Below the pieces are notes generated by a model that saw only the letters and a list, made by a program, of their open reading frames with translations, had not been told where the DNA came from and did not search any database. A stretch of DNA of 64,000 nucleotides. It comes from Geosiphon pyriformis uo1. Taxonomy: Eukaryota > Fungi > Glomeromycota. Both the position numbers and the translations under genes were made by a program. The stretch spans positions 868,001 to 932,000 of the forward strand of contig JAAOMT010000480.1 in the NCBI GenBank assembly GCA_016748015.1. Direction: 5' to 3'. Positions 1 through 64,000 of this stretch are shown here, piece after piece (within the stretch, counting starts at the first letter, position 1; every line of letters starts with the position of its first letter).

Positions 1-1245
1 ATTTATTTGTAACATTTAGTGCTTGTTATAAGATTATAAAATTTACAAAGTAGTGACTATTAGAACAGTTAAAAACGATTACTTGTCTTTCAGAAAAGCA
101 CTATATCAATACTTTTGAGAAAATCTAAAAATCTCAAAAAAAATATTTGTAGCCAAAAGCGATTTTTTTTACTATGTATACACTAAAATTAACTATTATT
201 TAGGCAAAACAGCTAATATTAGAAGACTTAGAAAACAAATTACCAAAATTTACTATTATATTTAATTACTACTATCAAAAAAACAATTACAGAAACTTTT
301 TTTATTGACAAAAAAATTAAAAAATATATATAAAACCAGTATTTACAACTTAAAAGAAATTATAATACTAAAACTTCTTTTAAAAAATCTGAATTGAATA
401 CTAAAAGCAATATTTAACAACAATTTAACAAAAAAATTTGCAATTTACTGTTAGCAAAAAGTCAAAATTTTTATTATTAACAATATTATTATATTACTAA
501 ATCTTAAAAAATAAAATATTACTTAATTAACTTAACAAATTACAGCCTAAAACTTCAAAAACTTTCAGAAATTTTTATTTTTAAGACTTTAACAAAAATT
601 TTTGAATTAAATTATTAAAAAAATATAAAACTTTTTTTGAAAATTTTATTCTTACAATAAATACTATTCTCTAAAATACTGTTATTTGGTAACAATAAAT
701 ATTATAATTATTAGCTAAATTAATAATTACTACTTTAGAAAAAATATTTTTATTTTAACTTTTTATAATAGTTAATAAAAAAAAACAACTAGTATTAAGT
801 TCAATTAAATAATCAAACATATTTTACTAATTTTTTCTTTACTAATAAACAAACAACTTTTTATAATTTTTAATATAGTTTATAAAAATATTGATAAATT
901 AAAAAAATTTTCTGGTAAAAAAAAAATGCTTATATATGAATTGTAAAAACTAAAAAAACAATTATGACCAATAATTAGAATAATGCTAAAATAATTTAAG
1001 TATTATTTTTCTTTTTAATAAGAATAGTTAATTCCTAATATTAAAATTTTACAAAAAAACAACTGATTTTGCTGTTTTTGAACTTGTATTTTTACAATAT
1101 TTTTGTAATTTAAATACTTTAATCAGACTACAAAATCAGTTTAGCATAATAAAACAAAAGAATTATAAAACTATAACTATTTATCTTAGATAATTCAATT
1201 AAATTCTTTGCCAAATTCAAGCTATTAAATAAAACTATTATATAT

Positions 1246-2119
1246 TGTTACAGTTTAAGAATTTAGCAAAAGAATCATAAAAATAATATAAACTATTCAA
1301 TCATAATATAGTGCAGTAATAATCTTAGAAAAGTAATGATTAACATAGTAGCAAACACCATCTTGCGATAGTAGCAAGCACCAGTTCACAATAGCAGCCA
1401 ACACCAACTGGTGATAGCAACAAACACCAGGTTGAAATATCAAAAAGAAAGTATTACAATGTGTTTTTTCATAGAACTACAAACATGTATATATAAAGTA
1501 GCTTTAATATTGAGAAAAAACAAGCAAGTAATAAAAATCATAACTTATCAAACAATAGATCCAATTTTATTCAACAAACTCCACTTTAAATCATACTTTC
1601 AAATTAAATATCCCAAGAAACCTTTAAATCAAAAAGAAATGAAAAAGAATATTTAAAACTAAATTATCACAGCCCAAAGTATTAAAAAACTTACTTGTAT
1701 TATTTATTGAATGAAACTATCATTCATTAACTGAATCCCTTGGAAGAATAATCCTTGATCAAGATTATTCACATTGTTACTAATTAATAAAAGCTTTATT
1801 GTAAGAATTAGAAAAAGTGCTAAAAGCCATTAATATTCTGTGTTTCTAGATTAGAAAAACACATCAGGCAATTGCAAGGATAGCCTCAGAGAAGACTCCA
1901 GACAGTGGGTAGATTTCAGTTCAGCCTCTAAGAAGGAGTACATAAACACACACAACAATTAGGAATTGAAGAATAACTTACATTACAACATTAAAAAGAA
2001 AGTCTTCAGTATAACAGTGACATTATCACACAAATAGAATTAAGGAACTCACGAAAGACTGATTGCAATTAAAACGGGATATAAGCAATTAAATATAACA
2101 AGAAAACCATCCTGTAATA
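1246..2119 (+). mobile_element. Solo LTR (874 bp) of the young Gypsy family, 4-bp TSD ATAT
   Basis: Starts TGTTA and ends GTAATA (CA>TA mutated). It is the reverse complement of the LTRs at 2818-3427 and 7972-8702. ATAT lies at 1242-1245 and 2120-2123. It splits the host gag, which resumes after it. Confidence 0.93.
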
Positions 2120-2817
2120 ATATCTAGCTAAATTCTAAACCAATTATGAAAAAACTAAAAAGCAATATTCTTCAGTTTATTAAATCTCATTATTTTAGAA
2201 ATTTACAAAATATTATAATACTTGTTTATAATTTCGAATTAATTGAACAAAAAACCAAACATATTTAAACTGTTAATTTGGTTATAAGTAAAATCTCTGA
2301 TATTAATATAAAGCTTATTTAATTAAGTAAAAAGTTATTTCAAAAAATTCTTTAATTTTTTGCAGAAAATTTAAAAACATATTAGTTTTCACAATATCAA
2401 AAAAATAACAATAATACAAAATACCAATAATAACAATAATAATAACAATAATAGTAGTTTTAAAAACAAAATTTTTGCAATTACTATTATTGTCAGAAAT
2501 CTGGTTATTTTGTATAAGTTTGTCATAAAAAAATATTAGATTAGAATTATAAAAACCAATATTTACAACCATTAAAATATTTACATTTATCAGAATATTA
2601 TTATTTTACTCTCTAATATTAATAATTTTAATATATACTACAGTTAATTCCAACTTATTACTAATCTTTTTAAATAATAATATTATTTTGATTATAGTAT
2701 TAAGTTTTTTAAAACACTAATCTAAGACCCAAAACTATCAATTATAGCCAAAGATAAAGAAACAATTCTTAAAACCAATCTTAAATTTTAATAATATTAA
2801 TTTGAATTCCAAACCAC

Positions 2818-3427
2818 TGTTACGAGATGGTTTTTTTGTTATATTTAATTGCTGATATTCCGCTTTAATTGCAATCAGTCTTTCGTGAGTTCCTCAATTC
2901 TATTTGTGTGATAATGTCACTGTTACACTGAAGGCTTTCTTTTTACTGTTGCGATGTAAGTTATTCTTTAATTCTTGATTGTTGTATGTGTTTATGTACT
3001 CCTTCTCAGAGACTGAACTGAAATCTACCCACTGTCTGGGGTCTTCTCTGAGGCTATCCTTGCAATTGCCTGATGTGTTTCTCTAATCTAGAAACACAGA
3101 ATGTTAATGGTCTTTAGCGCTTTTCTAATTCTCACAATAAAGCTTTTATCAATTAGTAACAAGGTAAATAATCTTGATCAAGGATTATTCTTCCAAGGGT
3201 TTCAGTTGATGAATGATAGTTTCATTCAATAAATAATACAAGTAAGTTTCTTAATACTTTGGGTTGTGATAGTTCCATTTTAAATATTTTTTTTCATTTC
3301 TTTTTGATTTTTAAAGGTTTCTTGGGATATTTAATTTGAAAGTATGATTTGATAAGTTATGATTTTTATTACTTGATTTTTTTTTTTCCCAATATTAAAA
3401 CTACTGTATATATACATGTTTGTAGTT
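2818..3427 (-). repeat. 3' LTR of the young element (partial, runs into assembly gap)
   Basis: About 97% identical to 7972-8355 over the 384 comparable bases (13 differences by manual count). Confidence 0.93.
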
Positions 3428-3558
3428 NNNNNNNNNNNNNNNNNNNNNNNNNNNNNNNNNNNNNNNNNNNNNNNNNNNNNNNNNNNNNNNNNNNNNNNNN
3501 NNNNNNNNNNNNNNNNNNNNNNNNNNNNNNNNNNNNNNNNNNNNNNNNNNNNNNNNNN

Positions 3559-6500
3559 TCTTATTTCTGATTTTCCATATGGTAGGAGCGTGATGAACTG
3601 CTCATTTTTAATTACTTCGCCTTTTTCCCCTATTGTTTCAGCGAAATTTGCTTCAATTCCTTTTCCTGTCGATCCGAAACCAAAAGTTCCTCTCGTTGTT
3701 TGTGACAATTTCTCACGATTTTCCACTGACACGAATTTCCCAATTTTTACCAATGATAGGAAAATTGCTTGTGCAATCTTTTCCTTAGATTCAATGGTAT
3801 AAGGCTTTTCTGAATTGTTCTGTAGCAAAACCATCAAATTTCCAGTGTATCTGGAGTTAATTACTCCTTCTTGAATGCTTATTCCTTTTTTCGCAAGACT
3901 TGATCATGACGCCATTTGAACCATTATTCCTGGCGGAATTTCAACCGCTATTTTTAGGTCGATTTTGGTGATGCTCCTGGGTGGTAACGTTGTGGATTGG
4001 TCTTCCAGATAATGTAGATCGAATTCGGCGTCGGTTGGATGGGCTCTTTCGGGTATTATTTCTAAGTGCCTGTTGTCGAAGTATTGGATGTCGGTCACCT
4101 GTTCTAGGTCGGTATAGGCTACAAATTTTTCTGACTCGGGACCATCAGGTGAGTCTTGTTGATTTATTGATTGATTTTGAGACTGCTGATTCTCAATTTC
4201 CATTTTTCTTTCTAAGTTCCTTTCGTCTTGACACTCTTCACAGCACTGACTTTGACACGGGATGAGACAGTTTTCACAGAGGTAAGTGTTGATTTGGACG
4301 AGGTATTGTTTTTGCTCTTGTTGAGTGGGGCATAGTTGTTGGTAGTAGTCCTGGAATTCGTCCACTGGGTCGAACATGTTGTAGCTGGCGACTTTGTCGG
4401 CTACTTCGGCTGACTCTTTTCAACATCATATTTCTTCGGTGGTTCCTCCTCTTACTTTGGCTTGTGTGGTGTTGTACAACTTGTCCTCGTTGTGTGGGTA
4501 GTGCTGTAGTCTTTTTAACGCTCTGTTGAACGCTGCTTCGAACGGCGTTCCTCCTCTTACCCAGTCACAAATGAGGATTGTGTATTGGCAAGTTGTGTCA
4601 CACGTTCCTCCTCTGCCTGGTAAGTCGTTCCAGTCGCACCCTCTTGGTAACGGTTCTTCACAAGCGAGGCACGGTTCCTCGTCCCATTTTCCGTGTCTTT
4701 CTAGGTAACTGTATTTTTCTTTGTTACAACGGTTACAATAGTAGTGGGTGGGGTTTCTTGGGTCTTCGTCCGGTGCGCTGTACGCAGTCATAGACGAGAG
4801 TTTCTTCTTGCAAACTGAGCATTCTAGCTTTGGTCTGCGTCGCTGGTGGTTTCTTCGTGAACTTACCTGGTTCCATTCGGATCTTTCTTCGCTGGTCCAC
4901 GTTGGTACGGCTGGTAGTTCTGTTCTTTGGTCATCAGCCCAAGAGAGCTGATAGGTTTCGATGACTGGTAGTGCTGGATTTTCCTCAAATTTGAAGGTAG
5001 GTTTTTGGTTGGCGCTGGGTTTTTGGAAGTGGCCACAGGTGGCTGGAATTTTGGCCTGGTGGCCATTATAATTGATCAGAAGCTCTTTGGTGGTCCAGTC
5101 TAGAGTGGCGTTGGCTTTTGTTAGCCAGTCATTCCCTACTAACACTTGATATTGTGTAGTGTCCATTACTAATACTTTTGTAGGTATTACTATGCCGTTA
5201 ATTTCGAAAGAGAATGAGTTGATTTCGCCATAAGGCAGCTTTGTACTTCCATTGGCTGTTATGATTTGGAATGTCGTGGCACGATCAACTTTGAAACCCA
5301 GTTGGTTTACTAGTTGAAGCGTTACGATGCTTCCAGCGGATCCGCTGTCTAAGATAAGTTTGATTGGGGTATTGTTTACAGTGGCTTCCGTATATATAGC
5401 AGTGATTGGGCATTTTTTGTCCAATGCTGCTCCACTGAACATAGTCTCGTTTTCCTCTAATTCAAAAGGAAAAATAGCTGCGAAGCTGCTATCTTCGGTG
5501 GCAACTGCTGGTGGTATTGTCTGGCTCAATTTGGAGGAATTTTTGGTTCTGTTTATGTTTCTACCGTCATTGTTTCCGATGATCAGGTTTTCCGGTATAT
5601 TAAGGTAAGTTTGTTGATAATTTTGGTAGTTTGGATTGGTTTGCTGATTGGTTCCGGCGCGGTTTGGATTCCTCTGGANNNNNNNNNNNNNNNNNNNNCT
5701 AAGATAAGTTTGATTGGGGTATTGTTTACAGTGGCTTCCGTATATATAGCAGTGATTGGGCATTTTTTGTCCAATGCTGCTCCACTGAACATAGTCTCGT
5801 TTTCCTCTAATTCAAAAGGAAAAATAGCTGCGAAGCTGCTATCTTCGGTGGCAACTGCTGGTGGTATTGTCTGGCTCAATTTGGAGGAATTCTTGGTTCT
5901 GTTTATGTTTCTACCGTCATTGTTTCCGATGATCAGGTTTTCCGGTATATTAAGATAAGTTTGTTGATAATTTTGGTAGTTTGGATTGGTTTGCTGATTG
6001 GTTCCGGCGCGGTTTGGATTCCTCTGGACCAACACGTTCTGGTTCTACATGGGCTGATTTCGGGCCTCGGGACGCCAATTCGGATTGACTATCATGGGCT
6101 GTTGCTGGTAAGCTCCTTGATTTTGATACGTGGTGGGATATTGGCGTGGTATTGGCGTGTACTGGTTTCTGGGCATTTGGGGTGGCGCGTAGTAATTATT
6201 TTCGTGTGCTTCCTGCATCATTCACGTTCGACATTGACTAATCAAATGTCCTACGCATTTGCAAAAATGGCAGGCGCATGTTTCTGTTCTGAATTCCTGG
6301 CGCGACGAGCGATTATTTCGACTGTTGCTGACTTCCTGGCTGCGTCTTTGGGGTGGTTGGTATGTATTTTTTCTCAGATCTGAGATGAGGTAACTTTCTA
6401 TTTTCTTAGAGAGTTCCTTCCCTAATCGCGTTACTCTTTTCTCTAATGTTTCTGTCTTATTTTCCTCCATTACCATGTTAACCATTTGACTATAGTTAGC

Positions 6501-7958
6501 TTCTTTCTTAGCCGATTCAAGGGCTCTGGTGAGCGTAACGGCTTCTGGTAAGAAATTAGGGTGGGCAGAGCGTACCCTTCCTAAAATGCTGCTTTTTAAT
6601 CCTCTAATAAACTGATTTAAAACCTGAGGATCAGTGTAGTATCCTTGTTCAATCACTTCAATCTGACGGTGAATTCGATTGAATCGAGCAAGGTATTGGG
6701 TGACAGTTTCATCAGTATTTTGCTTGATAGTATTGAATTCGTTCTGTAGTTGGATTACGGCGTTTGGGTCGCTAAAATACTCCAGGAGTGCATTTTTAAA
6801 TTCGGCAAAGCTCGTGGGTTTTGTTTCCAGGCTTTAATACCACGAGTTGGCTGTGCTTTTCAGGAAGAAAGGTAATGTTTGAATTGCTTTTTGGTCGTTC
6901 CAGTTATTTGCCTGGATGGCTTTTTGTGCTTCTCTGAGCCATGTGTGCACATCCGTTTCTTTTTCCTCTTCTGAGAAATCTGTTAGTCTTGCAATGTATG
7001 GTGTGGTTATTTTGTTGCCGTTTTCTGCTGGTGAATTTATTGGTCTAAGAGGAGGTGGGATGATATTTCCTTGAGTGTTCCTAAAGGTAGCTTCCCTTAT
7101 ATCTGGTTCTTCTTCTTGATCACGAGTTTCTTGGTTTTTGGACTGGCTGCTTGTTCCAGTGACTGGTCTTGTGATTGTTTTTTTGCTGGTCTCTTTTTCG
7201 GATTCTGATTCAGACTCCTCTTCATGGTTTTCAAATCCCGTTCTAAATTTTGGCTGAAAAAGAGGGTTTTGGAATAGTGATGAATATCCTCCTGTAATTG
7301 GTATGTCTCCCCAGTTACATTGTTTAATTTTAACAATATAACTAGGAGTTTTTGGCGTTTGTGAAGTTGATGTTGATGATAATGCAGCTCCTAATGGAAT
7401 TTGTATCTTATTTTCTGGTGAAAAATGGTATGATTTATCTTCTGGTGAATAAATACGTTGTTTCTTTATTGATTGAGTGACAGTTTTCTTTGGCGTTTGA
7501 GCTGGTGTTTTTAGTTTTTGCTGGTTACTTTCCTGATTAGTTTCTAAATTTTCTTTGGTTTTGTTGGTGCGTTCCCTAGTGTTTCCTGTGGATATTGGAA
7601 AATTTTCGTTGGCATATTGCTCAATTTCTCAATGGATTTTGACAATAGTTGCGGCTATTGCTGCTACTTCTTTTGTAGTGTATTGTGATAATTCTCTATA
7701 CAATCCAAGTTTTGCGCCATGTGGTTCTTCTTCCTTTCCTATATGATAATTTATTCTGGCGTTAATATAATAAGTGAGGGCAGATTCTGCTGGACAACAC
7801 CCTTCTGGTAATCCAAGATCACTTTGATTTTGTGTGTAAATAGCACGGCAGAATTCAAGAACAGTAAGATTAGGGGTTTTTGTCGCCACTTTTGTCTTTT
7901 CCTTTTTAGCAATGAATTATTGCTAATTATTATTTCTTTTTTGATTTTTTTTCTTCAT
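3559..7958 (-). pseudogene. gag-pol polyprotein (retrotransposon gag, CCHC knuckle, aspartic protease, Cys-rich domain, dUTPase); single frame broken only by nonsense codons
   Basis: ORF pieces starting at 7889, 6656, 6035/5763, 4377 and 3837 share one frame once the 350-bp assembly overlap is removed. CHFCKCVGHLISQC (CX2CX4HX4C) lies at ~6230-6270 and LILDSGSAGS at ~5350. Stops at 7629, 6222, 4426 and 3904 are TGA, consistent with CGA>TGA. Confidence 0.9.
3660..4060 (-). pseudogene. dut: dUTPase domain within the retroelement pol
   Basis: Trimeric dUTPase motifs: AHPTDAEFDL (I), S*SSL (II, SRS), GVINSRYTG (III, GVIDSGYTG), KIAQAIF (IV), RGTFGFGSTG (V). Confidence 0.92.
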
Positions 7959-7969
7959 AGGGCTCACCA
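7958..7969 (-). promoter_or_regulatory. Primer-binding site TGGTGAGCCCTA
   Basis: TGG-initiated motif 2 nt inside the 5' LTR on the minus strand, complementary to a tRNA 3' end ...AGGGCUCACCA. The tRNA identity is not determined (Trp is plausible). Confidence 0.8.
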
Positions 7970-7971
7970 AA

Positions 7972-8702
7972 TGTTACGGGATGGTTTTCTTGTTATATTT
8001 AATTGCTGATATCCCGCTTTAATTGCAATCAGTTTTTTGTGAGTTCTTCAATTCTATTTGTGTGATAATGTCACTGTTACACTGAAGGCTTTCTTTTTAC
8101 TGTTGTGATGTAAGTTATTCTTTAATTCTTGATTGTTGTGTGTGTTTATGTACTCCTTCTCAGAGGCTGAACTGAAATCTACCCACTGTCTGGGGTCTTC
8201 TCTGAGGCTATCCTTGCAATTGCCTGATGTGTTTCTCTAATCTAAAAACACAGAATGTTAATGGTCTTTAGCGCTTTTCTAATTCTCACAATAAAGCTTT
8301 TATCAATTAGTAACAACGTGAATAATCTTGATCAAGGATTATTCTTCCAAGGGATNNNNNNNNNNNNNNNNNNNNNNNNNNNNNNNNNNNNNNNNNNNNN
8401 NNNNNNNNNNNNNNNNNNNNNNNNNNNNNNNNNNNNNNNNNNNNNNNNNNNNNNNNNNNNNNNNNNNNNNNNNNNNNNNNNNNNNNNNNNNNNNNNNNTC
8501 TTTTTGATATTTCAACCTGGTGCTTGCTGCTATCACCAGTTGGTGTTGGCTGCTATTGTGAACTGGTGCTTGCCACTATCGCGAGATGGTGTTTACTACT
8601 ATGTTAATCATTACCTTTCTAAGATTATTACTGTGCTATATTATGATTGAATAGTTTGTATTATTTTTATGATTCTTTTTGCTAAATTCTTAAACCATAA
8701 CA
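7972..8702 (-). repeat. 5' LTR of the young element (contains N gap 8356-8498)
   Basis: Matches the 3' LTR and the solo LTR; TG...CA termini. Confidence 0.93.
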
Positions 8703-10489
8703 CCACAATAACTTACTATTATAAACACTATTAACTTAATATTTAAACCAAGTATTATATTTTAGTTTTATTAAAACTTAAGATTTTGGTAATATTGTAT
8801 TTTTAAAAAAAAAGCTACAGTCAAAATTACCAATTTTTTTTATACTAATATTTAAACTACTTTTAATATAATTTTTTCAATTATAATTACCAAAAACAAA
8901 ACTTTTGCAGTCCTGTTTGATATTAATACTTGAATACTTATAATCTCTTTAATAAAACTATTATCAATTCAAACAAATTTATTATAATAATATATATTAA
9001 TACTTAAATAAAACAAATAAGCATTAAGTTAATACTTAATAATAGATTGATTAACAGCATTATTATAAAACAATTTATAGACCAGTTGAGTTATTAAATT
9101 AATTATGCTGCTACTATTAAAATAATTATTGCTAATAAAAATATTAAGATCTTAATAAAAAAAATTAATAATTTCTTCTTTGAAATAAATAAAATCAAAA
9201 TTTTTACCAAAGTTTTTGTAATAGATATAATTTAATACTAAACTCTAATTGGTAATAATTAGTTAATTAAAACTTATATTATTCTTAATTAGAATACTTA
9301 AGAGTTTTAAATCTTATTTAATGGCCAATATATTCAAGTATTTATTAATTATAAATATTTTAAAACAGCTATCTTAGAACTGTCTTTAATCAAATTTAAA
9401 AAACTAGTAATACAGTTTATTTTAAAAACATATTAGATTTTTTGGGCCAATGATTTTAGCATGAAATTAACATTATTACTCACTTAAAAAAAAACCAAAA
9501 ATATTAATTTTTATTTATGTTTTACCAAATTAACATAATTAATTCTATTGTCAATTTAAACTAGTTTGTATAAATTGTAAAAAAAAACTATTTTTAATAA
9601 AAAATAATAAAATATAATCTATTATAACTAAATATTATTGTTATCTTTGTATATTAAAATGATTTAAATATTCAAAAGAACAAAACAAATAAAATAACAT
9701 CTTATATTTTGTCTATAAAAAAATTTTATTTAATAAAAAACTATAAAACAATATTTTTAATAGAAATATATAAAAAATTTTGTTAATATACTATTTTCTA
9801 AAAAACATATATAAATAATATTAAATTTTATTTAGGATACTTTAAACAATTTTTTGTAGTTATAGTATTATATTTTCTTATAAAAATAAATCTTAAATTA
9901 GTGCTAAAAATTTTTATTAATATTATAGTCCAAATTATATTTTATTTTTTGTAAAAATTTTTTAATTTATTCTAAGTTATTTAAAAAAAATTAGGTTTTA
10001 TTGCTAAAAAAATCCAAGAATTTAAATCTAATAGATAAAAAAATATACAAATTAAGTATATAAAAAAATTTAGTAACAAAATAAAACTTATCTATATTAA
10101 TATTATTATTTTAATCCTATTATATTGACAATATATTATGAAAATTAAATAAAAAATTCAAAATTAAGCATTATTATTTGAAGCTGTTTTAGAAATATAT
10201 TATCTAACTAATATTATAAATTTGTATATTTCTGTTAAAGTTTATAAACATTTCAAAATACTTATATATAACTTAACCAACAAGATTATTAAAATCTTTA
10301 AAAACATTTTTATTGGCTTTATAATCTCAAACATCTAAAATTTCAAAAAACTTTAGTTTATTTTTAATTTTATACAATTATTTTTGTTCTGTAATATTAT
10401 AGAACATATTAAAAAAAAGTTATTTGTTTATTTTTAAAGAAATTAATAAACTTAATTTTGAAAATATAAAAACTTTTTAACAAATACAA

Positions 10490-13050
10490 CTTAATATTTT
10501 ATTGAATTAATATGCCAATGTTTTTGTTAATAAAAATAAATTTAGATACATAATATCATAAAACATAAAATTAATACAAAAGATGTCAAATTAATTAAAC
10601 AATAAACTTATGGAGTTATTTTAAATAAAATCAACTTAATTAAACAGAAAATACAATAAATATTAAACAATAATCCAATAAAAAAATTATTAAGTTTATG
10701 ATTTTATCTGTTATTTTAATTATAAAAAAGAATAAAAAAATCTGTTTCTGTGTGAATTATTAAAAACTTAATAGTATTATTTAAAAAAATAGCTATTCAA
10801 ATTTCTTTATTTAAAAAATTTTAGATAATTTAGAAAACAAAAAATAGTTTTTATTATTAGATTTAGCCAGTAAATATTAGCAAAACAAAATAAATTTAGT
10901 TAACAAAGAAAAGACTGCTTTTACTATCTAAAATAGATACTTTAAATTTAATATAATATTTTTTGAATTCTGTAATATTTCAGCCATTTTTTAATGTTTA
11001 ATAAAAATTGTTTACAAAAAATTCTGTAAAAATTAGCTGTTATTTACTTAGATAATACAAATATATTTTCAAAAATCTTTAATAATTATTTACTTTATCT
11101 TTAACAAGTTTTTGACTATTTTTAAAATACGAAACTAAAACTTAACTTTAACAAATGCTTTTTTAGAAAAACTGAATTAAAGTTTTTTGAACATGTTATT
11201 GAAAAAAACAAAGTAAAATTTGATCTAAACAAAGTCCAAAAGGTAAAAAATTTTCTTGTTTCAATCAACTTTTGTAAGCTTTAAAAATTTTTAAAATTTG
11301 CTAAATATTACTAATGTTTTATCAAAAAATTCTCAAACATTGTCAAATTTTTTTATTATTTGCTCTCAAAACATGTATCATATATGTAAAAAATAAAACA
11401 ACAGAAAGTCTTTGAATATTTTAAATGCTGATTTATTAGAACTCTAGTTTTAATGTATTTAGATTTTACAAAATAATTTATTATAGCTACTAATGTATTA
11501 AAAAATGACTTAAAAGCCATTCTATTTCAAATTAGACTTAATAATAAAGAATATTTTATTACTTATACCAGTAAAAACACTTGTATAGTCGAGAAAATAT
11601 ATAATACTACAGACTTAAAATGCTTTGCTATTTATTAAATCAAACAAAATTGATAATATTATCTTTACTAAATATTTAATCTATATACTAACTATAAAAA
11701 ATTGATTTGATTGTTAAATAAACCATAATTAGAAAGAAATATACAAGATAAAATATTTATTTACAGCAATTTTTTTATAAAATATATTATAAAAAAAAGT
11801 TAAAAATACTAATACTAATAACTTATTAAAAATAATTCAAATTTAAACTTGTTAAATAAATACACTTACTTATTAAAAATTGTATTAATATTTGTTAATA
11901 CTTTAGTTTAAGAAGAAATTATTTTAACAAAAACAAAGTATTATATCAAACAAATCAAAAATTACTTTATTTACAATAAATATTTATATTAATAAGAATA
12001 TGAAAATTATAATATATTATAATAAGTAATAAAAAACACAAAAAAAGAAATTATTTTGTTTAATATACATTTAAATCTAATTGTTAAATATTTTAACAAA
12101 GATACAATATTAAAAAAAATAATTATTCTATATTATTAACTCATAATATATATCAATATATTTAAATATATTCTTAATTATAACTTTTGTTAAAAAAAAA
12201 TCAGAATAATAAAACTACTTTAATCTATTTTAATTAAAAATTTATTTAATAGAATTAGAATTAATTTAGTTAGACTTCTGTTAATTATCTCCAAAAAATA
12301 TTAATATATTGTTGTTATTATAGATTATTTTATCAAATAGCCAGAAGTTTAAACTATTCAAGTTATAAATATTTAAACAGTAGTTGAGTTTATATACCAA
12401 AACTTAATTTGCTAACATAAATGTTTAAAAAAATTATTATCTAATCAAGAAACTTATTTTGTTAATAATACTTTGATAAAATTAAGTTAACAATTTAAAA
12501 TCAAACAACTTTTACTATTTTTATATTATTTATAAACAAATAAATTAATAAAACAATTTGACCAAATATTGTGTAAAGCTTTAACAAAAATAAATTACAA
12601 AAATACATAAAAATAAGACTTATTTATATCTTAATATTATTTATATATCAAATATTAAAACAAAATACTATTCAATTTATACTATTTAAATTAATATATA
12701 AAAGAAAATTATACTATTTATTGAACTAAAAATACTTTTTTTTTTAACCAAAACAATTACCAAATAAAACTTTAAAATTATTTTATATCAAAAAACTAGA
12801 AAAAAAATAAAAAACAGTAGCTAACAATATTAATAACTCATAAAAACAACAAAAAAAAAGACATAATAATTAATTATTTAACTAATTAATTAAATTCAAA
12901 ATTAGAAACAAAGTATTATTATATTATACCAAAACATAAAAGCAATAAAATAGAAAATTTGACCAAATTATTTTATATATATTAAGTTTTAAAAAACAGA
13001 ATTTTAAAAAAAGCTGTACATAAAAATTGTTTAAAACTTTATTATACAAT
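10490..13050 (+). pseudogene. Decayed pol (RT-RNase H-integrase) of the old Gypsy element
   Basis: Recognisable motif remnants with D>N, G>R/E/K, W>stop and P>L substitutions (YLDD>YLDN at ~11045, SDQG>SNQE at ~12440). Confidence 0.85.
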
Positions 13051-15329
13051 ACAACAATTGTTATTAATTATATTTTAACTAAGAATACAAATTTTATTAA
13101 TCAAATATGAAAATATTTTGTAAGATTTGAAACTAATTATTATAATCAAACTTAATTTATAAACAAAAAATTTGAATTATGCAAATTAGATATATAAATA
13201 TCAAAAAATTAAAAAAAAACAAAAAAAATAATCTAAATATGGACTTTTTAAATAAAGTCTTAAAACTTTTACAATAATTATTTAAAGCAATTCAACAATC
13301 TACAATACCAATAAAAATCATAATTAATAAAAAAAAATACAATACAAAAATACAACAGAAAAAAAAGAAACAAAAGTTTAACTAAAACTAAATATTTCTA
13401 GCTTTATATAAAATCAAAAAAGAAAAAAAAAGATACAAAATACCAGAACAATAAAAAAAATCAAAAAAACTTTAAACAACTTAATTATAAAACCAATTAC
13501 TAAAAAATAGATACCAAAAATTTTCACAAGATAGAAAAAAAACTTTTATTAATATATTAGTTTTTTAAAATTGAAAAAAAATTAAATCTACAAATATTAT
13601 ATATAAATAATAACAAATAAATATTTAACAAAAAAACTTCTTAACAAGTAAAAAAATTTGTTGAAAAAACAATCTAATATAATATTACAAAATAATATAT
13701 TAATTATACTTAATATTTAAATACTGTTTAGTCATATTATTAAATAGTAATTTAAAGATAATTATAATAAATAACATTAAACAAATGACAAAATTTTAAT
13801 TTAAAGCATTACAAAAAACAATATTTAATACAATATTAAATATTATATAGAAAAAACAATTTTTAAAAATACATATAATTTTACAAAAGCTCAATTTTAA
13901 AAAAAAAATTATTGTTCTAATAAAAAAAATAAAAAAAATAATTAAAAAAATATAATTATTATCTAAAACATAAAATAATATAAAATAAGAAATAATGTGA
14001 AATAACATAAAATAATACAAAATAACATAAAAAAGCACAAAATAATTAATAATAACTAAAGATAACTAATTATAATATAAAAAAATAAAACAATAACTAA
14101 AATAGTAAATAATAGTTAATAATAGCAAACAATTAAAAATAATTTTATAAAACTAAAAATTATGTATAAAAACAAATAGTTTTAACAAATAAAAAACAAA
14201 CAAACAAAAATTAAAATTAGTCTTAGAAAAATTTTTTTTCTTATTGTTTATATTTTTAGTTTACAAAATAAAATTTAAAACTCTATATATTTATAATTAA
14301 AATTATTTAATTGTTAAGATCTGATTAATTGTTTTTATTTATTTTTGTTTTAAACCAGATTTAATTAGCATAAATATTTTTAGAATCATAATAATTTAAA
14401 TCAATTGCTTTTAATTACAGCAATTAATAAAATATTAATTTCTTTAAATTTCTTTTATTTTTTTTTTATTTTTTATTTTAGAGTAACAATATTAATAATT
14501 AACTGTCTAAAAATATACTTTATAATACTCTAATAAAAAAAAACTTTTATTAAGTTTAAATATTAACTTTGTTTTGTTAACTTACTAAAAAAGTACAAAA
14601 TCACTGCTAGACTTTAATAACTGTACTTAACTAGCTTAAAAAAAAATACAATTACAATAATATAACTATGAAAACACTATTTTTGTGTTTTATTACCAAA
14701 AAACACAATAAATAAAACTTCAAATTAAAAAATCTTTAAAAATTAATAATTAGTTTAATTAATAAAATTAATTTATATATATTTAACTGATTTTTATTTT
14801 CTAATTATAAGTGCCAAATATTATGTTTATTAGTAAAAATAAATAAATAAGAAGTTTAAATCGTATTTATTAAAAAAATTTTAGATTTTTGAAGTTAACT
14901 TTTCGATTTTTCTGAAATAAACAGATAATTTTTTATTAATTGTTTTTAAACTTAAAAGATAATATTATAGTAAAAACATAATTAGACAAAATTAAATATT
15001 AATTAAAAAGTAATAAAATCTTAAAATTTTTCTAAAAAATTGTAAATTAATTAGTTAAAATAATTATTTAATATATAATTAATTCAATTTTAAATAACTA
15101 AAATTGGTTTTTAAATTTCAATATTATTATAAATTTTTTAATTAAATTAATTAAAATTTTTTCTTTTTTTATTAAATACATATTTTTTAATTTTTTTAAT
15201 ATAAATTTTAATTTATTTTAAATATTAACTAAAATAAGCTGTAGAATTTTTACAAAAAACAAAAAATAGCTTAAACAATTTTTTTTTGGTTTAATTATAT
15301 ATGTTTTTTTATTTGTTTTATAAATACAG

Positions 15330-18300
15330 CTCAATCATTATCTAATATACAGAAACAAACTAAGTATATTAAACTAAATATAACTTATGCACTTATTACA
15401 TATGACTGGCTACTTGGATCAATTAAAACCATACTACATACTTATATTGATTTTCAACCTATTATACAAATTTAAAAAAAACAAACAAGTCTTGTATAAT
15501 TCAAAACTACCAGCAAACAATTCAATAATTTTAAGCAAATAAATTACTTTTGTTAAGAAAAAACTAAACAGATCACCATATGCCTTAAGCAAAATTTTTA
15601 TGTTCTTTACTATATCTCTCTTTTTTATATCAATTTTATACTTAAACCTAAAATTTTACAATCTATTACAATGTTTATGAACCAGATGCCAGACAAAATT
15701 AGTCATCACTATTATAATCTTCTTTTTATTTTTAAATTTAAAAGCAGCTTTATTAACACAATTTCTAAAAACAAATCTTTTACATAAAATCTTATAAACA
15801 CTAATATTTAATGTTTTTAATAAAAAAGTATATAATACTGAAAAAATCAGTAAAAAACAAAATCTTACAAAAGATATCCACAATTTAAAATAATCTAACA
15901 AAATCTTAAAGCACACAAAAATGTTTTTTGAATAGGTAAAAACATGATCAAGCAGTTTGACATTACCACAAAACAAACATAATACATTTGACTACTTCTT
16001 GTTATAAAGTTTTTTTCTGATTGTAATTAACAATTTTTTATGAACTGCTTTTATTAAATATGTACAGAAGGCTGCTAAAAGTCTGCTAATATAATTAAAA
16101 AGCATATAAAAATTAGTATATTATACTAAAGCAATACAATACCAATTAATAGTCTGAATAAAAAAATCTCACAAAATCCTCATACTCAAACCTACTTTCC
16201 ATTAAACATAATTAACTGTCTGATATATATTGTAAACAAAATACCAAACATTGCCTAAAATAACTAAACCATCTGTTAATATAAACTTTTTATGTATATT
16301 AATAGATAAAAAAATACAAAACTGAGTCACAATACTTGCAAAACTATCAGCTCTATTATTGTTAGCATTTTTTAAATGGCTTTTAATTTTTACTTATTTA
16401 ACAAAAATATCTTTGGATTTAATTAAGTTTGCTATATATCATTTTTCAATTCAGCATTTATTTTAAAAATTAAATACAAGCAACACAAACTTTGATATAC
16501 ATATATCTATAATAACTTGGCTGTTAGTATGCAAAACCACTAAACAAGAAAAGAAAACACATTCTAGAGCCAAAATAATAGTCTGTAATTCTAACAAAAT
16601 TGATGACAATAAGTCAGAAATTCTTACATCTAAATTCACTTTAATCTTAGAAAAATATATTGCTGCTCTACTTACCATATTAATAGTATTCAGATTATAC
16701 AAAGAACTATTAGTGTAAACATTAATTTTCTCTGTTCAAAATTTGTGTAAATGCTTCCAAACATTTAAAAATTCACTCAAACCATAAAAATTTAAACAGC
16801 CAAAATTAAAGCCATACTTTACAAGTTTGATAGAAAGATTGTTTATATAAACAGCAGCTTTTACAAATCATATTGGCATTGAGTTTTTTGTACTTAGTCT
16901 CTTCCAATGATAAAAAATTTTTCTATTCATCATTAAGCCATGTTTGTTTAGTAGTCTATTATTAAAAGCAACACCAAGTCACTTTAAAAAACAAATTACA
17001 TTAAAGTAATATAAACTATCTAGAATTTTTAATATATAAAAATAACTAAAAAAATAGAAAACACAAAATAATTCATTTGCCAAAGAAATATTGTTATCCA
17101 AAAAAATTCGTACCATATCTGTTAAAAATTTGTTTACAAGACTGACTTTTAATTTGACAAAAAATTTTAGTAAGTTTTTTGGCACCTAATCTGCAATTTG
17201 TAAATCCAGAAACCAGTATACAAATAGACAGCCAAGAATTTTTACTGCATTAGAAAACTAAATTAATAAAGCTATTTTGCTTTCTGTTTATAGCTGTTCA
17301 AAAAATTTCAGCTTATATAATAATAGATAATACAAAGTCTTATTAGAAAAGTTTTTCAATAAATTAGCTTTTGATCTAAGCCTCTTTTTAATTATACCAT
17401 TTCACTTTTAATATACACTTTTAGACACAAAATTAAACTGTATTTAATAATTAATAATAAGCTATAAAACTATTAAAACTAGGTAAAAAAATTGTTTATC
17501 TGACAAAGTTTTTCTGAGTACCATGTTTGAAAAAAATATAATATCTAAATATGTTTTGATAAAATTTAACTTAAACATATCCTCTATTGACAAAAAAATT
17601 TCTAAATATTTGTGAGATTTTTTATGCTTAACAATAGAAATAAATTGGCTGCCAATGTGTAATAAAGCAATTATAACTCTTTGGTTTATGGGAATTATAA
17701 CTGTTTTTTTATTGTTAATGCTAATGTTATTAATTTAAAAAACTGATCAGCCAAGTCCAAAATATATTGCATCAAAGTCTGATTATTTTTTATTTAAATT
17801 GTGTTGTCTATAAAAATATCTGCTGTAAAGAAAAAAGTTTTCTCTTTACTGATTTTTATTCTATTTGTCTTAGCTATAAAATTGGTATTAATCTAATATC
17901 TATATAAATGCTCTTGATACTTAACTTCACACAATAAAAGTTTATAAAAAATTCTTCAAAAAAGTAGTGAAAAAACTTTACTCTAATCCAGTTTATTATA
18001 TATTCTATAATTATTTGAAAAATTAAAATCTGTTATTACTTTGTTAATTCTGTTTTTATAAATGTTTTCAAAAAAGTTAATGAATCTGTTACACATTTTA
18101 ACATATTTTAAACTAGTTTTTAAATAATACTATCCAGCCAAATTATAAGCTTTATGTATGTTCTATAGTATTAATTAAAGCTCTTGTTTTTTTTCTAAAA
18201 TATTTTTTATAATAAAACTGACAACAAATACTAAGAATTGAGTTGAAGTACTTTTTAAAACTAAAAAATTATTACTGTAAAGAACATTAAACTTGCTACA

Positions 18301-21300
18301 AGCAGATAAGATACAATTTAATAGAATTTTAAACAAAATTTTTTTGACAGTTTTAATTAGTACTATGGATCATGTATTAATCAAAATATTATTTCAATTA
18401 TATAACTTAGAAATCATTAAAATCCATACTTTTTTCTAAAAAACAGAGATTTCTCTAAGAGTTAAATAGGCATTTAACAGAACCAAAAGACAATTTATTA
18501 CTATATTATTACAATGTTTTCAAAGTTCATTAATTATACTAGATAAATCTGTAGCTTTGTTATTAAGCAAACTGCTAATTACTGAAACCAAATCTACTTT
18601 GTTAATAGTATTTATTATGCCAAAAAAGATATTCTTATTCATATATGCTAAAAATGCATATTAATAAGTCCACAAATCAAGCAGGATTAAAAAAATCTCA
18701 TGTTTTTTTATTTAATCTTCCATAATTTTATTAATCTTATGTTTTACCTCATTTGGCTCTAAAATTAATTCTTCTTTAATTATCAAATAATTTAAAACTA
18801 TCTTTCAAAATAGCTGCTCTAAAATATTTTTAATCATTTTATCTTTATTAGAATTAAAATTTTTTATTTTTTTATCAATTATGTTTTTAATTGTAGTTGT
18901 CTTTTTAGTTTCAGATTCCTAATACTTGAATTCCCAATATATTTTTTTTAATTTTGATAAATAAAGAAAAATCTTTTTATTCTTAGCTTTATATTCAACC
19001 AAAAAAAACAGACTAATTAAACCAATAGTATTTAATTTTGACCAAATCTGTTTAAGATAATTAAACTTAACAATATTCTTAGAAAAAAAGGCTTTAACCA
19101 GTTTTAAAACCAAAACTTTCAATTTGTAATATCTAAAGAATTGCTTATCTTTAAAATTATTAAACTTTTTAAACCAATTCTTAAAGAATATTTTGTCTGT
19201 TAACTTAATTATAACTGATCTTACAAGATTTCATATTATATTTAATTTTTTTTTTTTTATAACTTAAAATTCAATTAAGACATCTTAATTAATAAACATT
19301 TCTTGAATTAAACTTATTTTAAAAAATCAGCATTTTTAACATCAAACTTTCATTAATTTTTTTTGGCATTTTTTTAAATAGTATTCAAATTTTTATTCAA
19401 AAGATTACCCAAATTGAGAAAAACTATAATAATTAAATGATTAGTATTTAAGAAATCAGAAACATTACTAATCTTGTATTTGACTACCACTTTTAAAAAG
19501 TGTTTACTAACCAAAATATAATTAATAATTTTTTTAATGCTTTTTAAATTACTTTATATTAAGAGCTTAGCAACTATATTATCTAATATAGAATTATACT
19601 AATCTAAATTAAGACATTTCTTTAAGCTTGCATATTGCTTCATTTTATTTTTATTAAAATCATTATCCAATACCACATAAGAACTTGTATTGATTGTTTT
19701 AACAATACACAAATTTATTTTATCAGCTTGATCAAAACACATTTTAGCAAAAATACTTATATATAGATCCAAAATAGTCATTGAAATTTTTTTGCTAAAC
19801 AACAAACAAAGTAAAAAGAAATAATTAAAGATTTTAGAAATCTTATACACATGTCAAGCAAAAAACTCATTTATTACTATTATTATTTCCAAACCCAGAT
19901 AACTAGTGTTTAAACCAAATACAAAAATTTTTAAGCTTATAAATTTGTCTTTAATCCAAGATCTAATATGCTTTTTTAATTTTATTTTAGTAATTATTGA
20001 TATTAAATTTCTAGAATTTTTGTGTTATTTAATAATATTATTTTGCTTGGCCAAATTGTTTATTCTTTTGACATTGTATATTGCAATCTTCCAAATATAA
20101 TCAGTTATTAGAATAAAAGAGGCAATATAGAACTCATGTCAAAACACAACTAATTTAATCTTGTTAAAACTGAATTAACAGAAATCTTAAGGGCCACTAT
20201 TTTTGATTTTAGATTATCTACTTTGATGGTTAAAACTTTAAAACTGCTTGGATTTATCATTGGAGCTTCAGCTTTTGCTAAAGAAAAAAAAACAATGTTT
20301 ATAAGATATCCAAAATTATATTCAAAGTTGATAATAACTCTAAAACCATTAAATTTGCCAAAGTAAAAACAAGTGAAAAAGAAACCAAGAGCACCAAATC
20401 TAAACTGCTAAATTTATGCACAATACTAGATATTTGATTAAACAAAAGCTTCAAAGAACATTCCAAAAAATCCAAATAATTACTAATTGTAGAAATATCT
20501 TGGAAATCAAAAATTTTATTGTCAGAAAAAAGAGCACTAAAAAGAGAAAGTTTGGAGACAGATGTTGAAAACACTACTTGAACTCAAAACAGATTATCAA
20601 AAACAACAGATTAAAAGATAGGCATCTTTTTTTTCACATAAAGATAAACAAACTAAAAGCAATTTTAATCTGAAACAAATCTTTTATAAATCTTTTTCTA
20701 CACTAAAGCTGAAGAGCCAAAAAGTTATATTTAAGAGAAAAATATTCAAAATACCCATATTTTACACAATAAACCAAATTTATTTTAGCTTAAAAGAATT
20801 TTATACTACCTAAAATTAGCTCTATATAAAAGGCAGATTCAAGTTTTTTATTTGACTTAAAGTCAATTACAGCACAACAAGTTTTATTGTTAGTTTTAAG
20901 TAATTGATTAATAATATAAGTTTTTCTACCAGTACTTTCCAAAAGAGCATTAAGATTATAAGCTGTTGTTTTTACTGACAAAGTAAACAAAAGTGCTTTA
21001 AAACAATTTCTTAACATTTAAATCTTATGATTTCTTATAGTTTTGGCTATGTACACCAAATTTTTCTCAATCAAAAATGAATATTTTTCTGTCAACTAAT
21101 CTGCTTGCTCCAATTTGATAAACTCAACTATAGCTTTCTGTTATAGTCTAATTAATTACAATTACTTAATTTGTTTAAATTCAAATATTGTGTTTATAAA
21201 ATTTTTTTTGATTATTATAGTTTGATCTGAATACACTCTTTGTTTTTTGACATTGTTGTTTATAATAATTTTTTTGTTTTTAGTCAATAATACAGTCTTT

Positions 21301-21990
21301 TTTATACTTTTTTTAAATATAAATATCAATCAGATAATCTTTTCAAATTTTGAAGAAGTAGTAACTTCTCTAAAACTATTGATTAATGAAAAAATTTTTC
21401 TAATAAGCTAAGTCTTTGCTGTTGCCAATTTTCTTTCCATAGCTGAAAGATTAATGTCCAATGTGAAAAATTTTTTAACTGCTATTTTAACATAGGTTTT
21501 TATTATCTTAAAATCAATTCATCTTTTTTAAAGGAAATATTAAGAGAAAAAAAGAAGTTTTTTATTTTTATTTATGTTATAATCAATTAAATTAATAAAA
21601 AAATCACAAATCAGACTAATATTTACTCTCTTAGCTTTAAGGGTATTTGCTGCCAAATCAAAAAAAAAGCCATTATCAACATTCAAAGAGATACTATCAT
21701 TTTCACTATTACTAGATTTATTATCTATGTCTAAAAATACATTATTACCAGTATTAAATTTGACTAAAAAAATAATCTTTTCATTACCAAAATGCTTTAT
21801 ATTATTAACAGACATCTTTTTTTTTGGAAAAAAAAACTTTTTTAGGTGCTTTTTTTTAAATTTATTACAAAGGAATTATTTGTTTGAAAAATGTTTGCAA
21901 GAGAATAACAAAAAAAAATAAAAAACTTTTTTTCAAAAATTTGCTCTTTGAAAAATTTGGAACATAGAAGAGAAAGAAGTTTTTTTTATG
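15330..21990 (-). mobile_element. Degenerate non-LTR retrotransposon (LINE): ORF1 + ORF2 with APE endonuclease, RT, RNase H and C-terminal Cys/His motif
   Basis: Minus-strand remnants: IWKIAIYNVKRINN (APE start, ~20090), FLNTNH (DTDH, ~19445), IFIDNTI (FVDD, ~17805), RNase H VYTNSS...LELQTIILAL...HTNSQ (16460-16720), CLFCGNVKLLDHVF (~15970). ORF1 fragments span 20150-21900. Boundaries are approximate. Confidence 0.85.
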
Positions 21991-21999
21991 CTTTATTAG

Positions 22000-24900
22000 A
22001 ATTATTTTAAAATATTTTAATTATATTTTTAGTATAATTAACATTAATTATTTTTTATTATTAATTTCTTAAATTTAAGCAATTAAAAAATTAATTAATT
22101 TAATTTTCAAAGCAATTTTTAAAGCAATAAATTTTTTAATTTGAAAAAAAAATTATATAGTATTTTTACCAAAAAAAGTAAGAATTGTAACAAATTTTAA
22201 AATTTTATTTACAATATTTTAAAAAATTTAATTGTATAAAAAAGTTAAATATTGTTTTAATAGTTATTTTAATACTTATAAAATTATATAAAAAATAAAA
22301 TACAGTTTTAATATAACTTAATCTTAAAAAATATTAAATATTAAAATAAAAGTTATTTATTTAATAATTAATGTTTAATTTTCTTTTAATTGCATATATA
22401 ATATATATATAAAGATAACAGCAATAGAACTAACAAAAAAGCAATCAGATACAAAATAAATAAAAGTCATTATTTGTGTACAAAAAAAAGAACAATTACA
22501 TATTAATAATTATAATCAATATACAAGAAAAACATTTTGCTATATAGATATATACTGAAAAGACTTGACAAGTCAAATAGCAAAATTTGCAGTTAAAAAA
22601 TACCATTTAAATTGCCAGGTTCCTGATTCAGTTTTATAATTAGTTGATATTTAATAAATTAGTTAATTTAGTATTACACTAAAAAACTGGTGTTATAATT
22701 AGAGAAAGTTTAATTAATATATTATTCTTAAATTAGCCAATTAGCAATGATTATGACTATATATGTTGATCATATATAAGTGACCAAATTATTAGTTTAA
22801 TAGTAAAATTGTTCAACTTTAAATCACTACTGTTTTATTAAAAATTATTTTACGGAAAATTTGAAAACATAATATTGTTTAATTTAAATATCTTTATTAT
22901 TCTATGATTAAATTTGGTGTTTATTTTTTTTTGAGCAAGTAGTAATTTGAATTTTATTAAGTTTAGTAATTGAAATTAAGTTGTACACAATATGTTAATA
23001 AAGCTAATAATATTTTCAAAAAAACTATTTTAGTTTTTATATTATTAATTCAGCTTTTAAGTTAGTTATTTTACAATTTTAATTAAATAAAAATATATAT
23101 TAAAACATAATTTATTTTGTATTTGCAACAAAAAATAATCTTTTAAAAATAATAATATTAAATAATATAACCAAATATTAATTGATATTTATTTTAATAA
23201 ATATGTTATTATTATTATTATTAAATTAGAAAAATATTTTTATAAGAATACAAAATAAGTAGTTCTAAAAAAATTAAATGATTGGTTTTTAATATATTAT
23301 TTAAAAAACTTAAATTTAAAATAACTTTTATTTAAAAAATAAATTTTTTTAAAACAATTAAAAATTTGTTTTGTATTTGTAATATTTTGTTTAATTATTT
23401 TTATTATTATAAAAAAGTTAAAATTACTTTTTTTTACTTTTTATTTTAATTTAAATTATAAAATTATATAATAATTTTTATTTTAATACAAATAGTTTAG
23501 AATTTAAAAATCTATAAAAAACAGTTTTATGTTTTATATTTGTTTGATTATAGTTTTTATGTTTATTTTAATATTAAAATAATATTATATACTATAATTT
23601 TATTGTTATTTTAGCAAAATATTATTTAAAAATCTTATATATAGTCATAATTTATGTATTTTTTACATATAATTAACTATTTAACCAATTTAAATTAAAT
23701 TAAATTTACAAAAGCAAATTTATTTAATACAACTATTTTTTACATAATTATAACTAAATTATTATTAATAATAACTAATTTAATTAATTATATAGCAATT
23801 TTATTTGTATTTAACTTTATATTAAAAATTTAAACCTCTTAAAAAATCACTATTTTAACCAAATTTTTCTTATTTAATAGAAAAATTTAAATTAGTATTA
23901 AATATATTATTATTAAATAAACTATTAATATTTTATTCTACTTTAAAATTTATAATTTTTTACTTAAATTTTTAATAACTTTTTTAAAAATATTAATATT
24001 TTTCTTAATTATAAAACTTTTTTAATCTTAATATTCAAAAAACACATATTAATCTTGTAATTAAAGCAATCAAAAAACTAATAATAATAAACTTAATTAA
24101 CAAAATAAATTTAACCAATTTAAATTCCAAAAAATTAATCTAAAATTTATTATAAAATTAATATTAATAATAAAAAAAGCCAAAAAACCAATAATTTTTA
24201 TATATAATTTTATATTAGTAATATAATTTATAAAAATTTTAAATTAATAATAAGTTTTATTAAAATTTTAAAAAAAATAAGTATATAAATTTTTTAATTT
24301 AAAGTTAAATAATTTAAATCTTAATATTTAAAACAATATTAATAAATATTATTATGATTTGATTAATAAGCTAATAGATAACAAAAATCATAGTATTATA
24401 TAATAATAAAATAATCAAAAAAAATTCAACTTTAATAAATAAATTAAATTAGTAAAAATTCAATATATAAAATTAATTTTATAAATATTTTAGTTGCTAT
24501 TTTTTTCAAAAAGACAACAAAAAATCTAAAAATAGAAGAATAATTATACTATTAACAAAAAAATATATTAATATAATTTTATGTTTTATATTAGCACTTT
24601 TAGAATTTAATATTAAGTATTAATTATACTTTTCAATAAATATTTATTTAATATACTTTACAAAAATTAATAATTACAAAATTAATAAAAAATAATAATA
24701 ATAAAAAAGAAATAAAAAAGTTAATATTGTATTAATTTAAGTATAATTTAAATATAAATGTTTTTTTATAACTTTTAAAGAGTTTTATTTATATACTTTA
24801 AAAAATATTAATGATTAAGTCAATAATCAAGTTAATAATTATATTAATAATTAATTTTATAAATAAAATAGCTAACTAATAATATTAATATAATTAATTA

Positions 24901-27900
24901 TGGTTAAGTAAATAAATAAAAAATAAAAAGTAAAAAATTTAATCATAATAATATAATTTTTTCTTAAAATACCAGTTTTAATAACAAAAATATTTAAATT
25001 TTTACAAAACCAAAAGTAATAATAATTTATTTTAATAATTAAACAAAATAAAAAAATAAAAAAATAAAACAAGTATAATTATATATTTAAGAAACCAGCT
25101 TATTAATTTTAAAATAGTATAATCAAATAAAAAATTTATTAATTTGGTTTTTTAAAATAATAATTTTTTTTAATTCAAAATAAAAAAAATAATTAACAAG
25201 TTAAAACAATATTTAAAAACATATATAACTTAAAATAAATAATGTTATATTATTATTAATTAGTAAATTTCAACTTAATATTAGAAATTTTGTTAAAAAT
25301 ATTCATAATATTTTATAATAACTTAAAACACAAATTTTAATAAAAAGTCTAATATTGTTTTTAATAACTAAAAAAATTAAAACTATTTATTTAAAAAAAG
25401 TTCAAAAATGTTTTAATTTCTATTTAATTAACTTAATTTTTAAGATTACAATAATTTAATAGATTAATTATTTAAAGTTATATAAAGGAATATGATTTGT
25501 TTAACTTTTAAAATTGGTAATAATTAATTAAAATTTAATGTATTATAAAACAAAATCAAATATTAATTTAATATAAATTTGATAAATATGCTTCTGTTAT
25601 TATTGTTTAAAACAAACAATTAAATATTATTTATAGTTATAATAAAACTAAGTATTATGGTTAATGTTAATTTTATAAAACTAATAAAAAAACAAAAAAA
25701 CCAAAGATTTATTTTTCAAAAAAGAAGTTAGCTTTAATACAACTAAAATATTATTAAAAATATTAAAAAACTTTACAATTAATTTAAAAAAAAATTGTTT
25801 TTTTATTATTTGAACAGCTAAAGAAAATAAAAAAATAATAATTAAAGTATTAATGTAAAATTAAAAATTTTGGAGCTTTTTAAGATAACAATAACTATAT
25901 TAAAACTATTTTAAATGTATTGCTTTAATAAAACTTTAAAAAAAAAAACTTCTATTTAAAGCCAAAAAAGCTTTTAAAAATCAACAAAAAACTAATTTAC
26001 TATAATATTATTTTAAAAAAATGCTTTTATAAAGTATTATTGACTAGTTTTTACAATTATAAATGTATTTTTAATAAAAATATCATAACTTTAAGTACTA
26101 TGATGTTTGCAGCTTTTTTACTCTTTGCTTTAAATGTAATCATAAAAACAAAAAAAAACAAAAATGTATATACTATAATACAATATATTAATTAGTTTAG
26201 GATAAACATTTTTAAATTAAAAACAATTAAAATATAATTAGAATATAAAAATAATTTTTTTGTTTAATTTTAAAGTTTATAATATAATAATTTATTAAGT
26301 GTATTGTTATAAAAAATTTAACTTTTTCGGAAAATTTTTAAAGCATATTAACATTTTTAATTGCAATTTTTTTCTTTTTAATATATTAATTAACCAAATT
26401 TTGATAAAATTTTTTTTTTACAAATGAAACAAAAAGTATTGTATTTTAGTTTTTTTATATTCAAATTATTGTTTGTAAAAAGTTTTATAATAATTAAAAG
26501 CGTAATTTCTATAATTTTTTAAATATAACTAAATTTTTATAAATAATAATTGTTTATTGGAATTATTATTACAAAAATACAGGTTTTTTTTGGTTTTAAT
26601 TAGTGCAATCAAATTTATTAATTTATTATGATTATTAATTTGTGATCACCAACCATTCTCGAACGACCCAATTGTTGTACATTAAATGTGGATTGCGCAC
26701 CAACGACTAATTTATAATAGTAATTAATATTTTTGTATTTAAAGTTTAAAAAATTTTGTTTATTTTATCTGTTTATAAATTTAATATTATATATATAGTT
26801 TTATAATAAGTTATCTTTAATTTTTGGAGTTTTTTATTAAAATGAATATGGGTATTTAAAAATCAATTATTAATAATTAAAACTTGATAAAAAGCCTTTA
26901 TAACAGAAATATTAATTAAAATAATAATTTTTCAGCAATTAAAGTTTTTTTCATGCTATTTGATGTAAAAATAACAGTTTGGACTGCTTTATAAATATTT
27001 TGGCTAAGTTATTGTATTATTTGATAAGCAATAATATTTTTAATTGAATTATTGTTTAATTTTTTTTGGCCTAAAATTAAGCAAAAATAGAAATTTATTA
27101 TTTCAAATTCAAAAATAAATATAAAAAAAATTTGCGTTTATTGTTATTTTGTTAATAAATAATAATTTTGATTATTGTTATGTTGCAACTTTATTTCCTA
27201 AAAGTGCATTTAATAAAGATTCTGCTTTTTAATATAAATATAAATTGGTTTTGTTGTACGAATTTTTTGTTGGTTGATAAAATAAATTTAAATAAATTAA
27301 TAATAATAATATTGGTAAATAATAAAACTAGTATTAAGATAAATAATATTAAAATATTGGGTAAAAAATTGTAATTATTGGGTTGAAAGCTTTAGCTTTA
27401 GTTTATTTATTATTTTTGATGATTTTAATAACATGATTAATTCATTTTTAAAATTAGTTTTTGTAAAATCTTTGAGTTTTGATATATAGTATTAAATAAT
27501 TATACATATATTTTTGAATTATTATTTAAATAGTTAAGTAAATTGCAATTGGTATTAAAAATTCTAATAAGTATTTGTTGTGATTAAAATCCTCAATTTT
27601 TAAAAAACAATTCATAAGTAATTTTAAAATTAAAACTTATTAAAGTAAAAAAATAATGAAATAAAAAGTGGTTTCTGGCTTGAATATATAGTTGCTTCAG
27701 TATTAGCTTTGGTAAAGTGAATATTAGCTGAATTATTAAAAGTTAAGTAATTTTTTGTTTTTTGAAAAATGTTATCTTCAATTTTGAATTTAATTTAAAA
27801 GGTAACAAATTTTGCAATGTTTTTGAAAATTGTAGTCAAGTTTCTGAAAAGAATTGGAAAATTTATTTTTGTTAATGTTTAAATTTTTTTGTTAAGAAAA

Positions 27901-28300
27901 TTTTGGTTAACATTTGAACATTATAATTTTGAAGATGTTGTTTTTAATGTATTTGTAAAACAAAAGTTTTATACTTTTAAAATTTTTTGGAATTTAAATC
28001 ATTTTTTACAATAAAGTAAAATCGTTTGTAATATCCAAAAGTTGTTGCTAAATTTGTAATTTAATAATTGCCATTTTGCTTAAGTTTTAACTGGTATCTG
28101 TTAATTTTAAAAATGCACCAAATATTACTAAAATTGGTTTTTCTTTTTTTAAAGTGTTAATTCTGCTAATAATAATAACCAATTTCTGTTTAAATGCTTT
28201 TGTTAAATAAAAAAAACTTTTCGATTATTATTTACTATTGTTGGTCTTTTAACTTATAGCAAAAAAAAATTATAAATTATTAAACAGTAAACAAATATAT
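22000..28300. repeat. Extremely AT-rich decayed repeat/TE relics, family not assignable
   Basis: Composition matches the flanking mutated TEs and CpG is almost absent. No intact ORFs or confidently recognisable motifs. Confidence 0.5.
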
Positions 28301-29427
28301 TATCTTTAAATAAACCTATGGAACTAAAATACAAGTAATAGATATTTCAACAAACTACAGTCAATATTTTATTCATTAGAGCTGTGTTATTTGAAGTCAT
28401 TAAACAAAATTTATTAGTTTATTATTTATATACTACTTGATTAAAGGTCAACAACATTTTTGAGCAAATAGAAAAGATTATGAAAAACAGATATTTGATT
28501 AAATATTGTCAAAAAATAGCATGCAACTTTTATTTAAAGCCCACAGTTAACAGGTTTTTCTTTTTGCATCGGATTATGAGCAAATTTTCAGTCAAAAAAA
28601 TTATCTGCACACTTTGCACAATGCTGATAAAGTTTCTTTTGTTAAGAATATTAAGGTTTTCTTTGTGTTCGATGATTGCATTGTCCCTGTTGTGTTTCAT
28701 TTTTTTATTACTTAATTTGTCAGAATTTAAAGTAATATGTTTGGTATTGCAAGCACTTTTTCATTCGGTTAAAACGATCGCTCGCTGGCGCTACAAAAAT
28801 AAACCTCCAAAGTAATATGTAATTCTGGTTTTTAAAATCGTGATTAGCTTGTTAACGCCGTTCCCAAATGGAAGAGATGCATACCAAAAATCGCAATAGT
28901 AGAAAATAGCTTTTGGCTTTCTTTTATTATCTGAATTGGCATACGCCAAAAATTAGGATATCCGAGCAGGTAAGTTTTCTTTCTTTCGACGAACATATTT
29001 TTAAATGATGATGAAATGATATCCCCATCACAATCATTAAGGCCTCTGGTTATACGATTCTCGGGGCATATAGACTTTAATTCTATACTATATCAAAAAA
29101 ACTTCGAAAATAAAATAACAATAAACCATTAATGTTGTAAATAAATTACGTTACGATGTCGAAAAGTTGACTTGATCCTTATCAAGGTTAAGCAAGATTG
29201 AATTTTTACTTCGATTTGATCATACTAAAGAAATGGAATAATTTGACCAGTATTGGATTTTTTTTTGAAACTCTCGATCAGCTGATAGTGCTTAGTAAAC
29301 TTTCAGAAAATCAAATCGTAATACTTTAACTTCGTGCGATGCCAATCTTCGTGGTTATTAAAATGAAAATTGGTATAAATTAGAAGAGTACTTAAAGTAT
29401 AATAACTTTAAATTTCATTTTTTCATC

Positions 29428-31512
29428 ATGTCTTCAACTGCTCGAGATGACCAAAATTCATCCGGCTTTGATACCGATCAGAATACTGATGACTTAACAC
29501 ATGAATCTAGTCCCCTCCTTCAAAAAACGACGCCTTCAAGACCTTGGTACCGAACTCCTTCACCATATTGGCTCCTAATTGGACTTTTTTTCGTGGCATT
29601 AACTTGGGGTATTGGAAGCGTTATTCGTGTACAAATTTATATCAAAATCGTATGCAGACTTTATTATTCCTCGCAGCAAACCCCGTCGGCAATGCTTGCA
29701 TTTTATAACGGTTGGCAAGTTTTTAACAACAAAGAAAGCTTAGAAGATTTCCCACCAAATGAAAATTGTAATATCCCAGAAGTGCAAGCCCTCACTTCGC
29801 AAATGATGTTGGTGTTGAATTTGTGCGGTGCTTTACCTGGTAGGTGAAAATGCAGAAACAGATAATGGTTTACGATCCTCATTTTTGTGTAATGACAAAC
29901 AATGATATAATCGGAAGTTACACACATAATATTCGAAAAAACCAGGTTTCCATTGTAGAATGGACAAAAATAGTAGCACCCAGTTGATATAAATTCAATT
30001 TTTTCTAGCTATATTTGTCCTCGGAGCTTTGGGGTCCCTATCAGATCGAAAAGGACGACGCGTCGTACTTTTAATGTCCTTGGCCGGACTTACATTCAGC
30101 ATAGCGGTTCTTTTGGTAGTGGCAAGATATGACCAATATATTGATCCGCATTTATTAGTGATTGGCCCTTTAGTAGAAGGTTTCAGTGGTGGTTTATTTT
30201 CATTATTGTCTACATCCCAAGCATACATCAGTGATTGTACCACGGCAGAAAGAAGGTAATTGTAATTGATTAAATATATTTTCAAATGAATTTTTCGATT
30301 AAAATTAATTCATTTTTTGTCATAATAAAAGGAGCATAATTTTTGGCTGGCTTCAAGGAACCTTATTACTCGGGTTGTCAGTCGGCCCCTTAATCGGTGG
30401 TTGGATTGTAAAGGCCACAAATAGTCTCCTTTCGGTCTTCTATATTTCAATTGTGATCTTCGGTTTCTTTTTTCTATACCTACTTTTTGTAGTTCCCGAA
30501 TCACTATCGTTGGAAAAACGTGCTGCAAATGCCAAAGAACAACGTGACAAACAACGAGAATTATCTTTGAAATACACAAAATGGTGGCAAAAATATAATG
30601 TCTTTGAACCTTTGGCAATACTTCTTCCGAATAATAGCGTTTTATTCCCCAAAAAAGAGTTTAAAAATGATAAACCAATCGGTGGAAAATACTTATTCTT
30701 GAACTTGGTCATTATCAATGGGATTGTCGCGGCAGCAATATGGGGTATCAATGCAATATTCATCTTGTACACTACACTCAAATTCAATTGGGACGCTTTA
30801 GAACAAGGATATTTTTTATTCTTAATGTTTGGTAGTAGGGTTCTCATGTTAATTTTTGTGCTCCCGTTGCTTTCCAAGATTTTCAAAAAAAGCGATATGA
30901 AAGGAAAAAGAAATCAATTACCGAATCCAATGGCAATCGTGACGCCAGATGGTGATTCTATTTCCCCGGTACCGGTACAGGTCATCGAGGATTTTGATGA
31001 TTCACACAAAAGACGAGCATTAAAATTTGATATATGGATCATTCGAATTTCTCTAATCAGTGAAACGTTTCAGTTAATCGGATATGGAATGGTGCAAACT
31101 GGAATCGGATTTACATGTTGTGAGTAGAATTCTGAATATTTTTAGTACAATTAACAAAAATTAAAAACATATAAAATTTCCTTTAAATCTCAAAGTGAGT
31201 GGAATAGGAGCTTTTAGCGCGGTCTTGTCACCAACACTGAAATCGCTGATGACAAAACTTGTACCTGCTTCACAAATCGGCCAATTATTAGGGGCTTTAG
31301 CCGTGGTCGAATCATCCATGCGATTTCTATCACCTCTCATAATGAATGGCCTGTACAGTATAATGGTAACCAGCAACCCTAGTACGATTTGGTATTTCAT
31401 CGGCTTCTTAGTTTCTATTGGTTGTGTTCTATCCTTCGGAATTGGTTCACAAGAGAATCGTAAAGATCAAGATAAATTAAATTATCAAGAGATCGGTAGG
31501 ATCGTGGCCTGA
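29428..31512 (+). CDS. Major facilitator superfamily transporter (TetA/SLC46-like), 4 exons (~29428-29839, 30009-30255, 30332-31120, 31196-31512)
   Basis: MFS motif A GSLSDRKGRR, AYISDCT, GPLIGG and multiple TM helices. GT-AG introns join the ORF-track pieces. Confidence 0.92.
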
Positions 31513-33322
31513 ATTTTTAACTTTTGTAATATATCATGTGATTTCTATTTTTTGGTAAAAAAGCATTTATTTATAATTGGTAAAAGTAAATATTTAAGAT
31601 GTATAAAAAACAGGAGTATTTTAATAATAATAATAAAAATATATTAGCAATCAAAAAACATGAATGACTGACAAAAAATGAAGCAATGAATTAAAATAGT
31701 TAAATAGCTAATATAATCAACCAACAATTATTCAATACAAAATACCTATAAGCAGTAAAAAAAAGATATTATTCAGCTAATTAATATCAAAAAGGCTTTT
31801 AATTTTAATACCAACGCATGAAATCAATTATTATCTTTTATAATTACAAATTGCTGAAAGAAGGCAGAAATAATTCCATTATTGACAAAAATCTTAGTTA
31901 AAAATTCAACTTATGATGAAATATACAAAAATTATCAAAAATGTTGAAAAAATTGATATATCAGCTACAGAATATGTGAGTATTAAAACAATATATTTTC
32001 TCTTCAAGTTGTGCTTTGATTTTGGCTACCGGAACAAAATGATTCACATGCACGATTTTGCCGATCTGGGGAATATTTGCGAGAATATCCGGAATCTTGC
32101 CGTTCTTACGAAGGAGGGAGACTTAATGTTGGCGAGTGCGAAGGAACACAATTAATTTGGCAATTTCAGTTGCGCCAAAATTTCACGGTTCGATTTTACA
32201 GTTATAATGCATTAGGTAGGACGAAAAAATAGTGGAGGTTGTACGACGTCAGGGGGTAAACAAATGCAACAAATTTTGCCAACCCAAGTCAAAACTAGCT
32301 ATTTAAAATATTGGTTTATTATTATCAATATATAAACTATTCATGTTTTTATATAATTAATTTAATAATACATAATACATAATAAATAACAATAAGAGAC
32401 AAATTATTTTTTGTCTTTATTCTATTACAATAATTTTATTTAAAAGAAAATTCGATCAAATACATTAATTAAATAGATTTTTCATAATAATTTTTTAAAA
32501 GAGGGATTAGTAGATTTAAGAAAATTATTGTATGGAATAAAAAATTATTTTAATAGATATTTTTAGTTACGATTATATATGCTAATTGATCATGAGGGTC
32601 TTTTATCAAAATTTATACCCTTCAAAACTTTGCGCGAAACTTAAAAACGTTCATGTAGTAGTTTTTTTGAGTAAACAAGAATTTTTATGTATTTGAGTTT
32701 CTTGAAATAATAACTGTATTACAAAAAAGGTACAAAAAAAAACATAAAAAAAAAGACATGAAATAACGAAAAAGATGAAGGAAATGCACCTAGTATTATA
32801 GAAACCAAACTTTTGACATAAATCCCACCTCCTAAATCCTAATAATACTTAGGCTCAAACCGTGAAATCTAAAACGTTTTATCAATGAATATTTGGATTT
32901 TACTAAATTCTTATCCCATTCAAATCCTCCAAAGGTCATGTATATATTGGATTTTGCATTATAGGGTTTGATGCAGAAGCCAGGAAAATTTAAAGCGATT
33001 AAATGTAACCAGTCATTGAAACTCAATAAAAACCAAATATTTCTGATATTACAATACATACAAAGAAATTCTAGCACAAATATGGACATTTAAATATAAT
33101 GACAACGACTATGTATAAGGGTGTGGGGTTCTGTGCAAAAGTAATTTTTTAAATATTACAAATGTAGCAAAAAACGACTTGAGCTATGATCAAATGGTTA
33201 AATTATATACAGGAGTGAAGGGACAGACTAGCTTATGGCAAATTATAAAGGAGAGCCGAGACGATCATTGGAAGATTAGTTAGCGAAGCAAACAAGTGGG
33301 AGATAATTAAGAAATTTCCAGA

Positions 33323-36300
33323 CTATATTCCACCAGCACTAAAAAAGGCAACAATCGAATTTCTGGAGGCCCTTTTTTCGTGCATTGGGGTAGCGAGCGT
33401 ATTAGCTGGGCTTTTTGGTGGTAGAAATGTACCAGCTCCGTCTTCGGCGAAACCATTGATCAACATTCGTAAACCTTCTAGCTGAGAGCTCATACTTTCG
33501 CGAGCTTCTTCACTTTCAGCCAATTTCAATTTGTATTCGGAAAGGGTTTTTTCCATTTCGTCGACTCGTTTCGCAGTTTCACATTCAGTGGCGTTGCAAA
33601 CAAGTGAATGTTCATGATAACCACACATGGAATTACCATCCACATGCCCATAATCCGATAAAGATTTGATTGGTTCACTATTGGTTCTCGCCAAATGCTG
33701 TTTGGGTGATATTGGTGGGGGTGTAACGGAGGCACCGGTACCAACGAATAAACTCATAAACGAGACGCGTCTTGAAGCACGTTCTTGAACTTTATCGGCA
33801 TTATTATTTGAGAGGGGATCATGGGCTCCATAACCGTTGCCATAAGCATTGCCAATATCTTGCAATAATTTTACTTTTCCTTGCAATGCTTCCACTTGAT
33901 TTTTCAAATTATCATTTTCGTTGACTTTTTTCATAGCCTCCACTCTAAATTCTTTGAACTCGTGTTTCATGGAGTTTTGTTTATAAACTGCGGAAGCAGC
34001 TTCTTCATCAAGTCGTTCCACTTCTTGCTTCAGGAAAACATTCTTTTCTTGCAAGGCTTCTTGAGCGTCAAGAGCATCATGTAAACTAAATTGCAACTCT
34101 TCAACACGTTTTTGCAATTCATCATTTTCCTGCATTAACTCAAATTTCTCCATTTTAACTTGAATCAGCTCTTCGGTGATTTTGCTTTCATTGAGGGTTA
34201 CGCCTTTATGATCATCTGAAAGATCAATGGCATCAAAGTCCGACATTTCTGTCATAGGCGAGGTGCTGACTGTAAGAGTGGATGAGGTTGAAGAATTGGA
34301 AGCCGAAGAAGTAAATATTCGAGAGACAGACATAAAGGAGGGAGCAGAAACGCGACGATTTTTTGATTGGTCAACATCAACCATGACACCATTCACAATA
34401 TCTAAAGTGTGAGATTTGTTTGAAGCTTTTATTTTGTGTTGGTGTTTTAAATAGACTTCAGTTGATTGGCGTGGAGTGACATCAGCATCCTCTGATTGAA
34501 TCGTGGGTGCTAATGATGAATAAGCTGAAGCAACAGAAGCTCTCCTTGATGAGATACTTTCAGAATCATAATTTGATGCAATTGCAGACTCGAGGGATAG
34601 TATTGAGGATGTGACAGACATTCGCTTTTTTTCCTTTTCTAATTCACGTATGCGACTCCTGAGATTTTCAACTTCTGTTACCAAATCTATTTTTTCCATT
34701 TTCATATTTACTAACTGTTTTGTAATATCAGTATGTTCTTTTTGAAGTTCTGACAATGCGGTAACAAGATCTTCAATCTGTTGATGTAACATCGCATTGC
34801 TTGGAGTAGCGGATGGGGGTGGAGATGTAATAGCAGGCGCTAAGGTTTCACTATCGGAAGAAATCGAAGAAGTTTCACTTGATGTATTAACCAAGGATGA
34901 AAAAGAGCCAACAGATTGCTTGGCACTAGGAAACGCTGCAAGTGACCATCTCTTTGGCTTATTCGACTTTTCCTTGTTCTTTTTAGATTCATCATTTTTG
35001 GCCGATCTTCCAAACGATCCGTTGAAACGAACAGCTACTAATTCTTCAGCACGTTTCTTTTGCTCCTCTAATTCCTTTAAATAACAATTCGATAATTCGT
35101 CCATTTTAGGCTTTGTGATACATGTACTGAGAGCCATAGCATCTTTAATTAGACCAGTCGGTTTGTTATCATACGCGTCGTAAAGCTTTGTGGTAAGGAA
35201 ATCCAATAGATCTTCAAATTCTCCCAATTCAAGTAAATGTTCTTGATTCTTTTGTAACAATGCAATCGCCACTCGCATGATGGTTTCAGGAGCACCTTCA
35301 GCAAAGACCACATCATATATCCGTAAAACCAGGGGCAAAGGATAGGTATAAGCAAACAGTGACAAAAACCATTGAGAAGCAAACATTGCTGCGTGTACGG
35401 CATGAAGTTGAAAATGCGAATGAAGTTTTGGAAGAATTTGTGAAAGAAGAGTAGAAAATTGGTAGAGACGCAATTGAAGTCCTTCCATATTTAGAGTGAA
35501 CATTGATCGCATATCGTATGTCTCCATTAAACTGATGTGACATAAATAGATTGGGGAAAAAATATTTTTTATTAGAAAAAAGTTAATGACCATGAAAAAA
35601 AGGAAATCCCTAGAGACAAATAAAAGAAAATTTTTATTTGAGCCTACCGTACAAAAACGGAAAACGCTTGGGGTTCGGTCATCTAGGTTCAAGAAATTTT
35701 GTTGCATGGGTTTATTGTCGAATATGTATTCACGGGATGTAAAAAAAAACGAAGATCTCAAGTTTTTGCAAAAATAAATGTTAAACTTACATTCATCACT
35801 AATGGACCGACCAAAAAACCCAAACCTTGACAATAACCCACTAAAGGGTCATAAAGACTGTAAGCCCTCAAAACGTTCCACAACATTGTTTGTCCCTCAC
35901 CGTTTTCCTCTTTAAACATATCTATATGAGGAAAAGTTCGAGCCAAATCTCGTTGAATAATTTTCTCATAAGGAGAAGACTCCATGAGTAATTGTGAATA
36001 CATTGTCTCTAAATAGGTCGATGATGCTTGACACATTGATTGCCAGATCAAACCTCTTAGTTTCGCAGGTACACCTTGTTGCAGTTTCGCGGTAAGTAAA
36101 TGTGGAAGCCTAGTTGCAACTCCCGTATAATCTTGTATTAATGCTGTCCAAAATTCCCAATCAATGGTTGGAGTTTCACCATCTTCCTCTTCACATTCAG
36201 AAACAGGGGATTCTATATCGAACTTATCATTTGTAGGACTCGTGCTATCATCAATGAGTGATTGAACAGTCTCAAGGTTTGCTTTCAACACATTAGATTC

Positions 36301-37344
36301 AATGCATACTGATTTTGGATCATTATCAAGCATTTCATTTTGCTTTTCCAATCGAGCCAATAAAAATTCGGCAGAATTCTATTCACAAAATAAACGTTTA
36401 TCATCAACCACGATTGTTATAGGATTTTATATCCATAATTAAAGAAAATATCTTACCTGGGGAGGCAATTGTGAATTTTCATGTTCTAGCCTTGCCAACA
36501 ATTCTTTATCTACTTGTGGCAATGAACCAAGAATTGAGGCTGATTTTATGACACCTCTAGCCAATGCCCAGCGTCGACTTTTAGGAGTCAAACCCCCAAT
36601 TGAAGGGTGTCGGTAGATGTTGGTGTTAATTCTACGAAGATTGGTTTTGGATGCAAACTCATCTTCGGATGGTGTTGGTGCTATTGTCTTTTGAGTTGAT
36701 CCATGAAACGACTCGGAACGACGCAATTGAATGATCTTTGGTGATATCAGTGGCTTTGTCGGTGACGTTTCTTTGACAACTCGTGATGGGCGAGTTTTTG
36801 AAAAAGTGACGTCATTTCGACTGGTCTCTAAATCATCGGAATTGGTGACGGCTAAATTTAAATGTGCTGGTGCGAATGGTCTTCGGTTTAGTAGATCTCG
36901 TTTTGAATTTATCATCGACTCAATTGGCGATGTTGTTGCGGAAACATTCAGACTTTCCTCTACCGCAATTACTGTTTCTGAAGTTTCGATCTTTGAGAAA
37001 TTGTTATTAGGAACCGCAGTATCTCCTACGCGAAATACAGGTTTTTTTTTGTTTATATTTTCAATTTTCTTTTCAGTTGGGGATTGTATAGCAGAAATAA
37101 CATCAGGACTCGTATTTTTTCTTTTAACTCTGTATTTTGACTTAGAGCTGTCAATTTTATGAAAAGCCTTTTTTTTCGGGATTTGAGAAGAATCTTTCAT
37201 AGTCTTTTGTTCAGCTGTAAAGGTAATGCTATCGGTTGACTTTGACTTTTCTCTTAATACTTTTCCTTTTGTCGGTGTTGTTTGGGTCGCTTGTACATCC
37301 TGCACCTTACCCAGAGAGTCTCGTCGACCGCTTAGGGAGGTCAT
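33323..37344 (-). CDS. Rab GTPase-activating protein, TBC domain with C-terminal coiled coils (Gyp5/Evi5-like), 4 exons including a 35-nt micro-exon ~35682-35648
   Basis: TBC motifs IQRDLARTFP, YCQGLGF, FASQWFLSLF and RIYD. The micro-exon MTEPQAFSVFVR is bounded by AG/GT. Long coiled-coil tail. Confidence 0.93.
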
Positions 37345-40028
37345 CTTCGTTAGGTTTGTTTTTAATTCTTTGAGTATTTCCTAAAGTCTTACTTTAGTTG
37401 GTTAGTATTTAGCTTAGATATGGAAAGGTTGAAGTCTCGACGTGTTTTTTGGTATCGTTGCTCCGGCGGAAAATCCTGAAAGAATTTCTCAAGATGGTGA
37501 ACGCACGAAAAAACAACGAATTTCTATAAGTTTTTATAAAATTGAAGAAACCAACTACAACAATCATTTTATCATTTCGATTTCCCAAAAAAAGAGTTTT
37601 CTTCTGCGTGAAACGCGCCTTCGTTTCATCACAGAATCCGATAATATCCCAAGTAAGGGGGCTAGAGGAAAAGTATCGGGAATGATTGGTCGACTATAAG
37701 TGGCACTGCTGCTAGGTCAATTCTTTATTGGGATAACTTATGAGTGTGCAACAGAATTGTAGTACATCTATTACCTTTTAAATTTTATTGTAAATGACAA
37801 ACAGGAAAAAATATAACAGTGCCATGCAAACATTTTATGTTCCTAGTGTGGTTATGAAGTTGCACGGTCATTTTACTTGCAGATCAGTGATATTTGATTG
37901 GCCATATTGATAATTGATCAGTGATTTCCATCTTTGAGTCAAGCATCATAATTTATAAAATAGTGGAACATCAGTGATGATAACGAAGAATTATCAAATT
38001 GACAGGTGGAAAGGCGTTGAACATCTTTGTTTGCATTTTGTTTTGCATCTAATTTATCACAAAAAGCATTATTATTTATTATTCATGAATCAACATCCAT
38101 TATCAAAAACCATCGCGATTGATGATTTTATTATAGTTGATAAACTTGAGATTTGCTCCGAAAGTCGTACACATTTAACTGATGGGTAAAACATTTTTAA
38201 ATTAAGAAAAGCCTGACTTGGGAAATAAGCTGAAAAAGAAATTATAGGTGGAATTCTCATTTCGTATTTACCTGATAAAGTTGTAATTGTCACAAATTAA
38301 TGGCGAAGAGACAAACTTTGATAAAGATGGTTTGGGAGACTATCATTTTCATAAAATCTGATAGTCAAAGGGTTTTTGATAATTGTGTATGAAAATAGGG
38401 GGTAAATAATGAAACTTTCTAGGGGAACCATTAACATAGAAACTGTACACAGTTTAAGAAACTTGAAGGAATTTAAGTGGGACAATTATTTATTTCGCAT
38501 ATTTCGTTAAACCTTTTGAATTTTTTTTGAGTTTGAAACTCAGATACAGAAAATAAAAGAAAAAAAAAACAACGCAGAAAAGGAAAGGAGTTGATTAAGT
38601 ACCATGTAAATGATAATATGTGTCATACTTAACTTTTAATACAATCCAAAAGGCAAATTAAAAGTTATATATTATTTTGGGTTTAAAATATTTTAACCAT
38701 GGAAAAATATGTTTCGTGCTCATTTTCATTGATAATGCAAAAGCTTGGACAATTGAAAAACTTAATTTTAATTTTTGCCATGTGACCTATTAATATTGTA
38801 GTAGTATGAAAACCTGTGATGGGATTCTGATGTAAAATTGATTAAAATAGATATTCGAAATTTCTCGGTCATAATAAATAATAAGCAAATATTATTTTAA
38901 AGATTAATTTGGGAAAACAGAGAATGATTATTAATATAAATATTTCCTAATTGTTTTGCATATGCAAGATTATATTTAAAACCTAATTGCCCAACCTTTT
39001 TTTGTCTGAGGTATTTTTTTAATGGAAAAAGGAACATTATTCATAAAATGCAAAATTCTACTTGGAAAAGATTTTAATTTTGAATATTTTACTAGGTTTA
39101 TTCAATCTGTTTGTTTTTACCAATATATTTTTTTTTAAACAAGAAAAGAATTAGAATTTAGAACAGGGACTGTTTTGACGCGTTTAGATAATGAAAAAAT
39201 CTTTCACGACCTTTTTACTCAAGTAATAAAGTTTAATCAAAGTTATGACTCTTCACTTGTAAGGGTTTTCTTCGCAAATAAAAAATTACTCCGAATGCCC
39301 TATACAATAGGTTGAATAAAAAATCCTGAAATAAATTTGTTTAATATTATTTTACACTTACACTTTTCATTAGAGCGCAAAATTATTCCTCCTCTTAGAA
39401 AACGAAGACCAAATTCTTGGATTAAAAATCAATTTCAAGATAAGTTGATACTAAAATTCACTTAAATTTTCACGTCTTCTGCGTCCCGTTTCGGAATTTT
39501 AATTTGTAAACTATCCGTTTGCTAACCGTTAATTGAAAACAAAATTCCCTAAACCGTCGTTATCACATACGTATGTACAAAGTGACCAGCAACTTGGCAA
39601 AAAGCCTATTGGCTTCAGTGAATTTGCCAACTTTAACTGGGGTAAAAGCATGCACATTAAAATAGAAAAAATCAATATTTATTTAGCCTTTATAAGTTTT
39701 TGTCAAAAAGAAAGCTTTTTTGAAATCTCAAATGAAAGGATTTGCTTGCTAGCCTAAACACGGGACTCAAAGATAGTTTATTAATAGTCCTATATCAAAT
39801 GGCTGGAATTAAATTTTGTTCATCCTTTTTCCTACAATGTAAACAATCAACTTGTCAAAAATTGCGTAACTATTACAAAGGAAATTAGTGAGCTGCGGGT
39901 ATTTATTGATCATTATTTACATATATGAGGTATCATTGGCTAATTTCCCAAATCTCTTCGATTCTTAATATTGATCCTTGTTGTCAAAGAATTCCAAAAA
40001 AAAACTCTGAATGTATCACACAGTTTGA

Positions 40029-41476
40029 ATGTATCACTTTAGACAAATCTGCCGAGGGAAATATGGGAAAACTAGATATTCAAACATTGTCGAAATTGTT
40101 TCAACGGCAATTAAAACCACTCGTCAATATTTCACAAAGTCGCAGAATGGAACTTTAGTGAAGAGAAATATAAACTACCTTCGTCGGTCCGACAACCCGG
40201 GTTAGTTCAACTTATTTCTAGTCTTGTGTTAGAACTTTCATGAGGATAAATATCTAACAGATTTTTTTTTAATTTAGGCCTTCGATATAGCAGGTTGCCC
40301 GCTCCTCAATCCTATCGCCATCCAAAATCCTTTAATAATGAACCCGCTTCAGATGCGGCCATCGCCCCAGTTTCTATTCCTGAAGACCCTTATGGAGTAT
40401 TGACCAAAAAAAATATTAGCCCTGGACTGGCGTCAATTTTGGATTGTTCGGCGTTGGTTGTTGTTCGGCAGATTGAGATGCTGAACATTTTTATGGTATA
40501 AATTTGATCTCAGAAATCATTCTAGTTTTGAGATTGAAACTAATTCAAAATTTATAAAATCAAATCTTGAGGATTTAGGGTTTTGAACAAGCCAACAAAT
40601 ATGCCCTTCTTGATCCTCAAGGCAATTATGTTGGTTATATTGCTGAAGAAACCTCGTTTACTTCAACAATATTTCGCCAATTGTTCCGAACTCATAGAGC
40701 GGTCAGGGCAATGATCATGGATGCGGAAGGTGAAATCGTTTTAAAAATACGAAGACCTTTTGCTTGGATAAACTCTAGGCTTTTTGTAACTACAGACGAT
40801 GAAAATTTAATTGGCGAGGTACAACAACAATGGCATTTATGGCGAAGGCGATATAATTTATTTGTCCGGTAGCTTGGCTTGAATTTTTTTTATGACTTTA
40901 AAACATGCGGACAATTTGATCAAAAAATACTTTTTTTTCAAACTTTCGGAAATATTTTATTTGAATTAATTAAAAGGTATAATCAATTTGCGAGAATTGA
41001 CGCCGGATTTTGGTCGTGGAATTTTTACCTGGAAGATGAACGAGGAGGTCTTTTAGGAAATGTTACCCGAAATTTTACGGGTTTCGGCCGTGAGGTATTT
41101 AAAAGATACTGGATTGTTAAACATAAATTTGCTATTTTTCGGGAATATTTTTTCTTGATAATATTTATCATTTAGATTTTCACTGATACTGGGCAATATG
41201 TAATTCGAATGGATGCAGCTGAGGGACAAGTTCGAGGAATGACTTTAGATGAACGGGCAATAACTTTAGGAGCTGCTATCTCCATAGATTTTGATTATTT
41301 TTCAAGGCATTCTCAACATGGGTTAGTTTCATTTTTCATCTTTCCTTAAATTTCCCAATTCGAATATTTATTTTAATATTTAATGGGTGAACATTATATA
41401 TTATTACAGGTCTGCCTTCCCGCTCTTTCCTTTCATTATTGGTGGTGGGAGAGATGATGAATATTACTCAGATTGA
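40029..41476 (+). CDS. AIM25: Phospholipid scramblase family protein, Aim25-like, probably mitochondrial; 6 exons
   Basis: RQIEMLNIFMGFEQANKY, RRPFAWINS, WHLWRRRYNLF, REIFTDTGQY, LDERA..AISIDFDYFSRHS. Exon 1 (40029-40200, MYHFRQICRGKYGKTR...) is Arg-rich like a mitochondrial presequence and splices in frame. Confidence 0.88.
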
Positions 41477-43137
41477 AATAATATATCACGAGATTGAACA
41501 TGAAGAAAAGGAGAATAGCTTATAAAGATTAAAAGTTTTTTTTTAATCAGATGACTTGGATTTGATGAATAGTTTTGGGAGTTAGATGCTTGAATTTCAT
41601 GGAATGTTTGGAAGTAAATGAAATCAGTCAATTTTCTGAACGAGAATTATTTAAGTTCAGAAAATTAGAGTAACACTTTTTCTTCGTGACAGACCTAGTT
41701 GTGGCTTGTTCCTTTAAAATTTATATTGCTGAAAAACCTAAGAAAGCAAAGTTGCTGCCCAAGAATCAAAACTGAAACTTTGGCAAGTTTCATAATAATA
41801 CATATACATGAATTAATTTTTGCTGTGAAATTCAAAATTGTTATCAGTGAGTGACCAAGCTAATAGCACAAGGGCCGATTGATACCTAAAAAGCCTTTCA
41901 AACAGATAATTTTGAAATTTTGGGATTCAAATAAAATGTAACAAGGTAACAATGAGATCTTGACTCTTTTAAAAAAGCATCAAATATATCACATCGCAGA
42001 AAACTCGAATGAATTCAACATTTAAGGATTCTTTTAACCATTGAATCACATAAATAAATGTAAAATTTTAATATCTAATATTTCTTTTAAGTATTTTAGA
42101 TATTTTAACTAATTTTTGAATATAATAATGTTTCAGAGAGTCATTAAAAATAATATTTATCTATGACTAAATTCAGACACAATGTACCGAATTTCTTTTT
42201 TCTTTGATTAATTATACAAGAGAATTATTTAAAGATCATAAAACAAGGGGTGTTTCATAAAATGTGATTTTTCTCTCAGAATTTATGTCAAACGTAAAAA
42301 GGGCAGGAATTCTTTTCGCTGTTGCTTGTAAACCAAATTACTTATCTGAAAATATCGTTAACTTTTGTAAAATAAAAATTAAATGGTAAGCAAAATTTGA
42401 ATTGCGAGAAAAAATTTTTCCGTCTCTTTTGTGTTTCCCAATCATTTGTTCTTACTAGTTAATTTACCCAATATTTACCCTTAAAAAGATTTCCTTTAAT
42501 ATCTAAGCCCAAATGAAGATGTACGGAATTAATTAGCCTCATTTAGAGATGGCAGATAGATTGTCACCAATAAAATATTTTTCAATCATCAAAATATATG
42601 TAAAAGGAGGTATTTTGGCGAATTAAGGTGTTGCGGCAAAGTTAGCAAAATAATTTCACGTGTAAGAATAAGACGCGTGAAAATATAACATTTTCGCACA
42701 TGAACAAAGGGCATTTTTTATAACAACCCATTACAAATTATTGATTCGCCACAATATCGTGATTCAAGGTTTTAACTATTGGATTTTAAACCTTGTTTTT
42801 ATAACATTTTGTGAAAGTTTTCTTGAACAATTTAAAAATATATTTTGATTGTATACATAATCTAATTATTTTGTCTTTTGAAAAAATGATAACAATTTTT
42901 ATTTTTTCAAATACTCTTACATTTATTATGAAAATGAGAACAAGTTAAAATTGGGTACCAAATACCTGGAAAATTTTAAGAAGTTTCTAATTCTGAGTTT
43001 CTTTTTTCAATATTTATTTACATCAAATCCTTAACGTTTCATTGATAAACATCACGAGCCTTGCTCAAACTACAAAATGATCGAAGCTAATACTCACACG
43101 TTAACTAAAATTTAATACCAAAATTCGGTTTAATAAA

Positions 43138-44642
43138 ATGATTCTTTTCTTATTATTCTTTGTCTTTAGTGTTATCAAATGTTCGTCAAATATTGAGATC
43201 TATTCAGAAAATTTAGTTCCATATCATAATTTCAATTTTTCCTCTCAAGAAGCAAAATTTTTTAACTCTAATATCAAAATTTTAAACGTAAAGCGGGTTC
43301 CATTGTCTCATCCACCTAGACAAGAGATGTTACCTTCTACAAGAATTTTGGATTTTTTTAGACAAATTGCATTAATTGCAAATCATGCATATTGCCTACC
43401 AGGAAATGCTAGTGGAATGAGAGTTCTGAAAGGTAAAAAAAATTTAAAAATAGCTATTTTGAAAATAACTTTTTGTCACCCCTTTTATAAATTTTGATTA
43501 ATTTTTAGCTTCTCATGGATTTTATGTGTATAGGAAAAGATTTCAGAATTATCAAGCTAAGCTACATGTAATTGTATATTTTAAGGGAAAGGTAAGGAAA
43601 AAGGATGTCAAAAATAATTATTTCTTGGTTAACAATAAATCTTATATTTTTAAGATTTAAAACTACTTATAATCAAAGGTGGTTTTCTACATAGATATTA
43701 AAAAAAGGAGAATGGTCAAAAAGACAAACAAATCTTGTCCCTTTTGAATTATTCGGCTCAGAAACTAACCCCGAAATACTTGTTGATGAGGAATGGCAAC
43801 GAGATACCTTGAAGATGTGGCCATTATTACTTCTCAGAATCTTCAAGGCTCTGAGGACCCCGCGTGGTCATCAGGATGTTGAATCAATTTATTTTATTGG
43901 ACATGCAATTGGTGGAGGTAATATTCTTCGAATGAATTTCTTTACCTATAAAAACTTTCAACTCTCAAATTGTCTAATAAAATTTTTAGCTTACGCGACC
44001 ATCGCAGCAGAATATTTCCGCCTATTCACAAGTGTTAAGACTGAAGAAGAAAATTATCCTCTATTTGACGATCTAAAAACTCGTGTATTTACTTTTGGTG
44101 CTCCACGAATCGGAAATGAGGTTTTTGCGCAACTAATAAATGAATATAGTTTCAAAGATTATCGTTTCACCTACGGAAATGATCATGTTCCACATTTCCC
44201 GCGAAAAAACATTGGAAATCAGTTATTGGTTCATTCCGAAACTGAGATTTGGATTGAGGCTTCTGAAAAGTGTAATTGTGTTCCCTTCCCGAAAGAAACC
44301 AAAATAGAAGAACAGGAAACTCCGGAGCAAGCAATAAAATATTATCGATGTCCAGGGACTTTTACCTTAACATCACCGAAATTCACTGCTCCCAGACCAA
44401 AAGAAAGATTACTTTTCCCGGTAAATTTTTTATTAGCTGGTGAAAATCAGGTAAGAAAAAATATGAATCTCATGTAAATAAAATGACTAATTTTTTTCTT
44501 TCACTCATAACGTTTTTTCTCCTTTTAGCAATGCAGTATGAGTCAAAATTTTGAAACCATTTCAGACTTCTTTTTTCATCAAGGACCTTATTTTGGGATT
44601 AAGATGGGCGATTGCAGACATCATCCAGTTTATATTGAATGA
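43138..44642 (+). CDS. Secreted class-3 lipase homolog with catalytic Ser replaced (GHAIGG), multi-exon
   Basis: N-terminal signal peptide, AYC, VYFKG, FIGHAIGGAYA, TFGAPRIGN, NDHVPHFP, EIWI, HQGPYFG; canonical introns. Confidence 0.88.
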
Positions 44643-45368
44643 CAAGCAATATAATTACAAATGAAAATATTTTATAAAGTTTCTGTCTCTAAAAGACACT
44701 TGGCTCAGAGTTTTAGTAAGGAAGAACCTTACAACATCAATTTTTTCGCCTTTGAAAGTGACTATTTAAGATTATTAAGTGACATTCCAGTTTGGTAGCA
44801 GCATTCAAAATTTAATATTTTGGGTTTAACTCCTGGGAAACTACTTGGATTAAGGCTTCTCCACTGTAAAAATATTAAGGCGTTCCTTTGATATTTGCAA
44901 TAAAAAATGAGTATTTTAGTCAGTTATGAACTATTAATTTTGAGACTTTACACAATAAAATATTGTCTTAATTGAAAAATTATGATCAAAATCTAATGAA
45001 TATTTGCTTTCGCAATGTTTATTTCAGTAAATTATATTTTGTAATTAAATGAGCTTCTTTTTGTAAACTCGCTTATATTAAAATAATTTTCAATTTTTGT
45101 TATTTATGGTATTTATGGTAAAGAAAGAAAAAAAAAATTTTGAGATAGTTTTTAATAAAATAAAAATTGCATCAAGATTCAGAATTTATAAACGTGTTCT
45201 ATTTATTATACATTCACCCATTGATTCATTCCATTGATTATTGCTTTTAATCAAGTTTTCCGCCATTTTTTCTGAAATCTGTCTATTTTTCATCAAGTCG
45301 TTCTAGTCAGGAAAAAATCTGATTTTTGAAATGATTCAATTCCGAGCAAGAATCTTTATTTTTCTTCT

Positions 45369-45397
45369 TGAGAGAGAGATATATATATATATATATT
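45369..45397. repeat. (GA)n(TA)n compound microsatellite
   Basis: gagagagagatatatatatatatatata, about 300 bp upstream of the 45693 gene. Confidence 0.8.
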
Positions 45398-45692
45398 TAT
45401 GTATCTAGATATACATGATTCCCAAAACTTTTAGTCATTACGTGTAAGCAAAGATATTTCAATCGCTTAAAATTTTCTACAATCAAAATCAACTGCATGT
45501 TGATTTTAAATGCAATCATGATGAATAAAATTCCGCAAAGAAATTATTCCCTTTTAATCAATACTTTTATTTCTAAAAAGATATAAAAAACCAATCTAAT
45601 TAATCGAAAAATTTTGCCATCAACTAGCTGAGAGTTCAGATATAAAGTGAAATTTAAAAAAAAAACTCTAAAAAAACCTAATAGAATATTTA

Positions 45693-46127
45693 ATGAAAAA
45701 GATGTCTTATGCTCAATCTTTTACCTTTTTTATGACTTTCTTCCTTCTATGTACTGTCTTATTCACTTCTGCTGTTCCAGTCCTTCACAAGTTTAACCAT
45801 TTGCAAACTCTCGGTAAACGTGGCATCATTCCTAATTCTGCAGTCCGATCCGGCGCTCTTACGGGAAAAATTGTTCCAGCTCGACTAATATCCCCAATCT
45901 TGGGAACTCCAGCTACGATCAATGGATTTCCCAAGCCAAAATTTGGGCCAACGACCAGTTTCTGTGAGTGTGCTAATTGTGGCAAAACTCCTGGTAGCTG
46001 TGGCAAATTAATTTTAGGTAGTCCGTTAGTAGGGCCAGGTATTAGTGCTGGGATAGGTCCTTTGCCACTTGCTGGTTTGAGCAATCTTGGGTTAAAGACT
46101 GGAGCTAATATTGGAAAATTTATTTGA
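45693..46127 (+). CDS. Small secreted protein, 144 aa: signal peptide, KR (Kex2) site, cationic Gly/Pro-rich mature region with CxCxxC...C
   Basis: Intronless GC-normal ORF in AT-rich flanks. Hydrophobic N-terminus ending TSA|VP, then LGKR|GIIP and FCECANCGKTPGSC. Confidence 0.8.
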   Translation: MKKMSYAQSFTFFMTFFLLCTVLFTSAVPVLHKFNHLQTLGKRGIIPNSAVRSGALTGKIVPARLISPILGTPATINGFPKPKFGPTTSFCECANCGKTPGSCGKLILGSPLVGPGISAGIGPLPLAGLSNLGLKTGANIGKFI

Positions 46128-46425
46128 ATCTTATGTGTGAAAATGATAATATGTCGAAATAATGATTCGGCAAAAAAAATTCAAAATAAATAGTCAGTAA
46201 CAATAATTCTAATAAAGAATACTAAAGAAATTTTATTTATCTTGAAGAAAGATAGCACTTTTTATTTCAGTTGCAACTTGCAATTTCTCGGATGAAGAAA
46301 AGATTTATCAATTCATTCTAGACTCACTAAATTAACTTTGAATTTATTCAAGATTAAAGCGTAAACATGAAATCTAGCTTTATTAAAAATTTCATCAAAA
46401 CTTCGAGTCTAATGCCATATCTCAG

Positions 46426-46937
46426 TTAGATGAAGTCATCCTCAAAGTCATCTCTTCTTCCTCTGATTCTTCTTTCTCTTCCGTATCTACTGTAACCATA
46501 TCTGCTTCCATATCTTCTTCTCCGTCTATAACTCGGACGTCGGTAATATCTTGATCGTCTTCGAACGTTTTCACGCTCATATCGTTCTCGTGAATAAATT
46601 TGGGCTGGAGTAAGACGGTCTTCAGTGGCGGGCTCAGGAACTGTTAAATATGTAAACAAGGGTGAAATTCGCGATTGAACCGATGCTCGAAACGAAAAGA
46701 AAATATACCTTCGGCTGATAGGTCCGTATCCCAATTTCCAGCTGAATCTATCTGATTCCAAGCGATTTGATCTGGTGAAACGCTGTCAATGAAATTTGGG
46801 TAATCTAGTTCGGATTTGGTCGGGTAGGTCACATCAGATTTGTACGGATCCGGGGCAGCAATAGAATTTGCTTTCGATTGGAGGGTGGCAAACGTGAAGA
46901 GTAGGATATAAAACACGAATATTCTAAGAGATTTCAT
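46426..46937 (-). CDS. Small secreted protein, 147 aa, 2 exons (46937-46709, 46640-46426): signal peptide, acidic region, Arg/Tyr-rich protamine-like domain, acidic tail
   Basis: A 68-bp intron GTATAT...TTAACAG (46708-46641) joins ORFs 46644..46937 and 46426..46761 in frame (SAE-V-PEPATED); total 444 nt. Confidence 0.82.
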
Positions 46938-47208
46938 TTTTGAAGGTTAAATATTTGTGAAATTGTGATTTCAGGTTTAATATTATTTTAAAATTGTAAT
47001 GTCAATGAGAATAAAGAAGCTATGAGGCAGGGTTTATTTATACCATAATACAAATGTTTCCGGTTGAAACTCCTCTCAATATTCTAGTCTTTGGGCATCG
47101 ATATAAAAAGAAAGATTTAAAAGTTTGATTGAGGAATGGAACTTTGCGCGTTTTTTCTAACGATAAATTACGCTTTTGGCGGATTTAAAAATTTTCGGCT
47201 GATTGAAA

Positions 47209-49962
47209 CAGTGATGGTAAATGACCAGGTCATTTGCAAATGACTCGTGACCAAATGACTTGGGTCATTTTGGTTGATTATATAAATCTATGAACATGGT
47301 TATTATTTTGTGTAACTATTTGTAATACCTTTTGTTCCTCAATTATTCTTTTTTTTTCACGAAAAACCTTACAATGGGTAAAAAAGAACATTATTTTCGA
47401 GAATTTTTTTATTCGGCTGAACCTGCAACAAAAAAGAAATAAAAAGCCAGTTTGCCTTTCATGTATACGAAAGCATACCTTACTTCTTGCTCTTACAAAC
47501 CCCTGAGTGCTTTGTTTCTAAAAAGGCAAAATTATGTTCGAAAGTGTCCAAATTTTGAAGCGAAATATAATGTACAAAAGGTTTTGGAGATTCGTAGACG
47601 ATCAGAACCTGAAGATACTAAAAAAAAGTAGTAAAGATATTTTTATTAATTTAATGATTAAATAGTGCATTTTAATCATTAGCATATATTTTTTAATATA
47701 ACAATAGTAACTGATATTTCTACCTCAACTTCCAAGATTTCAAAATCATTTACTAGTGTTTCTATCTTAAAAACAAGGCTTTCTTACTAATTATATTACA
47801 TGTCCACTATCTGAAAAAGACAAGCTGTATTTTGAAAACTTTGTATTATGTATTATTGTATCAAATGGCCTTTCATTGACTTTTATGGAAAATCAAGATA
47901 CACAAGATCTTTTTAATTTTATTATGCCAACTTTGAAATTACCCAACCAACAAGCAATTGGACAAAAAAATTAATGGATGAAATTTCAAACCATGCATCT
48001 GCAGATAAAATTAGAGTAACTGCAGCTTTTGATGGCTGGACAAACATCAAATGAGAACATCTTTTTGGCGTTAATTTTATTACTTCTCATGAAGAAGTTT
48101 TTATTTTGGAATGTGATATTAATAATAAACAATCAATAACCAAAATGTGAAATTTCTTGTGAGGTATAACGAATAATGCTGAAGAAAAAAGCATAAAAAT
48201 TAATTGCTATGTATTAAATTCTGCTGGTGAATATAAGGTAAATATTATATTTATTTATATTTAAATATAATATTAATAATACTATTAAATTTTTTAAATG
48301 AAAATTAAGAATTGAATATCCAAATAAGTTTTTACATTTTGTATGACACATCAAATGAATTTGGTTTTTGGCAATATTTTCAAAGAGTCTGTTACATATA
48401 AAACAATATCAAAAAATGCAATACGTATTATAAGTTACTTTATTAATTATAAAATAAGCAACTATTATATTATGGACAAATTATTTTTTTTCCACTTTAG
48501 CTAAAATATGTTTGACCAGTTTTTATTTTTATTTTTATTCTGTTTTAAAACTGAAACTGTACTTAAAATAAGTAATATTTATTATAAATAAAATATATTT
48601 AATAGTTTTAATTAATTTTATTTTTCTATTTCTTTATAATAAAATATTAGCTACAAAATTTTTACCAGAAAGAATTGACATAATTGATACTTTTTTGAAA
48701 TAAACAAATATGATAACAATTTTTATTATGAAATATTAATACAAACAAAATGCTTTTATTTGACATTGTATTAATTATACAAAAATCTGATTTTTGGGCT
48801 CAACTTTATAAACTTCAAGTTTTAACTATAACTATTATATAGAATATTAAATAAACTCCAAAAAAACAATATAAAATTATATAAAATTGTATATTGCTTT
48901 TAATAGATTATTAAAATTTTTGTAAATTAGTAAGATGAACATTTTTTGTTTTTATAAGAGCAATCTTTACCAATTTTTTCTAATATTTTAACTTTTTTTA
49001 TATACGCTTTGGCCAATAAATTAGTTATTATTATGCATAATTTAAAGAAATACTAATACATATTTTATGTAAATTTTAATATATTAAAGAGAAAAATTTC
49101 ATTTTAATAAAGAAACATATAATTAATTTAAAAAAAATATTATAAATTTTTGTAAGTCAATAAAAAATTTAGCACCAGAACTGTTCAATTAGCTATGCAA
49201 TTATTTGGAATATGTATTAATTCAACTTCTGTTATAAAATTATGATTAAACATGGATTTTTAATATAGAAAACACTGTAACCGTTTATAAATATATATTG
49301 TTTTTTTATTTTTTAAATTTTATGTTATTAGTTTTAATTATTTATATAAATATAAAAGAGCATTAGCAATGAATCAATTGCATAATAATATGCTAAGTAA
49401 ACAAAAATTTTAAGATATTGAAAAAGCTGAACAATGACACAAACAAATATATATTGCAATTCCTATTCAATTTTATGATAACAATAAAACAATATTACAA
49501 GAAGATTTACAGAATTATTTTCACTTAATGTAAGTAATAATAAAGAAAAAAATTCAAATAAAACTTTTGAAAAAATTTAATGAAGATATTGAAATCTTTA
49601 ATGAAGAGCATTGGTTACATATTATTGAGAATTGGATAAGTATATTGAATATTGAAAACCATTTAAATAATGGTAAAATTATAAATAGTGAACCATTTAA
49701 ATTTAAATTTAAATTTAAATTGAATGAACATATTATTTATTCTGCAGATAATTTATTAGCAAAATAGAATTTGTTAAGATTATTTAATAATTCATTGAAA
49801 GCTTCTATTGCTTTTATTACTTAATAATTTTTTATAATTTAATGCAATTAATTGTATTATGAATTTTCAAATGGCTTATTAAGTCATTTGGTCTTTTAAA
49901 TGACCACTGAATAGTCATTAGCCATTAGTTATTTGGGTCATTTTAAGTCATTTCCATGACTG
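47209..49962 (+). mobile_element. hAT DNA transposon (2754 bp), decayed intron-containing transposase
   Basis: Perfect 8-bp TSD GATTGAAA (47201-47208 / 49963-49970). Imperfect TIR CAGTGATGGTAAATGAC / CAGTCATGGAAATGAC. Subterminal AAATGAC/GTCATTT repeats. Transposase remnants AAFDGWTNI (~48025) and GICINSTSV (dimerisation domain, ~49210). Confidence 0.92.
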
Positions 49963-51101
49963 GATTGAAATGTCTTAATATTTAAAAGATTAACGCGTAT
50001 ATTATATTGCTCACATTGAGCGCCGTAATGGAATGATCATTTTACCGAGAAATTGAATACGCAAACTTATTGGTTTTTAACTGAAAAGCCATTTGGCCTG
50101 GCTGGCTAAAACTCAAAAGGTTATTTTAAACAACAACGTTCACTTGAGAGCAAGCTTTTTGGAATCTCGCTTAATATTCTTGGTAATCAAGTTTCCATTT
50201 TAAAATTGAATTTCACATAAAAATATAAGAAATTTGATCAAATTATTTGCATATATTCAGAAATAGTGATTTTTCTGACTTAAAAGCAGCAAATAATTTT
50301 TTTTTCAAGCATGTATAAAATTTTCAAAAACATCAAGCTTTATTTTCACTAGTGAGAAATAAGAAATTTCTTTTTAAAAAAAATTTTATCTGGTCCAAAA
50401 TAGCCACGTGATCAAAACATATTCAAAAAGCATTCTAGAATGAAATAAAAAATTGAGATTATTTGATAACCAATTTCTATTTTAGGTTATTCACATAATA
50501 TTTAATTTATTTTGCAATAACTGTACGGCCTATGTAGCGAATGTCACGTGCGAGCGAGAGAAGCGCTGCTTTGCTGGCGTTGTAGTAACACATCTGGGGA
50601 ATGAATGTCAAAAAATATAGTTAATACTATAATAAAAGAATTTCAATTGAAATAAAATGAAAATAAAAATTTTAAGAAATTCTGGCATCGTTAGCAAAAG
50701 CACCAGGAGTAGCAGTTATGCCATTTGTATCCTTCCAAACTCATTTAATTAAATTGAATCGTTTTCTTTTTTTTTTTTTTAAATAAACATTGATTAATTT
50801 ATGTTGTCTATTTTCTATTAAAAGTTAAAAAGACGCATTTTTGACTGACTTTTGAGTTTTCAAATCAAAGCATATTTTCTTTCTGGAATTCTAATCAAAA
50901 GTAAAATTTTTTATAAGTTATTATTTAAAAAAAAAATAAAACTTTTGTTTAAATATCACAATTTTTAATAGATATATTAACAAAAATATTGTCGTAATAA
51001 ATATTTTGTATAACAAAAAAGAAAAGAAATTCAATATTTTGTTAAATTAAAAAAAATTTCAATTGAATTTTGTTACAAACAAGATTTTTTTTAAAAAAAG
51101 A

Positions 51102-51248
51102 TAAAGTAATAAAAATCAAAATGAATTTAATATCTTTTTATCATTTGATCATTTGGTAAAAGATTTTAAAAAAAAATAAAGTAATAAAAATCAAAATGAA
51201 TTTAATATCTTTTTACCATTTGATCATTTGGTAAAAGATTTTAAAAAA
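51102..51248. repeat. Tandem duplication of a ~75-bp unit
   Basis: aaagtaataaaaatcaaaatgaatttaatatcttttta(t/c)catttgatcatttggtaaaagattttaaaaaa occurs twice. Confidence 0.85.
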
Positions 51249-51848
51249 TTTGAAAAAAAATATACATTGAATATTTTTTATTATTTGCGTTTTTTTTAAT
51301 ATGGCATTTACATAAATTTTTATATAAATATTTTCGAGTAATTTTTAATTACATGTATAAATCTATAAAATAGATGTTTGATAAAAACTATTATTTTAAT
51401 CAACAACAAATTAATAATAATCAATAATTGTCATCTTTCCAATATGAACAATGTAATGTTTTTTCCATTTTTTTTTAATAATTTTATTTAAAAATTGCTA
51501 CTTAAATTCCAATTGAAAATTTTTGTAATGTTAAAAATTTTTTTTTGTCAAATCTTTTTTAATATAAATAATTAAAAATTAATATTTTAACCCATTTTTA
51601 GTTAATAATAATTGTAATTAAGTGAAATTTGTTTTTGTATTCCCATACATATTGTATATTTTTGAAATAAAAGATAAGAAACATCAGACATAAGTATTGG
51701 ATAGATAACTTAAAAAAGATAATTATTAAGGGTGAACAAAAACCAAAAACCAAAAATCAATATTTTCTGTTTCAAATAGCAAACATTAAAACCTAGTAAA
51801 TCTATATTTTATTAAGAAATCAACAAATAAGGTCAATAAATATGCCTC

Positions 51849-53223
51849 TTATTGAGGGCACTTGTCCATTATGTATCCGAAATAGGGTCCAAAATGATCG
51901 TCTTGATTAGGTTTTTTAAAACTTCTATGATCGAGGTATCTTCGATACGCGAAATTTGCATTACAAACCTATTTGAATAAATTTAATTAAATACAAAGAC
52001 ATAATTTGGCTTTAGCAGGCGAAAATGCTTACTGGATTTGGATTCAGACTTCCGATCTGGTTGCATCGGTAGATTTTTGGATAGTTCAACTCACTTGAAT
52101 CTACTATGGTAAAAGCAGGTGAACATTGACATTGATCAGGTTGCAATGGAATCCAATATTCGGTACTCATGGGTACGTATTTTTCCTCCATATTATCATG
52201 TCTTATACCAAAACGAGGAAATTGTGGGACGTAATCATCACCATACGTAACACGATAGTGCTCAATTTGTGAGTACGCAAACGAGACAAATTCCATATTG
52301 CCAATGCTAGGCATACCAAATGTGACGACAATAGGTTTAACAGCATGTTTATTAGCAAATTCCAAAGCTGCAAATATTGCATAAACTTAAATCAAATATA
52401 AAATAAGTTTCACGGAAAACATACTTTTGCAATTGAAAACTTTGATTGAAGGGCATTATGTTGAAAACTTACTTCCACCTCTTCCAAAAGCAACAAAGGA
52501 AAACAAAGACTTTCTATCAAGAAACCCCTTTTGAGATTCCAAAATTTTCATTTTACTCCAAAAATGCTTTTGTGCATTTTGCCAGATGTTGTAATACTTT
52601 TTTTCAACTAAAGTCCCAGCAACGTGTTTATACTGAATAGCAGTCCATGCAGTTGGATCTTTAAACCATGAAAAATATTTGAGTTCGGTGGCTCGAAACT
52701 TTATTACAAATTTCTGAGAGGTGTCTCCGATAGGGTTTAAATCTTTTTCTATGTCCACTTTTAAAATATTAAATCTGTTAGTAAAGCTTGAAAAAAGATA
52801 TTATTGATAAAAGTTTTTACCATAAAGTAATCGGGCTAAAGTTTTTGACTTTCCATCCAAACAGGCTGCTTCACTAGCGTGGTATGCTGAATCTGCAAGT
52901 AAACCAAGCAAATCCTTATTCTCTATTAAAATCTTTTCTGAAGTTTCTGTTCTTCGCATTAATTGTAAATATGAAATGCTCTTGACTGACTGAGTTTGAG
53001 ATAAACCCTTTAATGATTGCAGATTATTGATTTGATCTTTGATAATCAAAGTGCTTTTATTTCGTCTAATAAAATTCCCTATGATTTTATTTTTATCATC
53101 CGCGATATTCTGTGAAAATTTCACGCCGTCCCTGCTGTTTGATTTTAATTGTATTGAAAGGTAACTCATTAAGGTAAATATAGAGCATAGGAAGAAAATC
53201 AATAAAATCAAAAATATATTCAT
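51849..53223 (-). CDS. Secreted or anchored class-3 lipase homolog with catalytic Ser replaced (AFGRGG), 4 exons
   Basis: Hydrophobic N-terminus; FSFVAFGRGG|IYAIFAALEF at the nucleophile elbow; TFGMPSIGN, YRVTYGDDYVPQFP, EYWI, DHFGPYFG, as in the 43138 paralog. Confidence 0.85.
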
Positions 53224-54421
53224 TTCTAAACTACTCTACAGTAATTTTTCTTTTAATTTGTTAAAAAGATTTAATATCAAGAATTAGAAATTATTTGATC
53301 GCGTGGATTGAATCTCTTTACTAATGTGAAAATAGAATAAAATTGAAATATGTAGACTTTTAAGGTTAAGAAAAATAAATGAGAATTATCATCAACATTC
53401 AGTTCCTTGGATGATATTTGGTTTCAAATCTTTAAAAAGAAAAGAAAACCTATCAAGATCAGGTGGCATAGATATTTTTGAAATCTCACACGAAACAGGG
53501 ACCGATTAGTTCTTGATATACATGTACATCTACTCTTAGAAATTAAGATTATCCCGTTGAACCCATTTCATCAAAAAGGGGGTATTATCAAAATGTTAAT
53601 AAAATATATTAAATAATTTGAATTTAGAAAAATTTAGCATTTTTTATGATTTCATTATATTCCTTTTCTCGATACCATTTCTAAATTAGAATGGAAAAAT
53701 TTTTCTTCATGTCAAGATTCATACCTATTTATTTGATGATTATTAGTAATGAAAATATGAAATTTGAAGTGAAATTTCTTTATTAAAAATTTTTAGTGCG
53801 CTTTTGATGTTAATTTTATTATTTTATTGCTCATAATAATTATATATCCTTACCGAGTTACATATAAATACTCGAGGCCTCCCTTAAAAGCCAGTAGCAA
53901 GCCAAAAGAGATCGATTTTAAAGATTGCTTCCGCTTCAAATCATTTAATTTCATAAAATTTTTTTATGATTAGAATAGAGGGTTCTAATGAATTATTTTT
54001 ATTATTATACGACTTGAAACCTTTAGAGGGTAACAGTTAATTGGATGATATTGTAAAAGTCATTAAAGAAATATTATAAAGATTAAGAATACTAAATATT
54101 AAAATTATACATGTACATGCAATATCAAATCATGAAAAGTAATGAATAGAAGCAAGAAAGTATTAAATTTGCCTGACAAAATATTTTTGAAATCTAGGTC
54201 AATAATGACCTATAATATTTATTTTTCTAAAATATTTTCTAAATATTTAAGCTTAGCTATTAGTTTGAAGTTCTAGTTCGAAAGATGCGCAAATCTTGCT
54301 CACGAGGATAAAACACTGGGAAATGTTAGGGTAAAAGAAGATTAATTATTAAAATCCATAAACAGAAGTTTCGACAAATTTTTTATCGAGCTAAATTAAA
54401 AATTTATTCTTTTTTTTTTTG

Positions 54422-54766
54422 TTAAAAACTTACCCTATGTAGAAAAAATAAAATAAAGCCAACAAAAACCCATGTATTGATTACTGGCCAAATTGTAACC
54501 CAAATATCTTGATCGAAGACGAAAATAAATTTTTCTAGGTTTTTACTAAAATTCCGGAAATAAAAATTTTTCTCATTCTCTACCTCGGTTCTTGCCAAGG
54601 AATTTCTAGCTGAGAGAGAGTTTTGAAAGATGATATCATTTGCACCTATCTGAATCGATTGATATTGGTTTAATCTTTTGCTATTTTCGGATTTTTGTTG
54701 AATTGGTTTGTTTTGTAAATCTTTAGCAAGACTTGTATCCTCAAGAAGAGACTTATTGCTGTTCAT
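54422..54766 (-). CDS. Possible exon of a hypothetical membrane protein
   Basis: 114-aa ORF with a hydrophobic C-terminal stretch ending at a GTAAGT donor-like site; no recognisable homology. Confidence 0.3.
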   Translation of the reverse strand: MNSNKSLLEDTSLAKDLQNKPIQQKSENSKRLNQYQSIQIGANDIIFQNSLSARNSLARTEVENEKNFYFRNFSKNLEKFIFVFDQDIWVTIWPVINTWVFVGFILFFLHRVSF

Positions 54767-55219
54767 TTTTTTGAATCAAAATGGTTCGTAGTGATGGATT
54801 TTCTCTTCTGAAAATTCTCCAAATAGATATCTGCTTGGCTGGAATATTTGTTTTGGCTGTCAGTTATTATGAATTTAATTCCGCTTCAACGTTAAAAATT
54901 ATAAAACAAGCGAAAATTTCAGCTTTCTTTTCGAACTCTAACTTTTATCGTTGAATTGGAATTTTTTCGATAAAAAGTACCAAGTATTATCTCCTTTATA
55001 AGAAATTCAAATTCCTCAAATAAGTTTTCGAATTCAATATCCCTCTATGGTAAACCAATAAAAAAATCTCTTAGCGTTACTGCCTTATATACCAAAGTTC
55101 TTTTAGGTATTTTAGTTATAAAAACAAATAATTTGTTAAGAAAGCTGATATCTAGAGAGATTTAATGTTATTGACAAATTCTGTTACGTACTTATATCCT
55201 ATATTATAATATTTTTAGG

Positions 55220-55220
<1 letters not shown>

Positions 55221-55311
<91 letters not shown>
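55221..55311. repeat. (TAA)~30 microsatellite
   Basis: Perfect trinucleotide run. Confidence 0.97.
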
Positions 55312-55313
<2 letters not shown>

Positions 55314-58300
55314 TTTTATTGGAATAAATATAAGGATATTCATGTTGAAATTAAAATGATGATTTCAGTTAAACCATTAAAGAATTTCCTAATACTTTAA
55401 GATTTCCAGTATCAGACCTTAAATGTAAAATTAAATCTTCATTTAAAATGTATTACTCGAATTGGGCTTTTTGACGAGTGAGTACTAAAATCTTTGAGTT
55501 CATCATGAAATATAAACCTCAAACGATAGGATAATTTGTGTGTGAATTTTAAAATTAGTTTAATCACGTTTAAATTTTTTTCTGTCAAATATTTCATAGA
55601 TTTACTTTTGCGTTGACACAAAGAAAACTTGATAAATATCAGAAGGATAGATATGATTTTACATTTGATTACATTAACAGCAAAGCTACTTTTAAACTAA
55701 TTAAAACCAGTCTAATAGACACTTTTAAAATTTATTACTGTTATTATTCTATCACATAAAATTTTAATGTCTTTTAAATAGTTTTTAACTTATAATAATC
55801 AAATTCAATTATTATTAAACAAAATTAATTTAATTATTCATTTATTTTTTAAAATTTTTCTTATGTTTTAAATTGAATGTTCTATTTGCTATTTTATAAA
55901 TCTTTAAAAAAAGGGTTTTATTTAATTTACCTTTCTAAAAAATATTCTCTAAAAAATTATTTCTTACCAAATTTCACGAGTCTTAACTAAAAATTAATTT
56001 TAAAAAAATTAATCGAAAAATAAAGATTCACAACTATATTTTTATCTTAGACTTTTTAAAAAATTAATAACACTAATTAAGTTTATTTTTACTGAATACA
56101 TATAAAATAGTAATTATAATAAGGTAGAGAAAGAAAAGAAATACCTCTATTTATGCTCTAAATTACTTTAACCTTTATTTCCTAAAGTAGAGGTAAACCT
56201 ATTGAACATAGCAGTATAAAAATTGCCTCTTTATAGAAAAAGGTTTTTACAAACATCAGCCATAAGTAATTCACAAAAGTAAATTCCATATGGTTGTAGG
56301 ATAAAATCAATAAATAGAGATATCATCTGATGTTCTAGTGATATAGTAATACCACTAGTAATCTTGTAGATTTCTTCCCCAACTTAGGGCCTGAACTCAC
56401 TATGACTCGTATGTATGCAGAAGATAAACAACTCTGACGTAAAAAGCGCTTATATCCGATTAATTTATTCTTAAAACTGAATGATATTACGTATTTTAAA
56501 TAATTTAGGTTATTTGCTCATAACAAAAAATATTATTTTATTATTTAATTTAAAATTCACCAAAAAGATCTTAGTAAAAACGAATGTTATCGCTACTTTT
56601 TTAAAAATTGTCTTAAACGATTAAATTTAACAAAAAAAATAGTGATATGTCAAAGAATCTGCTTACTGCCGAAATCTCATCTAAAATCCAAACTTCTATG
56701 TCCACTTGTACTTTAATAAAAAAACTAATATTGAATCCTATATAATGCATAAGAAACCAATGATTAGTTAAAGTGGCCTTAAAATCTACAAGCATTGGAT
56801 CAAAGAGGATTAGCGACGTGTTCTTTGGACAAACTAATCCCTTATAAGCACTGATTCGCATGGGAAATTTCGTGTATAGTATCATAAAAGTGAGCTTTAC
56901 AACTTTGATCATATACGAGCATATAGAATCCTTTGACAAAATTCAAAATTCAAAAAACAATAAATTTAAATTTAATTAATTTATTTACATCTTTTTTCAA
57001 AAATTTATTTCTTTGAAAAATTGCAATAATTAATTAATTTTGTTTAAAGTTTTGTATAAAGTATTCAACACTGAAAAATATCTCTTTAAAATTTTCTAAA
57101 TATTATAAATCAAAACATTCAAGCCACATAGGATAAAAGTATTTTAAAAGAAATAAAAATTAGCATACGAGATAAGAGCTTTTCTATTTAATAATTGATT
57201 GTATTGGAAAGGTGGCCGGAGAAAAGTAATCTTTGAAATTAGAACTCCAGCTTTTAATCTCAATCGTCATTATAATATTAGATTACCAATGGACCATCAT
57301 TCGAAGAGAGCGATCAGATTTATTTGTTTCCCCGGTATCTATCATATAATACCGAAGATCGTGCAATTGAAAGAGAAATAATGAGGTCTTTATTAAATTG
57401 AACCGTAACGTTTTTAAAAATAATTGAATGATCAATCGACGTCCTATCTAGGGAGCTTTGAGCGTGCACAAAATCTTTAAAATGTTAAATTATTGTTCGT
57501 CTTATGATGCCTTAGGATTTATTAACACAAAAATTAGTCAATTTCACAAGGCTTTTTATTTAAAAGACAGAAATTTGGTGTTTTATATTTATTTATTTTG
57601 TTAAGTTTTGATTTTTCTATTTAATCATCTTATCTATCTTACTTCTTATGTATCAATTTTATTTGTTATTTAGTTAATATCATATTTTTAGATTGTTTTT
57701 TACTTTCAGCAAAAAATCATTGATCTGATTATTAACCTGATCATTGACCTTTTTCATTAGCAATATAAGTAATATTAAAGAAATCATTAATTTCATCTGT
57801 CAACACCAATTTCTATTCTTTCCTCCTTCTTATAATTAATTGTTAATTTAATGTAATTTATTTGTAAAGAAAGATATTTAAATAAAAAATTTTAATATTA
57901 AACTTTGAGATTTATCTGCCAAGTAAAAAATCATATTAATTGTGTTATTTTGAATTCAAAATTTACATATTATTTTTCTATATTTATAATTTGTAGTGTT
58001 TACATAATATCCTTTCAAATAAATCATTTCAAAACAGGTTTAATAAAACCAAAAAATATTTGTACCTGATATTTAAAATAGATAATCCAAAATTTATTTT
58101 GAAAAGATGCAAAAGCTACCAACAGTCACAATATATTTCTGTAAATAAATTAATCTAAGCTTTTGATATGCATAAAAAATATATAGTTTTAAATTTTTTT
58201 CACAATTCCAAATGTTTTCGATATTAAATTTCACAAGAATTTATTTGAAGTTCATACTTCTACACTGAAAACGCTCTCTTGTCTTTTCTTTTCTTGCTAG

Positions 58301-58373
58301 GCCAGAAAATCGTATCCTTTCAAGAAAGAAATCATTTTTTTTTTAGATTGGCTGTTAAGCAACGAATAAAAAA

Positions 58374-59394
58374 CTAAAAATCATTTACCGAATGTTTTGG
58401 CTTTTCTTTGGATACGTAATAGCTTGCTTCTTTTCGTAGGCTCTTTGCGTAGGAGGCGACGACCTTTGCGAATGAAAACTTTTAATGAAAAAAGAGAAAA
58501 ATTTTAATTTTTAGCAAATGAAACGTGTCACTATTCAAAATTATGATGAAATTAAATCCCACTCACCGAAATTAATGTTAAAATATTTAATATAATGACC
58601 CAAGCCGGGAACAATATTTCATAATGATTATCAAACAAGGACCAAAATTGTTGGATATTGCAAAACTTTCCAACAAATGGTCGCTCTTCGCCTGTATATC
58701 GATTTTGTATTATTTCCACTTTATACTGATGCAAAACGACTAATGCCGCTATACCAAGAATAGGTAAAAGTGTTGAAATAACATATGCTAGTATAACGTA
58801 TTGCCGCAGTAACCAAGGGATTTTCTGTAATTAAAAAGCGTTAAAGACTGTCATTTGTTTAAACATTGGAAATCAAAATTTTCTTTTTTTTAAAAATTAA
58901 AAATTCTTTGTAATCTACCACACAAGCGATGAGATATAAGCCAATAAATGTACCGATTGTTGCTAGTAATTCGTATATGATCAAAGCAATATTTAGAATT
59001 TTCACCTGGATGCTTACTTTTAAGCCAATTTAAAAAATAATCTTTGTTAGTTTCGAAAAGAGTTTTAAAGACTTGAGAAGAAAAAGGAGGGAAGAACTTA
59101 CAATCACCAAAATCAAATTTTTCAGTAGCAAAATAAGTAAATTCAGCTGCTAATCCCCACAGTCCAAACGCCTGTTTAGAAAAAATCGAGAAATTTATTC
59201 TCTAGAACTAGACTCAAAGCTTCGTAAAAAGAAGTTGCGAGAATAAAAAGCTTTGAACTTACCATCCACAAAAAGCTAATAATTACCACGGCCGGTTTCA
59301 AAGGAATACAACAACAAAAAGTTTTTCTTTTTGATTTTTTAGTTGTTATTAATTTTACACTGTGAAGTGGGATTTTCTCATCTTCTTTACCCAT
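58374..59394 (-). CDS. Small multi-pass (about 4-TM) membrane protein with N-terminal FCCCIPL motif, 5 exons
   Basis: Spliced product: MGKEDEK...KTFCCCIPLKPAVVIISFLWM|AFGLWG...|...IGLYLIAC|KIPWLLRQY...|FSFAKVVASYAKSLRKE...; GT-AG introns; tetraspanin-like topology. Confidence 0.78.
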
Positions 59395-60551
59395 TTTTTA
59401 AGAAATTTGGCGACAATATTTGCTTTTAATATAATTATAAAAAAATTATTTCTAAAATAGACTTGAGCTTTTATATTTTTATTTTTCAAAAGATTTAAAA
59501 TTTAAAGTTTGATTTTGACAACTTTTTGTTGCGATTACGAAAGCAATCAATGCTATCGTAGGGTTGGAAATTGAAACAATTTGGAAAAAAACAAATTTCC
59601 TTGAAGAAATTACTTTTTTTATTTCTCCTTTTAAAACACAATAATTTTTTTTACTTCGCTTTTAATTGTCACAATTTCGCCCCTTGACCAACAGTGTAAC
59701 ATGGCGAGAAAAAAACGTTATTCCTGGGTTTTCGCTGTTAACATTCAAATTGATCATCCTTTATATAAGTTAAATTTGATTGTATGATCAATATAAATTC
59801 CAGTATTCCGATTCTGTATAACTTTCGGATGGTCGAAAACCCTTTGGGTGAACGATTCTCCCTCAAATTTTGGTTAAATGTTTAGTTTTTACGATCCGAA
59901 ATTAATCTTATCCAAATTTAAAGAAAAAATGATTTGTCAAGTTTTAAAACTCTGTCAATTTAATTTATTCAGATTTTTTTTGGATATAAAGTTATTTTAG
60001 AAAAAAAGTGAAAAATTGAATAATTTAAATAAAAACTTTATTTAAAGAATTATTTTGTTTTATTTTAATTGTACTGTTTAAATAAATTTGAATATTTTAT
60101 AATCTTTAAAATTCATATATATTATCAATAATCCCAATTTGATTAATATAAACTTTAAACAGAGAATAATATTTACAAAAAATGAAATTAATTTATTTTG
60201 AAATTTAGATGAATAAAAATTTAATTAAATGTCATCAGTTTAAAGTCTGAATAACTTAATAAATTATAAAAAAAGTAACCAAGACATTAGTTCCAGAAAA
60301 ATTAGTTTGAAAATCACAAACAGGTCTTGATAAATCAAAAATTGAGGAATATTTTATCAAACTAATAAATCAAAGATCAAATCAAATTATAAAAAGAGTT
60401 CAATTAATTTTATGATCTTTTTAATAATGATCTTTTCAGCTATAATCATACGAAACTGTCAAAAATAATAGCAACAATAACAACAACAACAACTAGTCGT
60501 TAATTCTGTCAAAAATTAAGTCAATATGTTTATTTTCTTTTTTGTGATAAT

Positions 60552-61739
60552 CAGCGACATATGGAGCAATAATTGATGAGAAATAAAACAAAGAAATATG
60601 AAAAAATATGTACGCATAAAATTTTTTCATGTGCTAGACTTCATTTCCAAAGCGGAATTAATTTGCAGCTTTATATATAATTCATATTAGAAATGAATTT
60701 GTCGGTAGCTAGTAAAAGCTGATCTCCTGGAGTGAAAGGGTGAATGTTCCGTTCTAAAATTAAGTAAAATCACTAAGCTATTTATCTCAACTGTACCATA
60801 CAAATGTTAAAAAGTTGGAAAAAACAAAAAAAATTGAGCACAAAGGCTGTAATAGTCATCGTAAGAAAATTACGAACATATATCGAGAAAAGTAGGTCAA
60901 TAGGTTTATAAAAATTCTTTGTCTCCGCAAAAGATAGCTACTAAACTAGATACGAAGGGAGTAGGCATTTCATATCGCACAATTGGCAGACATTTAAAAT
61001 CAATTGGATACATGAAAACTTACCAATTACTATGCCAACGCTGACTAAAGTTCAAAAGTAGAAATCTGTTGAATGGACTAAATCTCATCTTGATGATAAT
61101 TGGAAAAAATTTTGTTTCTGATGAAACAGCATTTAAACTATTCCCAAACACAATTGAACGTTGGTACAATGGAAAAAACAGTTAATAGTTCGGGACCAAA
61201 AGATCATACAAAAATCTTTGCGTGGGATGGTTTTTGTACGAAGAGAAAAAACCAGTTTATTTTGTTTTCAGCGTATCATGGATGGTAAGTTTTCTGTTGA
61301 AATTTCGCAACAAAATTTTGGGGAATTTAATGATATACTCGGCAAGAAATGGCGCTTTCAACAAGATAATAATCCCAAGCATATAAATCGAGTAGCTAAT
61401 GCGTTTCTTGCAGAGAATTTATTCAAAGTTATTGACTGGCAGTCGTATAGTTCAGATCTAAATCCTATTGAAAATCTGTGAGCAATTGTCAAAGATGAAG
61501 TAGAAAAATAAATGCCGCAAACATAAATGATTTGGAACGATAAATGGTTGAAAATTGGGTTAATTATCGAAAGTAAAAGGCATATATAAAATAAGATCAG
61601 TTGGTTTTGGCCTTTCTAACAATGTATCAATTATATAATTTCGCTAAAATCTTGTGCTTCAATATGAAAATAAAAATTTTTGTACGTTAACTAATTTGTG
61701 ATTTCTTTTCTTATTTCGTTTGCCATATGCACCCCTTTG
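60552..61739 (+). mobile_element. Tc1/mariner (DD34E) transposon relic; boundaries approximate
   Basis: SDETAFKLF, WRFQQDNNPKH-(34 aa)-SSDLNPIENL, with frameshifts and stops. Weak imperfect terminal inverted similarity; TA follows the right end. Confidence 0.85.
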
Positions 61740-62972
61740 TAAGTCCTTCTTTAAAAAAATTCAAAAATCATTATTTGCTTAGGGATTCAATTAAAAGCAA
61801 TAATTTTTTGTATTATATTTTTATTACTTTATTTGATTGTTTTTCAATAATTTTGAAATGAGGTTTTCTTTATAACTATTTTAATATATAAATTCCAAAG
61901 ACGAAGAAAATTTAAAAAGTTTTTATATCATTTTTGCTAGGAATTTATTTAAAAATTTTGTTGCAATATTTTTATTATATTAACGATAACACTATTTTAA
62001 CAGCTTATTAGCGAAAAAGTGCAAAAATTGTTGTTCAGGACAAATTTGCAAAAATTCTAAAGGTTTCCACGCTTAAAGATTTTAAATGGTTCTTTGCACG
62101 AAAATATATCCCAAAGGCAATTCATATCAATAAATATCAATAAATATAAATTAAGGTTCAATTAAGGATGAAATTTCATAGATAAAACTAATCTTATGAT
62201 CGAAAACATTTTGAAATAATTTAAAAAAGTAAAAGGGTACTCATGAAAATTTTGAATTATGGTTTTTTTTAACGATGATGTTATAGTGGAAGAAAATTTT
62301 TACTTGAAAAAGGCTTAATTGTTCAATTTGATCTTTGTGTTTGCATATTCTTTTTTTAGCTTCAACTTTTAAATCACTTCTATTTTAAAAACAGATGTTA
62401 GAATTTTTGCCAAATGCAGAAATGCAGAGTTGGTCTTTCTAATCCTTTATTTAGAAAATTAATTCTATTAAAATGTTTAACTAGAACCGATGACATTTTG
62501 AGCACTCTATGAGAAATGGAAATATAGCCATATAAAGAATTATTAATTTTAATCCGGGAAAAACGAGTTTTATGCAACAATTTTTTTTGTAAAGAATGCT
62601 TTGTGATTTTTATCATTTAAAGGGCTAAAAAAAGAATTGAATAATAATAAAAAAATATTATTGTTAAATGTCCTAGTAATCTTTAATTGGTTAATCAATT
62701 AATTACTTCGTTTTTTTTTTTAATTTACAATAAAGTTATTATATAAGTTGTTTTCGAATAAGGGTTCTCAAAGAATTATTTTTTTATAATCAGTATTGTA
62801 ATCATTTCACAAAGCTCATTAAGACTAGTTTGGGCTTTCTATTTCAAAAATTTTTCAAATGGAAATTTAATTATTAGTTATTAACTGCAATAGAAGATTT
62901 AAATATAAATTTTCAATGGTTTAATTTTTTTCAACTAATTTTTTGGTTTAAAATTAAAAATATTTATTTTTC

Positions 62973-63012
62973 TTAGATTAGATTAGATTAGATTAGATTA
63001 GATTAGATTAGA
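62973..63012. repeat. (TTAGA)8 pentanucleotide microsatellite
   Basis: Perfect run of 8 units. Confidence 0.95.
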
Positions 63013-63425
63013 CTATCAAAATAATATAAATGTAAAAAATTTAGAATTTTTCAAAAGTAAATTTAAAAATAAATTCAGTTTAACGAATTCCAGAAAATCT
63101 GTAAGAATCTGTCTTTCAATAAATAAATTGTGTATTTATCCTCAAAATTTATTTATCAGTCACTTACAGCTGCGAATAATAAGGACTAGAATCTAAAATT
63201 TAAAATTGTAAAGATTTTTCTTAAAGATTTTTGTTTTTATCAAACATAAAGTCAAAAAAAATTAGGCAAATAAATTAAATTATTTAAAACTGATTGTTTT
63301 TATTTAACAAAATATAACATTATTAATATCCGGAATCTTAACTAAATTTGAGCCCTTTAACCTTATTATGAACTATTGAAAAACATTCTATAAATAAAAA
63401 AGACTCAAAATATTAAATGTGAATT

Positions 63426-64000
63426 TTATGGATTTGTGACTACTTCATTTTCTTTATATTCTACAATTCTCTCTTCTTTTTCGTAACGATGAGTGGCATA
63501 TGCAGCAATAACCAATGCGAAATAAATCTAAGAAAGAAAGGATTTAAAAAATTTATTAAAGTCATTTTTAATTAAAAATTCGTACTTTGAAATAAAATAC
63601 TATGTTTACTCACCAATATTATGATCACTAAAACAAATGTGACAATCGATTTTCGCAATTCAGCATTGTAATCATCATTGCAATAATCCACTTTATGATT
63701 GACTTCACAGGATTCGATAAACTTTGATTTTGGTGTAATATTTAGGATTATATCCACGATTCCGAGAATGAAATTAATTGCAACGTTTATGTAAAAAAAT
63801 ATAACATATGGGCGGATGAGACGGTAGATATTCTATAAAAGAGATTTAAAGATTAAAAATTTGAACGTTAGATAAATAAAGGATTTAAATAATAATCTTT
63901 GTTACTGAGAGATATTTTATAAACATACCGCAAAAGAGACAACGAATAATCCATAAATAGCTCCAAGAGTGATTATAACATTAGAAATACCAAAAATCAG
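63426..64000 (-). CDS. 3' part of a second multi-pass membrane protein, paralog of 58374-59394 (5' end beyond window)
   Basis: Exons ...GAIYGLFVVSFA|NIYRLIRPYVIFF...ESC..DYC...VIIIL|IYFALVIAAYATHRYEKRE... have the same intron positions and motifs as the upstream gene (L.R.YVI; F..V.A.YA). Confidence 0.75.

Follow-up and report, generated by a model that had tools for sequence, protein, structure and literature searches.

On the minus strand of a 64,000-nucleotide stretch of the Geosiphon pyriformis genome (the window), positions 46426-46937 probably hold a real two-exon gene. We put at about an even chance what we regard as the best explanation of the sequence, namely that the gene is found only in Geosiphon and specifies a 147-residue, Cys-free, disordered secreted precursor that is cut by a kexin at its runs of Arg. 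This reading is ranked first because the predicted protein carries five polybasic sites of the kexin type and because the genome contains a kexin-like gene; next comes an intact cationic peptide, followed by a cation-pi adhesive or coacervate. We infer that the product is secreted and processed; outside the cell it may take part in signalling or in interactions with the symbiont or the wall.

Structure of the gene and choice of acceptor

Two overlapping open reading frames are found at the locus, both on the minus strand, at 46644-46937 (97 aa) and 46426-46761 (111 aa). The first-pass annotation had joined them through a canonical 68-bp intron into a single protein of 147 aa, and its coordinates and GT-AG boundaries were reproduced. 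The donor is AAG/GTATAT at 46708 and the acceptor TTTAACAG/TT, ending at 46641; the codon divided by the intron is G/TT (Val), and joining 229 nt to 215 nt gives a computed frame of 147 codons plus a stop. The features to which we refer below are as follows.

47035..47042, minus strand: TATA-box-like TATAAATA, 98 nt 5' of the ATG
46709..46937, minus strand: coding part of exon 1, 229 nt, phase 1, comprising the start codon, the signal-peptide part and 53 residues of the acidic region
46869..46937, minus strand: coding part of the predicted signal peptide, 23 aa, MKSLRIF...LQSKA, with a predicted cut after S-K-A
46641..46708, minus strand: predicted intron, 68 nt, GT-AG, GTATAT...TTTAACAG
46426..46640, minus strand: coding part of exon 2, 215 nt, of which the last three (46428-46426) are the TAA stop
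46561..46640, minus strand: disputed 80 nt, exon in the 147-aa model and intron in the GenBank model
46559..46560, minus strand: alternative acceptor AG (cgttcgAAG/AC) used by the 121-aa GenBank model, whose stop is TGA 46424-46422
46453..46590, minus strand: Arg/Tyr-rich core, 46 aa with 22 R, 8 Y, 4 S, 4 G and 4 E
46429..46452, minus strand: C-terminal acidic octapeptide DDFEDDFI, directly after an RR site, net charge -5
46379..46384, minus strand: AATAAA, 42 nt 3' of the stop, a weak signal in AT-rich DNA

The open frame coincides with an island of elevated GC content (0.38-0.47 over 46950-46430, with limits that match the ORF and flanks of 0.20-0.31), and exon 1 has a GC content of 0.43 as compared with 0.28 upstream of it. 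The island, together with a GenBank gene call that an independent pipeline made from the same ATG, indicates that the locus is more than a product of chance. A start context is present at the ATG (46937), but like the TATA and AATAAA motifs it is a weak signal: TATAAA occurs once within the 200 nt upstream of the ATG, in a genome of 29% GC.

The GenBank entry at the locus is a hypothetical protein, G9A89_017856 [Geosiphon pyriformis], of 121 aa. It shares the start codon and its first 76 residues are identical to the exon 1 product, after which it continues as DDQDITDVRVIDGEEDMEAD... because its second half is the +1 frame of the purine-rich Arg/Tyr DNA, read as Asp/Glu. The entry implies an intron of 150 nt (46708-46559). 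Were it correct, the gene would encode a secreted, strongly acidic protein of 121 aa, and the Arg/Tyr frame would be an accident of purine-rich DNA. We consider this unlikely, even though it is the deposited annotation and the acidic frame stays open as far as its TGA, on account of the properties of the two introns and of the DNA over which they differ.

The introns were compared with a reference set of 25 Geosiphon introns that were placed by homology in actin-family, HSP70 and tubulin genes and whose junctions restore conserved protein sequence. The anchored introns are 60-319 nt long, with a GC content of 0.273 +/- 0.055 (range 0.15-0.36) and a pyrimidine content at positions -20 to -4 of 0.65 +/- 0.14; their donors are of the GTA/GTG type, GTATAT among them, and their acceptors are TAG (17), CAG (5) or AAG (3). 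The 68-nt intron (GC 0.35, T 0.43, pyrimidine tail 0.65, acceptor CAG) lies within the range of the set on all measures. The 150-nt intron is compatible with the set in its AAG acceptor, which 3 of the 25 share, and in its length, but its GC content of 0.43 is higher than that of every anchored intron (maximum 0.36; z = +2.8), its pyrimidine tail (0.35; z = -2.1) and its T tail (0.18) each match the lowest value in the set, and splicing would have to ignore six AGs that come before its acceptor.

The 80 nt that only the GenBank intron removes (46640-46561) look coding, which counts further against that model. Their GC content, 0.49, is the highest in the locus; read in the Arg/Tyr frame (frame A), GC1/GC2/GC3 is 0.73/0.50/0.27; and the mean ln RSCU is +0.18 in frame A, as against -0.29 and -0.20 in the other frames. 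Over the 132 nt that the two models share, synonymous codon use is slightly better in the acidic frame (+0.09 versus -0.06 for the Arg/Tyr frame), a point in favor of the GenBank model.

A recoding test bears on which of the two frames has been under selection. In this test the protein of one frame was held fixed, its codons were redrawn from Geosiphon usage, and the other frame was scored as open or closed. With the Arg/Tyr protein fixed, the acidic frame was open in 95% of draws, whereas with the acidic protein fixed, the Arg/Tyr frame survived in 1.8% of draws (7% if codons were drawn uniformly). The asymmetry arises because, in a stretch that is 69% purine, none of seven TAY codons has mutated to TAR. 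The test favors selection on the Arg/Tyr frame, which explains the presence of two open frames about 50-fold better (12-fold with uniform codons). In addition, the RYG-encoding units described below differ from one another at two positions, and both differences are synonymous in frame A and non-synonymous in the acidic frame (frame B).

Thus, the 68-nt intron conforms to Geosiphon introns, and the coding statistics of the locus agree with it, better than does the public 121-aa model, and on these grounds the 147-aa model is supported. We think it fairly likely that this model holds over the alternatives; what probability remains is divided between the GenBank model, with its small share, and the absence of a functional gene or retention of the intron. 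G9A89_017856 most likely uses a wrong acceptor and hence presents a 3' half in the wrong frame.

The predicted protein and the search for relatives

The string MKSLRIFVFYILLFTFATLQSKA, proposed as a signal peptide, is an exact match to the exon translation. Judged by rules of thumb for the n-, h- and c-regions, it has K2 and R5 in its n-region, a hydrophobic core of 14 residues (I6-L19) and S-K-A at -3/-1, so that these simple rules bear out the proposal. Next comes a region of 70 aa with 13 D/E and 3 K/R (19% acidic, net charge -10) that is richer in Ser, Pro, Asp and Tyr. It had been described as an Asp/Glu-rich segment of about 60 aa; an acidic segment is indeed present, but at 70 aa and 19% D/E it is not strongly rich in these residues. 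The 46-aa core follows, in which 22 Arg and 8 Tyr were counted exactly as in the first-pass annotation, with the same exon string. Its composition is R 48%, Y 17% and G 9% and its net charge +18. Five polybasic sites, all consisting of Arg only, punctuate the core in the order RRR, RR, RRRRR, RR and RR, the first of them 9 residues inside it and the other four farther downstream. The sequence AGATAYGGN occurs three times (46515-46507, 46503-46495 and 46488-46480, minus strand) and encodes R-Y-G each time. The acidic tail DDFEDDFI agrees with the exon 2 translation, and the succession that had been put forward, from a signal through an acidic part and a cationic core to an acidic tail, is real in the 147-aa translation. 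The 147-aa product contains neither Cys nor an N-glycosylation sequon.

Single-sequence AF2 models were built for each exon product on its own (mean pLDDT ~62-64). They show a helix at residues 3-23, corresponding to the signal peptide (pLDDT ~84), and one further helix, over TPAQIYSRERYERENVRRRSRY (pLDDT ~72-74), the remainder being coil of low confidence. The absence of Cys, the low complexity of the sequence and the small number of helices in the AF2 models are together consistent with a mature product that is a disordered polyampholyte, although low AF2 confidence in a model made without an alignment is no proof of disorder.

Exon 1 and exon 2 were used as separate queries in homology searches, in which relatives were sought as predicted proteins. 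Among 5.8 billion clustered proteins, exon 1, both alone and as residues 1-76 of the 121-aa protein, matched only itself, and exon 2 (region 42-111 of its ORF) matched nothing. The one phmmer match of exon 2 among 1.84 billion representatives, a 1213-aa animal-type Sushi/CCP repeat protein, was weak and fell in six repeats, and it was dismissed as compositional. Neither exon had relatives in the ESM Atlas or in metagenome contigs, and no paralogue of either was found in the Geosiphon genome itself (128.3 Mb in 792 contigs as searched; the published genome has 129 Mb in 795 scaffolds and is 29% GC [PMC9453076]). The exon products had no Pfam domain matches, and a repeat search at the locus yielded nothing that links it to other sequence. 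Protein language-model recognition scores were 1458 and 1689; 91% of known families score 2300 or more. The original remark that no family was recognized was therefore borne out by blank protein, metagenome, own-genome and Pfam searches, and the gene is probably an orphan, present in single copy and restricted to G. pyriformis. The possibility that the product is an SR protein or a protamine was rejected: it has a signal peptide, the core has 4 Ser, and there is neither an RRM or other Pfam domain nor a homologue.

The strict orphan status, with no paralogue in its own genome, the low sequence complexity and the language-model scores are what would be expected if there were no functional protein gene at the locus, that is, if the frame were open by chance, had arisen de novo very recently, belonged to a gene in decay, or yielded an intron-retained product of 97 aa (ending at TAA 46646-46644). 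We hold this to be unlikely as well, though slightly less so than the GenBank model. The GC island matches the ORF; the signal-like N-terminus, the canonical intron signals, the codon-position pattern and the asymmetry between frames point to selection on the Arg/Tyr frame; and orphan status is normal for small secreted proteins of fungi, most of which are orphans (PMC7105643).

Proposed processing of the precursor and its possible roles

In the account that we prefer, a kexin-processed precursor, removal of the signal peptide would leave the acidic N-terminal part (70 aa), the Arg/Tyr core (46 aa) and the acidic tail (8 aa), with the acidic flanks shielding the basic core in transit. A kexin-type convertase in the Golgi would then cut some or all of the five Arg-only sites, the most canonical-like of which is RR/DD, just ahead of the tail (compare KR/EA and KR/DA). 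The exported species would be an acidic pro-fragment, the pieces SRYY, PSY, YGSRYGYSRYGRE (13 residues) and IRG, and the octapeptide DDFEDDFI, instead of one peptide of 46 aa. A candidate for the enzyme is a Geosiphon proprotein convertase, recognized by its P-domain (G000:C608:604583-604753, minus strand; E = 2.7e-12) in an open frame of 468 aa. KEX2 has a preference for Lys-Arg. Because the sites in the core are Arg-only, and one of them has Pro at P1', the extent of cleavage is uncertain and the core may survive in part. Fungal KEX2 sites are generally KR or RR and rarely KK (PMC6339444), and the RR sites of MiSSP8 are cut by KEX2 in vitro (10.1101/218131). With these sites in the core and a kexin-like gene in the genome, the core is no less likely to be cut into short peptides than to be released as an intact "protamine-like" peptide.

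MiSSP8, a symbiosis protein of Laccaria bicolor with DW[K/R]R repeats (10.1101/218131), resembles the Geosiphon protein in being small, secreted, Cys-poor and lineage-restricted and in having several Arg-Arg sites in its C-terminal half. In MiSSP8 these sites are cut by KEX2 in vitro to give acidic or aromatic peptides of 3-6 residues (10.1101/218131). The Geosiphon protein, in contrast, has no sequence similarity to MiSSP8 and no DWRR motif, its fragments are not copies of one peptide, and its Arg content is far higher. [quoted passage not shown] By definition, KEPs contain three or more near-identical repeats with KEX2 sites between them (PMC6339444). The Geosiphon product has the signal peptide, as judged by the n/h/c rules of thumb and the AF2 helix at 3-23, but its five sites, all of the RR type and none KR, do not separate repeats: the pieces between them (SRYY, PSY, YGSRYGYSRYGRE, IRG and DDFEDDFI) differ in sequence, unlike those of classical Kex2-processed precursors, and the three RYG units all lie inside one piece. 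Lacking three near-identical repeats, it falls outside the KEP definition.

The SP7-like family (PMC11333574) and GLOIN707 also combine a signal peptide with a hydrophilic, disordered, basic region, and SP7-like genes have an intron just 5' of the hydrophilic region, as does the Geosiphon gene, though there is no alignable sequence on which positional homology could be based. GLOIN707 is of similar size (135 aa as compared with 147 aa; PMC11085264) with no detectable homology. [quoted passage not shown] The authors of the family did not find SP7-like genes in the Archaeosporales, the order to which Geosiphon belongs (PMC11333574). A further difference from nuclear effectors of the SP7 and GLOIN707 type is that Geosiphon's known partner lacks a nucleus. 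In architecture, the nearest analogues are MiSSP8 and those effectors of arbuscular mycorrhizal fungi that, like GLOIN707, are small, disordered and basic.

In the precursors of defensins and cathelicidins the cationic peptide is preceded by an anionic propiece, and tracts rich in Arg serve as nuclear localization signals or cell-penetrating motifs. The first-pass annotation had proposed a single mature cationic peptide of 46 aa. On that proposal the acidic region would be a propiece and the Arg/Tyr peptide, left intact, would be an antimicrobial, cell-penetrating or nucleic-acid-binding effector that acts on the Nostoc endosymbiont or on a plant nucleus. As with precursors of cationic antimicrobial peptides and with the NCR peptides of legumes, the signal is followed by an anionic and then a strongly cationic part (here 23 aa; 70 aa with 13 D/E and 3 K/R, net -10; and 46 aa with 22 R, RRRRR included, and 4 E, net +18), and Geosiphon, too, keeps an intracellular bacterial partner. 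There is also precedent among arbuscular mycorrhizal fungi, which secrete small disordered nuclear effectors bearing nuclear localization signals, for example the nucleolar GLOIN707 (135 aa; PMC11085264). What makes an intact peptide an unlikely product, and leaves the proposal unsupported, is above all the set of five Arg-only kexin-type sites inside the core, in a genome with a kexin-like gene: cutting at these internal sites would be expected to break the core up on its way through the secretory pathway (compare 10.1101/218131). Antimicrobial precursors have a single maturation site; here no single processing site marks the junction of the acidic and basic parts, the first polybasic site being 9 residues into the core and four more following. 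Nor does the core have the amphipathic or Cys-stabilized design typical of antimicrobial peptides, and no relatives were found in protein or metagenome searches. A plant-nucleus target has no obvious basis, since the known partner of Geosiphon is a cyanobacterium; with a prokaryotic partner a nuclear localization signal would have no target.

A more specific conjecture is that the Arg/Tyr core, whole or as the 13-residue YGSRYGYSRYGRE, enters the Geosiphon symbiosome and binds the surface, the nucleic acids or the ribosomes of Nostoc, thereby controlling its growth or differentiation. We regard this as a long shot. If true, a core delivered to the symbiosome would be a fungal, Cys-free equivalent of the peptides with which legume and insect hosts control their bacterial endosymbionts.

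Adhesive peptides of the mussel foot protein 3 type are small, secreted and rich in Arg, Tyr and Gly. The Geosiphon protein is likewise small, secreted and dominated by Arg, Tyr and Gly, with R-Y-G motifs, though mussel foot protein 3 is unrelated to it in sequence and comes from another kingdom. The core might accordingly drive cation-pi coacervation or Tyr cross-linking in an extracellular material that glues or hardens the wall or the cyanobacterial interface. The composition of the core, with its RYG repeats, would suit such a role, and blocks of opposite charge in one chain would favor self-coacervation. We nonetheless consider a material protein improbable, almost as much so as delivery to the symbiosome: the searches revealed no sequence relationship to proteins of this kind, the gene is short and single-copy, and the polybasic sites point to cleavage.

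Genomic neighborhood and significance

The gene is arranged tail-to-tail with a neighbor at 45693-46127 (plus strand), a single-exon ORF of 144 aa. Its N-terminus is hydrophobic and resembles a signal peptide, a kexin-type LGKR site occurs after roughly 42 residues, and the part beyond that site is rich in Gly, Pro and Leu and contains four Cys. The neighbor has no Pfam matches, and the idea that it is a diverged copy of the Arg/Tyr gene was rejected when a comparison showed the two sequences to be unrelated. Both small secreted genes are flanked by multi-exon genes resembling Lipase_3 (PF01764), at 43138-44477 (plus strand) and 52012-53223 (minus strand), which point inward. The nucleophile motif of class-3 lipases is G-H-S-x-G; the gene at 43138-44477 has GHAIGG at this position, which suggests that its product is a serine-less pseudo-lipase.

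Elsewhere in the window, upstream of this islet of secreted genes, are an exon for an MFS transporter (30375-31127, plus strand) and a gene for a RabGAP-TBC protein (33323-35833, minus strand), both of an ordinary housekeeping type. The segment 22000-26000 is extremely AT-rich (GC 0.10-0.12, as compared with a genome mean of 0.29). A GC-rich block with long ORFs (3300-6700, minus strand; GC 0.40-0.43) includes an ORF of 445 aa (4426-5763) with an aspartyl protease domain of the retroviral/Ty3 type and is, judging by its sequence, the remnant of a fungal LTR retrotransposon.

Geosiphon is related to the arbuscular mycorrhizal fungi and is the only fungus known to house cyanobacteria inside its cells. 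Secreted proteins specific to this species are therefore a natural place in which to search for factors that manage the partnership. Since the public model probably encodes the wrong C-terminal half, acidic rather than Arg/Tyr-rich, effector or secretome mining that relied on it would mis-describe the protein. The protein is probably one more orphan among small secreted proteins, functionally not set apart from them so far, but it would be inexpensive to test, and its extreme composition and kexin-type sites recommend it as a candidate.
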